This document shows positions 1 to 64,000 of a stretch of DNA of 64,000 nt, in pieces. The stretch lies in contig CAVQUB010000015.1 of the NCBI GenBank assembly GCA_963716725.1, positions 352,001 to 416,000 on the forward strand, in the 5' to 3' direction. The position numbers were made by a program, and so were the translations under genes. Under the pieces are notes generated by a model. The model did no database searches and was not told the origin of the DNA. It was given only the letters and a program-made list of their open reading frames with translations. The DNA comes from an uncultured delta proteobacterium. GTDB taxonomy: Bacteria; Myxococcota_A; Polyangia; Polyangiales; Polyangiaceae. Numbering within the stretch: position 1 is the first letter of the stretch; each line of letters opens with the position of its first letter.

Positions 1-2008
1 CGATGTGGCGCACTGGGCCGCGCGGGCGCGCTGGCGCATCACCGAGCTGTCGGACCTGGTGCGCCTCGGCGTGTTGGTCCCCCGCGAATGGCAGCAAGTC
101 GACCAAGCCCACGAATTCCACTGGCGAGTGCGAAACCTGCTGCACGCCTACGCGGGTCGGCGCGCCGACCGGCTGAGCTTCGACCGCCAGGAGCAGATCG
201 CCGAAGATCTGGGCTACGGCGGCGGTGGCCCGGCGGTCGAACGCTTCATGAGCGACTACTACCGCCACGCGCGGGCCATCGAGCACGCCCGGGACATGAT
301 CCTCTCCCGGGCGTTGCCGCCACCGACCCGCAAGCCCCACGCCGTCGGCATCGGTCGCGGGCTCACGCTGGTCAACGGCGAGGTGAGCATCGCGCACCCG
401 GGCGCCCTGGACGCCGAGCCCGCGCTGGTATTCCGCCTCTACGACGAGGCCCTGCGTCGCGACGTGCCGGTCTACGAGTTCGCGCGGGACTTGGTGGCGC
501 GCAGCGCGAGCTCGCCCGCCTTTGCCGAACGCCTTCGGTCCAGCGACGAAGCCGCCGGGCTCTTCGTGCGCCTGGTGATGACCGTCCAGAGTTCACGTCT
601 CAGGTACGAGTCGGTGCTGGCCGAGCTGCACGACGTCGGGCTCTTGGTGGCGATGATCCCCGAGTTTTCACCGGTGGTCGGTCGGGTGCATCACGACGTC
701 TACCACGTGTACACCGTTGACGCGCACTCGGTGGCTGCGGTGGACCGGCTGCGCGCGCTCACGCGGGGAGATCTCGCCGCCGAGTACCCGCTGGCGTCAC
801 GTCTCGCCGCCGAGATCGCGCGACCCAAGGTGCTGTTCTTCGCGACGCTGCTGCACGACGTCGGCAAGGACATCGGCGGCAAGAACCACTCGGAGCGCGG
901 CGCCGAGATGTGCGCGGGCATCCTGGAGCGAATCGGCTTTTGTGCCGAAGAAATCGCTGAAATTAGCCACCTGGTCGCCCAGCACCTGCGCATGTATCAC
1001 GTGGCGACCCGGCGCGACATCGACGATCCGGCGACGCTCGAGGACTTCTGCCGCGACGTGCACGGCAGCGAAGGACTCCGAGAGCTCTATCTGCTCACGG
1101 TCTCGGATGTGTCCACCACCAGCCCCACCGCCATGACGAGCTGGAAGGCGCGCATGCTCGACGAACTCTACGTCGGCGCCATTCGACACCTCGACGCGGG
1201 GTCCGAGCCCTTGCGGGGGCTCGACCAGCGGGTGGCGGCCATCGTCTCCGAGTCGGACGAGGTCCAGCTCCGGCCCTTTCTACAGCACTTCGTCCGGGCC
1301 ATGCCCGAGCGTTATCTGCACGCAAACTCGGCAGAGGACATCCGGACGCACGCCCGCTTCGCGCGCGCCGCAGCCGAGCGTCCGCTCACGGTCGACCTTC
1401 TCACCACGGACGATCTGCATCATCAGCTCGCGTTCGTCTCGGACGACCGTCCGGGCCTGCTCGCGATCTTCACCGCCACGCTGGCCGCCGCACGTCTGCC
1501 GGTGGTGGGCGCTCAGATTTACTCGTGGACGGATCAGAGCGGCCGCGTGCGAGCGCTGGACCTGTTTTGGGTCAAGAGCGGACGCGACGCGCAGGAGACC
1601 CGCTCCATGCTCCCGCGCCTCGAGCGTGATCTGGCGAGGCTCCTCGCAGGGGAGGTCACGCCGGCCGAGCTCGTGGCCGGGGGCCGTGCGGTTCCTCGCT
1701 ATCAGGTCGGGCATACGCCGCACGTCGCCACCGAGGTCAGCGTCGACCACCGTGCGACCGCCCACACGGTCATCGAGGTGACCACCCGAGACCGCCCCGG
1801 CCTGCTCTTTTGGCTGTCCAATACCTTGCAAGAGGCGGGGCTCGGCATTTCCCTGGCCAAGATCAACACCGAAGGCACCCGGGTTGCCGACGTTTTCTAT
1901 GTGACGGATGCCTCGGGAGCCAAGCTCGAGGACCCCGCTCGCATCGAAGAGCTGAGGCGCCGTATCCTCTCGACCGTCGCGCAGCTCGAAGCCCTGGAGA
2001 CTCGATGA
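1..2008 (+). CDS. glnD: [Protein-PII] uridylyltransferase/uridylyl-removing enzyme, 5' end outside window
   Basis: HD domain (YHVYTVDAH...LLHDVGK), DVSTTSPTAMTSWK motif and two C-terminal ACT domains (DRPGLL twice, RVADVFYV). Confidence 0.93.
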   Translation, partial: DVAHWAARARWRITELSDLVRLGVLVPREWQQVDQAHEFHWRVRNLLHAYAGRRADRLSFDRQEQIAEDLGYGGGGPAVERFMSDYYRHARAIEHARDMILSRALPPPTRKPHAVGIGRGLTLVNGEVSIAHPGALDAEPALVFRLYDEALRRDVPVYEFARDLVARSASSPAFAERLRSSDEAAGLFVRLVMTVQSSRLRYESVLAELHDVGLLVAMIPEFSPVVGRVHHDVYHVYTVDAHSVAAVDRLRALTRGDLAAEYPLASRLAAEIARPKVLFFATLLHDVGKDIGGKNHSERGAEMCAGILERIGFCAEEIAEISHLVAQHLRMYHVATRRDIDDPATLEDFCRDVHGSEGLRELYLLTVSDVSTTSPTAMTSWKARMLDELYVGAIRHLDAGSEPLRGLDQRVAAIVSESDEVQLRPFLQHFVRAMPERYLHANSAEDIRTHARFARAAAERPLTVDLLTTDDLHHQLAFVSDDRPGLLAIFTATLAAARLPVVGAQIYSWTDQSGRVRALDLFWVKSGRDAQETRSMLPRLERDLARLLAGEVTPAELVAGGRAVPRYQVGHTPHVATEVSVDHRATAHTVIEVTTRDRPGLLFWLSNTLQEAGLGISLAKINTEGTRVADVFYVTDASGAKLEDPARIEELRRRILSTVAQLEALETR

Positions 2009-2988
2009 CCAAGCTCACGTCGCTCACGTTCGTTCTTCTCCTGTCCGCCTGCGCGGGCGGAACGCCGGCCAAGAACCCCGACGGGGATCCTCCCCCCTTC
2101 GACGATCCAAAGGGCAATTCTCCGCCAACCGCTCCCGCCTCGAGCGCCAAGGTCAAGGACGGCATGGACGCGATCGCCGCGGGAGATTTTGCCAAAGCAA
2201 AAGAGATCCTGACCGCCGCCGTCAGCGAAGCCCCGAACGATCCCCAGGCGGCGTTCTACCTTGGCGTCGCCCTCGAGAACGGCGGCGACGTCAAGGGCGC
2301 TCGCGAGCACTACGAGCGGGCGCTGTCCCTGGACGGCAAGCTGAGCGAGGCGGCGGTGAACCTGTCGGCGTTGCTGCTCGACGCAAACGAAGGCAAGGCC
2401 GCTCTCGACGTGGTGCGGGCGGCGATCAAACACGCGCCGACCCACCCCATGCTGCTGATGAACCGCGCGCTGGCTCTGGAGGCGACGGGCGACGCGGCGG
2501 CGGTGGCGGCCTACGGCCAAGCGGTGAAGGCACAGCCCGACAACCTCGAGCTGCGCTACGCCCACGCGGAGCTCTTGCTCGGCGCGGGCAAGAAGGACGA
2601 AGCCCTGGCCGAGTTGCGCAAGGTCAGCGCGGGCGCCGACGGCAAGCTGATCGCGGCGGTCGCCACGCTCTTCGGCAAACTCGGAGCTTTCGCTGACTGC
2701 GTGGGCACCCTCGACAAGGTCATCGGCGCGAGCCCAAAGCCCGATCTGCTCACCCGACGTGGCGTGTGCCGTCACGAGTTGAAGGACGAGCCCGGCGCCA
2801 AGAGCGACTACGACGCGGCGATCAAGCTCGATCCCAAGTACGCGCCGGCGCACTACTACCTGGGCATGCACTACAAGACGGCCAAGAAGACCAAAGAGGC
2901 CAAGGCTGCTCTCGAGAAGGCCGTGGAACTCTCCGGGGGCAAGGGCGTGGGCGAGGCCGCCAAGAAGGAACTCGAAGACCTCAAGTGA
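2005..2988 (+). CDS. TPR-repeat lipoprotein
   Basis: ATG overlaps glnD stop (ATGA); lipobox LLSAC; several TPR-like repeats (AAFYLGVAL, AHYYLGMHY). Confidence 0.8.
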   Translation: MTKLTSLTFVLLLSACAGGTPAKNPDGDPPPFDDPKGNSPPTAPASSAKVKDGMDAIAAGDFAKAKEILTAAVSEAPNDPQAAFYLGVALENGGDVKGAREHYERALSLDGKLSEAAVNLSALLLDANEGKAALDVVRAAIKHAPTHPMLLMNRALALEATGDAAAVAAYGQAVKAQPDNLELRYAHAELLLGAGKKDEALAELRKVSAGADGKLIAAVATLFGKLGAFADCVGTLDKVIGASPKPDLLTRRGVCRHELKDEPGAKSDYDAAIKLDPKYAPAHYYLGMHYKTAKKTKEAKAALEKAVELSGGKGVGEAAKKELEDLK

Positions 2989-3700
2989 GCTCGGCGCGGC
3001 CGGGCGCTGTTCGGAGCTTGCGCAACATCAGCAAGTGCCCGAGCAGCGCCAGTTGGACCAAGAAGGTCGGCAGCCACACCCAAGGGAAGTAGGCGACGAT
3101 CTGGTTTTGCGGCGTGAACAGCCCGAAGGGTTTTGGGAACGAGAGCACCGCCAGCGTCACGATGGTGACGAGTAGCGCCAGTCCGATCGTGTTCCACAGC
3201 CTGAGCACGCTGGGGGACACGCCGCCGCGCCGATGAAGTACCCAGAGCACCAATGCGCTGGCGCCGGTGAGGATGTCGAAGTTCAAGCCCGCGAAGGTCA
3301 TCTGCACCGGCAGCACGCGGTGGCCGTGCAGTTGGTGGAGCAGGACCTCGAGGGGCAGCCGGAAGATCTGGACCGCGATCAAGAGGCCGAAGGGCAGCCG
3401 CTCGGCAGCCCAAGCGCCGGCGCGCGAGAACGAGAACGTCACAATCAAGACGACCATGGGCACCACGACGCGAACCAGCATCGGCGGCATGGCGTCGAAC
3501 TGGGACAGGACCCCAGCGTTGGCGAGGTACGCCGGGACGACGAGCCAGACCCCGAACCCGAGGCGCAGCAGGACCGACATCCGAGTGCCCGTGGACAGCG
3601 CGCGGAAGGCCGCGAGCACGGCGGCGACCCCCCAGGCCACGAGAGCGTAGAAGGCGTAGGTCAGCCAAGCCGGGAGCGCGGTGATCAGCAGGAGATGCAC
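2981..3700 (-). CDS. Polytopic membrane protein, unknown function
   Basis: About 7 hydrophobic segments; QIFRLPLE, GLNFDILTG and FPWVWLPTFLV motifs. Confidence 0.7.
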   Translation of the reverse strand: MHLLLITALPAWLTYAFYALVAWGVAAVLAAFRALSTGTRMSVLLRLGFGVWLVVPAYLANAGVLSQFDAMPPMLVRVVVPMVVLIVTFSFSRAGAWAAERLPFGLLIAVQIFRLPLEVLLHQLHGHRVLPVQMTFAGLNFDILTGASALVLWVLHRRGGVSPSVLRLWNTIGLALLVTIVTLAVLSFPKPFGLFTPQNQIVAYFPWVWLPTFLVQLALLGHLLMLRKLRTAPGRAELT

Positions 3701-3832
3701 GCCCGACCGGGTCTACCCCGCAGAGTGGCGTCGCGTCGAGGATTTCGCCCGGGGGGATGGCGATGGTCGGTACTCCGGAATGTCCGCGCAGGGCTCGAGT
3801 CGAGTACTCTCGAGAGCGCTCGTCCCGTCACC

Positions 3833-4777
3833 ATGCCGCTTCCACCCGTCGTCATCGAGCTCAGCGCGGCTGACGCCGCTTCGGCGCACGCCGGGGTCAT
3901 GGTGGCGGCTTGCACCCAGGCGGTGGCAGACGGCGAGTGCCAAACCGCAGTGAGCGACCCGGCTGACGCGCGGGCCATTGCCATGGTCTCGTGGGACCCC
4001 GCGCGGACGAGTGTCCGCATCGAGCTCGGCGTGAAGAGTGGGGGAAGCACTCGTTGGGTCAGTCGACGGTTGGACTTCCGCGACGGGGATCCCGAAATAG
4101 AACGCTGGCGCAGCGTGGGCTTGGTGGTGGGGACCCTGGTCGGCGAAGCCGAACAGGAAGTCGAGCGGACCCGCGTGGCTGAGAGCCCGAAACCGGGACC
4201 CACGCCGAGCCCGCCGGCCGCCCGCACGATCGACGTCTCACCCACGGTCCCGCCTCCGGCGCGGCCTTCCTTGCCGCCCACGCGGTTGTGGCTCGGTGTG
4301 GAGGCGGTGGTCGGGCCGGCGCTCGACGACGGAAGCTGGCGAACCGGAGCGGGCGTGCTCGCGCTCTATGACTTTCCCCGTGCCCCGGTGCTGGGGGTGG
4401 GGGCGCTTCGGTACGTCGCGCGACCCGCCGACGATCGCGACGTCGCCGCGCGCTGGTTCGGGCTCTCGTTTGGACTCGGGCTGCACCACGCGCCGCTCCC
4501 GCAGCTGCGCCTCGAAGTCCGGGGCGAAGCGTTGGTCGAGCGGATGGACGCCTCCGTCGGGGGCAGGCGGCGGGATGACGCGGGTCGCTGGTACCCTGGC
4601 GGGCGCTTGGTGCTCGGGGCCGGCGCCAGGGTCGGGGACTGGGTCACCTTCGTATTCGCCGGTGAGTTCACGGGTTTGAGCCAGGGCACGGTGATCACTC
4701 TCGAGGACGAGGTCGTCGGTCGCGCACCTCCGCTCACATGGGCACTCGGCCTCGGCGTGCGGCTCCGCGTGTTCTGA
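3833..4777 (+). CDS. Hypothetical protein preceding ECF sigma factor; C-terminal half beta-barrel-like
   Basis: ATG at 3833 within ORF 3233-4777; Pro-rich linker, then alternating beta-strand pattern ending LGVRLRVF. Confidence 0.55.
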   Translation: MPLPPVVIELSAADAASAHAGVMVAACTQAVADGECQTAVSDPADARAIAMVSWDPARTSVRIELGVKSGGSTRWVSRRLDFRDGDPEIERWRSVGLVVGTLVGEAEQEVERTRVAESPKPGPTPSPPAARTIDVSPTVPPPARPSLPPTRLWLGVEAVVGPALDDGSWRTGAGVLALYDFPRAPVLGVGALRYVARPADDRDVAARWFGLSFGLGLHHAPLPQLRLEVRGEALVERMDASVGGRRRDDAGRWYPGGRLVLGAGARVGDWVTFVFAGEFTGLSQGTVITLEDEVVGRAPPLTWALGLGVRLRVF

Positions 4778-4807
4778 AGCTGCCTGCTGCGGGCCTCGGC
4801 GGGTACG

Positions 4808-5467
4808 ATGGTTGTGATGAGTTCTGCTCGGCGTGCAAAACCCTGGCTGCGACCGGTGCCCGACGCGCCGGCGGCCGCTCCGCCCCGGGCGCCGGTCCAA
4901 GACGCCGAGATCATCGCGGCCGTGGTCTCCGGGGACGGAGCCGTCGCGGGCGAGCTGTACGACCGACTCGTGAGCACGGTGGACCGGACGCTGTATCGAG
5001 TGCTCGGTCGCCGTGAGGCAGACCACGAAGATCTCGTGCAGTCGGCGTTCGAGCAGGTCGTCAAGACACTGGCCACGCAGCGCTTTGCGGGGGCGTGCAG
5101 CCTGCGCACCTGGGCGTCGAGCGTGGCGACCCGCGTCGCTCTCAACGCGTTGCGCTCGCGGCGGCGCGAACGTGGAGTATTCGATCGCACGGCCATCGAT
5201 GCCGAGTCGTCCACCGCCGGCCGCGACAACCCCGAGCGCGACGCATCGATGCGTCGCGAACTCGATCGTTTGCGCGCCGAGCTCGCGGACATGAGCCCTG
5301 CGCGTGCGGAGGCGCTGCTCTTGCACGATGTTCTCGGGCATGACCTCGCGGAGATCGCAGCCATCACCGGTGTGAGCATCGCAGCCGCTCAATCCCGCTT
5401 GGTGCGGGGGCGTCGCGAGCTGATGAATCGCGTGGGGCACGCACCGGCGAAAGGAACGGGTCGGTGA
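4808..5467 (+). CDS. ECF (sigma-70 group 4) RNA polymerase sigma factor
   Basis: Region 2 (DHEDLVQSAF, LRTWASSVA) and region 4 HTH (LAEIAAITGVSIAAAQSRLVRGR). Confidence 0.9.
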   Translation: MVVMSSARRAKPWLRPVPDAPAAAPPRAPVQDAEIIAAVVSGDGAVAGELYDRLVSTVDRTLYRVLGRREADHEDLVQSAFEQVVKTLATQRFAGACSLRTWASSVATRVALNALRSRRRERGVFDRTAIDAESSTAGRDNPERDASMRRELDRLRAELADMSPARAEALLLHDVLGHDLAEIAAITGVSIAAAQSRLVRGRRELMNRVGHAPAKGTGR

Positions 5468-6576
5468 CGGATCGACCGTCCACCCCGGACCTGCTGCGCG
5501 ACTGGGCTCGCGGGCCGATCTCGGTCGAAGACGCGGACGTGGACGACGCACGCCGGGCACGCATCGTGAGCGGGATCGCGCGGGGCATTCGCGAGGCCAA
5601 GGTCGAGGGAGATCGGAAGCGGGGAAGGGCTCGCGCCGCCATCGTCTTGGTCGCGGCGGCCGCGCTCGCGGTGCTGGTCGGCGGCCTCTGGCGCGGCTTG
5701 CGCCCCAGCGCCGAGGTGGTCGCGCGCTTGATCCCGAGCTCGACCGGCGTCCTGGTGATTCGCGGGGCGGAATCCCGGGTCTCGCTGCCGAACGCCGAGC
5801 AGCCACTCTCGGGCGGCGACGTGGTGACGACGGTGGTCGACGCCAGCGCCTCGATGCGCCTCGCCAGCGGCGCCGAGGTGAACATCGGGCCGAGCACGAG
5901 GGTCGCGCTGGCTCGCGCGCAGATCGGCGACGAGCAGATCGACCTGAGCATCGGTGAAGTCGCGCTGCGTATCCCGCCGCTCGGTGCGGGCGGCAGCTTC
6001 CGCGTGCAGACTCCGGACGCCCGAGTGGTCGTGCACGGCACCGCCTTCGTGGTTCGGGTCAGCCAGCGAGTCTCCTCCCCAGGCACGATCACCGAGGTCA
6101 GGGTGAGCGAAGGCAAGGTCTCGGTGGAGCGCCAGGGCTCGCAGCTGGATTTGCTGCCCGGGCAGAGCTGGAGCTCGAAGGAAACGCTCGCGGCCGAGTC
6201 GGTTCCTGCGGTGGTCGCCCCTGCTGCGCCCGCCGTCGAGACGGCCGAGGCCACTCCTGCGCCCCTGGCGGCCAAGCCGACCAAGATCGCAAAGAACGAT
6301 CCCTCGGCGCTCGCCGAGCAGAACCGCCTGTTCGCGGCAGCGGCTGCCGCACGCCGTCGGGGCGACGACCGCGCTGCGCTCGGGCAGTGGAACCAGCTCC
6401 TCTTGCGCTACCCCGATAGCCCGCTCGCTCCCGAGGTGCGCGTCGAGCGATTCCGGGCGCTCAAGCGCCTGGGCCGCGGCGTCGAGGCGGCGCGGGAGGC
6501 GCGGCGGTATCTGCTCGATCATCAGAGCGGCGCGGCGCGGGACGAGGCCCGCGGCGTCGCTCTCGATCCAAAGTGA
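5464..6576 (+). CDS. FecR-domain anti-sigma factor with C-terminal TPR-like domain
   Basis: Single TM, FRVQTPDARVVVHGTAF...VSEGKVSV FecR motif, YPDSPLAPE helical tail; coupled to the sigma factor (GTGA). Confidence 0.85.
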   Translation: MTDRPSTPDLLRDWARGPISVEDADVDDARRARIVSGIARGIREAKVEGDRKRGRARAAIVLVAAAALAVLVGGLWRGLRPSAEVVARLIPSSTGVLVIRGAESRVSLPNAEQPLSGGDVVTTVVDASASMRLASGAEVNIGPSTRVALARAQIGDEQIDLSIGEVALRIPPLGAGGSFRVQTPDARVVVHGTAFVVRVSQRVSSPGTITEVRVSEGKVSVERQGSQLDLLPGQSWSSKETLAAESVPAVVAPAAPAVETAEATPAPLAAKPTKIAKNDPSALAEQNRLFAAAAAARRRGDDRAALGQWNQLLLRYPDSPLAPEVRVERFRALKRLGRGVEAAREARRYLLDHQSGAARDEARGVALDPK

Positions 6577-6583
6577 GGCTCGC

Positions 6584-7174
6584 TCAGCCCTTGCACTCGT
6601 GCTCTGAGGGGTCGCAGCTCTGACCCTCTTTGCAGTGCCCGTCCGCCAGGCACTCGACGCACTCCGAGTCCAGGCAGTGAAGCTTGTTGCCGGAGGTGCA
6701 GTCTGCGTCGCTCGCGCATTGTCCGCACTCACCGAGCACGCACCGAGGCTTGGAGCTGCTGATGCAGTCGAAATGATCGCGACACTGGACGCACGCGCCT
6801 GTCGCCGGGTCGCAGTGCTCGCTACCCGAGCTGCAACCCGCTGCGCAGGACTGACGGCACTCGCCGTCGGGGGCACAGGCCTTGCCGGGCTCGCAGTGCT
6901 GAGACACCAAGCAACGCACGCAGCGCGCCCGTTGGGGGTTGCAGAACTGCTCTTCGCCCAAGCACTGCTGGGACGAAGCGCACGCGCCGGTGCCGCCTCC
7001 CGCACCGCCGGTCGCCGCGGCGCCGCCGCTGCCAGGCAACAGCGCCAACTCTCGATCGCCCCCGCAGGCCACCATGGCCGCTGCGAAGGCCAGCTGTGCT
7101 GACAGGGCGCGCATAGCGACAAACCTAGCCTCAATTGCGCCTCGAGGCAGGTTAAGCGTGCCTGCCTGATCCAT
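6584..7174 (-). CDS. Cys-rich repeat lipoprotein (true start probably near 7114)
   Basis: Lipobox MVAC, Gly linker, repeated CVxCxxDxxC units. Confidence 0.7.
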   Translation of the reverse strand: MDQAGTLNLPRGAIEARFVAMRALSAQLAFAAAMVACGGDRELALLPGSGGAAATGGAGGGTGACASSQQCLGEEQFCNPQRARCVRCLVSQHCEPGKACAPDGECRQSCAAGCSSGSEHCDPATGACVQCRDHFDCISSSKPRCVLGECGQCASDADCTSGNKLHCLDSECVECLADGHCKEGQSCDPSEHECKG

Positions 7175-7227
7175 CGCCGCTGCGGGTACTGTCCTGAGCG
7201 AGAACCGTTTGCTTCCTGGAGACCCAC

Positions 7228-7977
7228 ATGCACATTCACCATCCCCTGTTTGGACTCCGCGGCTTCGGCGCCGCGCTTTTGGCCCTGAGTTTCGCCTTCG
7301 CCTGCGGCAGCGACGACGACGCGGGGTTCACCGACTCGGGCAACCTGCCCCAATGCAAGACCAGCGCGGATTGCGGCGGCAACGATCCCTTCTGCCAGGG
7401 CGGGCGCTGCGTGGCCTGCCAGGCGAACGCCGACTGCACCACCGCGGGCACGGTCTGTGACGGAGTCACGGGGGAGTGCAAGGCGACGTGCGCGTCGAGC
7501 GCCGAATGCGGCAACGACACCCCGCTCTGCTCGGACAAGCGCGGGGTCTGCGTGCGGTGCCAGACCAATGCGGATTGCGGCGGCGGTGGTGACGCGCTCT
7601 GCAACACCACCATCGATCGCTGTGTCGAGTGCAAGACGAGCACGGATTGCGGCGCCACCCAGCCCATTTGCGAAGTAGTTAGGGGTGAATGCCGGGAGTG
7701 CATGCTGGATGCCGACTGCCCTGCGGCGCGCCCCAAGTGCGACGACCACGAGTGCGTCTCGACGGGCTGCACGAACAACGATCAATGCGGAGGGGACCGG
7801 CCGTACTGCAACGCCGCAGCCAAGACCTGCGTCGAGTGCCTCGAAGACGCCAACTGCGCCGGTGGCGGCGATCCGGCCTGCGACAAGGCCCAGGGCCGCT
7901 GCGTCGAATGCACCAACAACGAGCACTGCGATCAGGGCAAGACCTGCGACCTGAAGGCCCTGAAGTGCAAGGGTTGA
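7228..7977 (+). CDS. Cys-rich repeat lipoprotein
   Basis: Lipobox AFAC; about 9 C-x3-DC / CVEC repeats. Confidence 0.8.
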   Translation: MHIHHPLFGLRGFGAALLALSFAFACGSDDDAGFTDSGNLPQCKTSADCGGNDPFCQGGRCVACQANADCTTAGTVCDGVTGECKATCASSAECGNDTPLCSDKRGVCVRCQTNADCGGGGDALCNTTIDRCVECKTSTDCGATQPICEVVRGECRECMLDADCPAARPKCDDHECVSTGCTNNDQCGGDRPYCNAAAKTCVECLEDANCAGGGDPACDKAQGRCVECTNNEHCDQGKTCDLKALKCKG

Positions 7978-8011
7978 GCAGACTCGGGTTGGTGTATTCT
8001 CAGCGCCAGCC

Positions 8012-8431
8012 ATGCCACCGCTGCCCGCCGTCTCACGAGCGTCGCTGACCCTCGGAGCGTTCATCATTGCGGTCGTCACGCTCTCAGCCTGCATCTCGAC
8101 CCGGCAGACGCTGACGCCGGAAGCAGCGAAGGTCCGCTACGTCGAGCAGAAGATCGAGCCGGAGTGCGAGATGATCGAGGAGATCACGGTGGGGCGAGAG
8201 TGGTTCGTGACCGACGAACGACAGCCCGCACAGAGCAAGGACGACGTCGTGGTCCGCATGCGTCGGCTCGCGGCCAAGCGTGGCGGCAACCTGGTGGTGA
8301 TCCTCGAGAACGAGCCGCCGAACTCGAAGTGCTCCGGCTACAACGGCCTCGGTCGGGTCTATCGCTGCAACGCGGAGCAACTTTCGAAGCTGAGCGGCAG
8401 CGGGGAGCCCGAAGCGCCGGCGGCTCCGTGA
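8012..8431 (+). CDS. Small lipoprotein (DUF4156/RcsF-like)
   Basis: Lipobox LSAC; LTPEAAKVR...C...AAKRGGNLVV...GRVYRC pattern. Confidence 0.6.
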   Translation: MPPLPAVSRASLTLGAFIIAVVTLSACISTRQTLTPEAAKVRYVEQKIEPECEMIEEITVGREWFVTDERQPAQSKDDVVVRMRRLAAKRGGNLVVILENEPPNSKCSGYNGLGRVYRCNAEQLSKLSGSGEPEAPAAP

Positions 8432-8533
8432 ACGGCGAACGCCGCCTCACGCTGCCCGGTTGAAATTCTGTCGTCGGCCGTGGCAGTCTGCCGGCTCCCA
8501 GAAAGGCTGGCGCCGCGCTGACGGTGCAGTCAC

Positions 8534-10464
8534 ATGCTCGAGCGTCCCACTTCAACCTCCCACCGCGTCTTGGCGGTCAACACCCTGGCGTTCACGGTCT
8601 GCTTCGCCGTCTGGATGCTCAACGGCGTGCTGGTCACGTTTCTGGCGAGCAACAAGGTCTACGACTGGGGGCCGGTGCAGGTCGGTTGGTTGATGGGCAT
8701 CCCGGTGCTCACCGGCGCGATTTTCGGCTGCCCGCCGGCATTCTCACGGACCGCTTCGGCGGCAAGCCGGTGTTCGCGGGCTTGCTCTTTTTCTGTGCCT
8801 TGCCGCTGGTCGCCTTGTCGCAGGCCAATTCCTTTTGGAGTTTCGCGCTGTGCAGCTTCGGCTTCGGCCTGTGCGGCACTGGCTTTTCCATCGGCATCGC
8901 CTTCACCTCGGTGTGGTACCCCAAGCGCAACCAGGGCACGGCCCTGGGCATCTTCGGCGCGGGCAACGCCGGCGCGGCGGGCACCACCTTGCTGGCGCCC
9001 ACGCTGCTCAAGCGGCTGACCGACGACGGCGCGAACCTCGAGGGCTGGCGGACCCTGCCGTTGCTCTACGCGGCGCTGATGGTCGCCATGGGCGTCGTGT
9101 TCTTGGCAACGGCCAAGAACCGCAAGCCGGAGGTCACGAGCAGATCCGTCGCCGAATCGCTGAGGCCCCTGCGCCAACTCCGCGTCTGGCGCTTCGGCCT
9201 CTACTACTTCCTGGTGTTCGGCTGCTTCGTAGCCTTCTCCCAGTGGCTCGTGCCGTATTTCGTGAACGTCTACCAGACCAGTTTGGTGGTCGCGGGCGTC
9301 TTTGCCGCGTTGTTCAGCTTTCCCTCGGGAGTCATTCGAGCCTTGGGCGGGTGGCTCTCGGACAAATATGGCGCTCGCATCGTCATGTACTGGGTGCTCG
9401 GGGCCTCCGTCGTGTGCAGCGCCCTGGTCATCGTGCCCAAGATGGAGATCGTGTCACCCGGTCGCGGAGTGACCGCCACCGAGGCGGGCGTGGTGACGGC
9501 GCTCGACACCGAGTCCATCACCGTCGGAAGCGTGCGCTACTCCCTGCGGCGCCGCCCGGAACAGCTCGCAGAAGGTGACGCCCAAGCCTTGATTCTCCCG
9601 ACCAAGGACGCCTGGCATCAGCCGCTGGTCGAAGTCGGACACAGGGTTCAGAAGAAGGAGCTCTTGGCCAAGGGCGTCACTCGCATCTATTTCCAGGCCA
9701 ACGTCTGGGTGTTTGCGGTGATCGTGATCGTGCTCGGAGCCATCTGGGGCATCGGTAAGGCGGCGGTCTACAAACACATCCCGGACTACTTCCCGAACGA
9801 AGTGGGCGTGGTGGGCGGCATGGTGGGCGTGATCGGCGGACTCGGCGGCTTCGTGTGCCCGATCCTCTTTGGCTACCTGCTCGAAGGCACGGGCCTGTGG
9901 ACCAGCTGCTGGATGTTCATGTTGGCCATCTCGCTCGTCTGCTTGGTCTGGATGCATCGAGTGATCGGGAAGTTGACCAAGTACCCCAAGGGCTTCGAGT
10001 CCCAGTACGCCGACGCTTCGCGCGTGCTGCCCGGCGACCTGCTGAGACCGCTGATGCGCTGGCGCGACGACTTCAGCGTGGGTGAGCCGACCATGGACGC
10101 GCAGCATCTGAGGCTGCTCGACTTGATCAACCAGCTCGACGAGTTGGTCCAGAAGGGCGGCGACCCATCCGATCTCTCGCCCGTGCTCGACGGCGTGATC
10201 GACTACACCAAGACCCACTTCAGCGCCGAGGAGGCCTACCTGGAGGAGATCCGCTTTCCCGACCTGGAGGAGCACAAGCAAGCTCACGCGCTCCTGCTGA
10301 GCCAAGTCATGGAACTGCGCGGCGACGCACTGAGCGGTGACCCTCGCGTCATGACGCGGCTGCTGCTCTTCTTGCAGACCTGGCTGCTCGGGCACATCGC
10401 CACCGTCGACAAGCAATACGCTGCGCACGCCGCCGAGACTGCGACTGAGCCGGTCAGGGCCTGA
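8534..10464 (+). CDS. narK: NarK/NasA-family nitrate/nitrite MFS transporter fused to a C-terminal hemerythrin; one frameshift near 8725
   Basis: N-terminus in frame 8534 (TLAFTVCFAVW...IPVLTGAIF) continues in frame 8524 (RLPAGILTDRFGG, GTALGIFGAGNAG, FGLYYFLVFGCFVA, IRALGGWLSDKYG); hemerythrin from about 10054. Confidence 0.85.
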
Positions 10465-10479
10465 GCGCCGGCGCCGCCC

Positions 10480-11091
10480 TCAAAACGCCCGGCTGAAGCG
10501 CAGTGCGATGGTGGGCAGCCAGCGCGGCATGACGTTGTCGATCTGCTCGTCCAAGAGTTTGCGATCGACGTCGGGGTCGTTCAGGATCGAATCCTCGGCG
10601 ATCCTGAGCGCGAGCAGCCGACGCACGCCGACGCCGACAGTGAAGTGATAGGTGGTGTGGAGGACCCACTTGTGGCCCGCCTCCATGAACACGTTGTGGG
10701 ACGCGACGCCGATGGCGTAGGTGTCGTTGTACAGGTAGCCGACCCCCAGATAGGGCCGGAAATCGCCGAAGTCCGGGAACAGGCGCAGCGTGCCCGTGTA
10801 GTGGCGCGCGGGATTCGCCTCGAGCCCCGCGCCCACATATAGCTCGAAGCCTGGCAGCGGCAGGTTGAGCACGCCAAGCAGCATCGCCAAGTTGCCTTCG
10901 GGGCCGGCGCCCGTCGCCACTTCCATCACGAAGCGCCGCCGGTTCTGATCCAGCACCTGGCCGAAGCGCTCGTGCGGACCGTAGATCTCCCGGCCACCCG
11001 GGGTGTGCAGGCCGAACTCCTTGGCGCGGGCCGATCCGGCGAGGGTGAGCGCACCGACCATCAGCGTGCTGGCCATCGACAGCCCCTTCAC
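10480..11091 (-). CDS. Secreted, probable small outer-membrane beta-barrel protein
   Basis: GTG overlaps upstream stop; signal peptide (LAGSARA); amphipathic strands (RPYLGVGY); terminal Phe. Confidence 0.55.
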   Translation of the reverse strand: MKGLSMASTLMVGALTLAGSARAKEFGLHTPGGREIYGPHERFGQVLDQNRRRFVMEVATGAGPEGNLAMLLGVLNLPLPGFELYVGAGLEANPARHYTGTLRLFPDFGDFRPYLGVGYLYNDTYAIGVASHNVFMEAGHKWVLHTTYHFTVGVGVRRLLALRIAEDSILNDPDVDRKLLDEQIDNVMPRWLPTIALRFSRAF

Positions 11092-11756
11092 TCGATCTTC
11101 CTCCCGAAGACCAGCGAGACGAAGCCTTCCCACGGGCGGTCGTCGCGTGCGTCGCGCAGATCGTCCATCGCCGCGGCGTTGTTGATGCCGTTGGGATCGA
11201 TCAGAAACGAATCGAGCAGGCGCCCGGCGACGGCCACCCGCGCGCCGGCGAAGAGCTGGATGCTCCAAGAGCCGCGGTCGTAGAGCGTCGCCCCGAGCTC
11301 GATGGGAGTGACTCCGACCAGCCAGTAGTGGCGAGCCAGGCGTGCGTCGAAGTGGGCTCCGACCCCGTAGCTGAGCTCCGTGCCCCAGAGATCCACGAGG
11401 AATGTGCGGAAGCCCAAGCCGGCAAAGCCACGGGTATTCACGCCTAGATCGCCCAGGAGCAGCCGCAGGTGGGGGTTGGCCCAGGCCGCGCGAAAGCCCA
11501 CGGACAGACCGAGGAAGGTCTGTTGGATGACGTCGTCGGTGTCCACGCGGTGGACGGCGTTTTCGAGCGTGACACCCACCACCCAATGCGACTTGGGCTC
11601 GACGTTCCACGTCTCGGGGAGCAACGGACCGCGCATGACGCCATCGTCCGGAGCCGACCGGTCCAGATCCTCGGCGCGGGCGACGCCGGACGCGAGGAGC
11701 GTGAGCGCCAGCGCAAAGTTGCACCCTCTCGGCCGCCAGCCGAGCGCGGGCATCAT
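11088..11756 (-). CDS. Secreted, probable beta-barrel-like protein
   Basis: ATGA overlap; signal peptide (SGVARA); alternating Gly/aromatic strands. Confidence 0.55.
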   Translation of the reverse strand: MMPALGWRPRGCNFALALTLLASGVARAEDLDRSAPDDGVMRGPLLPETWNVEPKSHWVVGVTLENAVHRVDTDDVIQQTFLGLSVGFRAAWANPHLRLLLGDLGVNTRGFAGLGFRTFLVDLWGTELSYGVGAHFDARLARHYWLVGVTPIELGATLYDRGSWSIQLFAGARVAVAGRLLDSFLIDPNGINNAAAMDDLRDARDDRPWEGFVSLVFGRKIE

Positions 11757-12124
11757 GGCGGCGCGGGCAACGCCGGCTTCGTCGCCGCCGGTTCGCGCTC
11801 GCAGAGCATCGTCATTCGAGCGATGGGAAAGCCCACCAGTAGCCAATAGTCGGTGTAGAAGTCGAGCTGCGCGTGGTGGATGACCTGGCAGCCGTGGCGA
11901 CGGCGCGCCCGCTCGAGTAGCACCGCGTAATGATCGGGATCGCTGACCTGAAACACTCCCAGAATCGAGAGCCCGCTGTCCTCTTCGGTGACGAAGGTCG
12001 CATCGGCGGAGGGCGGCGCGGTGCGAGGTGACCACAGCGCCTGGCGGCTGTGGTGGAGGGTGCAGCCCGAGAGCCCGAGGGCCAACGTCAGCGCGAGGGC
12101 CCAAGAGCTGCGGTCAACGTTCAT
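11753..12124 (-). CDS. Small lipoprotein (TRL-like)
   Basis: Lipobox LSGC; SGLSILGVF segment; translationally coupled to neighbours. Confidence 0.6.
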   Translation of the reverse strand: MNVDRSSWALALTLALGLSGCTLHHSRQALWSPRTAPPSADATFVTEEDSGLSILGVFQVSDPDHYAVLLERARRRHGCQVIHHAQLDFYTDYWLLVGFPIARMTMLCEREPAATKPALPAPP

Positions 12125-12983
12125 GAGCGACCCTCAGGGTATCAGGGATGAGCTCGGCGGGAGCCCAGGCGATGAGCGCGCGGCGCAGCCCGTCCCGCCC
12201 GTCTGTCGGCATGCGACGGACGAGCTCCGCGAGGATCGCGGCGGGAGTGTCCGGCACGGACGCATAGGGCTCCGGCGATGAGAGCGCGCGACGGAGCTGA
12301 CGGAGCAGGTCATCGCCGCGAGACTCGACGGCGTAGAGCGCGGCAGCCAGCCCATGCCCGAGCAGATGCGGATCGAAGCTCGCAGGCGCGAGGGCCAGCG
12401 CTGCCCAATGTGCGATCTCGATCGCTGGCTGGCGGTCGAGATCGCGCACTTCGCCTCGGCCGCCAGCGACTCGGGGCGAGCCCGTGACGATGGCGGCGTA
12501 ATAGTCCGCGAACGCCTCGTCGACGACCGCCAGCAGCCGGCGACCCACCCGTCCATCGGGGCGCGGTCCGGCTGCGCTCACGTGCCCGATTTCGTGAACC
12601 CAGACCGCTCGCGGCAGCGGGCCGGCCTGATGCGCGACGAGCAGCGCTCGGCTGCCGGAGTGAAACTCGACGAGCCGCGGCGCGTCTCGCTGCGCGACCA
12701 CATGCACGTCGAGCCTGGCCGGAGCCAATCTCGCGGGCAAGGCCGCCAGCGCCGCGTGGGCCTCGATGAAGGCGCGCTGCGCCGCAGCGCTCCCGTCACA
12801 GCGACCGACGGGGCCCGGCGCGACGGACTGCGGCTCGACGCGACTGCCGACCCGCACCTTCAACGCTCCGCGCTCGAGCGTGCCGTCTCCCAGCGCCTCA
12901 CAGCGCCCGAGATCGCTGCCGCGGGCGGCGCAGCCGAGTCCGATGAGGGCAATGCCCACGGCTAGTTGGGTGCGTCGGGACAT
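12114..12983 (-). CDS. Lipoprotein with zincin-type HExxH motif
   Basis: Lipobox GLGC; VWVHEIGH followed by DEAFADY (gluzincin-like third ligand). Confidence 0.6.
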   Translation of the reverse strand: MSRRTQLAVGIALIGLGCAARGSDLGRCEALGDGTLERGALKVRVGSRVEPQSVAPGPVGRCDGSAAAQRAFIEAHAALAALPARLAPARLDVHVVAQRDAPRLVEFHSGSRALLVAHQAGPLPRAVWVHEIGHVSAAGPRPDGRVGRRLLAVVDEAFADYYAAIVTGSPRVAGGRGEVRDLDRQPAIEIAHWAALALAPASFDPHLLGHGLAAALYAVESRGDDLLRQLRRALSSPEPYASVPDTPAAILAELVRRMPTDGRDGLRRALIAWAPAELIPDTLRVAHER

Positions 12984-13909
12984 AGGGACAGGTGCTCCGT
13001 GATGTGGGCGTCGATCTCCTGATCGACCAGCGCGTCGGGGTCGGCGACATTGGCCGCGCCTTTCAATATGCGACGCACGGCGGCCAGATAATCCTTGGTC
13101 GCGAGGCGCGCGCGCTGGGCGTGGTCGTTGAGGCAGCTCTCGACGTGTCCGGGTGAAGTGGGGTCGTTGCAGTCGCGACCCTCCCGGTAGATGGAGTCTT
13201 CGGTGGTGGTGTGGCCGATGCTGTCATCGGTGAGCCTATTGCCGTCGTCGTCGGTGGAGCCTCCGTGGAAGAGCACGGGAGTGCCGTCGGCGTAGGTCTC
13301 GTGGCCGGCGCGGCGGGGAGTGAACGACTTGACGCGGACGATGCACCACGGTCGCTCGGCGTGCTCGCGATCTCGAAAGGTGTGCGCCTCGGAGAACGAG
13401 TCCTGCAGGATGTGGTTCGCCTTGCCTAGAAACGCCAGGGCGCGGGCGCGATTCGTGATCCAGTTGCGGGCGGCGGCTTTGGTGAATTCACGGATCGCGG
13501 CCTGGGAGTCCGCGGCCGCCTCGAGGCTGCCGTTGGCGTCGGTGAGCAGGAAGTGCAGCCGTTGGACGTCGTTGCGATCGGTGTACTCGGTGACGGCGCT
13601 GATATAGGCAAATAGGCTGACGTTCAGGTGCACGAGCAGCTCCTTCGGCCAGTCGACGCGGCGGTTGCCTTCGGCGATGGCGTGGATCTCGCTTGGAGAG
13701 AAGCGGTCGTCGGCGGGCAGATCTGCGTTGCCGAAGACCGTCAGCCACTCGTGCCCCTGAAAGAACGACGAGCGCGTCATGATGCAGTCGCCCTTGGAGA
13801 AGAAGCTCAGGTCGGACTCCTGCGGCGAACAAATGTCGAGGGGGTTCGAGCAGGTGGCGGTCAGCACCGCTACCGTCATGGCCATGGCCTGCGCGCTGCG
13901 ACGAAGCAC
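12962..13909 (-). CDS. Secreted putative Zn-dependent hydrolase (phospholipase C/HET-C-like motifs)
   Basis: N-terminal hydrophobic segment plus Cys; GHEWLT, NRRVD, LHFL and GKANHILQDSFSEAH motifs. Confidence 0.5.
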   Translation of the reverse strand: MLRRSAQAMAMTVAVLTATCSNPLDICSPQESDLSFFSKGDCIMTRSSFFQGHEWLTVFGNADLPADDRFSPSEIHAIAEGNRRVDWPKELLVHLNVSLFAYISAVTEYTDRNDVQRLHFLLTDANGSLEAAADSQAAIREFTKAAARNWITNRARALAFLGKANHILQDSFSEAHTFRDREHAERPWCIVRVKSFTPRRAGHETYADGTPVLFHGGSTDDDGNRLTDDSIGHTTTEDSIYREGRDCNDPTSPGHVESCLNDHAQRARLATKDYLAAVRRILKGAANVADPDALVDQEIDAHITEHLSLCPDAPN

Positions 13910-13924
13910 GCGCCGAGGCTACCA

Positions 13925-14276
13925 CGCGCGGCAGCCCGATCGCACGCGGCTCACTTCTCTTTGGGCGTGTCCGACCGCGATCCCCACTCGGCCCAAGAGC
14001 CGTAGCAGAGGCGCACATCGGGGCAGCCGAGCCATCGCCGCGCGAAATAGGTGCCCGACGCGCGAGTGCCGCTTTGGCAGTGAGCGACCGCGGTCGCGGT
14101 CTTGGGCACGTTGGCGTAGAGCGCAGCGACCTTGCTCATGGGTTTCAGTACACCGCCGCTGACGTTGGTGTTCCAGTCCACGTGCTTGGCGCCCGGGATG
14201 TGACCGGCGGCGAACTCGGAGGCCATGCGCGCGTCGATCAGCACCAGCTTCGGATCGGAGAGCTTGGGCAAGATCC
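13925..14276 (-). pseudogene. Duplicated 3' fragment of the sulfurtransferase gene (direct repeat of 16876-17227)
   Basis: 352-bp gapless match with about 24 substitutions by manual count; lacks the 5' part; LYDGSW changed to LCYGSW. Confidence 0.88.
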
Positions 14277-14374
14277 CCCCGCCGCGGCCAAGCTCCACCC
14301 CGCCCAGGTCGACAGCCGCGATACCGCCTCCTTTTGGCCTGGCCTTTGCCGAGAACGAATGGGAGAGTCTCCCC

Positions 14375-14665
14375 ATGGGGCGGAGCCCACCGGCAGGCTT
14401 GCGGTCGAATGTTTTGGCCCTCGCCGGGCGTCGCGTGGTCGTGTTGAGCCATCCCGTCGTGGGGGAAGCTGCCGAACATTGGACCGGCCGGCTCACTGCG
14501 GGCGAAGTCGCCGTCGCGCGCGCTCTCGAGCAGGGGCTCTCCTACGCCCGGATCGCCGAGCTCCGTGGAACCTCCCTCGGAACGGTGAAGAAGCAAGTCT
14601 CTTCGTTGTACCGGCGATTGGGCGTGCGGTCTCGAACCGAGCTCGTCGTGCGCCTGCACACATGA
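14375..14665 (+). CDS. Small LuxR-type HTH regulator
   Basis: LTAGEVAVA...GLSYARIAELRGTSLGTVKKQVSSLYRRLGVRSR. Confidence 0.8.
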   Translation: MGRSPPAGLRSNVLALAGRRVVVLSHPVVGEAAEHWTGRLTAGEVAVARALEQGLSYARIAELRGTSLGTVKKQVSSLYRRLGVRSRTELVVRLHT

Positions 14666-15747
14666 GCCGACTCTCGGAGGTCCACGCTCGGGACGTCCTC
14701 GCGCTGCTGGACGCGGCCTATGATCTCTACGCCGAGGACGAGGCCTGGCTCCAAAGCGTGACGTCCGCCGCTGGACGTGTGCTCGACGATCGGCTGGGAC
14801 TCCAAGCGTTTCGCTTCGACCTCGCGGCGGGCGAGTCACGGTTAGGGTCTCCGTGTCTCGCGGGAGGTACTGACGAGTGGAGGGAGCAATGGATCGACAA
14901 CTGGTGGCGCCCCGTCATGCTCGCGATGGATGCGGCGTCTGTCGAAGCGCTCGTCCGCTTCGGACCGACGTCGGTGACGAGCGTGCTGTGGCCCGCGGTT
15001 CAGGCTTCGATCCCCAGTTTCAACGAGTTCGTCGAGGCCTTGGGACAGGGCGGCTGGGACGCCCTGGTACCGGCGGAGCAGCCGACGACGGCTGATCGGC
15101 TCTACTACCCGGACTCGTGGAACGTCGTCGGCCTCGACGTCGATGGTCACGGAGTGGCGCTGGTGGCAAATCGCGCCGCGCGTATCGATCGCGTGGACCC
15201 AGAGGAGGTGGGCCTTTCGGAACGGGTCGCCGCCCATCTCGCCGCGGCTCTGCGCTTGCGCCTGCGGCTGGGGAGAACGTCGGCCATGGCTCATGCCGCT
15301 GCGATTCTGGAGCCGACCGGACGCCTGGTTCACGCCGAAGGAGACGCTCGCGACGACGAAGTCCGCTCGTCGCTCCGCGAAGCGGTGTCTGCCATCGATC
15401 GTCTCCGTGCGTCGGAGGGGGATCATCGTTCGGCGGACGCGCTACGGCACTGGCGTGCGCTCCACTCGGGCCGCTATTCGCTGGTCGACGAGTTCGAGAG
15501 CGACGGACGGCGGTTCGTCGTCGCGCTGCCCAACGAGCCTGTGCCGCCGTCCCTGCGTGCGCTATCGGCCAGAGAGCAGCAGGTCGTTGCACTGGTGGCG
15601 ACGGGTGCCGCAAACAAGGTCATCGCGTACGAGCTCGACATCGCGACGTCCACGGTCTCCGAGTTGCTGCGCCGCGCGATGGCGAAGCTCGGAGTGGACT
15701 CGCGCGCCGCCCTCGTCCGGCGCGTGCTCAGCCAAGGTGAAGGCTGA
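14662..15747 (+). CDS. LuxR C-terminal HTH regulator with large N-terminal sensor region
   Basis: ATGA overlap; LSAREQQVVALVATGAANKVIAYELDIATSTVSELLRRAMAKLGV. Confidence 0.82.
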   Translation: MSRLSEVHARDVLALLDAAYDLYAEDEAWLQSVTSAAGRVLDDRLGLQAFRFDLAAGESRLGSPCLAGGTDEWREQWIDNWWRPVMLAMDAASVEALVRFGPTSVTSVLWPAVQASIPSFNEFVEALGQGGWDALVPAEQPTTADRLYYPDSWNVVGLDVDGHGVALVANRAARIDRVDPEEVGLSERVAAHLAAALRLRLRLGRTSAMAHAAAILEPTGRLVHAEGDARDDEVRSSLREAVSAIDRLRASEGDHRSADALRHWRALHSGRYSLVDEFESDGRRFVVALPNEPVPPSLRALSAREQQVVALVATGAANKVIAYELDIATSTVSELLRRAMAKLGVDSRAALVRRVLSQGEG

Positions 15748-15964
15748 CGGCGCGTGGATCCGGCGGGCCGACGTAGGCAAACGGCCCATGGCGCGCTCCA
15801 TTCTGTTGCCACATCGTGGTCCGAGCTACGCCAAGTCGTGATCGGTGATGCGTGTTCGTAGCTAGAAAAAGCAGGGACAGGGTGAACGGGACGAGGAACG
15901 TGGGCAGGGGGCGCGCCGTGGTCGATTCCGGAGCCGAGGGACGCGAGCGCGGCTGGTTGACGCT

Positions 15965-16804
15965 GTGAGAACGATCGCAGGTTGGAGTTACGCACTTTGG
16001 CTGCTCGCGCTGTCGGCGTGCGGGTCGGATTCGAGCGACGGTTCCGGCACCGGGGGGACGTCGGCGGACGCCGGCCTGGGAGGCGGGGCGGCGGGCGGGA
16101 TAGGCGGAGCGGGCGGAGCCGGCGGAGCCGGTGGCTCGAGCGGCGCAGCGGGAGCTGGAGGAACGGTTTGTGAGCTGGGAGTCCCCGGCGGAGCTTGTGA
16201 CCCGCTCGCCCAGGACTGCTCGGACCCCTGCAGCAGTCGCTGCGTCCTCTACCGGGGCCCCGGCGCGGCGGGCCTAACCGAGCCGCTCTGCATCGCTCCG
16301 CGCGGACAGCGAGCGCCCTTCGAGTCGTGCCAGCGCTACGGCGGTGCCGTTGGCGATGACGACTGCGCCAAGGGGCTCTTCTGTTCGTACGGAGTAGGCC
16401 GCAAGTCGGGCGTCGTTCCCGAGGAGTTCTGCGCGCCCTACTGCCTGGCCGACGGCGACTGCACGGACGGCTTCTGTGCAGCGCTCACCAAGGTTTCGGT
16501 CACGCCACCCGCCGGCTACTGCGTCGCCACGTGCACCCCTTACGCGAACGGCTGCGAGGGAAACTACGACTGCCTGAAGTTCGGAGGGACAGACGGAAAG
16601 TTCAGGCTGACCTGCTCCGATCAATTCGGGTCCAAGCAGGCGGGCGTCGCCTGTCAGGGTGGCGACTGCGTGCCAGGCCTCAGCTGCGAACAGGTCAACG
16701 GGTTGGTTTGCACACCGTTCTGCGACGCGACCCATGCCTGCCCCAACGCTGAACCGTGCGTACCGGCGCCCGGCGGTGAGGGCTACTCCGTATGCGATCT
16801 GTGA
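15965..16804 (+). CDS. Gly-linker Cys-rich lipoprotein
   Basis: Lipobox LSAC, poly-Gly linker, CDPLAQDC and CAKGLFC motifs. Confidence 0.75.
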   Translation: MRTIAGWSYALWLLALSACGSDSSDGSGTGGTSADAGLGGGAAGGIGGAGGAGGAGGSSGAAGAGGTVCELGVPGGACDPLAQDCSDPCSSRCVLYRGPGAAGLTEPLCIAPRGQRAPFESCQRYGGAVGDDDCAKGLFCSYGVGRKSGVVPEEFCAPYCLADGDCTDGFCAALTKVSVTPPAGYCVATCTPYANGCEGNYDCLKFGGTDGKFRLTCSDQFGSKQAGVACQGGDCVPGLSCEQVNGLVCTPFCDATHACPNAEPCVPAPGGEGYSVCDL

Positions 16805-16901
16805 GGACCGTCGGAGGTCCTCCGAGCCCGCGGGCGGAGTCTGCGCCCCCGAGTCCCTTGCGCTCTCCGAGTCTGCGCGCGGCAGCCCGATCGCACGCGG
16901 C

Positions 16902-17912
16902 TCACTTCTCTTTGGGCGTGTCCGACCGCGATCCCCACTCGGCCCAAGAGCCGTCGTAGAGGCGCACATCGGGGTAGCCGAGCCATCGCAGCGCGAAATA
17001 GGTGACCGAAGCGCGAGTGCCGGTTTGACAGTACGCAACGACGGTCGCGGTCTTGGGCACGCTGGCGTAAAGCGCGGCGACCTCGCTCGAGGGTTTCAGC
17101 GCACCGCCGCTGACGTTGGTGTTCCAGTCCACGTGCTTGGCACCCGGGATGTGACCGGCGGCGAACTCGGAGGCCATGCGCGCGTCGATCAGCACCAGCT
17201 TCGGATCGGAGAGCTTCGACAAGATCCAATCGGCGTCCACCCGGCGCTCGTCGGCGTTCGCGCTCACGGTGTAGCTCGAGGGCGTTGCGCTCGGGGCGCC
17301 GGTCTCCACCGCGCCGCTGCTCGCGGTCCACGCGGCCCAGCCGCCATCGAGCAGGCGCACCTCGCCCTGTTTGGCCCACTCCAGGGTCCAAAACCCTCGC
17401 GCCGGAGTGGTGTCGGTCTGCGCTCCCATCACGACCACGCTCTTCGTGGGGTCGAGGCCCGCGGCGCCGAGCGCGGTGGACAGCTGCGTGTTGCTCGCCA
17501 CCTGGCTGATGACGCCTGCGACCGTGGCGCGCAGCTCGTCGATGCCGACGTGCAGCGCCCCGGGCACGTGTCCGGCCTGGTAGTCATTGACCGCGCGCAG
17601 ATCGAGCACCTGGACGCTGCCCTTGCCCAGCTCTGCGCCGAGCCAGGCCGCATCGACGCGCAGGTCTGCTGCAGCGAGCCCGGCGGTGCCTCCGGTCGCG
17701 GTGCCCGCGCTTCCCCCGCTGGCGCTGCCTGCGCTTCCCCCGGTCCCGCCGCCCGCACTGCCCGCGGCGCCGCCGCTGCCCGACGAGCCCGCGGCGCCGC
17801 CGCTGCCGCACACTGCGCTGGCGGCGGTGCAGGTCTTCGGCTCGTCCTCCGAGCTCGAGCTACAGGCAACCAGCACAGCGATGCACGAGAAGAGGGACAG
17901 TCGCAATGCCAT
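16902..17912 (-). CDS. Tandem-rhodanese sulfurtransferase, lipoprotein
   Basis: Lipobox LVAC; two GHV/IPGA rhodanese domains; active-site YCQTGTRAS; LYDGSWAEW. Confidence 0.88.
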   Translation of the reverse strand: MALRLSLFSCIAVLVACSSSSEDEPKTCTAASAVCGSGGAAGSSGSGGAAGSAGGGTGGSAGSASGGSAGTATGGTAGLAAADLRVDAAWLGAELGKGSVQVLDLRAVNDYQAGHVPGALHVGIDELRATVAGVISQVASNTQLSTALGAAGLDPTKSVVVMGAQTDTTPARGFWTLEWAKQGEVRLLDGGWAAWTASSGAVETGAPSATPSSYTVSANADERRVDADWILSKLSDPKLVLIDARMASEFAAGHIPGAKHVDWNTNVSGGALKPSSEVAALYASVPKTATVVAYCQTGTRASVTYFALRWLGYPDVRLYDGSWAEWGSRSDTPKEK

Positions 17913-17980
17913 TGGCGTTGCATAGCGCCCGATGCGACGCAGGGCAATCGCGCCCCGGACAGCGTGCAGAAGATCGCGCC

Positions 17981-18916
17981 ATGCTAGAGTCCCGGCCTGG
18001 AGCCAGCGCGGTGCAGCGAGCACATTTCCTGCCCGAGGACCGGGACGTCGACGTCGAGGCCGGCGAGTCGCTGCTCGACGCGGCGCTGCGCGGCGGCATC
18101 GCGCACACGCACGTCTGCGGTGGCGCAGCACGCTGCTCGACCTGCCGAGTGAGGATCGTGAGCGGGGCCGAGGCCTGCGCGACGCGAACCCAAGCTGAGG
18201 AGCGGATGGCCAGCCGGCTCGGGTTCGGCCCGGAGATCCGCCTCGCTTGTCAGACCCAGCTCACTGGCGACGTGACGGTGCGTCGTCTCGTGCTCGATCC
18301 GGAGGATGCCGAGATCGTCGACCAGGGGCGTGTCGGCGCGAAGCCGCGGTCGGTGGGTGAAGAGCGGCGCGTCGCGATCCTGTTCGCCGACATCCGAGGC
18401 TTCACGGCCTTCGCCGAGGCGCTGCCCGCTTACGACGTGATCCACACCTTGGGGCGCTACTTCTACCGAATGGACGCGGTGATCCGGCGCCACGGCGGCT
18501 ACGTCGACAACTACATGGGTGACGGCCTGATGGCGCTCTTCGGGACCGACGACGTTCCGGATGCGGCCGGGCGGGCCGTTGCCGCGGGGCTCGAGATGTT
18601 GGCTGCGGTGGACGAGCTGGCGCCGTACTTTCACGCCGCCTATGGCAAGCGTTTTCGCATCGGAGTCGGCATTCACTTCGGCGACGTCGTGATGGGTCCC
18701 ATCGGTCCGCCGGACTACGACAAGATCACCGCCATCGGTGACGCCGTGAACCTGGCCAGCCGGATTGAGGCGGCGAACAAACACCTCGAGACCGAGTTGC
18801 TCGTCTCGGCGGAGACCCGCGCGCTGCTCGGCGACCGCTTTCGCTTCGAGGCCAAAGAGGGCGTCACGCTGCCGGGCAAGGCCGGCGTGCACACGCTCTT
18901 CGAAGTCTGCCGGTAG
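17981..18916 (+). CDS. Class III adenylate/guanylate cyclase with N-terminal 2Fe-2S ferredoxin
   Basis: CGGAARCSTC...RLACQ; LFADIRGFT, YMGDGLMALF, IGDAVNLASRIE. Confidence 0.9.
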   Translation: MLESRPGASAVQRAHFLPEDRDVDVEAGESLLDAALRGGIAHTHVCGGAARCSTCRVRIVSGAEACATRTQAEERMASRLGFGPEIRLACQTQLTGDVTVRRLVLDPEDAEIVDQGRVGAKPRSVGEERRVAILFADIRGFTAFAEALPAYDVIHTLGRYFYRMDAVIRRHGGYVDNYMGDGLMALFGTDDVPDAAGRAVAAGLEMLAAVDELAPYFHAAYGKRFRIGVGIHFGDVVMGPIGPPDYDKITAIGDAVNLASRIEAANKHLETELLVSAETRALLGDRFRFEAKEGVTLPGKAGVHTLFEVCR

Positions 18917-18932
18917 CGGCGGCGGAGCCGGA

Positions 18933-20780
18933 TCAGGACAGCGGCTCGGAGCCGTCGAGCTTGCGGGGCTTGCGGCCACCGAAGAGCGCAAGGCGGAAGT
19001 AGGCCAGCTGGCTCTTGGCCACCTCTTTGACCTGCTCCACGCGGTCCGACTGCCGGGCGCTGCGGCGCGAAATGAGCTCTCCGCGCTCGAACAGCTCTCG
19101 GGTCTTGGTGCGCTGCAGCTTGCCGCTGGAGGTCTTCGGCAAAACTCCGGCGCCCAGCGGCAGCACGTCGTCGAGCGCGAGCCCGGTGAGCTCCATCACC
19201 CGAGCGCGCACCGCTCCGGCTATCCGATCGCGATCCGCCGGATCTTCCAGGGAGGTCTCGAAGGCGATCACCGCGCCCTCGCCGGTTTCGTCGTTGCCCG
19301 CCGTGCCAAAGGCGATCACGTTGCCCTTGCGCACACCGTCGATCTGGCTCGCGGCCCACTCGATGTCTTGCGGGTAATAGTTGCGGCCGCGCACGATCAA
19401 CAGCTCCTTGGAGCGGCCGCAGACGTAGACCGAGCCGTCGGCCAGGTATCCGAGATCACCGGTGCGGTACCAGCCGCCCGCGAAGGCGCGATCCGAAAGC
19501 TCGCTGTCTTCGAAGTAGCCGTCGAACACGCTGGGTCCGCGCAGGCGCAGCTCGCCGACGGTGCGCTCGGGCAGTTGAGCCTCGCCCTTGTCGTCGTCGT
19601 GGTGGAAGACGCCGACCTCGTGGCCCTCGAAGGCGCGGCCGCAGGACACCAGTCGAAGGGTGTCGCCGTCGGCCTTGGGTACCGCGCGCCCCTCGGCCCA
19701 TAGGGCCTCGGCTTCGACCTGATCGGTGGGCAACCCGCGAGCGAAGGACACGGCGAGGGTGGACTCCGCCAAGCCGTAGGCCGGGAAGAACGACTCCTGG
19801 CGAAACCCGAGCTTCGCGAAGGTGTTGGCGAAGCTCTCGAGGGTCTCGGCGCGGATCGGCTCGGCGCCGCAGCCCGCGACGCGCCAGCGTGACAGATCCA
19901 CTCCTTCGAGCTCGCGCTCCTTGGCGCGCTTCACGCACAGCGCGTAGGCGAAGTTCGGGCCGAAGGTCATGCTCGCCTCGTAACGAGACATCGCCTGCAG
20001 CCAGACCGCCGGACGGAACAGGAACATCAGCGGGGTGAGGAAGGTGGTCTGGATGGTGCCGACGATCGGGGACAGCACGAAGCCGATCAACCCCATGTCG
20101 TGATAGAGCGGGAGCCAGGACAGCGCGGAGTCCACCGTGGGATCGATCCGCAGGCCTTCCACGTTGATGTTCTGGATGTTCGCCAGCAGGTTGGCGTGAG
20201 TGATGCGGACGCCCTTGGGCCGCGAGGTCGAGCCGCTGGTGAACTGCAAGAAGGCCACGTCGTCGGCGTTGATCTGCGGGGCCACGAGCGGGCGCTTTGC
20301 GTCCTCGAGGGAGGAGTAGGTGACGATGGTCCGAAGCGCAGGACAGCTGGCTTGCACGTTTCCGAGCACACCCTTGATGACGGGCGAGGTGATCAGCGCC
20401 TTCGCGCCGCAGCGCTCCACGATGTGCCGGGTATTGTCCAAGAAGCCCGTCAGCTGGGCCGGGCCCATGGGTGGATAGATCGGCACGGGCAGGATCCCCG
20501 CGCGCAGGGCGGCGAGGAAGGTGATCACGAAGGCCTCGTTGTCGGGCAAGACCAGCGCAACGCGGTCGCCCTTCTTCAGGCCGAGGGACTGGAGCGCGCC
20601 GCCGATGGCGTGGGTGTGGCGCTCGATGTCCGCGAAGGTGTGCGACGACTCGACCCACTTCTCGTTCTTCACGAAGCGGAACCCGCGGCCGCCGCCGCTG
20701 AGCGCGGCCAGCTCGATGGCGTGGGCCAATGACGTCGGTTTCATCTCGTGAAGCTCCGGGAGTAGGAAAGGGCGGCGCAC
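18933..20780 (-). CDS. Fatty acyl-AMP ligase
   Basis: FLQFTSGSTSRPKG, SWLPLYHDMGLIG, YGLAESTL, RTGDLGY, LPKTSSGKLQR. Confidence 0.9.
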   Translation of the reverse strand: MRRPFLLPELHEMKPTSLAHAIELAALSGGGRGFRFVKNEKWVESSHTFADIERHTHAIGGALQSLGLKKGDRVALVLPDNEAFVITFLAALRAGILPVPIYPPMGPAQLTGFLDNTRHIVERCGAKALITSPVIKGVLGNVQASCPALRTIVTYSSLEDAKRPLVAPQINADDVAFLQFTSGSTSRPKGVRITHANLLANIQNINVEGLRIDPTVDSALSWLPLYHDMGLIGFVLSPIVGTIQTTFLTPLMFLFRPAVWLQAMSRYEASMTFGPNFAYALCVKRAKERELEGVDLSRWRVAGCGAEPIRAETLESFANTFAKLGFRQESFFPAYGLAESTLAVSFARGLPTDQVEAEALWAEGRAVPKADGDTLRLVSCGRAFEGHEVGVFHHDDDKGEAQLPERTVGELRLRGPSVFDGYFEDSELSDRAFAGGWYRTGDLGYLADGSVYVCGRSKELLIVRGRNYYPQDIEWAASQIDGVRKGNVIAFGTAGNDETGEGAVIAFETSLEDPADRDRIAGAVRARVMELTGLALDDVLPLGAGVLPKTSSGKLQRTKTRELFERGELISRRSARQSDRVEQVKEVAKSQLAYFRLALFGGRKPRKLDGSEPLS

Positions 20781-20928
20781 CGTATCACGCCGCGGCCGCG
20801 CTCGAGCGGCGCCGCCGCGGCGGATCCGCGCACGAACCCCCGGCCCGCGGCCACGCGAGCCGCTAGAACGGGGCCAGAAGTGCCCGATCTGGCCGGCGCG
20901 TGGTAGGGTCTCGACCGGAGATTCGCGC

Positions 20929-22422
20929 GTGCCGGACTGGGGACCTGACTACGACATCGCCGGGCGCTACCGGCTGGTCAGTCTGCTGGGCCGCGGCGGC
21001 ATGGGCGAGGTCTGGCGGGCCGAGCACACGGCGCTCCACTCGGCCGTTGCCATCAAGCTCATCCATCAGCGCTACGCAAACGACGAGGGAGTGGTGCGGC
21101 GCTTCATGCAAGAGGCGCGAGCGGCTGCCTCGCTCCAGAGCCCCTACGTGGTTCGCACGACCGATTTCGGCGTGGTCGAAGGCACGCCCTTCCTGGTGAT
21201 GGAGTTGCTGAACGGTGAGAGCCTGGCGGAGCGGCTCGAGCGCGTCGGGCGACTCGGCCCAGCCGAGGCCGCGCGCGTGGTGCGGCATGTCGCGCGCGCT
21301 ATCGGCAAGGCTCACGAAGCCGGCTTCGTTCATCGGGACCTCAAGCCCGACAACATCTTCATTTGCTCGGACGACGAAGAAGAGATCGTCAAGGTCTTGG
21401 ACTTCGGCATCGCCAAGGCCATCTCCGGCACCCTGGGCGACAACTCGACGCACACACGAACCGGCGCGCTGCTCGGCACCCCGTACTACATGAGCCCCGA
21501 GCAGGCCCAAGGCGACCGGAGCGTGGACTTTCGGACGGATCTCTGGGCCATCGGCGTGATCGCCTTCGAGTGCCTGGTGGGCAAGCGACCCTTCGACGCG
21601 GAGGGGCTGGGGTCGCTGGTCATGCAGGTCTGCGCGGGGCCAATCCCCATCCCCTCGCAGCTCGCCCCCGTCCCGCCGGGCTTCGACGAGTGGTTCCACC
21701 GAGCGCTCTGCCGCGATCCCGAAGGTCGCTTCCAGACCGCGCGCGAACTCTCGCACGCGCTGCGCGCCGTGCTGGTCCCGTCGGCATCCACCGATGCGGC
21801 CGGGGTGAGCCGCATGCAGTGGCCCGGCCCGGCGGCACGCCAGGCTGGCACCGAGAGCATTTCGGCGGTGTTCGTCGCGCCGAGCGCGGAAGCAGCGCAG
21901 ACTGCGGACGCGACGCCCGGTGCGAGGATCCCCGAGCCGACCCCGACCCATGGGGCGTCCGCCCACGCCACCACTCCTTGGAGCAGCGCCCATCAGCGGC
22001 TCGATACCGCCGCGGGGGCCAACGCTGCGGTATCGATCCCGATGAAGAAGAGCGGGCTCGGGTGGGTCGCGCTGCTCGCGGTCGCTGGCGTCGTTGGCGT
22101 GGTCAGTCTGCTGTTGGTCGTTCGTGTCGTGAGCAAGCGGGCTGCGGTGGCCGCGAGCGCCGATCCGGCAGCTGCGAGCGCGCCGCCGCTTTCGGAGGTC
22201 GCGGCCGCGCCAAGCGCCGATCCGGAGCCGAGCGCTGCCGCCTCGGCACCCGCAGCGCCCGAGGCATCGGCGGGGCCCGCACCCAAGATCGCGACCCGCG
22301 CCGTGAAGCCACCCGTCGCCGCACCTGCCATCGTCGGCAAAGCCCCCACCATGCCCAAGCACGAGCCCGTGAAGCCCCCGGCCGCACCCCCCGCGAGCAG
22401 CAAGGGCAGACTCGGCTTCTGA
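20929..22422 (+). CDS. Membrane Ser/Thr protein kinase
   Basis: LGRGGMGEVW, VAIK, HRDLKPDN, DFGIAK, GTPYYMSPEQ; TM and Pro/Ala tail. Confidence 0.93.
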   Translation: MPDWGPDYDIAGRYRLVSLLGRGGMGEVWRAEHTALHSAVAIKLIHQRYANDEGVVRRFMQEARAAASLQSPYVVRTTDFGVVEGTPFLVMELLNGESLAERLERVGRLGPAEAARVVRHVARAIGKAHEAGFVHRDLKPDNIFICSDDEEEIVKVLDFGIAKAISGTLGDNSTHTRTGALLGTPYYMSPEQAQGDRSVDFRTDLWAIGVIAFECLVGKRPFDAEGLGSLVMQVCAGPIPIPSQLAPVPPGFDEWFHRALCRDPEGRFQTARELSHALRAVLVPSASTDAAGVSRMQWPGPAARQAGTESISAVFVAPSAEAAQTADATPGARIPEPTPTHGASAHATTPWSSAHQRLDTAAGANAAVSIPMKKSGLGWVALLAVAGVVGVVSLLLVVRVVSKRAAVAASADPAAASAPPLSEVAAAPSADPEPSAAASAPAAPEASAGPAPKIATRAVKPPVAAPAIVGKAPTMPKHEPVKPPAAPPASSKGRLGF

Positions 22423-22433
22423 AGTTCAGCACC

Positions 22434-23465
22434 ATGCGCCCAAAGCAATCGATCCTCGTCGCCCTCATCGTCCTGCTCACTTCGACCTTCGCGCGGGCGG
22501 AGCCCGACGCCGCCACGAAAGAGAAGGCGCGCGTCATGGGCACGAAGGGCCTGTCGCACTACGACAACGGCGACTACGCGAAAGCGGTGGAGCAGTTCGA
22601 GCCGGCCTACGGGCTGTATCGCGCGCCGACACTCGGGCTCTACTCGGCGCGCGCATTGGCCAAGCTCGGTCGGCTGACCCAGGCATCCGCGCGTTACCTC
22701 GAGGTGATGAACTTGCCCCTGGCGAAGGACGCGCCGGCGCAGTTCGCCGAAGCGCAAAGCGCCGCCGCCGCGGAGCGCACGGAGTTGATCCAGCGAATTC
22801 CGAGGCTGCGGGTCGAGATCGCCGGCAGCGGCGAGGGCGACGCGACGGTGACCGTCGACGGAGTTGCGGTCGATTTGCAGGCGCTCTCGGCGGGCGTTCA
22901 GCTCAATCCCGGCGCCCACGAGGTCCGCGGACAGCTCGGCGACAAGCCAGCGCAGATGACCGTCCCGCTGCAAGAGGGCGAGACCCGAACCATCACCCTG
23001 GACTTCTCCGGCTCGTCGCCAGCCGCGGTCACGCCCGGATCCGGGACCGTGGGCCCGGGATCGGCGCCCGCAGCCGGGGGCTCGTTCCAGCCGGCGGGCC
23101 CCGATGGTCGCGCCCCAGTCACTCAGGGCTCCGGCGCGCGCACTTTCGGGTGGGTGCTCATCGGTACGGGGATCGTCGGGGTCGGCGTCGGCGCGGTGAC
23201 CGGTGGCTTAGCGTCCCAGAAGAAGTCGGATCTGGAGGGCGTCTGCCATCCGAATCTCGATCACTGCCCCGAGAACGAGCGCCGCGTCGTGGACGAGTAC
23301 AATACGCTACGCACCGTATCGACCGTCGGCTTCGTCGTGGGCGGCATCGGCATCGCTGGCGGCGGCATCTTGCTTCTCAGCTCGAGGAGCAAGCCCAAGC
23401 CCAGCGCGCGCGGGGTGACGCCGTGGGTGGGCTTGGCGAGCGCCGGGATGCGGGGGTCGTTCTGA
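22434..23465 (+). CDS. TPR + PEGA-like domain membrane protein
   Basis: Signal peptide, TPR helices, VTVDG...LNPGAHEV, C-terminal hydrophobic hairpin. Confidence 0.75.
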   Translation: MRPKQSILVALIVLLTSTFARAEPDAATKEKARVMGTKGLSHYDNGDYAKAVEQFEPAYGLYRAPTLGLYSARALAKLGRLTQASARYLEVMNLPLAKDAPAQFAEAQSAAAAERTELIQRIPRLRVEIAGSGEGDATVTVDGVAVDLQALSAGVQLNPGAHEVRGQLGDKPAQMTVPLQEGETRTITLDFSGSSPAAVTPGSGTVGPGSAPAAGGSFQPAGPDGRAPVTQGSGARTFGWVLIGTGIVGVGVGAVTGGLASQKKSDLEGVCHPNLDHCPENERRVVDEYNTLRTVSTVGFVVGGIGIAGGGILLLSSRSKPKPSARGVTPWVGLASAGMRGSF

Positions 23466-24244
23466 TGCTGCCCTGGCGTCGCGAAGCGCTTGCGAGCGTG
23501 TTGCTCGGCGCGTTCGTGGTGGTGAGCTGCGTCTTGCCTCCCGCCAAGGTCGACGAGGGAGCGGGAGGGGGCGGCGCGGGAGGGAGCGGCGCGTTCGGCG
23601 GTGGTGGCAGTGGCGGTGGCGGCGGCGATTGCTCGAACGCGGAGGAGTGCGGGGACGTTGACAGCTACGTCTGCGATCCGGCGACGGCGACCTGCCAAAC
23701 GGGGTGCACGGCGACGTCCTGCGCGGGCGACGAGATCTGCGTTCCGCAGTCGACGGGCGCCGCGGTTGGCGCCTGCTACACGTCCTGTTATCCGCTGGAA
23801 GCTTGCGCCAACGGGGGCACGTGCAACCCGAGCTTTGACGGCGCGTTCGGCGTCTGCTGGCCGGCGGGCGCGGGGGAGGAGGGGCAAGGTTGCAGCCCGA
23901 CTGACGTCAGCTCGGGTTGCGTGCAAGGCTTGCTCTGCGCTGCGGATGGCGGCCAACCGGTCTGCCGGTTTTCTTGCGATTTTTGGGGCGGGTCGCCGTT
24001 CTGCCCGCAGCCTCAACTCTGTGACGTGAGCGGTCGCTGCGTCGAGGAGGGACAGCCGGTTCCCGTCGATGAGATCTGTTACGCGGCAGGCACGCCCTGC
24101 GGCAACGGTGCCTACGCCTGGATGGGCATCTGCGCGACCGACAACGTCTGTCGAAGGGTATGCCGCGTCAACAATCCGTCGGATTGCACGGCGTCGGAAT
24201 CCTGCATCGGCGCGGCGGGCGAAACGGTCGGCCTCTGCTTCTGA
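23465..24244 (+). CDS. Gly-linker Cys-rich lipoprotein
   Basis: TGATG overlap; lipobox VVSC; more than 25 Cys. Confidence 0.72.
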   Translation: MLPWRREALASVLLGAFVVVSCVLPPAKVDEGAGGGGAGGSGAFGGGGSGGGGGDCSNAEECGDVDSYVCDPATATCQTGCTATSCAGDEICVPQSTGAAVGACYTSCYPLEACANGGTCNPSFDGAFGVCWPAGAGEEGQGCSPTDVSSGCVQGLLCAADGGQPVCRFSCDFWGGSPFCPQPQLCDVSGRCVEEGQPVPVDEICYAAGTPCGNGAYAWMGICATDNVCRRVCRVNNPSDCTASESCIGAAGETVGLCF

Positions 24245-24251
24245 GCGCCGG

Positions 24252-25139
24252 CTACAAGATCAAATCCAACAAGCGATCGAGCTCGTCCAGCGACGAGTAC
24301 TTCACGCTGATCTCGCCCTTGCCGTCGCGGTCGCGCACCTCGCACTTGGTGCCCAGCTTGCGCTCGAGGCGCAGCTCCAGATCGCGCACCGCCGCCGTCT
24401 TGCTGCTCTTGCGCCCGCCCTTGGCGCTCTTGCCGGCGCTCTGCTTGGCGTTGCGCACCAAGGCCTCGGTCTGCCGCACGCTGAGGCGTCCGGCGATGAC
24501 CTTGTCGGCGAGGGTGGCCAGCGTGAGCTCGTCGGGGGCGCCGAGCAGGGCGCGGGCGTGTCCCTCCGAGAGATCCCCCGTGATGACGAGCTTTCGCACG
24601 CGCTCGGGGAGCTTCAAGAGCCGGAGCGCGTTGGCGACGGTCGAGCGATCTTTTCCGATGCGCGAGGCCAGGCTCTCCTGGGTGTAGCCGAGGTCGCGCA
24701 TCAGGCGGTCGAAGGCCTCCGACAGCTCGATGGGGTTGAGATCGGCGCGTTGGATGTTCTCGATCAGCGCCAGCTCGAAGGCGTCCTTGTCCGAGACGTC
24801 GCGCACGACGACCAGGACCTCGCGCAGGCCGGCCCGCTGGGCCGCGCGCCAGCGGCGCTCGCCGGCGATGATCTCGAATTCGTCGGCGGCGCGGCGGCGC
24901 ACGACCAGGGGCTCGATGATGCCGTGCTCGCGGATGCTCTGCGCGAGCTCCTCGAGGGCCTGCTCCTCGATGTGGCTGCGGGGCTGATCGCGCCGCGGCT
25001 TGATCTTCTCGACCCCACAGGTGAACACGTTGCCTTCGCCGTAGCTGCCGACCCCGTGGGACGGAGTCGGGGCAGGGGCGGGCTTGGCGGGGAACAGCGC
25101 GTCGAGCCCTCGACCCAGACCGCGCGGTGGCTTGCCCAT
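24252..25139 (-). CDS. parB: Chromosome partitioning protein ParB
   Basis: RGLGRGLDAL, IIAGERRWRAA, LIENIQRADL, HTH RSTVANALRLL. Confidence 0.95.
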   Translation of the reverse strand: MGKPPRGLGRGLDALFPAKPAPAPTPSHGVGSYGEGNVFTCGVEKIKPRRDQPRSHIEEQALEELAQSIREHGIIEPLVVRRRAADEFEIIAGERRWRAAQRAGLREVLVVVRDVSDKDAFELALIENIQRADLNPIELSEAFDRLMRDLGYTQESLASRIGKDRSTVANALRLLKLPERVRKLVITGDLSEGHARALLGAPDELTLATLADKVIAGRLSVRQTEALVRNAKQSAGKSAKGGRKSSKTAAVRDLELRLERKLGTKCEVRDRDGKGEISVKYSSLDELDRLLDLIL

Positions 25140-25147
25140 GCCGGTGG

Positions 25148-25912
25148 TCACGGCGCAGCCTCGAGCAGCTCGCGCGCCAGGCTCAGGTAGCCCTGCGCGC
25201 CCTTGCTCGACACGTCGTAGAGCAGCGCGGGCAGGCCGTGGCTCGGGGCCTCGCTGAGGCGCACGTTGCGCGGGATCACGGCGTCGAACACCCGGAAGTG
25301 ACGGCGAACTTCGTCGGCCACCTGGTGCGCCAGGCGATTGCGTGGATCCCACATGGTCAGCACGATGCCTTCCACGGTCAGCTGGGGATTCAAGCTAGAC
25401 TTCACGCGGTCGATGGTGGCCATCAGGTACGTGATGCCTTCGAGCGCGTAGTACTCGGGCTGCAAGGGCACGATCACGCGGTCGGCGGCCACGAGCACGT
25501 TGAGCGTCAGCACACCGAGCGAAGGTGGTGAGTCGATGACCACGTAGCGGTAGCGGTCCAGGGCGGGCTCTTCGAGCAAGCGGCGCAGGTGAGTGCCACG
25601 TTCTTCGTCGAACAACTCGTACTCGACCGCGGTGAGATCTTGCGTGCTCGGCGCGACGTCGAGGGTCGCGATCTTGGTGTGCTGGATGATGTCAGTGAGG
25701 GTCGCGTTGCCGACCAGAGCGTCGTAGATGGTGCGCTCGACGGTGCCGGAGCCGAAGCCGACTCCGCTCGATGCGTTGGCCTGCGGGTCGAGATCGACCA
25801 GCAGGGTGGGTTGCTCGGCCGCAGCCAGGCTCGCGGCGAGGTTCACCGCCGTAGTTGTCTTGCCGACGCCACCCTTCTGGTTGGCGATGGCGATCACGTT
25901 CGGGCGGGGCAT
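25148..25912 (-). CDS. parA: Chromosome partitioning ATPase ParA/Soj
   Basis: ANQKGGVGKTTT, DLDPQANAS, IPRNVRLSEAPSHG. Confidence 0.95.
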   Translation of the reverse strand: MPRPNVIAIANQKGGVGKTTTAVNLAASLAAAEQPTLLVDLDPQANASSGVGFGSGTVERTIYDALVGNATLTDIIQHTKIATLDVAPSTQDLTAVEYELFDEERGTHLRRLLEEPALDRYRYVVIDSPPSLGVLTLNVLVAADRVIVPLQPEYYALEGITYLMATIDRVKSSLNPQLTVEGIVLTMWDPRNRLAHQVADEVRRHFRVFDAVIPRNVRLSEAPSHGLPALLYDVSSKGAQGYLSLARELLEAAP

Positions 25913-26111
25913 GTTGGTCGCGGTCGGTGCTTACTGCGAAAGCCGCATCGCCGGTGGTAGCAAAAAGGCAGATGCGACGGGGGCAGGCTCGCACACCGCG
26001 CCGCGGGCGTCGCCTTATCGAACTCGCTGGAAACAGCATCAGTATTTTGGACGGGCCCCAGGCGTGTCGTACTGTGTGCGCAGATGTAGGTGCAGGTGGG
26101 TTGACGTAAGC

Positions 26112-26288
26112 ATGAACGCCAGTCGCAACGCTCGACATTCCCTCCGCAGCCGCCTCCGCGCGGCGCTGAGTGAAATCGAGCGCGGCGCGGCAGCGCGGCA
26201 GCGGGTGCTCGCCACGCAGTTCTACGCGAGCGCCGAGCCCGGCCCCGGCCGGGTGATCCCACTGCCCAAGTCTTTCGTTCGTCCCTGA
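26112..26288 (+). CDS. Small hypothetical protein (58 aa)
   Basis: ATG at 26112, divergent from parA, directly upstream of 26325 ORF. Confidence 0.4.
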   Translation: MNASRNARHSLRSRLRAALSEIERGAAARQRVLATQFYASAEPGPGRVIPLPKSFVRP

Positions 26289-26324
26289 GCTCTCTGCCCA
26301 CCCCGACCGAGGAGATCCGAATCG

Positions 26325-26516
26325 ATGTCCACGCCCCGCGCTTATCGAAGCTTCGCCGACTTCCAACGCGAGGAAATCCGTCCCGGCATGCGAGCCGGAT
26401 GGACCCTCGACGAGCTCGAAGAACCCGCCATGGGTGCGGAGCTCGACTTCGACGCCGATCCCTTCGAGGCGATGCTCGACAAGGCCGCCGAAGAGGATGA
26501 GGACGAAGACGACTGA
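26325..26516 (+). CDS. Small acidic protein (63 aa)
   Basis: GAGGAG upstream, GC3-biased codons, acidic C-terminus, terminator downstream. Confidence 0.65.
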   Translation: MSTPRAYRSFADFQREEIRPGMRAGWTLDELEEPAMGAELDFDADPFEAMLDKAAEEDEDEDD

Positions 26517-26595
26517 GCTGCCTTGATTTCGGATTGGCCGGGGTCGGCCGTAGCGTCGCCCCCGTCCGATCCGGGTTCCCCTCCCGGAACCCTTC

Positions 26596-26634
26596 GGCCC
26601 CCGCGGACCTGCCTCCCGCGGGGGCCATTTTCTT
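26596..26634 (+). terminator. Rho-independent terminator
   Basis: 11-bp stem GGCCCCCGCGG/CCGCGGGGGCC followed by ATTTTCTT. Confidence 0.65.
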
Positions 26635-26876
26635 GCGGCCCGCAAGGGGCCTCCCGCTGGTCGGCATCACGACCTGCCACCTCGCAGCGGGCAGCCCGCT
26701 GGTCGCCGGCACCACCGGCCGGGCCGCAAGGGGCGGCGTGGCGGAGCACCCCGATCCGAAGCCCAAGACGGGCGGCCGAAGCCGGACCCCAATTCTCTGC
26801 CTCTTCTCGCTGCCCCGCGCGGCCGGGGAGATGAGGCTTGCGGGTCGGGGACAATCGTGGAATTGAGGCCACTCCC

Positions 26877-28177
26877 ATGCAGGTTCAGGTCAACAAGCTC
26901 AGTCCCGTCTTGATCGAGTTCGATGTCGAGGTCGCTGCCGACCGCGTGAGCTCCGAGATAGAAAAGGCCTTCACGGCCGTCGCCAAGAACGCCCGCATCC
27001 GCGGCTTCCGACCCGGCAAGGCGCCGCGCGGCGTGCTCAAGAGCATGTTCGGCGCGCGCATCGCCGCGGACGTCGCCCAGCGGCTGGTCGACGAGACCTT
27101 CCCCCAGGCCGTGTCCTCACAGAACGTGCAGCCAGTGAGCTCGCCCGCCATCGAGCCGCAGACGGTCGAGGACAAGAAGCCCTTCTCCTACAAGGCACGC
27201 TTCGAGATCGTTCCGGCCATCGAGAGCGTGAAGTACGACGGCCTCGCTGCCAAACGCCCGAAGGTCGCGGTCAAGGACGAGCAGATCAACGAGCAACTCG
27301 AGCGCCTACGGCGCGAGCACTCGACCCTCGAGCCGCCGAAGACCGAGCGCGCCGCCGCCAAGGGCGACGTGGTGACCATCGACTTCACGCATCGAGGTGG
27401 ACGGCAAGGTGATCGAGGACGCCGGCGCGACGGACTTCCCGGCCGAGCTCGGCGCCGGCGTGCTGCTCGGTCGCCATTGACGAGGCGCTCGTGGGCAAGA
27501 AGCCCGGCGACGTCGCCGAGGCCAAGGACGAGATGCCAGCGCAGCATCCGCACCCCAAGCTCAAGGGCAAGACCGCGACCTTCAAGCTCACGCTCAAGGA
27601 CATGAAGGAGCGTGTGCTGCCCGATCTCGACGACGAGTTCGCGAAGGATCTGGGAGAGTTCGCCACGCTCGAGGACTTGAAGAAGGACATCACGGCCCGG
27701 ATCGAGAAGCAGCTCAAGGAGAGCTCCGACAACGCGGTGGCCGAGCAGCTCGTGGTGGAGCTGGTCCGCGCCAACCCGATCCCGCTGCCGCCGTCCTTGG
27801 TCGAGCGCCAGATGCAGCTGACCCAGCAGGAGATCATGTCTCAGGCGCGCCGGCAGGGGCAGAGCCCGGCCGGGCTCGGAGACGAGCTGCGTCAAAAGGT
27901 CCAGGCCGACAGCGAGGTCAAGGTCCGCGCGGGCTTGCTCATGGCCGAGATCGCCAAGAAAGAGCAGATCAAGATCGGCGAAGCGGAGATCGAGGAGGGC
28001 CTGGTCGAGCTGGCTGAGCAGAGCGGCAAGAACGTCGCCAAGCTGCGCGCGGAGTACCGCGACCAAAAGAAGCGCGAAATGCTGATTGGGATGATTCTCG
28101 AGAACAAGGTACTCGACATCATCGAGGCGAAGGCCAAGATCGTGGATGACGTCCCGACCGAAGAGGAAGCCAAATGA
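26877..28177 (+). CDS. tig: Trigger factor (apparent indels near 27390 and 27470)
   Basis: [30 protein letters not shown]; typical position before clpP. Confidence 0.9.
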
Positions 28178-28831
28178 CGCAGCGCCCGGAGACCCGTCGG
28201 CAAGCCATGGAGATCCTCGAGACATCCGTCGCCAACAACATCATTTACCCGCACGTCGTCGAGACGACCCACCGCGGCGAGCGGACCTGGGACATCTTCA
28301 GCCGCCTGCTCAAGGACCGCATCGTCTTTCTGGGCAGCGAGGTCGACGACGACGTCGCCAACATCATCATCGCCCAGTTTCTGTTTCTGGAGAGCGAGGA
28401 TCCGGACAAGGACATCCAGCTCTACGTGAACTCGCCGGGCGGCGTGGTCACCGCCGGTCTCGCCATCTACGACACCATGCAGTACGTGCGCTGCCCCGTG
28501 ACCACCATCTGCATCGGACAGGCCGCGACCATGGGCGCGCTCCTGCTCGGCGCCGGGCAAAAGGGCCAGCGCTTCGCGCTGCCGCACTCGCGCATCATGA
28601 TCCACCAGCCCCTGGGCGGCGCCCGGGGTCAGGCCACGGACATCGAGATCCAGGCCCGCGAGATCCGTCATGCCAAGGACGTCATCACCGACATCCTGGT
28701 GCGCCGCCACCGGCCGGAGCCGGGACGAAATCGCCAAGGACATCGAGCGCGACTTCTACATGAGCCCGGCGCAGGCCAAGGAGTACGGCCTCATCGACGA
28801 GGTCTTCGAGCCCAAGAAGAAGGGCGAATAG
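28174..28831 (+). CDS. clpP: ATP-dependent Clp protease proteolytic subunit (indel near 28705)
   Basis: [33 protein letters not shown]-terminus ([20 protein letters not shown]) in another frame. Catalytic Ser position reads GQAATMG. Confidence 0.9.
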
Positions 28832-28910
28832 CTCCCCGTTACTCTGCGGGGGGCCCGCCGCGGGCCTCACAATTCCGGCGAATTTCCGCAATTGTTCCGT
28901 AGGAAAAAAA

Positions 28911-30175
<1,265 letters not shown>

Positions 30176-30266
30176 GCCGGCTTCTCGCTTCCGGCGGCGT
30201 CTCGTTGCGGGACCGATCCGCGAGCGGGGCCTAGACCACGAGTCCAGAACCCGCCCGAGCCAAGCC

Positions 30267-32799
<2,533 letters not shown>

Positions 32800-32848
32800 G
32801 CGGCTGACGGAGGCGCCCGACGAGCGCGTCCACGACGTCGACCGCCAC

Positions 32849-33755
32849 CTACACGTCTCGCGAAAGCGTGGCCAGGGCCCCGCGAAACCAGCGGTGTGCC
32901 GGATCTCCGTGGGCCCGCTCGTGCCAGTACGCGACGAGCGTGAAGCCCTCGAGCTCGAGCGGCACGGGCCGCGCCACCGCCGGCAGGGAGGCCGCGTAGC
33001 TCTGCACCATTCGCTCGGGTCCGACCCACGCCAGATTGGTGACCGCCACCACGTGCGGCGCCACGAGGAACTGGGGCACCGTGAGCGCCACGCGCCGCCG
33101 CCGGCCCAGGGCTGCCAGCTTTGCGTCGACGTAGCTGCCGGGCGTGCCGCGAGGCGCGACCAGCAGGTGAGACAGCGCGCAGAACGCGGTCCAGATCCAG
33201 CTTCTTCCGGGTGGCAGGGTGCCCCTGGCGAAGCAGCGTCAAGAATCGCTCGCGGAACAGGGGCCTCGCGTGCAGCGAGGCGAAGGCCGCGTCCTTGGTC
33301 CCGAGGAACAGATTGATCGCGCCCTCGGTGAGCTGCCGCAACACGTCGGGTACGGCCACGGGACGGAGGACCAGGTCCACCGCGGGCGCGTCCTCCGCCA
33401 GCCGCGCGAGCAGCGGCGGCAAGAGGACGAAAGCGCCGAGATCCGCGCACGCCAGCGTGAACGTGCGCGCGCTCGTCTTGGCGTCGAAAGGCGCGGGCCC
33501 CGCGAGGGTGCGGCGCACGGCCTCCAGGGCCGATGCCAGCGGCGTGCGGAGCTGCTCGGCGCGCGGCGTGGTGCGCAGCCCCAGCGGCGTGCGCACGAAG
33601 AGCGGATCGCCCAGGAGCGTGCGCAGCCGGCCCAGCGCGTGGCTGGTGGCGGGCTGGCTCAGCCCCACCCGCTTGGCCGCCCGCGTGACGCTGCCCTCGG
33701 CCAGGAGCGCCTCGAGCACCACCAGGAGGTTCAGATTGACGGAGGATAGATTCAC
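32849..33755 (-). CDS. LysR-family regulator (indel near 33189)
   Basis: NLNLLVVLEALL...SVTRAAKRVGLSQPATSHALGRLR; C-terminal WHERAHGDPAHRWFR. Confidence 0.88.
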
Positions 33756-33844
33756 GGGATGAATGAGGAAGATAGCATCCATCGATTGGCTGCATGCGGA
33801 CTCCGCGCGCATGGTTGCCTTCGAACCGGAGAGGAGTCTCGAAC

Positions 33845-34492
33845 ATGCGATATGGAGTGCTCGGTACAGGAACGGTCGGAGAGGCCATCGCCACCAAGCT
33901 CGTCAGCCTCGGCCACGAGGTGAAGATGGGCGCGCGCGACCCGAAGAACGAGAAGGCCGCCGTCTGGGTGGCCAAGCAGGGTGCGAAGGCGTCGCAGGGC
34001 ACCTTCGCCGACGCGGCCCGCTTCGGCGAGTTGCTGTTCAACTGCACGAGCGGCGCGGGCTCGCTCGACGCTCTGAAGGCGGCGGGGGAGGAGAACCTCT
34101 CGGGCAAGGTGCTGGTCGACATCTCCAACCCGCTCGACTTCTCCAAGGGCATGCCGCCCACGCTCTTCGTGTCCAACACCGACTCGCTGGGCGAGCAGAT
34201 CCAGCGCGCCTTCCCCAAGACGCACGTGGTCAAGACGCTCAACACGCTCAGCGCGCACCTGATGGTCGATCCGAAGAGCCTCGCCGGCGGCGATCACGAT
34301 CTCTTCATCAGCGGTAACGACGCGGACGCCAAGGGCAGGGTGAAGGAGCTGCTCGGGACCTTCGGTTGGAAGACCATCCACGATCTGGGCGACATCACCA
34401 CCGCCCGCGGGACGGAGTCCATCCTGCCCGTCTGGATTCGCCTCTGGGGCGCCCTCGGCGACGCCAACTTCAACCTCAAGATCGTGCGCTGA
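33845..34492 (+). CDS. NADPH-dependent F420 reductase-family oxidoreductase
   Basis: GVLGTGTVG, VDISNPL, VVKTLNT, ISGND; divergent from LysR. Confidence 0.88.
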   Translation: MRYGVLGTGTVGEAIATKLVSLGHEVKMGARDPKNEKAAVWVAKQGAKASQGTFADAARFGELLFNCTSGAGSLDALKAAGEENLSGKVLVDISNPLDFSKGMPPTLFVSNTDSLGEQIQRAFPKTHVVKTLNTLSAHLMVDPKSLAGGDHDLFISGNDADAKGRVKELLGTFGWKTIHDLGDITTARGTESILPVWIRLWGALGDANFNLKIVR

Positions 34493-34569
34493 AGCCCGGG
34501 CCGCGCGGGCGGCGGCCGACCTTCCGGCGGGCCCAGACGGCGGTCCCGAGCCATGGTTCCGCAGTTGGC

Positions 34570-35280
34570 TCAGCCCGCGTTGGCAGGCGGGCAAGGCAGG
34601 TCGCGACGCGTCCCCGGCTGCACGCCGTCGTTGACGTCGCTCAGACCGATGCTGCCCCGTGACCACAGCGTGCGCTCGACCATGGCGCGGAACACCGCAA
34701 GCAGCGCGCGTTCGACGTCCGGCCCCGCGTCGCCTTCCAAGATCCGGAGCGCGCGCGCGATCGCTTCGAGGGTCGAGAGGCCCGCTCGGTGCGCTTCGGC
34801 GCGCAAGCGATACATCGATGGCTCGCCGGTGGGCAGCGTGACGCAGGGCACGTTGCCCAGTCCCGCCACGCGCTGGCGCACTTTCGAGGCCTGTCGCCAG
34901 TTACCGTCCGGCACAATCAGCGTCACTGGGCGATCGTCATCCGGAATGCGCGCCAGTGAAGCGAGCGGCAGCGCGCCTTCGTGTGGAAAGAGCAACAGCG
35001 GCCGCGTGCGAGGGCTCCAAGTGAGCGCGTCGTCGGGAGCGCCCCTGCGACCGCGCACGATACACCCACTGTTGGGCAGCGCCTCGGTGGCGATCCGCCC
35101 GGAGTTGGTCGGCTTATGCAGCTCGCGGTGGTGCGCTACCAGCACGACGCGCGTCCGCGTGTGCAAGCTGGGAATGAGCGCACATACGCACAGACTCATG
35201 TGCATCTGACACCGCGCGCAGCGGCTGGCGCTGTTGGCTCGCCGGCTCATGGCACCGAGAGTAGCACCGAGTGTGGCCAT
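34570..35280 (-). CDS. DTW-domain tRNA-uridine aminocarboxypropyltransferase
   Basis: CARC...CVC, ELHKPTNSG, DGNWRQA, LSTLEAIA. Confidence 0.85.
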   Translation of the reverse strand: MATLGATLGAMSRRANSASRCARCQMHMSLCVCALIPSLHTRTRVVLVAHHRELHKPTNSGRIATEALPNSGCIVRGRRGAPDDALTWSPRTRPLLLFPHEGALPLASLARIPDDDRPVTLIVPDGNWRQASKVRQRVAGLGNVPCVTLPTGEPSMYRLRAEAHRAGLSTLEAIARALRILEGDAGPDVERALLAVFRAMVERTLWSRGSIGLSDVNDGVQPGTRRDLPCPPANAG

Positions 35281-35357
35281 GGGCGGCGGGTCCTGAGGAG
35301 CTCGACTCGGGGCGCACTCCCAAGCTGCACGCAGTGTTCATCGCCTCGGCGCAAGCG

Positions 35358-37427
35358 TTACTTGCCCAGTGCGCCCGCGAGCCCGGGCACGTGCGCCGCA
35401 CCGTCGGGCACCTGGATGCTGGAGCCTGCGAAGCCTTTGCCCAAGGGCTCCGCGTGTCCCTTCAAGCAGCCCGCCAGGAAGACCTCGGCCACCGCGTTGA
35501 AGCTGGTCCGGTTCTCGGGTCGCGCGAAGCCGTGCCCCTCGTCGGGGTAGAGCACGTACGTGACGGGGATCTTCTTCTGCTTCATCGCGGCCACGATCTG
35601 ATCGGACTCGGCCTGCTTGACCCGAGGGTCGTTGGCACCTTGGCCGATCAGCAGCGGGCGCTCGATCTTGGCGACGTGCGTCAAGGGCGAGCGCTCCGTC
35701 AGCAGTTTCTTGCCGGCGTCGGTGCGCATGTCGCCGACTCGCGTCAGGAACTCTTCCTTGAATGACTCCCAGTAGGGCGGGATCGACTCGAACAAGGTGT
35801 TCAGGTTCGAGGGCCCCACGATGTCCACGCCGCAGGCGAAGCTCTTGGGAGTGAAGGTGAGGCCGACCAGGGTGGCGTAACCGCCGTAGCTGCCGCCCAT
35901 GATGGCGACTTGATCTTGCCGAGTGACGCCGTGATCGACCGCCCACTTGACCGCATCGATCAGATCGTCGTGCATCTTGCCGGCCCACTCGAGATTGGAG
36001 GCGTTCACGAAGGCCTTTCCGAAGCCGGTCGACCCGCGATAGTTGACGCTGAGCACCGCATAGCCGCGATCAGCGAGCCACTGGTGATACGGGTGATAGC
36101 CCCAGCGGTCCCGCGCCCAGGGGCCGCCGTGCACGAAGAGCACCAGCGGGCTGGTCTTGTCGGCGCGCTCGGAGGCGTCCAGGCTGCGCTCGCGGGGCAG
36201 GGTGAGATAGCTCGGCAGCGCCAGGCCGTCGCGGGCCGCGATCAGCGCCGGGTGCATTCTGGCGAGCTGGTACTTGTCGAGCTCCGGCCGCTCGTTCATC
36301 AAGAGCCTGGCGCGCTTGGCTTTGCGATCCCACAGGTAGTAGCGGGTGGCCGAGGTATCGAGGGAGTAGGCGACGATCCAGCGTTGATCGTCCAGGGATT
36401 GACTGGTCACCTGAAAATCGCCCGGCGCGACGTCTTCGAGCGCGTCGAAGTCGGCCTTGATGCTCGGATCGATGACGGTCCACTCTTGGCGCAGCTGTTC
36501 GCTCGAGGCTGCCCGGGGCTTGTGCGTCAGCGGGTGGGTGAAGACGCCGAGCACGTCGGCCTTGGCGCTTTCTGCGAGGACCGTGGTCTTCTTGCCGGGC
36601 AACTCGACGCGTTCGAGCACGCTCTTGTCGCGGCCGACGCTGGTGGTCCAGTAGAGTTCTTTCCCGCTGCTGTCGAGGGTGACCAGGTTGGTATTGCGAG
36701 TGTCTTCGAAGGGGATCGACGCGTACTTCAGCCAGCGCTTGCCCTGCTTCTGGAGCATCGAGTAGCCGCCGCCCTTGGCGCTCTCGAGGGCGAAGCGCAG
36801 CGCCAGCTCGCTATCCGCGAGGTAGCTGGCCTTGCCCTCGTTCTTCTCGACCATCGTGAGCTTGCCCGTGGTGAGGTCGACGCGGTGCACGTCGTGCCAT
36901 TTCTTGTCGCGGTCGTTGATGCCGACCAGCAGCTCTTTGGGTTTCTTGGGGCTGGCCTGGACGATGCGCGCCTGCACGCCCTTGATCGGGGTCAGATCCC
37001 GCGCCTGATTGGTGGCGAGATCGACGCTGTACACGTGCCAGTTCTCGTCGCCGCCCTCGTCTTGGGCGTAGAGCACGTGGCCGTTGGTGTAGGCCCAAGC
37101 GTGCATGCGGATGCCGCGCTTCTTGTCGGTCGTGACGGGCTTGGCCTTCGCGAGATCGTCGACGGGCCCGACCCAGACGTTGAGCACGCCGTCGACCGGA
37201 GCGAGGAACGAGAGCTGCTTGCCGTCCGGGCTGATCCGCGGGCTGGTGCGCTCCGGGTTGCCGAAGAACACGTCGCGGGGGATGAGCTTGGGCGCCGGGG
37301 TCGCGACCGCAGGCGGCGGAGCGGGCGGAGAGGGCGCGGCGGGAACGGGCGCTTCCGCGGCCGGCGGCGCGCCGCAGGCGGACAGCGCGAGCAGGGTGGT
37401 CAGGGCAAACGCAGGGTGACGCGACAT
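35358..37427 (-). CDS. S9 family peptidase, lipoprotein
   Basis: Lipobox LSAC; VHGGPW, GGSYGGY, DPRV, YPDEGHGF. Confidence 0.93.
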   Translation of the reverse strand: MSRHPAFALTTLLALSACGAPPAAEAPVPAAPSPPAPPPAVATPAPKLIPRDVFFGNPERTSPRISPDGKQLSFLAPVDGVLNVWVGPVDDLAKAKPVTTDKKRGIRMHAWAYTNGHVLYAQDEGGDENWHVYSVDLATNQARDLTPIKGVQARIVQASPKKPKELLVGINDRDKKWHDVHRVDLTTGKLTMVEKNEGKASYLADSELALRFALESAKGGGYSMLQKQGKRWLKYASIPFEDTRNTNLVTLDSSGKELYWTTSVGRDKSVLERVELPGKKTTVLAESAKADVLGVFTHPLTHKPRAASSEQLRQEWTVIDPSIKADFDALEDVAPGDFQVTSQSLDDQRWIVAYSLDTSATRYYLWDRKAKRARLLMNERPELDKYQLARMHPALIAARDGLALPSYLTLPRERSLDASERADKTSPLVLFVHGGPWARDRWGYHPYHQWLADRGYAVLSVNYRGSTGFGKAFVNASNLEWAGKMHDDLIDAVKWAVDHGVTRQDQVAIMGGSYGGYATLVGLTFTPKSFACGVDIVGPSNLNTLFESIPPYWESFKEEFLTRVGDMRTDAGKKLLTERSPLTHVAKIERPLLIGQGANDPRVKQAESDQIVAAMKQKKIPVTYVLYPDEGHGFARPENRTSFNAVAEVFLAGCLKGHAEPLGKGFAGSSIQVPDGAAHVPGLAGALGK

Positions 37428-37538
37428 GGGCGCGACGATGCGACGGTGTCGGCTGTGCGTCGAGGGGGAGCATGGGCCAACTCCCAGGCGATTTGCTTGT
37501 TGGGCCGGGCAGCGCTACGAGTGCCGCAGGAGGTCCTG

Positions 37539-38309
37539 ATGCGAGCGATCCATGTCTTGGCTTGGTGTGCGGTGGGCACGGTGGCGGTCGGCGCATGCGG
37601 TGGGCGGACCATGGGTGGGGACGACGGCGGCACCGGCGGCACGAGCGGTGGCGGCAGCGGCGGCAGCGGCGCCTTCGGTGGATCCATGGGCGGCGCGGCC
37701 GGCGGCGGCATGGCCGGCATGGCTGGCGGTGGCATGGCGGGTGCGGCCGGCGGCGGCATGGGTGGAGTGTCCGGCGATGGCGGCATGCCCGGCGGGGGCG
37801 GCATGCCCGGCGGGGGCGGCATGCCCGGCGGAGGCGGCATGCCCGGCGGAGGCGGGTCGACGTCGATCTGGCAGAAGGTCGACAAGGTCTGCGCCGCCAT
37901 CAGCAAGCTGCCGTGCAAGCTCCAGAACTGCTTCGGTGAGCTCGCGGACTCGGTGAAGATGGCCGAGAGCGAGGGTTGCGGCGGCGAGCTCGAAGACATC
38001 CTCGACTGCGCGCTCAAGTACCCGTTGATCTGCAAGGGCGGTGAGCCGGTGCTTCCCCCGCAGTGCGACAAGGCGCAGTACTACTTCGAGGAGTGCATCG
38101 GCAGCGGTCCCGGCTGCGACAGTTGGGGCTCGAGCGATGGCAGCTGCGGCATGTCGTGCAACTACTTCGACGTGTCGTGCAAGCCGCTGCCGAACGGCGG
38201 CCTTCAGTGCGTATGCGACACGGGGCCATCCAAGGGCAAGCTGTTCAAGATCGGGGGCTCGTGTGGCTCACCGAACTTCGAAAACGCCGTGACGAACTTC
38301 TGCGGTTGA
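37539..38309 (+). CDS. Gly/Met-linker Cys-rich lipoprotein
   Basis: Lipobox VGAC; GGMPGG repeats; Cys-rich C-terminus. Confidence 0.72.
   Translation: MRAIHVLAWCAVGTVAVGACGGRTMGGDDGGTGGTSGGGSGGSGAFGGSMGGAAGGGMAGMAGGGMAGAAGGGMGGVSGDGGMPGGGGMPGGGGMPGGGGMPGGGGSTSIWQKVDKVCAAISKLPCKLQNCFGELADSVKMAESEGCGGELEDILDCALKYPLICKGGEPVLPPQCDKAQYYFEECIGSGPGCDSWGSSDGSCGMSCNYFDVSCKPLPNGGLQCVCDTGPSKGKLFKIGGSCGSPNFENAVTNFCG
37779..37850 (+). repeat. Coding tandem repeat, 18 bp x4 (GGMPGG)
   Basis: GGCGGCATGCCCGGCGGR four times. Confidence 0.85.
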
Positions 38310-38315
38310 GCGAGA

Positions 38316-39925
38316 TCAGCGTCGGCGCCGTCGCGAGGCGCCGAAGAGCGCCAAGATGGCCAGGGCCGTGAGGCTCGCGCCGCGCTGGCCGCCTGCGGTT
38401 CGACAGCCGCAGCCGTCGTCTTCGGCGGGAGTGGTCCCGGGCAGGTTGCCGGTGCCGCCGAGGGATCCGCCATCTTTGGCGCCGGCTCCGCCGCCGCCGC
38501 TGGCCGCGCTGCCGCCTCCGGATCCGCCGATCACGATGCCTCCGTCGCCGCTCGAGCCGCCGCTGCCGGTGCCCGCGTCGGTGTCGATCAGACATTGCCC
38601 TCCGCTGCAGGCCTGGCCCTTGGGGCAGATCGCACCCTGGCAGTCGTCCACGCAGGTGCCGGCCACGCAGTGAGTGCCCGCAGCGCAGCTCTGGGCGCTG
38701 CAGCCTGAGTCTTCGCATTTGCCGCTGGCGCTGACGCACTCCTTGCCCGCGGGGCAGGCGTCGCAGCCGCACTTCACCTTGCACACGCCGTCGATGCAGA
38801 CGAAGTCCGAATCGCACTTCACGGCCGCGCAGGGATCAGCACACACGCCCTCGACGCACTTCTGCCCGAAGGGACAGCTGACCCCGTCGCAGGCGCCTTG
38901 GCACTGACCGCCGACGCACACCTCGCCGGAGTTGCAGGTCACCGTCTCGCAGGCCGGATCGATGCACAGGCCGTCTTTGCACTTCAGGCCGCCGAAACAC
39001 TGAAACTCCGTCGTGCCGCACTTCGGCACGCAGGTGCCCTTGTGACAGATCTGACTGGGTGGACACAGATCTCCCTCGTCGGTCTGCCCGTTGCAGTCGT
39101 CGTCGAGGGCGTTGCAGCTCTCGGTGGTGGGCTGCCAGGTCTGCACGCACTCGAGCTTGCCGTTCTGGCACTGCATGATGCCGTTCTCGCACTTGCCCTG
39201 CTTTCCGGCCACTTTGCAGGGGTCACCGCCGCCCGAACACTGGATACCGTCCACTCGCGTGAGCAGATCGTCGAAGTCGTTGTCCCCGCCCGAGAGAGTA
39301 TCTTCCCAGCCAAAGTAGAACGAGTTCTTGTGCGCGACGCTGTTGTAAGTGATGAGGTGGACCCAGCTGTTCGGCCCGGTGTTGTCGGGGTTGTACGCTC
39401 GCTCCGAGTAGTAGATGTAGCCGACGGTTCCCGCGACCGGGCCGCCGCCGGGGTTGAATTGCGGACAGTTGCCGCTCGCGCCCTGGGGCGACGCCATGAA
39501 GAAGCCAATCTCGCCGCCCTTGTAGTGGGGGCTGGCCTTGATGCTGAGCACCTTCACCGTGCCCGGTCCGTCGCTGCATTCCAGGAAGGAGTGAGATCCG
39601 AGTTCGGGGGCTTCTGCCCGGCGACGACGTTGTACCAACCGAAGGTGTTCTTGTAGCCGGCGCCGCGCGCGATGACCTTGAAGGTCAGGCTACAGATGGG
39701 CGTGTAGGTCTCGGGCGTGACGGCTGCGGCCGTGAGCGCGTTGATGGTGGCGCTGCCTTCCTCGGCGTTGAGGCAGATCTGCACGTTCTTGTCGCTACAG
39801 GTGGTGACGCTGCCATCGAGCACAGGGATGGTGGTGCCGTTGGCCTGCTGCAGCGCCGCCGCATTGGGCGCCAGGCCAATCATCAGCAGTCCGAAGGGTA
39901 GGCCCGAAGCAATTCGCCCTCGCAT
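38316..39925 (-). CDS. DUF4114-like, Cys-rich surface protein with MYXO-CTERM (indel near 39594)
   Basis: GYKNTFGWYN, FGWED...GDNDFDDL, CNALDDDCNG, C-terminal GCGC-TM-RRRRR. Confidence 0.8.
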
Positions 39926-40028
39926 GGACAAATGATGAGGGCAGGGGAGGCGCGGCTCAAGTCCGGACTTGTGCGCCGGAGCCGCCGGCGCGCTTGACCC
40001 CTCCGGGTCCCGCGGGCATTTCCCATCC

Positions 40029-41183
40029 ATGACAGCCAAGAGCTACGACGTCGTCCTCCTGCCGGGGGACGGCATCGGTCGTGAGATCGCGGTGCAGGCA
40101 CGTCGGGTGCTCGAGCGAGTGGGGCGCCGATTCGACCTGCGCTTCGCCATCGATGAAATCCCCTGTGGTGGGCAATATTTCCTCGAGCACGCCCGAGACT
40201 GGCCCGAAGGCTCCGAAGAGCGCTGCAGCAAAGCCGACGTGATCTTGCTGGGCGCCGTCGGCTGGCCTTCACCCAGCGGCAAAGGTCCCGTGATGATGCC
40301 CAACGGGCACATGGCGGGGTACTCGGCGGTGCTCGGCAATCGATCGCGCCTCGATCTCTACGCCAACATCCGCCCCGTGAAGTTGTACGAAGGCGTGCAG
40401 CATCGCATCTCGGGCCGCCACCAGCAGGTGTGGCGACCGGCCGACGTGGACATGGTGTTCGTGCGCGAGAACACCGAGGGCCTCTATTCCGGCATGGGCG
40501 GCACCCTGAGCCCTGGCGGGCGCTCGACCGTGGCGACCGACGTTCGGGTCATTACCCGCACCGCCTCCGAGCGAGTGATCCGCATGGCCTTCGAGCTGTC
40601 GAAGAAGCGCAACGGTGCGCCGAAGGACAAAAAGCGTCGCGTCACGGTGCTGGTGAAGAACAACGTGCTCAACGGTTGCCGTCTGTTCGCCGAGGTCTTT
40701 GACGAGATCGGCCGCGACTACCCCGAGATCGAGAAGGACGTCGCCATCGTCGACGCTTTCACGCAATGGCTGCTCGGACAGCCCGAGTATTACGACGTGG
40801 TGGTGTCCACCAACATGTTCGGGGACATCGTGACGGATCTCGCCTCGGTGCTCCAAGGTGGCATGGGGCTGGCCGTGGGCTGCAACGTCGGCGACCGGCA
40901 CGCGATGTTCGAGCCGATCCACGGCTCCGCACCCAAGCACGCGGGGCAGGACAAGGCCAACCCCATGGCGATGATCCTGTCCACCGGCGAGGCCCTGCGC
41001 TGGCTCGGCGCCCAGCGCAACGATCCGAGCCTGGTCCGCGGCGGCGACGCCATCGAGGCCGCGGTGCGCGCGGTGGTTGCGACCGGCAAGTCGCTCACCT
41101 ACGACCTGGTTGGAGCGGATCGGGCCGCGAAGATGTCCGAGACCACCAGCGCGATCCTGACCGAGATCGACGCGCAGCTATGA
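40029..41183 (+). CDS. Isocitrate/isopropylmalate/tartrate dehydrogenase family protein
   Basis: PGDGIGRE, LYANIRP, RENTEGLY, NMFGDIVTD, FEPIHGSAP. Confidence 0.9.
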   Translation: MTAKSYDVVLLPGDGIGREIAVQARRVLERVGRRFDLRFAIDEIPCGGQYFLEHARDWPEGSEERCSKADVILLGAVGWPSPSGKGPVMMPNGHMAGYSAVLGNRSRLDLYANIRPVKLYEGVQHRISGRHQQVWRPADVDMVFVRENTEGLYSGMGGTLSPGGRSTVATDVRVITRTASERVIRMAFELSKKRNGAPKDKKRRVTVLVKNNVLNGCRLFAEVFDEIGRDYPEIEKDVAIVDAFTQWLLGQPEYYDVVVSTNMFGDIVTDLASVLQGGMGLAVGCNVGDRHAMFEPIHGSAPKHAGQDKANPMAMILSTGEALRWLGAQRNDPSLVRGGDAIEAAVRAVVATGKSLTYDLVGADRAAKMSETTSAILTEIDAQL

Positions 41184-41220
41184 CTCGCGCCTTGGCGCTG
41201 CGATCGAACACTCCGTCGCC

Positions 41221-42471
41221 GTGGACAACCTGACCCACATCCTCGCGGGGCTCATCGCTGCCGAGGTCGTGACGCGGGTGCGCGCGCGCAAGCTCGAACC
41301 GCGCACCGAGTGGGTGCGAGCGGCGTACTTTGCCAGCGCGCTTGCCAACAACGTGCCCGATCTGGACTTCGCCTACGTCGGCATCAGCGGCCAGAAGCTC
41401 GGCTACCTACTCCACCACCGCGGTCACACTCACACGCTGCTCGGGGGAGTGCCGCTCGGCCTCGTCGCGCTCGCGCTGGTCTACGCCTGGGCGCGGCGCC
41501 GCAAGCACGCCTTCGACCGCGCGGACTGGCTCTGGCTCGGGGCGCTCTCGCTCTTCGGCCCGCTGCTCCACCTGTTCATGGACTCCTGGAACAGCTATGG
41601 GGTGCACCCCTTCTGGCCCTTCGACAACCGCTGGTTTTACGGGGACCGCGTCTTCATCGTCGAGCCCCTGTTTTGGGCGGCGGCCCTGCCGTCGCTGTTC
41701 TTGGCGGCCGGCTCCCGGGGCGGCAAGACCGCGCTGGCTTTGTGGCTGAGCCTCACCGTGCTGCTGCCTTTCGTGAGTCGCATGGTGCCGCTGGCGATCT
41801 GCGTCTTCGTCCTGGTCTGGGTGGTGGGTGCTCTCGCGCTGCTCGCGCGGGCGACCGCCGCCCGCCGAGTCGCGGTCGCGTTGGGCAGCACCCTGGCAGT
41901 GCTGGCGGTGTTTGGCCTGGCCAAGCCGCAGGCGGAGGCCAAGGCGCGCGCGCGGCTCGCGGCGCAGTATCCCGATGAAACGTTGCACGACCTGGTGCTC
42001 AGCCCCAATCCAGCGAACCCTGCCTGCTTCCAGTTCTTGGCGGTGCAGACCGGCCCCGCGGGCAGCTACGCGCTCCGTAGCGGTCGGCTCTCGCTCGTCC
42101 CCGCGCTCATCGCCGCCGACGCCTGCCAGATGCGCGCTGGTTCGCCCACCGCACCGCTCCGAGCCGTCGCCGCCACGAACACCCGCGACGTAGTGATCGA
42201 GCGCGAGTTCGTCGCGAGCGTGTCGGAGCTCCAGAGCCTGGCGCGGCAGAGCTGCGAAGTGGCGGCTTTCTTGCGCTTCTCGCGGGCGCCGTTCTGGACC
42301 GACCAGCCCGGGACGGGGCTGATTGTCGGCGATCTGCGCTACGATCGCGAGCCCGGGATCGGATTTGCGGAGCTGGTCGCGGAGCGCACGCCGCGCACCT
42401 GCCCGAGCTTTGTCCCGCCCTGGGATCCGCCGCGCAGCGACGTGCTCGCGCTGCCGGCATCGGGGCCGTGA
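41221..42471 (+). CDS. Membrane metal-dependent hydrolase (YdjM/LexA-regulated-like)
   Basis: DNLTH, PDLD, HHRGHTH, HLFMDSWNSYG. Confidence 0.85.
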   Translation: MDNLTHILAGLIAAEVVTRVRARKLEPRTEWVRAAYFASALANNVPDLDFAYVGISGQKLGYLLHHRGHTHTLLGGVPLGLVALALVYAWARRRKHAFDRADWLWLGALSLFGPLLHLFMDSWNSYGVHPFWPFDNRWFYGDRVFIVEPLFWAAALPSLFLAAGSRGGKTALALWLSLTVLLPFVSRMVPLAICVFVLVWVVGALALLARATAARRVAVALGSTLAVLAVFGLAKPQAEAKARARLAAQYPDETLHDLVLSPNPANPACFQFLAVQTGPAGSYALRSGRLSLVPALIAADACQMRAGSPTAPLRAVAATNTRDVVIEREFVASVSELQSLARQSCEVAAFLRFSRAPFWTDQPGTGLIVGDLRYDREPGIGFAELVAERTPRTCPSFVPPWDPPRSDVLALPASGP

Positions 42472-42640
42472 GCTCGAGATTTCGAGCTGGTGAAAGGCCT
42501 CCGCCAGCGCGGGGGCGTCGCCGTCTCCAGTGCAAGGCTGCGCGCCCCGGTCCTGACCGGCGATAGATGGGCCAGATCGTCCCGTTGTCTGCGAATGCTG
42601 ACTTGCGCTGACCCCTCGGCGGCGGCTACTGGTGGTGATC

Positions 42641-44140
42641 ATGGAGAAGTTCATTCTTGCCAGCGCGGTGCTGTTGCTCGGTGCATGCGGGTCGTCGGGG
42701 GGCGGCGGCGCGGGAACCGGAGGCGCGGGAACCGGAGGCACGGGAACCGGAGGCGGCTACGGGGGCGCGGCGGGTGCGGGCGCCGGCGGATCGGGCGGTA
42801 CTGCGGGCACCGCCGGCACTGGTGGGTTCGCCGGGTCCGGCGGGCAAGGTGGTGGCGGCGGCGCTGCGGCAACCAAGTTCAAGCGTATCGGACGGATGGC
42901 GGCGCCAGGCGCGCTCGGTTCCGTGGAGGTCGGGTTCGGCATCGACGCCGCGGCCAACTGCGTCGTGTTCACCAACAATGCCCACGCCGCGCTGGTGGGC
43001 AGCGAAGACGGGCTCGGATTCAACAGTCAGGTGTATCACCTCGACGTTGCGAGCGGCGCCATCACCCGCGTGAGCGTGGACAACAGCGGCAAGCCCCAAC
43101 CGGGGAGCGGCAAGCCGGACAGCTACTCCCAGTGGTTCTCCGGCGGATCCGGGATGCGCGTGGTGACCTCCGACTGTTCCCGAGTCGTGTTCACCAGTCG
43201 CGCCGGGCTCGAAGGCGGACCAGCTAACACCACCGTCGGCTACATCCGGGATCTGAAGAGCAAGACCACGTCAGTGGCGAGCTTCCCCGACAGCTCATCC
43301 CCTGGCATCGTGATCAGCCACAGCGGCGCGGCGGTGTTCGTGGACTACAAAGAGGGGCGTCCCAACGGACCGCCGTGGACGGCCCCGATAGAACTCTGGA
43401 CTTCGGATCCGACGCCGGGCAATCGAAGCTGGCTGTCGTGGGCTCCCCCTGGTGGAGCGCCGGTCAGCGCCGGCGCGACTACGCCTCAGCTTTCTGACTC
43501 CGGCGCCTGGCTGCTCGCGCGATTGATCGGAACCACGCTCTGCAATGGGGCTCCAAACTGCGTCGTTCGGCGCGAGATGGCGACGGGCAAGTGGGACTTC
43601 GTCGCGACTCGCACCGACGGGAAGCCCGCATCGAGCTCGGGTGCGGCGAGGTACGCCCTCGCTGGTGACGGCATGTCGCTGGTGATGAGTTCGCCGGACG
43701 ACCTGCTGAACGACGGCAAGGACACGACCGGCAAGACCCACGTCTACTACATCGACTTGGTCAGCAAGGGCGTCCGGGTTCTCAACCAGAAGCAGGACGG
43801 TACCTTCGCTTCGGGAGTGACCACCGTGGATATCAATGGCGACGGTCGCTACACCGTCTTCGTGGCGGATGACTCCCTGATCGGCTTGCCGGGCGGCTCC
43901 GGGTTGTTCCGCTACGACGCGAAGCTCGACAAGTTGGAGGCGCTGCACCTTGACGCCAATGGAAAGCCCATCGTCGGTCCTGGCACGAACCCCCCGCGGC
44001 CGTCGTTCCTCTTCCCCCGAATCAGCACCGACGGCCAACGCATCATCGTCATGGCAAAAGAGTGGCCGGGCACCAGCCACGGATTGAGTCCGACCCCGGC
44101 CGACGACAAGGACACCGGGTTCTACCTCTGGGAAGAGTGA
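42641..44140 (+). CDS. Lipoprotein with TolB-like beta-propeller
   Basis: Lipobox LGAC, Gly linker, ITRVSVDNSG, INGDGRYTVF and ISTDGQR repeats. Confidence 0.7.
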   Translation: MEKFILASAVLLLGACGSSGGGGAGTGGAGTGGTGTGGGYGGAAGAGAGGSGGTAGTAGTGGFAGSGGQGGGGGAAATKFKRIGRMAAPGALGSVEVGFGIDAAANCVVFTNNAHAALVGSEDGLGFNSQVYHLDVASGAITRVSVDNSGKPQPGSGKPDSYSQWFSGGSGMRVVTSDCSRVVFTSRAGLEGGPANTTVGYIRDLKSKTTSVASFPDSSSPGIVISHSGAAVFVDYKEGRPNGPPWTAPIELWTSDPTPGNRSWLSWAPPGGAPVSAGATTPQLSDSGAWLLARLIGTTLCNGAPNCVVRREMATGKWDFVATRTDGKPASSSGAARYALAGDGMSLVMSSPDDLLNDGKDTTGKTHVYYIDLVSKGVRVLNQKQDGTFASGVTTVDINGDGRYTVFVADDSLIGLPGGSGLFRYDAKLDKLEALHLDANGKPIVGPGTNPPRPSFLFPRISTDGQRIIVMAKEWPGTSHGLSPTPADDKDTGFYLWEE

Positions 44141-44177
44141 CGCGCTGGCTCGAGGGACCGCTTCGCCGCCCCTGATC

Positions 44178-46379
44178 TCAGTTCTGCCCGGGGCGCACCA
44201 CGACGCCGCCACCCTGCTGGAAATCCAGCGGCAGGCGCGAGATCGACGCGACGTGTTTGCCGGTGCGCACCAGCGCGATGTCGTCGACGAACTCGACGTC
44301 GATCTGCATGCGTGACCCGAGGTATTTGCGGAACTCGCTCAGCACCTCGGCCAGCACGTCTTCGGAGTAGCGCCCGCCCTTGACCACCCGGAAGGTGATG
44401 TGACCGGCGCGCTCTTGCACCACCTGGAAGCGCTTGATGGCGTAGTCGAGCTCTTTGAGATAGTGCGCGAAGAAGGTGCCGGGCACGTACTGGCCGTCGC
44501 TGCCCTGGATGATCGACTGCACGCGGCCCTGGATCGCGCCGATGCGAGGCGCGCCGCGGCCGCAGGCACAGGATTCGTCGCTCATGGCCTCCGCGAGATC
44601 GCCGATGCGGTAGCGGATGAAGGGCATGCAGTAGTTGTTCAGATCGGTGACCACGACCTCGCCGATCTCGCCGGGCTTCACCGGTACGCCCTCGCGCAGG
44701 ATCTCGACGATGAAACCCTCGCTCACCACGTGGTGGCCCGCGTGCGCGTCGCACTCGTAGGCGATGCCCGAGAACTCGCGGCTGCCGTATTTGTCGAAGA
44801 CCCGGCAGCCGAAGGCCTCTTCGATCAGCTTGCGGCTCGGTTCCGGCAAGGTTTGAGCGCTGGACATGATGGCCAGCGGGCGCACGCCGGGGTTTCCCGA
44901 GGTTTTGACGAAGTGCGCGATGAAGTCCAGGGCCTCGGCGTAGCCATCGAGCAGGGTCGGCCCGATAGACGCGATGAGCCGCATGGTCTTCTGGAGGTTC
45001 TCTTCCGTCATCTCGAAGACCGGCACGAAGCTGCGGTTCGAGAGGGCGGCGTCGGCGCGCTCTTTGGCGGCCTGCGCCGGGCTCATGCCAATCGTCTGGT
45101 GCCAGAGCCGCACGGTGGGATCGCCAAACTGATACCCAGTCCACTCCTGGGCACGCAGCGTCGCGGCCCAGCGGAACTCGAGCTGAGCGCGATCGGCGTA
45201 GCAGACGAAGGGCTCGCCGGTGGAACCGCTGGTCGAGATCCGGAGCACCTGACTCTTGTCGTGGTTCTCGCTCATGATGTCGAAGAACAGGTGTTTGCGG
45301 ATGTCCGCCTTGCCGAGCATCGGCAGCTTGTGCAGATCCGCCTGCGTCTGGACGTCCTCGGGCCGGAGGCCCGCCTCCTGCAACTTTGCGCGGTAGTAGG
45401 GCACGTTGCGGTAGGCGTGGCGGACCAAGCGTCGCAGCTTCTCGTCCTGCAGTTCGCGCATGGCGCTCGGGGAGAGCCACTGGGTCTTCTGCAGCGTCTC
45501 GTAGTAATGCTCGACGTCGCGGGTGATCATCCAGTGGGTCTGGTTGAACGCCGCCATGTACGCGCGCCAGCGCAGGCTCTGGGCCGGGCTCTTCTCGGGC
45601 GAGCGATCGATCACGGGATGGCGACGGAGAAACTGCAGCGCGACGTCCGGCGGGCGCTTGCCCTGGTACTCCCAGAGCGCCTTGCCCAGATCGTAGATGC
45701 TCTTGACGCTGGCCTGCGCCGCCTTCTTGTCCAGAAAGCTCTCGCCGGCCCGGCGCTGCTCGAAGAGCGTCTCGATCTCTTTGTAGCTGTAGCCCTTGGC
45801 ATGCGCCGCGACCATGATGAAGGACTGCCAGTAGAAGTAGCGCCCCTCGTAGGTGAGCAGATCTTGGAAGACCTCACGCGCGCAGATCACGAAGCCGCTC
45901 TTGTTGTCCTCGAGCTGCATGCCGAAGGCGGTGTTCAGCATGAAGTTGAAGGCTCGGCTGATGTGATAGCGCTTGTCTTTGACGCGACCCACCCAGCTGC
46001 GCCAGCCCTGGACCACGTCGACGGACCGCTCGTAGAGCGCGCGGCGTAGGCGCAAGAGATCTTCGGGTTGGTACTGCAGATCGGCGTCGATGGTCGCAAC
46101 CAAGCGGCCCCGCGCCGCCCCCGCGCCGCTCTTCCACGCCGCGGCCATGCCGCGGTTCTGCTGGTGGAACACGCCCTGCACTCGGCCCGGGTGCGCCTCC
46201 ATCATCGCGCGGATCACCTGCGCGGTGCCGTCCGTCGAGCCGTCGTCGACCAGGATGAGCTCGCCCCTGAACTCGCCTTTGTCGAAGACGCCCAAGATGC
46301 GCGAGGTCAGCTCGGGGATGTTCAGCTCCTCGTTCAGGCAGGGGGCGATGACGGACAGCTCGACGTCGGTGGCGGTCAT
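44178..46379 (-). CDS. GT2 glycosyltransferase fused to phenylacetate-CoA ligase/CapK-like adenylating domain
   Basis: PCLNEE, VDDGSTDGT, DADLQ; then VPYYR, TSGSTGEP, YGSREF, PFIRYRIGD. Confidence 0.85.
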   Translation of the reverse strand: MTATDVELSVIAPCLNEELNIPELTSRILGVFDKGEFRGELILVDDGSTDGTAQVIRAMMEAHPGRVQGVFHQQNRGMAAAWKSGAGAARGRLVATIDADLQYQPEDLLRLRRALYERSVDVVQGWRSWVGRVKDKRYHISRAFNFMLNTAFGMQLEDNKSGFVICAREVFQDLLTYEGRYFYWQSFIMVAAHAKGYSYKEIETLFEQRRAGESFLDKKAAQASVKSIYDLGKALWEYQGKRPPDVALQFLRRHPVIDRSPEKSPAQSLRWRAYMAAFNQTHWMITRDVEHYYETLQKTQWLSPSAMRELQDEKLRRLVRHAYRNVPYYRAKLQEAGLRPEDVQTQADLHKLPMLGKADIRKHLFFDIMSENHDKSQVLRISTSGSTGEPFVCYADRAQLEFRWAATLRAQEWTGYQFGDPTVRLWHQTIGMSPAQAAKERADAALSNRSFVPVFEMTEENLQKTMRLIASIGPTLLDGYAEALDFIAHFVKTSGNPGVRPLAIMSSAQTLPEPSRKLIEEAFGCRVFDKYGSREFSGIAYECDAHAGHHVVSEGFIVEILREGVPVKPGEIGEVVVTDLNNYCMPFIRYRIGDLAEAMSDESCACGRGAPRIGAIQGRVQSIIQGSDGQYVPGTFFAHYLKELDYAIKRFQVVQERAGHITFRVVKGGRYSEDVLAEVLSEFRKYLGSRMQIDVEFVDDIALVRTGKHVASISRLPLDFQQGGGVVVRPGQN

Positions 46380-46459
46380 GGGTTGCTCGACGGCCTTTCT
46401 ACCGCTCGGGGCCCGGACGTTCCAGCTTCTCGACGCGAGGGAGCGATGCGCGCAGTCAG

Positions 46460-46531
46460 TGGGCGGGACAGGGCTTGAACCTGCGACATCCGGCTTGTAA
46501 GGCCAGCGCTCTACCGCTGAGCTACCCGCCC
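46460..46531 (-). tRNA. tRNA-Val(TAC)
   Basis: GGGCGGGTAGCTCAGCGGTAGAGC...CT-TAC-AA...GGTTCAAGCC...CCCGCCCA cloverleaf; CCA not encoded. Confidence 0.95.
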
Positions 46532-46592
46532 TGGGTGAGCAGTATCTAGCGGGGAAATGCATCCTGAGCAAGGCAGTGTAAAATGCCGGCTC

Positions 46593-49058
46593 ATGCGCGC
46601 TCTCTCGGCTCTGCCCGCCATTGCCCTGCTCTTGCTCCTGTCGCGCTGCGGCTCCGACGACGACGGGGGCGGGGGCGGCAAGCACAAGGTCGATGCGGGC
46701 GCCGACGCGGCGGACGACGCCGCGGATGCCGCCGACGATCAGGACGCCGGACCGAGCGTGCCGGACGCTTTTGCGCGCTACTGCGCCGGCAAGTCGTGGC
46801 GAGACACCTTCGCCGCGGCGACCATCGCCGCTTCGAGTGGGGAGTACCTCGGGGTGCTCAACACCGATTTTGCCGCGGGCATCCAAGAGGCGACCAAGCT
46901 CGTCCCCGATCACCCCTTCGCGGCCAAGGCCATTCGCGTGGGCTTCGGCAAGGGCACGGGCAAGGCGCGCCTCCGTTTGATGCGCACCTTTGGGCGCAGC
47001 TACCCCGCGTCCTTCGCCGACTCGAGTTGGCCCGACTACTCGGAGCCCGTCGATCTGATGCCGCCCGTCGAGGTCGATGTCGAGGTCACGGACGCGAGCA
47101 AAGACGCTTGGCTCGAGGTTCCGATCCCGGAGACGCTGCTCCTGCCCACCGAGCACTACATGCTCGTCTACGAGCACATCGGCGCCGAACCGCGCTTGGC
47201 GGTCGAGAAGGTCGCCGCCGGAGACATGGCGCGATCGCTGGTCTTCGATCCAAGCCAGCCGAGCTCGCCCCCCACCGGCTTCGACGGCAACTACCGGCTG
47301 CGGCTGGTCGGCGATCACTTCTGTCAGTGGACCGACGCGGACCGCTGGTTTTTGCGCGACGACAAGGCCTTCGGAGACACCATCGGGAGCTGGGCGGCCT
47401 GGGCCGATCTCGACGGCGACGGCCACGACGACGCGGTCTTCACCACGGGCCAAGGTCCGACCTGGTTCAAAGGCGACGGAAAGGGCAGCTTTGCCGCGGT
47501 GAGCGCCGCGTTTGCCCCCGACGCGCCGAAAGCGAACTTCTTGGTGTTCGGCGATCTGGACAACGACGGCGACTTGGACGCGTTTGCGTCGCAGTACGTG
47601 CAGACCGACGGCGACGGTGACGGCGTCGGCGTCGACAAAGACTGCAACGACAAGGACGACAAGGTGAAGCCCGGGGCGGCGGAGGTGCCCAACGACGGTA
47701 TCGACAATGACTGCGACGGGAAGGTCGATGACGGCACCGATACCGCCGACGCGGACGCTGACGGAGTCAGCATTGCTGCCGGCGACTGCGACGACACCAA
47801 GGCCGAAACCAAGCCCAGCGCGGCGGAGCTGCTCGACGGACTCGACAATGACTGCGACGGCACCACCGACGAGGACTTCTTCCCGAAGCTCTTGCTGAAC
47901 GACGGCGCCGGAACGCTGAGCTGGAGCCCCAGCCCCGACGTCGAGACCCTCGGGCCGTCAAGCGCGGCGTCGCTCGGCGACGGCAACGCCGACGGGCTGC
48001 TCGACCTGTACGCGGGCTATTGGCTGGTGCACTACCCGAGCTCTCCGACGGTGCCGAGCCGCTATTACGAAGGGCAGGCGGGCGGCAAGATGATCGACGC
48101 TTCGGTCAAGGCGGGCATCACCCAAACACCGTGGCGCCCGGCCTACGGCGTGCTCTGGACCGACTGGAACAACGACTCGTTGATGGACGTGTACGTCTCG
48201 AACTACCAGCTGGCCGCCAATCTGCTCTGGAAGAACTCGGGCGCAGGGAAGTTCCAGGAGGTCGCCGCGAGCGTGGGTGCGGCGGCGGACGACGTGTCCA
48301 TGTTCGGTTACACCGGCGGTCACAGCTTCGGCAGCGACGTGGGCGACATCGACAACGACGGGGACATGGACTTGTACGTTCCGAACATCTCGCATCCGCG
48401 CGTGCAGCCCGGCAGCGATCCGAGCATGTTGCTGGTGAACGGCGGCGCGCCGAACTTCAGCTTCGAGAACAAACGCCGAGACTATGGGCTCATTTACGAC
48501 GAGGGTGACGTCGAGAGCTCGTTTGCTGACTTCGACAACGACGGCGACCTGGATCTGCTGGTGATCTCCACCTATCCGAGCCACTACCCGCGCCTGTATC
48601 GCAACGACCTGCCCAAGGGCTTCACCGACGTGACCTACGAGGCCCACGCGCAGCTGCACCAGGCGCAGACCGGGCTCTGGGCCGACGTGGACGAGGACGG
48701 TGACCTCGATCTGCTCCTGCTCTCGCCGGGTCCGGGTCCGCGCATGCTGCTGCTTCGCAACAAGGGCACTCCGGGAAATCACTTCATCGAGCTCGACCTG
48801 CGCGGCACCACCTCGAACCGGTCCGCCATCGGAGCCCGCGTCAGCGTGACCTCCGGCGGCGTCACGCGCATGCGCGAGATCCAGTCGCAGTCCCGGCACC
48901 CGGGCTCGCGCTGGGTGCACATCGGTCTCGGGTCGAGCATGAGCATCGACAAGATCGAGGTGCGCTGGCCCAACGGGGCCAAGGAGACCATCACGGGCGC
49001 TGCCGCCGACGCGCGCTGGCGCATCGTCGAAGGCAGCGGCAAGGCGACGGCGCCCTGA
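46593..49058 (+). CDS. FG-GAP/CRTAC1-like (ASPIC/UnbV) lipoprotein with MopE-type metal-binding repeats
   Basis: Multiple DxDxDGDxD repeats, NRSAIGARV...HIGLG...EVRWP; two DCxD...DGxDNDCDG motifs. Confidence 0.85.
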   Translation: MRALSALPAIALLLLLSRCGSDDDGGGGGKHKVDAGADAADDAADAADDQDAGPSVPDAFARYCAGKSWRDTFAAATIAASSGEYLGVLNTDFAAGIQEATKLVPDHPFAAKAIRVGFGKGTGKARLRLMRTFGRSYPASFADSSWPDYSEPVDLMPPVEVDVEVTDASKDAWLEVPIPETLLLPTEHYMLVYEHIGAEPRLAVEKVAAGDMARSLVFDPSQPSSPPTGFDGNYRLRLVGDHFCQWTDADRWFLRDDKAFGDTIGSWAAWADLDGDGHDDAVFTTGQGPTWFKGDGKGSFAAVSAAFAPDAPKANFLVFGDLDNDGDLDAFASQYVQTDGDGDGVGVDKDCNDKDDKVKPGAAEVPNDGIDNDCDGKVDDGTDTADADADGVSIAAGDCDDTKAETKPSAAELLDGLDNDCDGTTDEDFFPKLLLNDGAGTLSWSPSPDVETLGPSSAASLGDGNADGLLDLYAGYWLVHYPSSPTVPSRYYEGQAGGKMIDASVKAGITQTPWRPAYGVLWTDWNNDSLMDVYVSNYQLAANLLWKNSGAGKFQEVAASVGAAADDVSMFGYTGGHSFGSDVGDIDNDGDMDLYVPNISHPRVQPGSDPSMLLVNGGAPNFSFENKRRDYGLIYDEGDVESSFADFDNDGDLDLLVISTYPSHYPRLYRNDLPKGFTDVTYEAHAQLHQAQTGLWADVDEDGDLDLLLLSPGPGPRMLLLRNKGTPGNHFIELDLRGTTSNRSAIGARVSVTSGGVTRMREIQSQSRHPGSRWVHIGLGSSMSIDKIEVRWPNGAKETITGAAADARWRIVEGSGKATAP

Positions 49059-49132
49059 GCCCGTCGCTCCGACCGTCTCGGCCCTGGCTCACCGTCGGCC
49101 GAGTCTCGTGGCTGATCTTTCTCCGCTGGCTG

Positions 49133-49741
49133 GTGCTGGTTTCGGCGGCGGTGGTGTTTGCGTCCCTCGCCGCCGCGGTGCTCGGCGGCTCCACGGGCTG
49201 GCTCGATCTGCCGCTGGTCCGTCTGGCCGAGCGTTCCCGCAGCCCGGGGCTGACTCGCGTCATGTCGGTGCTGACTTGGCTTGGCAACGGGGCCACGCTG
49301 GTCGGCGTGGCGGTGGTCGCGGCGGCTGTGCTGATCGCGATCCGGCAGCGGGTCCCGGCGCTGTTCGTGGCGGCCTCCGCTCTCGGTGCGGGCGCCCTCA
49401 ATGCGCTGCTCAAGATCGCGTTTTCACGGCCACGACCCCTGCTCATGTCCCACCTAGCTCACGCGGGTGGCTACTCGTTTCCGAGCGGTCACGCCATGGC
49501 CGGCGCGGCCATCTACGGTGCGCTGGCGGTGGTGGCGGTGCGGCGCTTTCCGGAGCGGCGTTGGTGGGTGGTCGCGCCCTGCGTGCTGCTCGTGGCAGCC
49601 ATTGGAGTGTCGCGCGTCTACCTGGGCGTGCACTTTCCCAGCGACGTCATTGCGGGTTGGGCAGTGGGAGCGTCGTGGCCGATCTGGCTCGGCCCGCTGC
49701 TGCTCGCGCGAAGCTCGATTGGGCCGGCGCCCGGACCGTGA
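49133..49741 (+). CDS. PAP2-family phosphatase
   Basis: KIAFSRPRP, SFPSGHA, SRVYLGVHFPSDV. Confidence 0.92.
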   Translation: MLVSAAVVFASLAAAVLGGSTGWLDLPLVRLAERSRSPGLTRVMSVLTWLGNGATLVGVAVVAAAVLIAIRQRVPALFVAASALGAGALNALLKIAFSRPRPLLMSHLAHAGGYSFPSGHAMAGAAIYGALAVVAVRRFPERRWWVVAPCVLLVAAIGVSRVYLGVHFPSDVIAGWAVGASWPIWLGPLLLARSSIGPAPGP

Positions 49742-49754
49742 TATCTGCGCCCGC

Positions 49755-50855
49755 ATGATCGTCGGAGTTCCGCAAGAGGTCAAAGCCCACGAGTACCGAA
49801 TCGCTCTCCTGCCGGTCGGCGTCGAGGAGCTCCGCCGCGGCGGACACAGCGTGCTGGTCGAGCGCGGCGCCGGTCTCGGCAGCGGCATCTCGGACGAAGC
49901 CTACGCTGCGAACGGCGCGACTTTGATCGACGACCGCGCTGACATCTGGCGGCAGGCGGATCTGATCGTGAAGGTCAAGGAGCCCCAGCCCGAAGAAATT
50001 CCGCTGATGCGCGAGGGTCAGGTGCTCTTCACCTTCTTCCACTTCGCCGCCGACGAGGCCCTGACGCGCGGCTGCGTGGACTCCGGCGCGTCCTGCGTTG
50101 CCTACGAGACCCTGCGCGACGAGCTCGGCCGGCTGCCGTTGCTGACGCCCATGAGCGAGGTCGCGGGACGCATGAGCATCCAGGAGGGCGCGAAGTACCT
50201 GGAGCGGCCCCAGGAGGGGCGCGGCATCTTGCTCGGCGGCGTGCCCGGGGTCGAGCCGGCGCACGTGGTGGTCTTGGGCGGCGGCATCGTCGGCACGAGC
50301 GCGGCCAAGGTCGCCGCCGGCTTCGGCGCCAGCGTCGCCATCTTGGACGTGAACGTCGATCGGCTGCGCTACCTCGACGACATCATGCCCAAGAACGTAT
50401 TCACGCTCTACTCCGATCGACACACCATCCGCGAGCAGATCCAGCGTGCCGAGCTGGTGGTCGGCGCCGTGCTGATCGAGGGCGCGCGCGCGCCGCGGCT
50501 GATCGAGAGGTCTGATCTGAAGACCATGAAGAACGGTTCGGTGATCGTCGACGTCGCCGTTGATCAGGGCGGCTGCGTGGAGACCACTCGGCCGACCACC
50601 CATGGCCAACCCACCTACATCGTGGACGGGGTCATCCACTACTGCGTTGCGAACATGCCCGGCGCGGTCGGTCGGACCAGCACCTACGCGCTCTGCAACG
50701 TGACCTTGCCCTTCGTGCTCAGGATCGCCAATCATGGGCTGGCCGAGGCCTGTCAGCGCGACGCGCGCATCTCGACCGCGGTCAACGTCCGCGGACACAA
50801 GGTCACCAACCGAGCGGTGGCCGAGACCTTCGGCCTCGAGTACACGCAGATCTGA
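49755..50855 (+). CDS. ald: Alanine dehydrogenase
   Basis: [40 protein letters not shown]. Confidence 0.95.
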
Positions 50856-50883
50856 GGCTGAGTCCCGCCGGGTGCGGCAAGTC

Positions 50884-52287
50884 TCAGACGGTGATCACGT
50901 CGCCCCGATCCGGACTGTGCACGTTGCGAAAGCCCTTCTCTCCCAGGAGATCCGAGAGCACGCGCATCGGGACCGGATCGCCGTGCACCAGAATCATGTG
51001 CTCGAGCTCGCCGCGCTTGCGGATCTCGAGCGCGTAGTCCACGAGGTCGCGCTGATCGGCGTGGGCCGAGAAGCCGTTCAGGACGTGCACCTCGGCGTGA
51101 ACGGGCTGCATGGTGCCGAAGATCTTCACCTCCGAGCGTCGCTCGACCAGCCGGCGTCCCAGGGTGTGCGGCGCCTGGTAGCCCACGATCAGCACCGCGT
51201 TCTTCGAGCTGCTGATGCTGCCCTTGAGGTGGTGGAGGATGCGGCCGGCCTCGCACATGCCGCTGGCGCTGATCACGATCGAGGGCTCGCTGGACGAGCT
51301 GACCGCTTTGCTGTCTTCCTTGTCCGAGATGTAGTGCAGGTCGTCGAACTCGAAGGGCGAGTTGCGGCCCTGCAACAGCTCGAGGGCCTCTTCGTCCAGA
51401 CACTCCGGGTGGAGCTTGAACACGTCGGTGATCTTCACCGTCAGGGGTGAGTCGACGTAGATGGGCATGGGCGGCAGCCGCCCGGCTTCCCGCAGCCCTT
51501 TGAAGGCGTAGACGATCTCCTGGGCACGCTCGAGGGCAAACGAGGGAATGACGACCTTTCCGCCGCGGTCGTAGACTTTCTTCACGATCGCCGCCAACTC
51601 GTCGTCCATCTGCTCGATGGGTTTGTGCAGCCGGTCGCCGTAGGTGCTCTCGGTGATCAGCACCTGGGCGCCCTCGGGGACCTCGGGATCCCGAAGGATG
51701 GGCATGCGCCGCCGGCCGAGATCGCCAGTGAACACCAGTCGCTTCTTCTCGCCGCCCTCGTCGATGTCCAGCACGGTGATGGCGCTGCCGAGCACGTGCC
51801 CGGCGTCGAAGAAGGTCAGCATCACGCCGTCGGCGATGGGCAGCTTGCGGTGGTAGGGCATGGCCACCATGCGCGAGAGCACCTCGAGCACGTCGCGCTC
51901 GTCGTAGAGCGGCTCGACGCGCTCCATGTCGCTGTCGCCGCGGTCGATCAGCTTGTTGATGAACTTGGCGTCGCTCTGCTGGATCATCGCCGCGTCGATC
52001 AACATCGCCGCGCACAGATCGCGGGTGGCGCTGGTCGTGTAGATCGGTCCATCGAAGCCCTGCTTGACCAAGGCGGGCAGGGCGCCTGAGTGATCGATGT
52101 GGGCGTGGCTCAACACCACCACGTCGATCTTGGTGGGATCGACGCCGAGGTGTTTGTTCCTCTCGATGGTCTCCCGTCGCGTCCCCTGCCACAGCCCGCA
52201 GTCGAGGAGGATGGTCGCGTGTTTGGTCCGGATCAGGTGCTTCGAACCGGTGACGGTCTTGGCCGCGCCGACGAACTCGATCTCCAT
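50884..52287 (-). CDS. MBL-fold/beta-CASP ribonuclease
   Basis: SHAHIDHSG, AGHVLGS, ESTYGDR, SASGM, FSAHAD. Confidence 0.92.
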   Translation of the reverse strand: MEIEFVGAAKTVTGSKHLIRTKHATILLDCGLWQGTRRETIERNKHLGVDPTKIDVVVLSHAHIDHSGALPALVKQGFDGPIYTTSATRDLCAAMLIDAAMIQQSDAKFINKLIDRGDSDMERVEPLYDERDVLEVLSRMVAMPYHRKLPIADGVMLTFFDAGHVLGSAITVLDIDEGGEKKRLVFTGDLGRRRMPILRDPEVPEGAQVLITESTYGDRLHKPIEQMDDELAAIVKKVYDRGGKVVIPSFALERAQEIVYAFKGLREAGRLPPMPIYVDSPLTVKITDVFKLHPECLDEEALELLQGRNSPFEFDDLHYISDKEDSKAVSSSSEPSIVISASGMCEAGRILHHLKGSISSSKNAVLIVGYQAPHTLGRRLVERRSEVKIFGTMQPVHAEVHVLNGFSAHADQRDLVDYALEIRKRGELEHMILVHGDPVPMRVLSDLLGEKGFRNVHSPDRGDVITV

Positions 52288-52297
52288 GCGACCGAGG

Positions 52298-53053
52298 CTA
52301 GTTGGCCGACGCCGCGGCTACCAGTATGGACTTCAGCGCGGCGAAGTTCTCGGCCTTGCTCAGGTCGTAGGTGGTCAGGTTGAAGGCTGCGATGGGGCGA
52401 TTGTCGGCGTCGAGCACGATCACGTCGCGGTACTCGACGACCCAGTCATTCCAGACGTCCTCAGCCAGCGTGTCTTGCAGCCAGGGCAAGGTACGCCCGG
52501 CCGTGATGATGGAGTTCCCGGATTCGAGCCCGATGCCGTTGACGCCCAGGATCTGGATCTTCTTCTTGGTCGTGGTGCCCGCGAGCTCTTTCTGCATCGT
52601 GTCGAGGTAGCCAAACTGGCTACCGCAATAGCCTCAAGTGGAGTGCCCGAAGTACCAGGCAGACACCTGACCCAGGTAGTCTCGGGGCGAGACCTTCTTC
52701 TTGTACAGGCTCGACGCAGGGTTTTCGTCCACCAGGGAGAAGTCGGGAACGACCGCCGCCACACCACCGTCGCCGCCGTCGGCGCTGTCCGGCGCCGAAT
52801 CGACGCTGGAGTCGGCGACGGCGTCGGAGCCGGAGTCGGCGGGCGCATCGGGCGCATCGGGCGCCGCGTCGCCGCTCGAACCGCCGCCGGAGGGCGTGCC
52901 GCCACTGCCGCTCGTGCCCGCGACGCCGCCTGCGCCCGCCATGCTGGCGAAACCGCCGCCGCCGCTCGAGCTGGCGTTTCGGTCGAGGCGTTCGTCGTGT
53001 CCGCAAGCCATGGCGATGCCGGCAATGAGCAAGAGCGTGGTCGTGAGCTTCAT
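52298..53053 (-). CDS. Selenocysteine-containing redoxin (AhpC/TSA, thioredoxin-fold) lipoprotein, U-x-x-C
   Basis: ORFs 52634-53062 and 52298-52597 are in one frame separated only by TGA at 52634-52636, reading WYFGHST-U-GYC; lipobox AMAC; PDFSL and ILGVN redoxin elements. Confidence 0.82.
52606..52624 (-). promoter_or_regulatory. Candidate bacterial SECIS hairpin
   Basis: GGUAGCC-AGUUU-GGCUACC; apical loop begins 16 nt after UGA with G at loop position 2. Confidence 0.7.
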
Positions 53054-53058
53054 CGTCT

Positions 53059-53598
53059 TCAATCCGGTCCGTAGTCCACGCAGCCGTCGCCGTCACCGCC
53101 GGCGCCGTTGACCTGGCAGCCCGATCCCTGGGGCACGGGGCAAGCGATCTCGGGGCAGGCGACGCCCAGGTCGCAGCCCTTGGCGGTCCACTCGGCCTTC
53201 AGCGATTTGAGCTCCTGAAGCGGCGTGGTGTTGGTGGGATTGACGTAGGTGCTGCAGGGGCACGAAAGCTCGGTGTCGATGAGCTCGGTGCACTGGATGG
53301 CGTTGATCATCGCGTTGCACCCCTTGGCCTGGGTGAGATAGGCCGCGTACTTCGCGTCGAGCTCGGCGCATCCGGTGCCGCCAGTCGCGCCGGTGCCGGT
53401 GCCGCCAGTCGCGCCGGTGCCGGTGCCGCCAGTCGCGCCGGTGCCAGTGCCGCCAGTCGCGCCGGTGCCGGTGCCTCCGGTGCCTCCGGACGTGCTGCCT
53501 CCCGTTGCGGAGCCACCGGTGCCTCCGGTGCCGTCTTTCTCGGACTCGCCCCCGCAGGCGACGGCCAAGGCCAGGGTTGCCAGGAAGCGAAGTCTCAC
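53059..53598 (-). CDS. Gly/Thr-linker Cys-rich lipoprotein
   Basis: GTG start, lipobox AVAC, TGATGGTG repeats, Cys-rich domain. Confidence 0.72.
   Translation of the reverse strand: MRLRFLATLALAVACGGESEKDGTGGTGGSATGGSTSGGTGGTGTGATGGTGTGATGGTGTGATGGTGTGATGGTGCAELDAKYAAYLTQAKGCNAMINAIQCTELIDTELSCPCSTYVNPTNTTPLQELKSLKAEWTAKGCDLGVACPEIACPVPQGSGCQVNGAGGDGDGCVDYGPD
53372..53467 (-). repeat. Coding tandem repeat, 24 bp x4 (TGATGGTG peptide)
   Basis: CCGGTGCCGCCAGTCGCGCCGGTG four times on + strand, one mismatch. Confidence 0.85.
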
Positions 53599-53694
53599 GA
53601 ACCCATCATAGCTCGGGCCCGAGCAGCTTTCCTGCGGGATTTTTCCTGTTGATCGCAGGGGGGCCTGTGGTAAACACCGCGGGCTTACCGCTTC

Positions 53695-53770
<76 letters not shown>

Positions 53771-53785
53771 CTTCTTCCTTCGACA

Positions 53786-54019
53786 TTACGCAGAGTTCCG
53801 AGCGCTGTGGTAGCGCTGTGGTAGCGCTGTAGCAGAAGGCCCGTGAGCCCCTGGCTTCGCGGGCCTTGCTACACCAGCGTCTCGAGCGTGGTCGTGGTCG
53901 CGATCATCGGCGCCACCGTGGTCGTGTCCGACGGCCACGGGGAGCTGGATGAGCTTGCCGGTGATGGGCTCGATGCGGAGCTTGAGCACCTCCTCGCAGA
54001 GCAGCGCCCAGGGCAGCGT
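53786..54019 (-). pseudogene. Possible C-terminal relic of a tyrosine integrase
   Basis: Startless fragment TLPWALLCEEVLKLRI pointing toward the tRNA 3' end; resemblance to myxobacterial integrase C-termini is from recall only. Confidence 0.35.
53801..53833. repeat. 11-bp tandem repeat x3 just downstream of tRNA-Asp
   Basis: AGCGCTGTGGT AGCGCTGTGGT AGCGCTGTAGC. Confidence 0.8.
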
Positions 54020-54291
54020 CCTCCGTTAGCGACCCGGCGCGGATGAGCGGATCGACGACGTAGATCGGCTCAACCAAGGGCGCGAAGATCGCCGCGGTGT
54101 CGAGCACCGCGAGCCGCTCGTGCTTGCGCCCCCTGCTCGACGCGGCGCCGGGGTCGTCGCTCTCGGGCGTGTAGCGGCGCGTCGGTGCGCAGTACGGGAT
54201 TCTCAGAAATCGCGACCGATGAGTGACCAAGTAGCGTTTTTCGCGTCTCGGTTTGCCGCCGTCACGCGGCGGGACGTGCGGCCTTGCGCGG

Positions 54292-54320
54292 TTGACAAGT
54301 GGTGTCACTATTGACACCAT
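54292..54320 (+). promoter_or_regulatory. hicAB promoter with palindromic operator
   Basis: TTGACA (54292)-17 bp-CACCAT; perfect inverted repeat TGGTGTCA-CTAT-TGACACCA at 54300-54319. Confidence 0.7.
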
Positions 54321-54325
54321 GAACC

Positions 54326-54694
54326 GTGGCAAGCATCGACGACCTTCTGGACGAGATGCGAAGCAACCCCGGTGGGGTTCGGTTTGCCGACGCTTGCAAG
54401 GTAGTGACGAGCTATTTCGGCGAACCGAGGCAGGGCGGAACGAGCCACAAGGTCTGGAAGATGCATTGGGCAGGCGACCCTCGAGTCAACATGCAGCGCG
54501 CCGAATCTGGCAAAGCCAAAGCATACCAAGTTCGCCAAGCCGTCCAGGCCATCGACAGGCTGATTGCTGATCGTGCAGCCAGAGCCGCCCAGGTAGACGA
54601 ACACGATGAGAGGAACTTCGAAACGAAGCAGACCCAAGCGAGAAGAACCAAGGCGAAGGCCAAGACCAGAAGTACCAAGAAACGCCGGAGATAG
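54326..54694 (+). CDS. hicA: HicA-like toxin
   Basis: NPGGVRFAD...FGEPRQGGTSH...WAGDPRVN...KAKAYQVRQ. Confidence 0.82.
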   Translation: MASIDDLLDEMRSNPGGVRFADACKVVTSYFGEPRQGGTSHKVWKMHWAGDPRVNMQRAESGKAKAYQVRQAVQAIDRLIADRAARAAQVDEHDERNFETKQTQARRTKAKAKTRSTKKRRR

Positions 54695-54697
54695 GCC

Positions 54698-55036
54698 ATG
54701 TCCAAGAAAGTGCCTTTGAGCAAGAAATACACGTACCGCGTGGTGTGGTCCGAGGAAGACTCCGAGTTCGTTGGACTCTGCGGCGAGTTTCCAAGTCTGA
54801 GCTGGCTCGCAGCGTCTCCCGATGCTGCACTGAAAGGGATCATGAAGATTGTGGCAGATGTCGTGGCCGAAATGGCGGCGAGCGATGAGATGCCGCCGGA
54901 ACCCATCGCCACGCGTAACTACAGCGGCGAGTTCAAGCTTCGGGTCCCGCCGCTGTTGCACCGTGCCCTCGTGATGGAGGCCGCCGAAAACAACGTCTCT
55001 CTCAACCGGCTCGTGAACGCGAAGCTAGCAACGTGA
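54698..55036 (+). CDS. hicB: HicB antitoxin
   Basis: YTYRVVWSEED...EFPSLSW...YSGEFKLRVPPLLH...SLNR (RHH). Confidence 0.88.
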   Translation: MSKKVPLSKKYTYRVVWSEEDSEFVGLCGEFPSLSWLAASPDAALKGIMKIVADVVAEMAASDEMPPEPIATRNYSGEFKLRVPPLLHRALVMEAAENNVSLNRLVNAKLAT

Positions 55037-55079
55037 CCATGCCTTGACCCTGGTCAGCGCTCGAGCTGAGCGAGCAACT

Positions 55080-55850
55080 CGAGCAGAACCACCCGAAGCC
55101 CCCGCACGCAACTCGCCATCGCAGCTCGAGCACGCGAGTTTCTCCCGACTGTCGCGTCGCACCACCACCTCAGCAGGGATGAGTTCGATCACCTCCGTCA
55201 CATCGTGGCCGATGCATTTGCGCTCGGCGCCGCACTTCGGGCAAGGCCGCTCTGTGGCAGGCACGGCGAGTGGATTGTTGATTCGACGCAGGTGCGCCGG
55301 CGGAGCGCGCCTTAGCGGCGGCTGCGTTCGCGGCTCCCGAGTCTCTTGGGTCCCCACGTCTCGCTGAGCGTGCTCATCGACACCGGCCGCGCTGCGCAGC
55401 CTGAGATTCGCCTCGTCAGGTTCCTTGTCCGTTCCGGCCGCGCTCTCTGCAGCAGTCGCGAGCGCGTCGAGAAACAACAGCAGCTGGTCACGTGAGAGCC
55501 CCTCGTTCTTCTTGCGGCGCCCGCCAATCTCGGCGAGCCGCTTTTCCACCTCGCTGTTCTGGGCGACGAGCTGTTCGAAAAGTGGACCACCTGGATTTTG
55601 CGGCCTTCAGCGAGCAACTCCTGGAGCACGTTACGCCGCCCGGAACACGCACGATCACCCCGAGTTCGCCGCTCTCCGCGTTCCCGACACGCACCGCCGC
55701 GGGCACGAGTCGCGCGAGCGCACGAACGGGCCGCCCCGGACCGCGCTTCGCCTCGGTCCCCAACCGGCGACGCCAGAAATACAGCCGCTGTGCATCGATC
55801 CCGGACACGCGCGTCTTTGCCCTCGTAGCGGCTCTTCAGCATTGGGGACA
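55080..55850 (-). mobile_element. Degenerate IS66-family remnant (tnpA-like fragment joined to truncated tnpC)
   Basis: GIDAQRLYFWRRRL (TnpA HTH); CPKCG...IGHDVTEVIELIPA...REKLACSSC (IS66 zinc finger); no tnpB or DDE core seen. Confidence 0.78.
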
Positions 55851-55942
55851 GCAGGAAGCTCCGTCCGCCGGACGGTGACGGACGAAGCGGCGACACGGTC
55901 GGTGGGCGCGAGCGGACGGCCCTTGAACGCGTCGCCGTCGCC

Positions 55943-57667
55943 TCACAGCTGCGGACGCCAGGTGGCCAAGCCTTGCAATACCAAGACATCGACGTCGGAA
56001 CCGAACACGGTGTCGGCGTCCAGGGCGATGTTGAAGTGCCGCGACGGCGAGTACCAAACCGCCATGCCCACCAGGTGCTCGACAAATGCGCTGTCCGCCG
56101 CGGTGTAGCGCGTCACGGCCGGACGGTACCGCGCCGACAGGTCGAGCTTGCGATCGAGCAACTCCAGCCCCGGGCTGAGGGAGACCCCGACGTTGGTCAG
56201 CGCGGTGCTGCGCGCACCCGAGGCCCCGGCATCGACCCGCAGTGTGCCGACGATGTCGATCAGTCGCAGATGCGCGTAACCGCCGATGACGTCGGAATCC
56301 GTGCTCTGAGTGCGCGCGGCGTTCGCGCCAACGGACGCAGAAAGCTGGTCCAGCCGCACTCCCACCTCGCCACTGCCGTGCAGCGTCGCATCGCTGCCAA
56401 GACAAGCACTTGCAGCAGCCGCCGTGGGCCCGGAGACACACAACCATTCGGGCGGTAAGAAACTCGCCAGCCAATTCGAGCGCTCGGGGCGCTGCAAGCC
56501 TCCGCGCGCGGCGAACTCGAGGACGCCCGCGCGCACCGCTGCATCCGCACCCACGGAACTGAGCTCCGTAGTCTCCGCGGCCCAGGGATTGTCCGCGTCA
56601 AAGAACGACACCTCGGCGTGCGCGCCGAAGCGACCAAAGCCCGGCAGCAGGTCCAGGCTGGCGTTGACCCGACGTTCGTCGAGATTGCCCTCGAAGCGCG
56701 AAGCGTGTCCGCCGAGGATCAGCCGTGGGCGCCACTCTGCCTCGAGGTCTTCGAACGCGAACTCACCGCCGAAGCGCGCCGTGGCGGAGGGAACACCCGA
56801 GAGCGGCTCGGGGACCGCGCCACCGAAGGCGCTCACGGAGAGGCCGCCAGCCAGCGGTGCGCGCAGCTTCACGCCATCTAGGTTTCCCAGAAAGCTCGAC
56901 GCTTGGCGCAGGCGGCCGATACTTCCGAGGAACGAGCGTTCGCGCCCATAGGCCGCCTCTAGCCGCCGCACACGCAGGGCGGGGCGCGCGTCGTCCGCGC
57001 GGCGGTCCGAGAGATTGGGCGCGATCCAGGTCTGGCCGCTCACGTCGACGTCGATGGCGAAAGGAGCGGACACAAAGGGCTCGAAGTGCAACTGGCTGCG
57101 CAACTCCGCACGCCCGATCCCTGTTCCACGGTCACCGTTCGCGATGACGCCGTAGCCGTACGCGGAGAAGGTCACGCGGTTCCGACTCTCGTCTTGGATC
57201 AGACCCAGCGGCACCGGTTTGGGCGTCTGGTCGTCGGCTGGACGGCGCGCGTCCGACCACAAGCCTTGGTACGTCGCGACGCTCGGGGGCTTGGGCATGC
57301 GCTCAACTGCCGGTGCCTCCCGCCCGAGTTCGACGTTGGCCTTGCCCTTCGCACCGACGTCTAGGCTTGCGTTGCCAAGCGGCAGCACGGCGAAGGAAGC
57401 CGTCACGGCGATGACTTCGTAGTCGCTCCCACCAAATTGCACACTGTCGCCCACGTTCAGACCTTCGTCGCTTCCTGGGCTGACGTAGATTTTGCCGTCG
57501 GCCACATCCAGCACGGTGATCTTGAGAGTGACTCGCTTGCCGCTTTCGGACTTCTTGTCGACAGCCTTGTCCTTCCCATTGGCAGGCCGCTTCTTGGGCG
57601 CGGCGTCCACCGAGTTCGCCAGTGCCAGAAAGCCCAGCACGATACCAAAGCAGCGCCACGTTCTCAT
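55943..57667 (-). CDS. Probable outer-membrane beta-barrel (porin-like) protein
   Basis: Signal peptide, small N-terminal beta domain, long run of amphipathic strands (IGR, FGG motifs) ending LATWRPQL; ATGA-coupled to cytochrome. Confidence 0.62.
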   Translation of the reverse strand: MRTWRCFGIVLGFLALANSVDAAPKKRPANGKDKAVDKKSESGKRVTLKITVLDVADGKIYVSPGSDEGLNVGDSVQFGGSDYEVIAVTASFAVLPLGNASLDVGAKGKANVELGREAPAVERMPKPPSVATYQGLWSDARRPADDQTPKPVPLGLIQDESRNRVTFSAYGYGVIANGDRGTGIGRAELRSQLHFEPFVSAPFAIDVDVSGQTWIAPNLSDRRADDARPALRVRRLEAAYGRERSFLGSIGRLRQASSFLGNLDGVKLRAPLAGGLSVSAFGGAVPEPLSGVPSATARFGGEFAFEDLEAEWRPRLILGGHASRFEGNLDERRVNASLDLLPGFGRFGAHAEVSFFDADNPWAAETTELSSVGADAAVRAGVLEFAARGGLQRPERSNWLASFLPPEWLCVSGPTAAAASACLGSDATLHGSGEVGVRLDQLSASVGANAARTQSTDSDVIGGYAHLRLIDIVGTLRVDAGASGARSTALTNVGVSLSPGLELLDRKLDLSARYRPAVTRYTAADSAFVEHLVGMAVWYSPSRHFNIALDADTVFGSDVDVLVLQGLATWRPQL

Positions 57668-58623
57668 CGCGCGCGTCCCCCGCGATGGCAGTGCACGCAG
57701 CGCTCGCGCACCGGCCCCAAGCGCTGATGCTGGCGGGCGATGCGCACTGGGTTGTGGTTGTGGCAACCCGTGCAGCGCACCAAGCGCGGCGCCTCCAGCG
57801 CGACATGGCAATCGCCGCACTCGAATCCGCGGTGCTTTCCGGTCCGGATCGGAAAGGAAAGTTCATGGCTGCGCGCGGCCAACGGACTCTGACTGAGGCG
57901 GAACTGAAAGCTTGCGGGAACGAAGGCCGGCGTCCACGCGGTGGCTCGATGGCATGTGGCACACTCTTTCGGAAACGGAGGCTGCCCCGCCGCGCCGACA
58001 TGCAATGGGTGGATGTCCGTGCGGCGATAGTCCGAAACGTGACATGCGTAGCAATCCGCGGGTGCGCCGGAAAACTGTCCCTGCGCGCTGCGCTGGTGGC
58101 ACTCGCTACAATCTACGAGCGCGTGCATGCCCGCGAGCGGAAGCCGCGTTCGCCGGTGTAGTTCGATAGCGCGCACGTCTCGAAAGCTGCGTGAGGAGTG
58201 ACAGCGATCGCAGCCTTGGCCGAGGCGACGGCGGTGCGAGTCTTCGTGACAGCCCACACATTCGCGAGTGATCTTGCGATCGCCAGTGTGGCACGCCGTG
58301 CACGCGGTTTGTCGGTGGCCTCCGCTCAGCGGAAACCCAGTGACCGAGTGGTCGAAGCCGCCGCCGCTGCTGCCGCTGGGCGTCAGCCGCCAACTGCTCG
58401 GTGTGTGGCAAGTGGAGCAATCCAGGCCCTTGGTGATCGACGCGCGGTGTGGGCTTTTCGCCTTCGCCTTCGGAGCCGCTGGCCTGGGCTCCTTGTTGGC
58501 CCCCGCTGGAGCGGAGCTGCCTCTTGCCGGGGTTTTCCCGGGCTTGTCGCCCGGCGCCGCGAGGGCGATTGCGGCGGCCAAGAACGACGCCAAGACCAGC
58601 AGGGACGACGGCGATCGGGTCAT
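57664..58623 (-). CDS. Multiheme cytochrome c (10 CxxCH)
   Basis: Signal peptide; 10 CxxCH counted; FDH...FPLxGxH repeats. Confidence 0.92.
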   Translation of the reverse strand: MTRSPSSLLVLASFLAAAIALAAPGDKPGKTPARGSSAPAGANKEPRPAAPKAKAKSPHRASITKGLDCSTCHTPSSWRLTPSGSSGGGFDHSVTGFPLSGGHRQTACTACHTGDRKITRECVGCHEDSHRRRLGQGCDRCHSSRSFRDVRAIELHRRTRLPLAGMHALVDCSECHQRSAQGQFSGAPADCYACHVSDYRRTDIHPLHVGAAGQPPFPKECATCHRATAWTPAFVPASFQFRLSQSPLAARSHELSFPIRTGKHRGFECGDCHVALEAPRLVRCTGCHNHNPVRIARQHQRLGPVRERCVHCHRGGRAR

Positions 58624-60416
58624 GGTTCGGCCTCGGCGTGCGGATCGGCGTGGCAGTCCTTGCAGGCGGAGTAGCCAAGGCGGTAGCGGCGAGCGCGCTT
58701 GCCCCCGCCGAGATCACGTTCCGCGTGGCACTTGGCGCAGTCTGAGCCCGCGTGACGTCCCTCCAAAGGGAATCCAGCGAGCGCGTCGTGACGGAACGCC
58801 TTGATCTTGAACCGGCTGGTGTCGTGACACACGGCACAACCCTTGACGGGTTTGCTCAGGCGGAACTGACCGAGATGCACGTCTTGGTGGCAGCCCGAGC
58901 ATGCGCGCGGCGTGCCACGGTAGCTACCGCCCTTGCCGTGTTTGCGATCGGCGGCACTTGGCGTGTGGCAGCGCGCGCAGGGGGCGCCCGCGTGGGCTCC
59001 CGTCAACGGCCAGCTTCGATGGTCGATTTTCGGGGTATGCCAGTCCAGCGGTGAGTGGCAGGCGGAGCAGCCGTCCTTCTTCATCTCTTTGGCGAACTGG
59101 CTGCCGTGCGGATTGTCGTGGCAAGACTCGCAGCGCGCGGACGTGCCACGCCAATCGAGTCGCTGGCCGCCCTTGGGATGTTTGTCGTGACAGCTGCCAC
59201 ACGGAACGGCAGCGTGGTGCCCCTCCAAAGGGAACTTCGTCGTGGCATGCGCCGGCACGCCGAAACTCGCCGGGCGGAAACCGCTGTCCGTATGGCACGC
59301 GGCGCACTCGCCGCCGTCGCGCTTGGCAAACGCGCCGAAGTGCACATCGTTGTGGCACTCGCGGCACTTGTCGAACTTCAGCTCGCGAAAGCGTTGTTGC
59401 GCCGGCTTGGTGGTCACGTGGCAGCCTTTGCAATCGGTCTCGAGGTGTTGGCCGCGGAGCTGAAACGGCGTCTTCTCGTGGGAATCAAGCCCGATCTTCC
59501 TGGATAGGCCAAGCCAGCGAATGCTGGCGTGGCAGCGCCCGCAGCTCTTGCCAAAGTCCGCTTCGTGAATGGGTTTGTGGCAGCTGACGCAGGCACGCCC
59601 CTTGGAAGGCGCCGTGTAGATCCCGCGATCGTGACAGCTACCGCAGCCAACCCGCGCATGTCCGTTGGCCAAGCTCAGCCCGGGGTGCGCTCCGGCTTTC
59701 ATCTGGATCTGCCGCCAGTTGTTCTCGTTGTGGCAGTTGGTGCACTCCTTCGAGAACCGACCCCCATGGGGATCCTTGTGGCACGAGGTGCAGCCGCCGA
59801 AATCCAGTCCCGCATAGCGAGGCGGCGAACCGTGGCAGTTGCCACACTCCGCCTTCGCGTGCGCACCGCGCAACGGGAACCTCGACTGTGCGTGGTTGAA
59901 ACTCTTGAGATTGACCTGTTTCCAGTTCGACTCGTTGTGACAGCCGAGGCAGTTTGTGCCAAAGCGAGTCTTGTGGGGATCCTTGTGGCAGCCAGTGCAC
60001 GCGGTCGCCGCGCCGATCCAGCTGCGGCTCTTGTGGCATTGGTTACACTTGGCCTTGCCGTGCTCCCCGCGCAGGGGCCAACCAGTCTGCCCGTGGTCAA
60101 AACCACTGGGGTTGAATCGCACCATGGCGAAGCCGCGCCCACGGTGGTCGGAATGGCATTTGGCGCAGGGTCCGGAGAACGCCCGCGTGTGCATGCCTTG
60201 ACCTGTAACGTTGCCGTGGCAGCTGTTGCAGAGCCCGTTCGACGTTCCACGCCCGGACGTGTGGCAGCGTCCGCAGTTCCCATCGCCTTCCAAGTCCGCA
60301 TGTGCGGCTGCCAGGGGTCCCGGTGCCATCAACTGTGCGCGCGCTCCGCCCGTCAGGCAGACCAGCGCGACCAGCGCGACCAGCGCGCGTAGGCTACGGC
60401 GCCACAGTCGGTGCAT
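58620..60416 (-). CDS. Multiheme cytochrome c (23 CxxCH)
   Basis: Signal peptide; PGPLAAAH start; 23 CxxCH counted, mostly in tri-heme repeats. Confidence 0.93.
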   Translation of the reverse strand: MHRLWRRSLRALVALVALVCLTGGARAQLMAPGPLAAAHADLEGDGNCGRCHTSGRGTSNGLCNSCHGNVTGQGMHTRAFSGPCAKCHSDHRGRGFAMVRFNPSGFDHGQTGWPLRGEHGKAKCNQCHKSRSWIGAATACTGCHKDPHKTRFGTNCLGCHNESNWKQVNLKSFNHAQSRFPLRGAHAKAECGNCHGSPPRYAGLDFGGCTSCHKDPHGGRFSKECTNCHNENNWRQIQMKAGAHPGLSLANGHARVGCGSCHDRGIYTAPSKGRACVSCHKPIHEADFGKSCGRCHASIRWLGLSRKIGLDSHEKTPFQLRGQHLETDCKGCHVTTKPAQQRFRELKFDKCRECHNDVHFGAFAKRDGGECAACHTDSGFRPASFGVPAHATTKFPLEGHHAAVPCGSCHDKHPKGGQRLDWRGTSARCESCHDNPHGSQFAKEMKKDGCSACHSPLDWHTPKIDHRSWPLTGAHAGAPCARCHTPSAADRKHGKGGSYRGTPRACSGCHQDVHLGQFRLSKPVKGCAVCHDTSRFKIKAFRHDALAGFPLEGRHAGSDCAKCHAERDLGGGKRARRYRLGYSACKDCHADPHAEAEP

Positions 60417-61290
60417 CGGAAAAGATCCAACGATAGCCGTAGTGCCAGGCCACGGCGATGTGCACGGTGACGAGCAGAATCATGATCACGGCGGCGAGAC
60501 GATGCACCGACCGCCAACCGCGCATGACGTTGCCCGCGGCCCGCGCGCGCACCTCCCCAAATACGAGCCGAATGGCGTCACTGACGTGAGCGTGCAGCAA
60601 CTGGAACTCGGCAGCGTGCTCACGACCATGGCCCTGCAGAGTCTCTTCGATGGCACGCCGGCGTCTGAAGGCCTCCGCTCGCCACTTGGGCAGCGCAATT
60701 AGCACCGCCAACAGCGATCTCCCGGGTGTCTCGATGCGATCGATGGCGTCGAGTCGCCGCCGGATCTCATCGCCGATCCCAGGTTGGATTCCGTTGAAGG
60801 TGCGGAGGTGGATCGCCAGCCGTTCCATATCCGGGCCCGTGGTGAACGCATGAATGAAGCGCCCCAACAGCCCCGTTAGAATCACAATGGCCAACGCCCA
60901 CATGGTGAAGGACGCGATGGGACTACGAAACTGAAACGCCGAGTGGAACAGCACCAGCAGCCCGCCGATGAGACCCGTCGTCGTGTGCAGGTTGAGCCAG
61001 GCGCGCAGGGATCCCACCGGGAGGGACGGAAACCGTCGCCGCACGATGTAGAGCAAGTTGGTGAAAATCAAGGTGGTGCCCACGATGCCGTAGCCGTGGC
61101 CCACGACTTCCCCTGGGCTCAGCAAGCGGAAGGCTTCGTGGTCGACCCGTTCACCAATGCCGAGGGGGTAAAAGCCTCCACCGTTCGCCCACATCGCGCC
61201 CGCGCTGCCCCCGAGCAAGAACACCAGGATCAGCCAGGGCAGGATGCTCTGGCCCCGGACGTCGGATTCGGTTGCGGAGCCCACGGCCAA
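60394..61290 (-). CDS. Membrane protein with two H-x13-H pairs (ferric-reductase/cytochrome b-like)
   Basis: WLNLH-x13-H and WRSVH-x13-H in hydrophobic helices. Confidence 0.72.
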   Translation of the reverse strand: MAVGSATESDVRGQSILPWLILVFLLGGSAGAMWANGGGFYPLGIGERVDHEAFRLLSPGEVVGHGYGIVGTTLIFTNLLYIVRRRFPSLPVGSLRAWLNLHTTTGLIGGLLVLFHSAFQFRSPIASFTMWALAIVILTGLLGRFIHAFTTGPDMERLAIHLRTFNGIQPGIGDEIRRRLDAIDRIETPGRSLLAVLIALPKWRAEAFRRRRAIEETLQGHGREHAAEFQLLHAHVSDAIRLVFGEVRARAAGNVMRGWRSVHRLAAVIMILLVTVHIAVAWHYGYRWIFSDAPTVAP

Positions 61291-61392
61291 ATCGAGCGCA
61301 AATCCTTCGTCTTTGCAAGGGCTTCAAACGCAGGGCTCGGGCGCAGGCGGCGGCGCTTTTGCTTCGTACCCGCCTTGGCGTAGCATTCGGCG

Positions 61393-62511
61393 ATGGCGGA
61401 CGGAGGCGGCGCGTCCCGCGGAACCGGAGTGCTGATCATTGCCCTGGGAACCGCGTTCGGTGCGGGAGCCTGCGGCGACGTGCTCTCGGAACCGGGCGAG
61501 CAGCACGTTCAGGTGCGCGCTGGCGACTGCTACTCGTGCCACCAACCGGACTACGAGAACGCCGCGAACCCGCCCCATGTGAACGCCATGCCCACGGTGT
61601 GCGCCGCGTGTCATAGCCAGAGCGCCTGGGCGCCTGCGACCTTCGCGCACAGTTGGCCGATCGCGGGCGCGCACACCAAGCTCGCTTGCCAAACCTGTCA
61701 CACCGGAGCGCCGCCCAAGTATCAGGGAACGCCGACGGAATGTGTGGGCTGCCACCAACAGGACTACGATACGAGTGTCTACCCTGGCCACAACACGTTC
61801 CCGACGGCCTGCGCGACGTGTCATAGCCAAGAAGCTTGGAAGCCCGCGGCGTTCAATCACAAGTGGCCCATCCTCGGTGCGCACACCAAGGTCGCTTGCC
61901 AGAGTTGCCACACCGGCAACCCGCCGAAGTACCTTGGGACGCCGACGCTGTGTGTGGGCTGCCACCAAAAGGACTACGACTCGAGCCCGCACCCCGGGCA
62001 CAACACCTATCCCACTACGTGCGACTCGTGCCACAGTCAGTTGGGGTGGAAACCCGCATCGACCGTCGCCCACCCCTTCCCGCTGGACGGTGCGCATGCG
62101 ACGACTCCCTGCGCGAGCTGTCACGTCGGCAATCCAGCGGTGTACAAGGGCACGCCCAAGGACTGCTACAGCTGCCACACGGACGATTTCAACTCGAGTC
62201 CGTACCCGGGGCACAGCGGCTTCTCACACACTTGTAGCGGCTGCCATTCCACGACGGCATGGAAGCCCGCCACTGGGGGTTCTCATCCGGAAAACAAGTT
62301 CCCCATCAACAGTGGCAAGCACAAGAACATCAAGTGCGCCGACTGCCACGACGCCAGCCTCGGCCCCACCTCGAAGGCCAATACCGCGTGCGTCAGCAGC
62401 TGTCACACCAGCGCCGAAATGAACAACGTGCACAAAGGCGAGAACAAGTACCCCACCGGAACCAGCTCGTTGAATTTCTGTTTGGATTGCCACTCCGACG
62501 GAAGTAAGTAA
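61393..62511 (+). CDS. Multiheme cytochrome c lipoprotein (13 CxxCH + 1 CxxxCH)
   Basis: Lipobox AGAC; three near-identical ~68-aa tri-heme repeats. Confidence 0.92.
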   Translation: MADGGGASRGTGVLIIALGTAFGAGACGDVLSEPGEQHVQVRAGDCYSCHQPDYENAANPPHVNAMPTVCAACHSQSAWAPATFAHSWPIAGAHTKLACQTCHTGAPPKYQGTPTECVGCHQQDYDTSVYPGHNTFPTACATCHSQEAWKPAAFNHKWPILGAHTKVACQSCHTGNPPKYLGTPTLCVGCHQKDYDSSPHPGHNTYPTTCDSCHSQLGWKPASTVAHPFPLDGAHATTPCASCHVGNPAVYKGTPKDCYSCHTDDFNSSPYPGHSGFSHTCSGCHSTTAWKPATGGSHPENKFPINSGKHKNIKCADCHDASLGPTSKANTACVSSCHTSAEMNNVHKGENKYPTGTSSLNFCLDCHSDGSK

Positions 62512-62555
62512 GCCGGCGCCTGCGCGGGCGCGTCACCCGCTGAAGGAGTTCTCGA

Positions 62556-63881
62556 TTGTCTTCCACGCTCGTATTGGGGGGCCTGGTCGCCATCGCAGTG
62601 TTGCTCTGGCTGCTCTGGGAGTGGCGGGATTCCGTGCGCGAAAAGGCGGTGCGCGCAGAAGCCGCGGACGTGGCGGGGCTGGGCGAAGTCGTGCCCACGT
62701 CTCTGCACCCGGTAATCGACCCGAATGTGTGCATGGGCTCCGGCGCTTGCGCTGCGATCTGTCCGGAGCATGGTCCTTTGGGTCTGATTGGCAACCGCGC
62801 GCTTCTCGTCAACCCACTGGGCTGCGTGGGGCACGGCGCCTGCGCAGCGGCCTGCCCGGTCAGCGCCATTCGTTTGGTATTTGGCACCAAGACCCGAGGC
62901 GTGGAGCTCCCAGAGGTCGGCCCAACATTTGAAACCAACCAACCCGGTATCTACATTGTCGGCGAGCTTGGCGGCATGGGCCTGATCCGCAATGCCGTCT
63001 CGCAAGGTTCCCGGGCCGCGCAGAGCATCGCAAGCGGCAGCGACACGGGTGTCCGCCGGGGTGTAGGGGGTGCCCTCGATGTGTTGATCGTTGGTGCAGG
63101 ACCCGCAGGGATCTCAGCGACCCTCGGCGCCATGCAGGCCAAGCTCAACACGGTGCTGGTGGATCGCGAGGCCCTGGGCGGAACCATCACGCACTACCCA
63201 CGTGCGAAAGTGGTGATGACGGGCCCCCTGGACTTTCCACTCTTCGGCCGGGTCGAGAAGAAGACCATGTCCAAGGAGGCGTTGGTCGAGCTCTGGGAAC
63301 AGATCATGGCCAAGTGCCAGCTGCCCTTGGCCACGGGGCATTTGGTGGAAAAGATCGAAGGGCAGCAAAGTGGCATGTGGCGGGTGCAGTCAGCCACGCA
63401 AAGCTGGGAAGCCGCCAACGTCGTGCTGGCGCTGGGCGTGCGCGGTTCGCCCCGCAAACTCGGCGTGCCTGGCGAAGACCTGGCCAAAGTCGCGTATCGG
63501 CTCTTGGAACCCGAACCCTTCGAAGCCAAACACGTCTTGGTCGTAGGCGGAGGCAACAGCGCCGTCGAGACGGCGATTTCACTGGCGGACTTTGGACGCT
63601 GCGCGTCTGTCGCGATCAGCTACCGCCGCGATGCATTTGCACGCTGCCGGGGCGACAATCGTCGGCGCATCGAAGCGGCCATCCAGCAGGGCAGCGTGCG
63701 CGCGCTGATGCCCTCGAACCTCACGGCTATCGAAGAGGGCCGCGTACTATGGAAGGGCCAGGACGAGGTGGTCCAGACGCTGCAAAACGACGCGGTCATC
63801 GCACAGGTCGGCGGCACGGCGCCCGCGGATCTCCTCAAGACCTTTGGCATCAACTTGGTCACGAAGTACGGCGAACGTTAG
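62556..63881 (+). CDS. Membrane-anchored 4Fe-4S ferredoxin + FAD/NAD(P)H thioredoxin-reductase-like oxidoreductase
   Basis: N-terminal TM; CMGSGACAAICP and CVGHGACAAACP; IVGAGPAG; VVGGGNSAVE...SYRR. Confidence 0.88.
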   Translation: MSSTLVLGGLVAIAVLLWLLWEWRDSVREKAVRAEAADVAGLGEVVPTSLHPVIDPNVCMGSGACAAICPEHGPLGLIGNRALLVNPLGCVGHGACAAACPVSAIRLVFGTKTRGVELPEVGPTFETNQPGIYIVGELGGMGLIRNAVSQGSRAAQSIASGSDTGVRRGVGGALDVLIVGAGPAGISATLGAMQAKLNTVLVDREALGGTITHYPRAKVVMTGPLDFPLFGRVEKKTMSKEALVELWEQIMAKCQLPLATGHLVEKIEGQQSGMWRVQSATQSWEAANVVLALGVRGSPRKLGVPGEDLAKVAYRLLEPEPFEAKHVLVVGGGNSAVETAISLADFGRCASVAISYRRDAFARCRGDNRRRIEAAIQQGSVRALMPSNLTAIEEGRVLWKGQDEVVQTLQNDAVIAQVGGTAPADLLKTFGINLVTKYGER

Positions 63882-63937
63882 CCCCGTCGCGACGAAGGGC
63901 CGCGTCTTGCTGGCAATGCTGATGCTGGCCCGGCGTG

Positions 63938-63995
63938 CTCGTGGTGGAGGCCGCTGAAAACAAGGTCTCCCTCGACCGGCTCGTGAACGCGAAGC
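63938..63995 (+). repeat. Degenerate copy of hicB 3' end (direct repeat of 54968-55025)
   Basis: 58-bp gapless alignment with 5 mismatches. Confidence 0.85.
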
Positions 63996-64000
63996 GATGT

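Follow-up and report, generated by a model that had tools for sequence, protein, structure and literature searches.

Could the TGA codon that separates two adjacent open reading frames in an uncultured bacterium encode selenocysteine (Sec) instead of ending a gene? The question is raised by a locus on the minus strand of the window, that is, the whole 64,000-nucleotide stretch of DNA analysed here, which comes from an uncultured delta proteobacterium of the Polyangiaceae. The original prediction, made from the DNA letters alone, had joined the two frames into a single gene for an exported Sec-containing redox protein. Our analysis indicates that the locus holds a true selenoprotein gene, an ordinary member of the NCBIfam family NF053656, and comparison with related sequences suggests that the apparent stop almost certainly encodes the active-site Sec of a redox protein that is thioredoxin-like, exported and anchored in the membrane. 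Taken jointly, this identity, the Sec decoding and the extracytoplasmic location are highly probable, a judgement from which the substrate is kept apart. The features of the locus are listed in Table 1.

Table 1. Features at the locus, with positions numbered from the first letter of the window.
Feature	Position	Strand	Basis or remark
Predicted selenoprotein gene	52298..53053	minus	251 aa and TAG stop; one frame through a single UGA
Putative signal peptide with lipobox-like end (MKLTTTLLLIAGIAMA-C17)	53003..53053	minus	read from sequence
Low-complexity Gly/Ser/Asp/Ala linker, residues 18-101	52751..53002	minus	between the predicted lipid anchor and the domain
Thioredoxin-fold domain, residues 102-247, TlpA/ResA/DsbE-like, with U140-G-Y-C143	52313..52750	minus	profile, model
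Arg-Asp (R112-D113) of the Y-R-D motif in the domain	52715..52720	minus	putative position of the ResA/TlpA-type cis-Pro-Thr
Predicted Sec codon UGA, residue 140	52634..52636	minus	column TGA in most family domains; Cys in P0002-P0004 and L066
Predicted SECIS hairpin, 7-bp stem (6-bp conserved core), loop AGUUU	52606..52624	minus	folding, covariation, model constraints
Upstream ORF, Cys-rich putative lipoprotein	53059..53733	minus	no match to a known family
Downstream gene, beta-CASP metallo-beta-lactamase-fold nuclease	50884..52287	minus	starts 11 nt after the selenoprotein stop

One reading frame and its family

The frame begins with an ATG at 53053 and ends with a TAG at 52300-52298. Its sole in-frame TGA (52636-52634 in the direction of reading) lies in the surroundings WYFGHST-U-GYC, and the two ORF entries are, as had been proposed, one frame (53053..52298) broken by this codon alone. 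Three assembled contigs from three studies (X1, X4 and X9, of which X1 possibly derives from the source sample) span the Sec codon with no variant letter. The one contig from an RNA library (X19, 152 nt) corresponds to 52254-52403, which lies 3' of the UGA, and is uninformative on transcription or read-through.

When the TGA is read through, the protein scores 221.2 bits against NF053656 (cut-off 100), with residues 102-247 covering profile positions 1-146 of 146 and the alignment running unbroken across the TGA. This family, redoxin_TUGYCR or 'TUGYCR motif thioredoxin fold (seleno)protein', shares with the window protein the T-U-G-Y-C motif, the thioredoxin fold and Sec as the first of the two redox residues; the sixth motif residue, which is R, S or G across the family, is Gly here and not Arg (T-U-G-Y-C-G). 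NF053656 is already known as a selenoprotein family, curated by NCBI, and the novelty of the gene is therefore low. The prediction had called the protein hidden, which does not hold in view of this model; its expectation that gene callers would split the gene does, since 20 of the 29 database relatives, the window's own product among them, are N-terminal stubs of about 140 aa that end at the TGA. No paper describing the family was found under the name TUGYCR (Haft & Tolstoy 2025 or Haft & Gwadz 2023 may do so), and the family is absent from Table 1 of a May 2026 review (PMC13188914). A search for literature on selenoproteins of Myxococcota returned, among the papers listed, only unrelated work.

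How is the Sec column occupied in relatives? Two early motif patterns, which gave 14 and 23 sites, were replaced by a profile search of domains. TGA stands at the column in 37 of 38 domains from related genomes, the remaining one (L066) having TGC, and in 82 of 85 domains from named genomes (no Cys, three degenerate), as well as in all 80 family domains from metagenomes. Pooled, 199/203 domains carry the TGA in frame, where it should be noted that the related-genome and named-genome sets overlap, as they come from the same species collection, and that relatives are not independent. Exactly one TGA was present in each of the nine matches above the NF053656 cut-off in 41 related genomes, and in a phylum sample, counted from its table, 59 of the 64 above-cut-off matches had one TGA while five had none. 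Cys occupies the column in three database proteins (P0002-P0004). The homologs thus show TGA or Cys at the column, and the codon indeed lies at the first Cys position of a thioredoxin-fold CxxC, as had been claimed.

The hairpin downstream of the TGA

The hairpin consists of a 5' arm GGUAGCC (52624-52618), the loop (52617-52613) and a 3' arm GGCUACC (52612-52606), and the same RNA is coding sequence for G-S-Q-F-G-Y. Nine spacer bases and seven stem bases place the loop 16 nt from the UGA. Bacterial SECIS elements are described as having a loop of 3-9 nt, a stem of 4-16 bp, a UGA distance of 16-37 nt and a G within the first two loop positions, in the pattern N1-G-[G|U]-N-N2 (PMC13188914). Checked by hand, the loop with its G, the stem and the distance lie within these limits, in keeping with the geometry claimed at the outset, and the distance is at the bottom of the published range. 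The arms, the loop and the 16-nt distance were given correctly, but the 'perfect 7-bp' stem is conserved over only 6 bp, the outermost pair forming in just 7/36 sequences.

Folding of the single sequence gives moderate values only. Starting at the UGA, a 40-nt segment has a folding energy of -14.7 kcal/mol (z = -2.70), which was equalled by 2 of 200 shuffles, and the 61-nt fold (z = -1.05, equalled by 29/200) is by itself not significant in GC-rich DNA. Consequently, the case for a hairpin beyond chance is carried by the comparison, that is, by the conserved TGA column and by covariation. Among 36 sequences, two-sided changes occur in five of the seven stem pairs (14 cells), a score reached by none of 500 shuffles, and pairing holds in 86.9% of the stem cells, whereas sliding the partner lowers it to 15-51%. 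Several of the compensatory changes alter amino acids (S..Y, G..H, G..R; AGT..GAC replaces Gly by Asp), and the sixth motif residue co-varies with the 3' arm. With the predicted SECIS element lying inside the coding sequence of the active-site helix, RNA pairing and protein sequence therefore co-evolve.

Three controls were folded in addition. The hairpin is absent at the real TGA stop of the upstream gene (z = -0.19) and lost in the Cys form L066 (z = -0.53), and a distant Sec paralogue (L031) has a hairpin of its own, displaced by 9 nt (z = -2.95). Searching Rfam produced neither a SECIS nor any other credible match, the two matches returned (E 0.8 and 4.1) being chance ones.

Sec machinery and the decoding of the TGA

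The prediction had pointed to the genes of Sec synthesis and insertion as a check, and all four were found in the genome above curated cut-offs: selA (467 bits), selB (281 bits), selD (302 bits) and, adjoining selB, the tRNA-Sec gene selC (70 bits). The selD gene has an in-frame TGA of its own, i.e., it is Sec-containing. Note that the genome was obtained as a bin with 84% completeness and 3.9% contamination, and that the Sec genes are on contigs other than that of the window. Both selA and the family gene are present in the same-genus genomes G001 and G002, and selA occurs in 47/47 sampled genomes with the TGA form, compared with 247/401 overall.

Could the TGA still be a true stop, so that the locus is a pseudogene or two genes, a 139-aa lipoprotein stub followed by a 99-aa ORF? 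The stub is what public gene calls list, and TGA is an ordinary stop elsewhere in the genome, as in the upstream gene; but the family profile continues across the codon, a stop would cut the fold at the active site, the TGA is kept in frame in nearly all domains of the overlapping sets together with a covarying hairpin, and TGA forms are confined to the selA-bearing genomes of the sample. A true stop is thus highly improbable. Reading of the UGA as Trp or another standard residue, by a reassigned or leaky stop, would account for the W at the column in four database relatives (P0005, P0006, P0007 and P0009), and a non-Cys residue in homologs had been named beforehand as evidence against Sec. 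However, the metagenomic relatives of P0005 have TGA at the column in 80 of 80 cases, with the family hairpin and with 67-71% identity for the closest, so the W is best read as a product of the gene caller, which would have translated TGA as Trp. In addition, the stop-free forms carry Cys and not Trp, and genes in the window as well as 20 of 37 family genes end in TGA, which argues against general reassignment; we regard this explanation as next to negligible. The predicted 251-aa Sec-containing product is hence favoured by the frame, the profile match, the conserved TGA, the covarying hairpin and the sel genes together.

Export, anchoring and gene neighbourhood

The protein begins with MKLTTTLLLIAGIAMAC, which is followed by the linker. 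The long linker of the original prediction is present, and its composition and length differ among orthologs. As for the lipobox AMAC, it is found as I-A-M-A-C17, but compared by eye with the patterns [LVI][ASTVI][GAS]C and, in canonical form, L-[AS]-[GA]-C, it is unusual at positions -2 and -3. In orthologs of the same genus the lipobox is canonical, for example LGAAC or LAAAC. A strict heuristic finds lipobox-like signals at 73/119 sites, and they are also present in 12 of 22 'misses' that were inspected, which suggests a lipoprotein signal in most family members. Export and lipidation of the 251-aa protein are, on these signals, probable.

The upstream ORF, whose true start is probably internal, ends in a TGA 5 nt before the ATG of the selenoprotein gene. 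This Cys-rich gene was found at only 6/37 loci, all of the same genus, and the beta-CASP nuclease is likewise kept downstream only in the six same-genus loci. For the survey of neighbours, 72 of 86 GC3-filtered ORFs were scanned against Pfam; of the 14 left out, most had been picked by eye as fragments of the family gene or as antisense ORFs that overlap it, and one (L028:3-683), which corresponds to a scanned ORF of L027, was missed by oversight. No operon partner recurring beyond the genus was found among the ORFs scanned, so binding or cooperation of the neighbours with the protein is not claimed here. Among the loci compared there is no conserved neighbour that indicates a substrate, and none of the genes kept nearby is a copper or cytochrome oxidase gene.

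Fold and active site

The AlphaFold model (pLDDT 97, pTM 0.92) gives the domain a thioredoxin fold of the TlpA/ResA/DsbE type, including the N-terminal beta-hairpin extension and the central insertion of TlpA/ResA/CcmG proteins. Foldseek returned ResA as the best match (TM 0.81). With VIA-align, the matches were DsbE 3gl3 (Z 17.4, rmsd 2.1, 135 aligned), ResA 2f9s (17.1), Etrx2 (16.0), CcmG (15.3) and TlpA (14.3), the peroxiredoxins 4eo3 (15.7), Bcp1 (15.3) and AhpE (14.9), and SCO structures (13.4-14.5). A Pfam scan of the protein gave no significant family and no Redoxin or AhpC-TSA match at E <= 1; the sole thioredoxin-fold family to appear was SCO1/SenC (E = 0.12). The relative P0003 has a precomputed PF00578 label. 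A glutathione peroxidase-like reading was tried and rejected: GPx7 aligned with the N-terminal half alone (E about 0.01), GPx structures are lower (Z 12.4-12.6), and the conserved Asn after beta-2 is common to ResA and thus lends it no specific support.

An unusual feature may lie at the start of beta-3. HMM alignments, which are weak (E about 0.002), set an Arg opposite the Pro of LPTTF in ResA and of FPHII in 2lrn, and in the model R112-D113 lie at the N-terminal end of strand 113-117. In the family, R112 is at least 90% conserved and D113 invariant, while the His of G-H-[AS]-T-U (His137) is also at least 90% conserved. The placement of an Arg at the cis-Pro position rests on these weak alignments and on the secondary structure of the model, not on coordinates. 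According to PMC2757866, a cis-Pro at the N-terminus of beta-3 is a feature of TlpA/ResA/CcmG-type reductases, peroxiredoxins have at that position an Arg that gives the peroxidatic Cys a lower pKa, and cis-Pro precludes metal binding to CxxC (work cited therein). A peroxiredoxin-like Arg replacing the TlpA/ResA cis-proline was not found in print for NF053656.

Compared with the extracytoplasmic thiol-disulfide reductases ResA, TlpA and CcmG (DsbE), of the cytochrome maturation protein class, the window protein has a predicted membrane tether in common, as well as a dithiol-type motif at the start of helix 1, but it has Sec for the first Cys, T-U-G-Y-C in place of W-C-x-x-C and apparently Arg for cis-Pro, and resembles them only marginally in sequence (E about 0.002). 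The pneumococcal Etrx1 and Etrx2 (PDB 4hqs, 4hqz, 2yp6; Foldseek rank 10), which are linked to methionine sulfoxide reductase, are lipid-anchored, extracytoplasmic and TlpA-like, as is predicted for the window protein, but are Cys-based, belong to a Gram-positive host and keep the usual active-site architecture. Published UxxC families include the 'Prx-like thiol:disulfide oxidoreductase' (PF00578), the 'Redoxin family protein' (PF08534), the 'thiol-disulfide isomerase-like' and the 'UGC-containing TlpA disulfide reductase' (cd02966) (PMC13188914, Table 1). They share with the window protein the Sec first in UxxC, the TlpA/Prx-like fold, and Cys/Sec pairing with SECIS prediction. Unlike them, it misses their Pfam models, has a separate curated model and a putative Arg for cis-Pro, and in the samples searched the Sec forms of NF053656 far outnumber the Cys forms.

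Possible function

In the mechanism that we propose, SelB and Sec-tRNA(Sec) would bind the hairpin that begins 9 nt past the UGA, and Sec would be inserted at residue 140. The preprotein would be exported, Cys17 probably being lipid-modified, and a flexible linker of roughly 85 residues would hold the TlpA/ResA/DsbE-type domain at the periplasmic face of the membrane. There, the redox centre U140-x-x-C143 at the N-terminus of helix 1 would use Sec as the attacking nucleophile and Cys143 as the resolving residue, forming a selenenylsulfide, and the reduced state may be restored by a membrane protein of the DsbD/CcdA type, whose gene lies elsewhere in the genome. For this, a DsbD_TM gene (163 bits) shows availability only. 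That the protein is an envelope reductant has, in our estimate, about an even chance; the 'classical disulfide reductase' part is weakened by the Arg in place of the cis-Pro of such reductases.

Alternatively, the same selenoprotein could be an envelope selenol peroxidase or scavenger of a small oxidant, and not a protein-disulfide reductase, with the cis-Pro-site Arg activating the selenolate and Sec passing to a selenenic acid that Cys143 resolves. The conserved Arg aligned with the cis-Pro of ResA and 2lrn speaks for it, as do peroxiredoxin folds only about 2 Z units below the top matches and a near-obligate use of Sec, which fits a reaction in which resistance to over-oxidation, a property of Sec, matters. 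Peroxiredoxins thus have in common with the protein a close fold (Z 14-15.7) and, by alignment only, the Arg; but the PxxxTxxC motif is absent (the sequence is F-G-H-S-T-U-G-Y-C), the reactive residue is the first and not the second of the xxC pair, the Pfam peroxiredoxin models fail to match, reductases are the best matches in both fold and sequence, and the Arg is placed without coordinates. This function is possible, if rather unlikely. It is unlikely, a little more so, that NF053656 as a whole comprises distinct membrane-tethered extracytoplasmic selenol enzymes acting on peroxides or a small oxidant in the envelope, with a TlpA scaffold, a peroxiredoxin-type Arg for cis-Pro and an almost obligate dependence on Sec. 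An SCO-like binder or chaperone of a metal or metalloid, using Sec140, Cys143 and the nearly invariant His137, would suit the appearance of SCO1/SenC in Pfam, the Z values of SCO structures and the loss of a cis-Pro that blocks metal binding beside a conserved His. However, SCO proteins have a CxxxC motif and a distal His instead of UxxC, the Pfam score is far under threshold and the neighbourhood is devoid of conserved copper or cytochrome oxidase genes, which makes such a role very unlikely.

Implications

NF053656 members are found in Myxococcota, Planctomycetota, Gemmatimonadota, Eisenbacteria and other phyla, and across several phyla the family appears, from the sequences compared, to be almost entirely Sec-dependent, a near-total dependence that was not found in print. 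Nearly all selenoproteins have Cys homologs (PMC13188914); the large excess of Sec over Cys forms in NF053656 stands in contrast to this generalisation. For annotation, public catalogues list this gene and the majority of its relatives as stubs of about 140 aa or with an active-site Trp, and the curated model is worth applying to metagenome-assembled genomes. The family also offers a clean case of an envelope selenoprotein whose predicted SECIS element lies within the coding sequence of the active-site helix. Three carriers are in culture (Nannocystis exedens DSM 71, N. punicea FL3 and N. pusilla Na p29), so that both the function and the part played by the Arg at the cis-Pro position can be tested directly. 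If the selenol-enzyme reading is true, the class would be the periplasmic equivalent of a glutathione peroxidase or peroxiredoxin.

Reading frame and family membership

With the TGA read as selenocysteine (Sec, U), the selenoprotein gene forms a single frame of 251 codons, whose product begins with MKLTTTLLLIAGIAMAC; a stretch of some 85 residues, mostly Gly, Ser, Asp and Ala, comes next. Translation and folding recovered every element of the original prediction, that is, the frame, the lone TGA, the hairpin and the N-terminus. The TGA is covered by contigs of three studies, and no other letter occurs there at the level of contigs rather than raw reads. The read-through protein matches the NCBIfam family NF053656 (TUGYCR motif thioredoxin fold (seleno)protein) over the whole profile, unbroken across the TGA, and scores 221.2 bits where the cut-off is 100. 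It is the only NF053656 gene in the source genome, and a Pfam search of the protein gave nothing significant.

Features of the window and Sec components of the source genome
Feature	Position	Strand	Remark
Selenoprotein gene	53053-52298	minus	
Sole internal in-frame TGA	52636-52634	minus	context ...QVSAWYFGHST-U-GYCGSQFGYLDTMQ...
Hairpin GGUAGCC-AGUUU-GGCUACC	52624-52606	minus	nine bases past UGA; ViennaRNA fold
Frame-ending stop TAG	52300-52298	minus	read-through translation
Upstream ORF, Cys-rich putative lipoprotein	53059-53733	minus	ends 5 nt before selenoprotein ATG
Downstream gene, beta-CASP metallo-beta-lactamase nuclease	50884-52287	minus	profile matches below cut-off
tRNA-Asp(GTC)	53695-53769	plus	directly upstream of the two-lipoprotein gene pair
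tRNA-Val(TAC)	46459-46531	minus	tRNA search of window
Small ORF and HicB-like ORF	54326-55036	plus	
selA			467 bits
selB			281 bits
tRNA-Sec			adjoins selB; 70 bits
selD	G000:C6:227368-228291 (locus L010)		302 bits, one in-frame TGA

The alignment of homologs proposed as a check bears the prediction out. When the read-through ORFs of related genomes were searched by profile, 37 loci yielded 38 family domains, with TGA at the Sec column in 37 and TGC in one, and 80 loci of named genomes gave 85 domains (82 with TGA, none with Cys, and three tandem paralogues that have lost both redox residues); these two sets share one species collection and overlap, and the relatives are not independent. TGA occurs at all 80 metagenome loci as well. 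The true stop is also TGA in 20 of the 37 family genes, so that one codon would be read as Sec near the hairpin and, about 110 codons further along the same mRNA, as the stop.

In three Planctomycetota-labelled MAGs (loci L104, L120 and L132), family genes stand in tandem; the upstream copy lacks both redox residues (...GDATSIYARDQFG...) and the downstream copy keeps the TGA and the hairpin. A distant Sec relative at locus L031 (G034:C58) reads ...LLSGW-U-GFC... and scores 68 bits; it carries a lipobox of its own, and its SECIS is displaced by 9 nt. The opposite strand next to it holds ORFs encoding cytochrome c together with rhodanese domains, as well as ORFs encoding 4Fe-4S domains.

Treatment in public catalogues

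Standard gene callers were expected to split such a gene, and they do: among 29 database relatives, 20 are stubs of 138-159 aa ending at the TGA, including the window's own product, while seven are full-length and two partial. In the full-length entries the column holds Cys in three and Trp in four. Trp at this position had been named as evidence against Sec, and it is indeed seen; however, DNA of the relatives of one Trp entry (metagenome loci) carries TGA in 80 of 80 cases. The closest of these share 67-71% identity, have 43-49% GC and genes that end in TAA, and show ...WYFGHST-TGA-... together with the family hairpin. With TGA in all 80, the most likely source of the Trp is a gene call in which TGA was translated as Trp. 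Another database protein, P0008, starts within the C-terminal half of a family gene and stops at ...YFGHST of the following one; it is an artefact, an ORF that bridges two tandem selenoprotein genes from one TGA codon to the other.

SECIS hairpin

According to PMC13188914, a bacterial SECIS has 4-16 bp in its upper stem and 3-9 nt in its apical loop, where the first or second position is G (pattern N1-G-[G|U]-N-N2), and the UGA-to-loop distance is 16-37 nt. The window hairpin fits this published model as predicted, with loop A-G-U-U-U, a stem of 7 bp and a distance of 16 nt, the lower limit of the range. Given the GC-rich DNA, the single-sequence hairpin is only moderately unusual (z = -2.70 over 40 nt, reached by 2 of 200 shuffles; z = -1.05 over 61 nt, reached by 29 of 200), and the case for the putative Sec decoding is carried by comparative evidence.

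Besides the conserved TGA column, that evidence includes a gapless alignment of 36 TGA sites, from which the Cys form (locus L066) and the distant paralogue L031, with its hairpin in another register, were left out. Changes on both sides occur at five of the seven pairs (14 cells), pairing is found in 86.9% of cells versus 15-51% with the 3' partner slid, and the covariation score was reached by none of 500 shuffles. Several of the compensatory changes alter the encoded amino acids (GS..GY, SG..GH, RN..GY, RG..GR; AGT..GAC makes Gly Asp), which shows that selection acts on the RNA pairing itself. The perfect 7-bp stem first described holds for the window gene, but the conserved stem is 6 bp, because no more than 7 of the 36 sequences can form the outermost pair; all six core pairs are formed in 76 of the 82 TGA domains from named genomes. 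Three controls behave as expected: the real TGA stop of the upstream gene has no hairpin (z = -0.19), the hairpin is gone in L066 (z = -0.53), and in L031 another strong hairpin stands 9 nt farther from the UGA (z = -2.95).

Sec machinery and distribution

All four Sec components, selA, selB, tRNA-Sec and selD, are encoded in the source genome, as the prediction demands. The selD gene has an in-frame TGA, and therefore selenophosphate synthetase would itself be a selenoprotein there. In the phylum sample, 50 of 401 genomes have an above-cut-off family match; by our count, 59 of the 64 listed matches contain exactly one TGA and five none. Cross-tabulated by eye, selA (E <= 1e-60) is present in 47 of 47 genomes with the TGA form versus 247 of 401 overall. 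Three genomes have stop-free copies only: G153 is not among the selA holders at this threshold, and G221 and G092 have selA. By record labels, some of which look doubtful for MAGs, the named carriers include Polyangiaceae MAGs (the nearest with 83% identity) and three Nannocystis species, N. exedens, N. punicea and N. pusilla, together with MAGs of Eisenbacteria, Gemmatimonadota, Planctomycetota/Pirellulaceae, Krumholzibacteriota, Latescibacterota and Fibrobacteraceae.

Gene neighbourhood

The upstream ORF product (...LATLALAVACGG...) has a linker of Gly/Thr repeats and, C-terminally, a domain of some 100 residues with 10 Cys; it has no Pfam or NCBIfam match. The true start of this ORF is probably internal, because the listed start overlaps tRNA-Asp. 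For the downstream nuclease, the 'type VII CRISPR-associated Cas14' model gives 405 bits against a cut-off of 800 and the aCPSF1 model 312 bits against 580, which makes it a relative rather than a member of either. Both neighbours are kept only in six same-genus loci, outside which neighbours vary locus by locus, and nothing in the gene context points to a substrate. In two genomes, other thioredoxin-fold redox proteins adjoin family members but do not recur: an iodothyronine-deiodinase-like protein (PF00837, L064:1836-3236, plus strand) and a protein that contains two DsbA domains (L042:1961-3430, minus strand). Elsewhere in the window, a small ORF of 122 aa without family match precedes a HicB-family antitoxin-like ORF (PF05534, E = 1.9e-13), which may be a HicAB-type pair.

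Fold, location and putative chemistry

The AlphaFold2 model of the 154-residue domain (41-sequence alignment) has pLDDT 97 and pTM 0.92. Foldseek placed ResA first (TM 0.81 on target), followed by DsbE-like, TlpA-like and pneumococcal lipoprotein thioredoxins. An all-against-representatives structure search with the model gave Z scores of 17.4 for DsbE, 17.1 for ResA, 16.0 for Etrx2, 14-15.7 for peroxiredoxins, 15.3 for CcmG, 14.5 for ScoI, 14.3 for TlpA and 12.6 for GPx. The predicted fold belongs to the extracytoplasmic TlpA/ResA class; peroxiredoxins follow at a short distance.

A strict lipobox heuristic was positive at 73 of 119 sites; by eye, 22 negatives comprise 12 with an obvious lipobox-like Cys, nine with an N-terminal ...LE.R.LL... 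motif and one unclear. The motif replaces the lipobox at loci L089, L091, L108, L111, L112, L115, L126, L129 and L137, eight of which bear Planctomycetota-lineage labels, and a similar motif is known in secreted planctomycete proteins. These signals, along with dockerin domains in two Cys-form relatives, support an extracytoplasmic location for the family. The lipobox of the window gene, A-M-A-C, is atypical, and its product is very probably exported and lipidated.

By the usual pathway, SelB with Sec-tRNA(Sec) would bind the hairpin and Sec would be inserted at residue 140; the protein would then be exported and anchored, where U140 could attack the substrate and C143 resolve. A DsbD/CcdA-type membrane protein encoded in the genome (163 bits) could re-reduce it. 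In two independent profile alignments (weak, E about 0.002), the family Y-R-D falls opposite L-P-T of ResA and, in a TlpA-like protein from Bacteroides, F-P-H; the conserved Arg, at the N-terminus of strand 113-117 of the model, would therefore sit at the cis-Pro position, where these proteins have Pro instead. According to the thioredoxin-fold atlas PMC2757866, cis-Pro is kept in cytochrome maturation proteins and thioredoxins and may prevent metal binding, whereas peroxiredoxins have Arg there, which lowers the pKa of the reactive Cys. Peroxidase-type chemistry of the same selenoprotein is thus a minority possibility, suggested by this Arg, while a metal-binding role, for which the loss of Pro would make room, seems very improbable.

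Known and new

Judged by comparative sequence evidence, the window gene is a real selenoprotein gene, and the original prediction was right in its overall reading. The family to which it belongs, as an ordinary member, is already under NCBI curation. Table 1 of PMC13188914 contains several published families of the same kind, UxxC thioredoxin-fold selenoproteins of the TlpA/Prx-like type; neither NF053656 nor the UGYC motif appears in that table. A full-text search for 'TUGYCR' returned no paper; two Haft papers might describe the family, so we make no claim that it is unpublished. The residual interest lies in the near-exclusive use of Sec by the family, the overlap between SECIS and active-site coding, and the putative substitution of Arg for cis-Pro.

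Follow-up and report, generated by a model that had tools for sequence, protein, structure and literature searches.

Gene Content and Organization of the Locus

The window, i.e., the whole stretch of 64,000 nucleotides that was analyzed, carries at positions 55943-63881 six genes, here termed A to F, which are arranged divergently, with D-C-B-A as the minus-strand unit and E-F as the plus-strand unit (Table 1). An earlier note on this DNA had described such an arrangement, and the coordinates and strands bear it out. The start of A overlaps the stop of B by 4 nt, and overlaps of 4 and 23 nt were found for C/B and D/C, respectively; D-C-B-A therefore constitutes a tightly coupled operon. No regulatory motif was established in the spacer between D and E.

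Table 1. Genes and intergenic region of the locus, with positions given in the window.
Feature	Position	Strand	Description
A	55943-57667	-	574 aa, signal peptide, predicted outer-membrane beta-barrel
B	57664-58623	-	319 aa, secreted decahaem c-type cytochrome
C	58620-60416	-	598 aa, secreted 23-haem cytochrome, c7-type repeats
D	60394-61290	-	298 aa, five-helix inner-membrane protein, presumed di-haem b cytochrome
D/E divergent intergenic region	61291-61392		102 nt, presumed shared promoter region
E	61393-62511	+	372 aa, lipoprotein cytochrome, 14 haem sites
F	62556-63881	+	441 aa, membrane-anchored cytoplasmic Fe-S flavoprotein

A family search of the six cluster proteins gave zero matches to the NapC/NirT and NrfD families, in agreement with the earlier claim that the cluster lacks a quinol module of this type. 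One NapC/NirT gene is present in the genome on another contig and could serve as an additional feed to the periplasmic cytochromes.

Cytochromes and Predicted Outer-Membrane Barrel

Counting of haem-binding motifs reproduced the numbers given previously, with 23 CxxCH in C, 10 in B and 13 in E, plus one CxxxCH at residue 333 of E; A, D, and F contain zero motifs of either type. The CxxxCH of E lines up with a plain CxxCH in 4/4 homologues, and it therefore represents a conserved site, the fourteenth of E, in which one residue has been inserted; this brings the cluster to 47 haem sites. The total numbers of His residues (52 in C, 23 in B, and 30 in E) are sufficient for bis-His ligation at every haem.

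B matches Cytochrome_C7 with 47.3 bits, and exactly 10 CxxCH were found in 41 of the 45 ORFs homologous to it. C matches the same family with 105.4 bits in five stretches, while no solved relative was found by sequence; among 55 homologous ORFs, 27 have 23 CxxCH and 21 have 20. For E, seven of eight homologues have a lipobox-like Cys behind a hydrophobic stretch, and the haem number among homologous ORFs ranges from 11 to 54. When B, C, and E were compared to models for MtrA/DmsE, OmcA/MtrC, and HmcA, the scores were far under the cut-offs. C is presumed to be a wire spanning the periplasm and B to be the insert of barrel A. The location of E is uncertain; it may be an outer-membrane partner of A/B or periplasmic.

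A belongs to zero Pfam or NCBIfam families, and its profile retrieved nothing outside Myxococcota at E 1e-3. A signal peptide was found in 6/6 homologues. The AlphaFold model, which is of middling confidence (pLDDT 68.7), contains 21 strands at residues 164-570 preceded by a small periplasmic domain of beta structure at the N terminus (residues 45-113). A Foldseek search with A gave 298 matches at E ≤ 0.001 (probability 1.00), and the matches listed were all outer-membrane barrels (OccK2, OmpU, FimD, MOMP). The strands of the model and the barrel matches thus support the view of the earlier note that A is a probable beta-barrel, and A is predicted to be an outer-membrane beta-barrel of approximately 22 strands.

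The Membrane Protein D

D contains two H-x13-H pairs, H102/H116 and H263/H277, which are invariant in 11/11 aligned sequences. The conservation of the four His, on which the earlier proposal depended, holds throughout the family, as 253 of 254 proteins retain them. The model of D (pLDDT 81.7) has five helices and a cytoplasmic helical insert of ~100 residues. We infer that D binds haem b, and it is presumed to be a di-haem b cytochrome in which haem 1 (H102 and H263) lies at the cytoplasmic side and haem 2 (H116 and H277) at the periplasmic side.

All Pfam matches of D fall below the curated cut-offs; for DUF4405 the window's D scored 20.3 bits against a cut-off of 26.7. Among 11 members of the D family, DUF4405 was matched by 10 at E ≤ 0.05 (best E 1.4e-7), Ni_hydr_CYTB weakly by seven and Ferric_reduct by four, and some database members of the family bear PF01292. 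Foldseek found zero solved relatives at E ≤ 0.001. The best fold match to a membrane protein was E. coli CybB, with a Z score of 8.6 that lies within the chance range of helical bundles. Judged from these matches, D is a remote relative of the DUF4405/cytochrome b561 proteins, and any relationship to the ferric-reductase domain is remote at best (E 0.024, below the cut-off). Members of the cytochrome b561 and Ni_hydr_CYTB families are quinone-reactive and by analogy D may also have a quinone site.

The Oxidoreductase F and Its Association with D

F consists of an N-terminal hydrophobic helix, a Fer4_10 domain (residues 51-101) and a Pyr_redox_3 domain (residues 177-433). Its two Fe-S motifs had been read as canonical, which had to be corrected since in each CxxCxxCxxxCP another residue stands in place of the second Cys (Ser62 and His93, respectively). 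Within the family His93 is invariant, Ser62 is nearly so, and the S-Y-R motif is invariant, as are six Cys (C59, C65, C69, C90, C96, and C100). The conserved Cys are confined to the ferredoxin domain, and a redox disulfide CxxC is absent. The nearest solved relatives are YpdA, thioredoxin-reductase-like proteins and ferredoxin-NADP reductases of the thioredoxin reductase type. F is therefore a putative NAD(P)H:Fe-S reductase, with a thioredoxin-reductase-like flavoprotein domain devoid of the redox disulfide. The sequence yrrd of F lines up with hrrd of thioredoxin reductase, a motif that we take to bind the 2'-phosphate of NADPH, and the pyridine nucleotide donating electrons to F would probably be NADPH.

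F adjoins D in four phyla, and natural fusions of the two, 739-760 aa in length, exist. One fused protein, P0123, shows 44% identity to F (437 residues) and 31% to D (249 residues). Seventeen of the 150 best family representatives were at least 700 aa long, and Fer4/Pyr_redox_3 was verified in seven of the 12 such long proteins tested. In 20 further Myxococcota loci the two were fused in nine, six in the order D-F and three in the order F-D. The two orders are compatible only with an N-in/C-out topology of D and an N-out/C-in orientation of the F helix.

Co-folding of F and D gave a median of 0.66 compared to 0.00 for the best control; in calibration, 116 out of 157 solved complexes but only two of 215 mismatched pairs attained that mark. 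Contacts agreed by at least 91% between runs, and the partner pLDDT was at least 76. In the predicted interface, residues 55-68 and 95-103 of F, which comprise the Fe-S motifs, face residues 85-99, 147-152, and 249-253 of D, and the D side adjoins H102 and H263. The Fe-S domain is thus predicted to sit where the His-bearing helices of D end on the cytoplasmic side. Both the fusions and the modeled complex suggest that F and D make up one module. The earlier designation of this module as NOX/FRD-like is appropriate as an analogy but not as a family assignment, since D is only a remote match to Ferric_reduct and F is not of the FNR type. We did not find a description of F-D as an electron input module in the literature.

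Conservation and Distribution

Members of the D family were present in 121 of the 401 Myxococcota genomes that were sampled, and the close relatives of the cluster all come from metagenome-assembled genomes. Among the loci of 10 relatives all six genes were found together in six, and two more were broken by contig ends. In one locus (L016) a single strand carries all six genes, ordered E-F-D-C-B-A. Of 32 well-flanked loci labeled Myxococcota, 31 had F, 31 had A and 31 had a cytochrome with at least eight haems within 3 kb; all three were present in 29, so that the co-occurrence of F and D with cytochromes expected from the earlier note does extend to other genomes. B and A were adjacent in a near-invariable manner, and D was followed by a cytochrome of the 23-haem type in nearly all loci. 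The genes flanking the cluster in the window were conserved in 0/80 loci. Taken together, the gene overlaps, the co-location and the non-conserved flanks indicate that the six-gene cluster is a unit.

F was found with D in 10/10 well-flanked loci of Gemmatimonadota, Chlorobiota/Ignavibacteriales, and Saprospiraceae. Two Saprospiraceae loci have D and F without a cytochrome of at least eight haems within 3 kb; one of them (L085) has a single ORF with 54 CxxCH farther away, and the other (L088) has none in the locus. The F-D module is therefore not everywhere tied to cytochromes.

Proposed Electron Path and Alternatives

We propose that the products of the six genes form a single electron conduit across the envelope, with a two-component, NOX-like entry at the inner membrane, and assign this reading a probability of roughly 0.6. 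F, anchored by its N-terminal helix on the cytoplasmic face, would use its FAD to oxidize NAD(P)H (probably NADPH) and pass the electrons to its two atypical Fe-S clusters, from where they would reach the cytoplasmic-side b haem of D (H102/H263) and then the periplasmic-side b haem (H116/H277). The latter would reduce the 23-haem wire C, which would deliver electrons to decahaem B in barrel A and to lipoprotein E at the outer membrane, and from there to an extracellular acceptor. We infer the outward direction, the order of C before B/A before E, and the bypass of the quinone pool. Because electrons moving from inside to outside run with the membrane potential, the step would be driven rather than energy-conserving, and redox balancing, Fe/Mn reduction or other extracellular chemistry would fit better than respiration. 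If true, this would be an unrecognised bacterial route for sending electrons out of the cell, in uncultured myxobacteria.

D could instead be a quinone-reactive di-haem b anchor like cytochrome b561, the b subunits of hydrogenases and formate dehydrogenases, or the di-haem succinate:quinone reductases. Either F-D would then act as NAD(P)H:quinone oxidoreductase and the cytochromes would take quinol electrons via D or another enzyme, or D would be a quinol dehydrogenase serving the cytochromes. Complex II is built from a flavoprotein, Fe-S clusters and a di-haem-b anchor, a plan that F-D would share, and the Ni_hydr_CYTB and PF01292 matches, the fold match to CybB, which reduces quinone, and the NapC/NirT gene elsewhere in the genome point the same way. 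We nevertheless consider quinone coupling unlikely: the translational coupling of D to the 23-haem cytochrome, its neighbor in nearly all loci, argues for a protein as the direct acceptor, a quinone-site motif was not identified, and the family matches are all under the curated cut-offs.

The remaining alternatives concern the direction and the end point of the path. Porin-cytochrome conduits are able to run both ways, and Tmc/Hmc likewise combine multihaem c in the periplasm with cytochrome b in the membrane and an Fe-S protein in the cytoplasm; B and E moreover match HmcA and TmcA weakly, below threshold. Electrons from donors outside the cell or in the periplasm (Fe(II), a cathode or a partner cell) could enter E/B/A and C, then pass through D, and finally reach F, which would reduce NAD(P)+ or another cytoplasmic acceptor. 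Such inward flow would presumably have to overcome the membrane potential and to climb from bis-His c haems to the NAD(P)+ couple, whereas the cluster contains no energy-coupling subunit and the His counts are consistent with all haems being bis-His ligated and hence typically of low potential; we regard it as very improbable. The path might also end in the periplasm, with the cytochromes reducing a soluble substrate or storing electrons and A being an ordinary porin or export component that holds no cytochrome across the outer membrane. MtrB has a barrel of 26 strands, more than the ~22 of A, the placement of B inside A is a presumption, and the two Saprospiraceae loci described above fit this explanation as well. 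It is, however, less easily reconciled with the overlap and near-invariable adjacency of B and A, the constancy of the 10 haems in B homologues and the conserved lipoprotein cytochrome E alongside B-A, and two-gene clusters of a porin and a periplasmic cytochrome are an accepted form of Pcc (PMC4245776). We therefore find a periplasmic end point improbable, and favor the outward conduit.

Comparison with Known Systems

In the cluster the gene of the haem-free outer-membrane barrel is coupled to that of a periplasmic multihaem cytochrome, and a lipoprotein multihaem cytochrome and further multihaem cytochromes are encoded nearby, as in the porin-cytochrome conduits Pcc of Geobacter (OmaB-OmbB-OmcB) and MtrCAB of Shewanella (PMC4245776). 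A, B, C, and E fall outside the sequence families of those systems. Two-gene Pcc clusters of a porin and a periplasmic cytochrome are listed for Anaeromyxobacter and Ignavibacterium album, whose genes were compared by description only, and the terms "oxidoreductase" and "NADH" are absent from the text of that paper (PMC4245776). According to their descriptions, Pcc and MtrCAB conduits take electrons from the quinol pool through CymA, ImcH or CbcL, in place of which the present cluster encodes a cytoplasmic flavoprotein together with a putative cytochrome b.

The inner-membrane part resembles the NADPH oxidase/ferric reductase family (NOX, FRE, and bacterial SpNOX) and the two-component Fre plus MsrQ (PMC11031084; PMC5676040; PMC12525009). 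In these, electrons pass from cytoplasmic pyridine nucleotide to flavin, two b haems and an acceptor on the trans side. As presumed for D, the b haems of NOX/FRE are bound through two pairs of His located on two helices, and F-D exists both split, like Fre plus MsrQ, and fused, like NOX. In contrast to NOX, the dehydrogenase F is thioredoxin-reductase-like and has a two-cluster ferredoxin domain rather than an FNR-type FAD/NADPH domain, and D, with five predicted helices, matches Ferric_reduct only at the E value given above. The DUF4405 membrane cytochromes of flavinylation-associated electron transfer are described with six helices and an association with ApbE and extracytosolic proteins that are flavinylated, and one of them was purified and shown to contain haem b (PMC11334425). 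They share with D four central conserved His and a proposed electron transfer across the cytoplasmic membrane (PMC11334425), whereas D differs by its cytoplasmic helical insert and by having an NAD(P)H flavoprotein and c-type cytochromes as partners. The acceptor would here be a multihaem cytochrome chain, compared to O2, an Fe(III) chelate or MsrP in the NOX/FRE/MsrQ systems.

Tmc and Hmc, the transmembrane redox complexes of sulfate reducers, combine an external multihaem c-type cytochrome with a redox subunit in the membrane and a cytoplasmic subunit of the Fe-S or flavin type, as does Rnf-MmcA of Methanosarcina (PMC11024163); the flow in Tmc/Hmc is inward. All of them resemble the cluster in connecting cytoplasmic carriers and multihaem cytochromes, quinone not necessarily being involved. 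Their subunits are of different families (HdrD-like CCG proteins, NarI-like b, and Rnf), and they differ from the present cluster in having no outer-membrane barrel. Finally, Geobacter sulfurreducens is said to possess an Fe(III) reductase activity that is bound to the membrane, depends on NADH and involves a cytochrome, reportedly described by Magnuson et al. in 2000. It is known as an activity, and to our knowledge it has no assignment to F/D-like genes. The cluster proposed here would resemble it in that a complex in the membrane links the oxidation of a pyridine nucleotide to the reduction of Fe(III), with cytochromes taking part.

Organization of the gene cluster

As the earlier note had proposed, the six genes were found in two divergent units, D-C-B-A and E-F, separated by a spacer of 102 nt. 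D and C overlap by 23 nt, C and B by 4 nt and B and A likewise by 4 nt, with the stop codon of B lying over the start of A. Because of these overlaps D-C-B-A represents a tightly coupled operon. An alignment of the divergent D-E intergenic region with two relatives at approximate coordinates revealed nothing informative.

Genes of the cluster with their positions in the window
Gene	Predicted product	Position	Strand
A	Putative outer-membrane barrel	55943-57667	minus
B	Decahaem cytochrome	57664-58623	minus
C	23-haem cytochrome	58620-60416	minus
D	Presumed di-haem b membrane protein	60394-61290	minus
E	Putative lipoprotein cytochrome	61393-62511	plus
F	Membrane-anchored Fe-S flavoprotein, predicted NAD(P)H oxidoreductase	62556-63881	plus

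The haem counts claimed for the three cytochromes were reproduced, i.e., 23 CxxCH motifs in C, 10 in B and 13 plus one CxxxCH in E. The CxxxCH column of E is a plain CxxCH in four of four aligned homologues, so that CxxxCH is the fourteenth conserved site of E, with an insertion of one residue, and the overall number of haem sites is 47. The total number of His residues (52 in C, 23 in B, and 30 in E) makes bis-His ligation possible for every haem. Family searches found B, C, and E to be made up of c7/c3-type repeats. Fifteen DNA runs, with labels of wastewater, biofilter, sediment, and groundwater, contained at least half of the words of the stretch, and there was no RNA run among the listed sequencing runs carrying it.

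The membrane protein D

The two H-x13-H pairs noticed in D (H102, H116, H263, and H277) were invariant in an alignment of 11 sequences with identities down to 24%. When 270 proteins from three database searches were aligned to the D profile, 254 spanned the four His columns, and all four His were present in 253 of these. The model of D (pLDDT 81.7) has five membrane helices (residues 17-37, 62-86, 95-118, 124-149, and the end of 233-283) and a helical insert of approximately 100 residues, and the H-x13-H pairs are predicted to sit on helices 95-118 and 233-283. Arg-rich loops are located after helix 2 and inside the insert. According to the positive-inside rule, positively charged loops face the cytoplasm, and both regions are therefore expected to be cytoplasmic. 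This gives D an N-in/C-out topology, with H102 and H263 toward the cytoplasmic side of the membrane and H116 and H277 toward its periplasmic side. In the model, the four His are arranged as in a transmembrane di-haem wire.

No Pfam or NCBIfam family matched D above threshold. DUF4405 (PF14358) scored 20.3 bits against the D of the window, compared to a Pfam gathering cut-off of 26.7, and was matched at E ≤ 0.05 by 10 of the 11 D-family members (best E 1.4e-7; sub-threshold); PF14358 is also found among the precomputed assignments for some database members of the family. Ni_hydr_CYTB gave a weak, sub-threshold match in seven of the 11 members and Ferric_reduct a match in four (E 0.024, 15.1 bits vs. 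a cut-off of 28). A purified DUF4405 protein binds haem b, according to the accessible part of its description (PMC11334425). Foldseek returned no match between the D model and the PDB at E ≤ 0.001. A wide VIA fold search gave mostly generic helical bundles; the sole di-haem membrane protein among the matches listed was Escherichia coli CybB (5oc0_A; Z 8.6, rmsd 3.2, 137 aligned), which lies within the helical-bundle background.

One source gives stand-alone D-like proteins of approximately 280-320 residues (P0028, P0030, P0039, P0071, P0076, and P0103) the name 'dihydropyrimidine dehydrogenase (NAD+) subunit PreT.' This name does not fit a putative haem-binding membrane protein and was probably carried over from fused F-D proteins. 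The other database name for the family is 'hypothetical protein.'

The oxidoreductase F

F begins with a hydrophobic helix and a set of basic residues behind it, and continues with a ferredoxin-like domain and then a flavoprotein domain of the Pyr_redox_3 type (Pyr_redox_3/Pyr_redox_2 and Fer4 matches). In an alignment of 12 sequences from four phyla the invariant Cys residues were C59, C65, C69, C90, C96, and C100. Both Fe-S motifs (residues 59-101) read C-x2-[S or H]-x2-C-x3-C-P, the second Cys being replaced by Ser62 and His93, respectively; His93 is invariant in the 12 sequences and Ser62 nearly so. A canonical 2x[4Fe-4S] ferredoxin has two CxxCxxCxxxCP motifs with eight Cys, and F has six. 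The replacement of the second Cys makes the clusters atypical, and they would be 3Fe-4S or Ser/His-ligated 4Fe-4S clusters. The dinucleotide-binding glycines G180/G182/G185 and G331-G333 are invariant.

Among solved structures, those closest to F are YpdA, thioredoxin reductases and, of the TrxR type, ferredoxin-NADP reductases (3lzw, 5ygq, and 3ab1). We rejected the possibility that F is a disulfide reductase of the thioredoxin reductase or YpdA type, since none of the Cys residues outside the ferredoxin domain is conserved in the 12 sequences, and since, in the alignments to solved structures, F has residues other than Cys at the positions of the thioredoxin reductase CxxC. The scores against YpdA (TIGR04018, 150.9 bits vs. 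a cut-off of 339.9) and TRX_reduct (71.4 vs. 343.45) were low. Judged by its sequence, F rather has the pattern of a putative TrxR-type ferredoxin-NAD(P)+ reductase, with two dinucleotide motifs, no disulfide and a ferredoxin domain on the same chain. The 'yrrd' of F aligns with the 'hrrd' of thioredoxin reductase, a motif that we take to bind the 2'-phosphate of NADPH, and this hints at NADPH as the donor to F.

F and D as one module

Related loci were collected by a scan of one genome per species with the nine closer aligned sequences as query. This gave 80 loci, 62 of them labelled Myxococcota (32 with enough flank) and 18 from other phyla (10 with enough flank). F was found together with D in 31 of the 32 well-flanked Myxococcota loci and in all 10 well-flanked loci from Gemmatimonadota, Chlorobiota/Ignavibacteriales, and Saprospiraceae, in agreement with the proposed pairing of the two proteins. 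Fusion proteins of 739-760 residues contain the full F, including its N-terminal helix, and the full D. Among the best 150 family representatives, 17 had at least 700 residues; 12 proteins were tested for families, with Pfam Fer4 and/or Pyr_redox_3 being found in seven and no family in the other five (455-545 residues). The two proteins were fused in nine of 20 further Myxococcota loci, six times in the order D-F and three times in the order F-D. Both orders are workable only if D is N-in/C-out and the helix of F is N-out/C-in. In a D-F fusion a short linker leads from the last helix with His into a new hydrophobic helix, after which come a run of Arg/Lys and the Fe-S domain.

Co-folding of F and D gave a median score of 0.66 compared to 0.00 for the best control, the score being a model confidence and not a measurement; this mark was attained by 116 of 157 solved complexes and by two of 215 mismatched pairs. 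The runs shared at least 91% of the contacts, and the pLDDT of the partners was at least 76. In the co-fold model the helix of F packs on the last helix of D, and the Fe-S residues 55-68 and 95-103 of F are placed against residues 85-99, 147-152, and 249-253 of D, beside H102 and H263, with the stretch around C96-P101 of F contacting D next to H102. Four lines of evidence, i.e., neighbourhood, fusion, topology and co-folding, agree that F and D constitute one module.

Some loci carry D-like domains in other long frames. At L117:8319-10640 and L118:9929-11932, the D domain forms the C-terminal portion of frames that are 773 and 667 residues long, respectively, with N-terminal parts that do not match the F profile and with an adjoining gene for a 28- or 30-haem cytochrome. 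The N-terminal parts may be another cytoplasmic partner domain or merely a long frame in GC-rich DNA. A frame of 1013 residues in genome G013 (L021:7145-10186) combines Fe-S domains and a flavoprotein with another stretch rich in Cys and with a D-like four-His domain, and adjoins a multihaem cytochrome ORF of 765 residues; Pfam matched nothing in the approximately 215 residues ahead of its Fe-S part, which may be untranslated.

The barrel A and the cytochromes B, C, and E

Modelling of A supported the suggestion that it is a beta-barrel: the model (pLDDT 68.7) has 21 strands at residues 164-570, with fold matches to outer-membrane barrels, and a small beta domain at 45-113, while one low-confidence segment may conceal another strand. 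The Foldseek search had 298 hits at E ≤ 0.001; those listed were outer-membrane barrels throughout (probability 1.00). A is haem-free, has no Pfam or NCBIfam family match, MtrB_PioB included, and signal peptides were found in six of six homologues examined. B and A were adjacent in all Myxococcota loci that extend far enough. The predicted haem-free barrel with approximately 20 or more strands and the adjoining, presumably co-transcribed gene for a putative periplasmic multihaem cytochrome are two features of a porin-cytochrome conduit.

Homologues of B had exactly 10 CxxCH in 41 of 45 ORFs, those of C had 23 in 27 of 55 ORFs and 20 in another 21, and those of E had from 11 to 54 haems. The lipobox-like Cys from which E is a putative lipoprotein was kept in seven of eight homologues. 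Sequence searches found no solved relative for C and a single one, a nonahaem cytochrome (E 0.0045), for B. The scores of B, C, and E fall well short of the curated cut-offs for MtrA/DmsE, OmcA/MtrC, HmcA, and TmcA; proteins of the cluster scored 32.8 and 34.4 bits against TIGR03508 (cut-off 192.2) and 21.7 against TIGR03507 (cut-off 209.3).

Just after the signal peptide of C, at residues of approximately 28-59 (window positions 60240-60335), the sequence reads S-P-G-x-L-x3-H-x2-L-E-G, followed by the first CxxCH. The corresponding segment of the large cytochrome is kept in Myxococcota, Gemmatimonadota, and Chlorobiota (e.g., L084:3494-5071, L097:10832-12328, and L021:4936-7233), a count of phyla that stands at four elsewhere in our analysis. 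This segment is a candidate docking element for D. The length of the 12-haem GSU1996 allows an estimate of how far chains of c7 units reach across the periplasm, and a chain of 23 haems could be long enough to span it. The 23-haem gene has a split homologue in G003, a genome from within the genus: L013:7894-9785 there comprises the overlapping ORFs 8430-9785 and 7894-9504, which is a frameshift or an assembly error.

Distribution of the cluster

Of the 32 well-flanked Myxococcota loci, 29 contained F together with A and two or more cytochromes of at least eight haems, which bears out the expected co-occurrence of the F-D module with the cytochromes. In L016 all six genes are located on one strand in the order E-F-D-C-B-A. 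D was found beside a cytochrome of at least seven haems in all 20 further loci, with F in 17 and a match to the A profile in 11. Exceptions were L039, which is without F, and L083, which has a partial D and no cytochrome.

The D family was present in 12 of 41 genomes of close relatives, all of these relatives being metagenome-assembled genomes, and at E ≤ 1e-10 in 121 of the 401 Myxococcota genomes sampled; for high-quality genomes the count was 109 of 339. At E ≤ 0.001 the family had 4101 cluster representatives in a library of 1.84 billion proteins.

At E ≤ 1e-3 the A profile had no match among the ORFs of the 18 loci outside Myxococcota, and hhalign of the A alignment with a Chlorobiota ORF (L084:6111-7715) gave a probability of 6.3. 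A relaxed search was topped by same-strand ORFs internal to the cluster in 11 of the 18 loci, with E values of 7e-5 to 0.07 calculated within this small set of 18 loci and a next match at 0.48. We consider these A-like syntenic ORFs a lead only. In two Saprospiraceae metagenome-assembled genomes (L085:9923-12129 and L088:10001-12200), F directly follows D, and no cytochrome of at least eight haems is located within 3 kb; a single ORF with 54 CxxCH is present farther away in L085, and there is none in the L088 locus. In these bacteria the F-D module may have other periplasmic acceptors.

The genes flanking the cluster in the window were common to none of the 80 loci. We therefore rejected the possibility that the cluster is a piece of a larger conserved island and consider the six genes the conserved unit. 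A HicB antitoxin-like ORF (window positions 54698-55036, plus strand; Pfam HicB, E 1.9e-13) and an ORF with an IS66-transposase zinc finger (55025-55549, minus strand; E 2e-11) are located beside A. From the unshared flanks and these HicB/IS66-type neighbours, the cluster may have moved as a unit.

Direction of electron flow and involvement of quinones

The best reading of the cluster is an outward flow of electrons. Electrons from NAD(P)H would pass to FAD, through two Fe-S clusters and two b haems to C, and onward through B/A and E to an extracellular acceptor; we infer the order D to C, to B in A, to E from the gene order, the segment in C and the analogy to Pcc. Electrons moving outward would follow the membrane potential and leave a proton inside, as in NOX, so that the step would be driven but not energy-conserving. 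In the opposite direction, from outside to NAD(P)+, the flow would be uphill in two respects.

The suggestion that the conduit is independent of quinone is plausible from gene content, because no NapC/NirT-CymA or NrfD-type quinol dehydrogenase was found when the six proteins were searched with Pfam, and because D is coupled to C. An involvement of quinone would be in line with the presence of quinone-reactive cytochromes b among the remote relatives of D, and with a NapC/NirT gene on another contig of the same genome, where the sole PF03264 match is found at G000:C5:666240-666731 (plus strand, 56.1 bits).

Implications

A more far-reaching reading, 'NOX-to-nanowire,' is unlikely to hold in full (roughly three chances in ten). 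It takes the cluster for a hard-wired line of two b and 47 c haems that bypasses quinone and spends NADPH and membrane potential on extracellular reduction, with the 23-haem C as a static bridge across the periplasm and F-D as a general module. If so, the static bridge would make a diffusible carrier unnecessary, and the purpose would be extracellular chemistry, not respiration. Such chemistry could free iron or manganese from minerals, or could generate reactive oxygen and Fenton chemistry for predation and attack on polymers, in Polyangia of wastewater, biofilters, groundwater, and sediment. Since F-D occurs with little or no cytochrome nearby in Saprospiraceae, it would then represent a general family, so far unrecognised, of transmembrane NAD(P)H dehydrogenases with several different acceptors in the periplasm.

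The module is common in Myxococcota and is also found in Gemmatimonadota, Ignavibacteria-like and Bacteroidota genomes, where it is annotated as hypothetical or mislabelled. A conserved input from a cytoplasmic pyridine-nucleotide flavoprotein via a di-haem b protein directly to cytochromes would alter the reading of EET gene clusters, the reckoning of energy yield in metal reduction, and which organisms are counted as electroactive. The natural single-chain fusions of approximately 740 residues are suited for expression, spectroscopy and structure work, and make the idea directly testable.

Comparison with known systems

To our knowledge, every characterised diderm EET route is described as starting at the quinol pool (CymA, ImcH, CbcL, etc.), and the EET surveys known to us count only quinol-pool input modules. 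A search of mainly open-access main texts found no description of a flavoprotein and cytochrome b input for multihaem conduits. The accessible text of one paper lists two-gene porin and cytochrome clusters for Anaeromyxobacter and a three-gene cluster for Ignavibacterium album, and mentions neither an oxidoreductase nor NADH (PMC4245776). NADH, NADPH, and FAD do not occur in the accessible part of an EET survey (PMC6295460), and a term look-up in the accessible parts of PMC11475568 and bioRxiv 10.64898/2026.05.27.727921 gave nothing relevant to the input module.

The earlier note had described the inner part of the cluster as a split NOX/FRD-like module. The two His pairs on two helices of D would be in line with this, with Ferric_reduct matching D below its cut-off. 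The FNR-type FAD_binding_8/NAD_binding_6 dehydrogenase is absent from F. The inner part would thus work like NOX or Fre and MsrQ and differ from these in its dehydrogenase and in having a cytochrome as acceptor. The outer part would work like the porin-cytochrome conduits (Mtr/Pcc), yet it is located outside all curated families.
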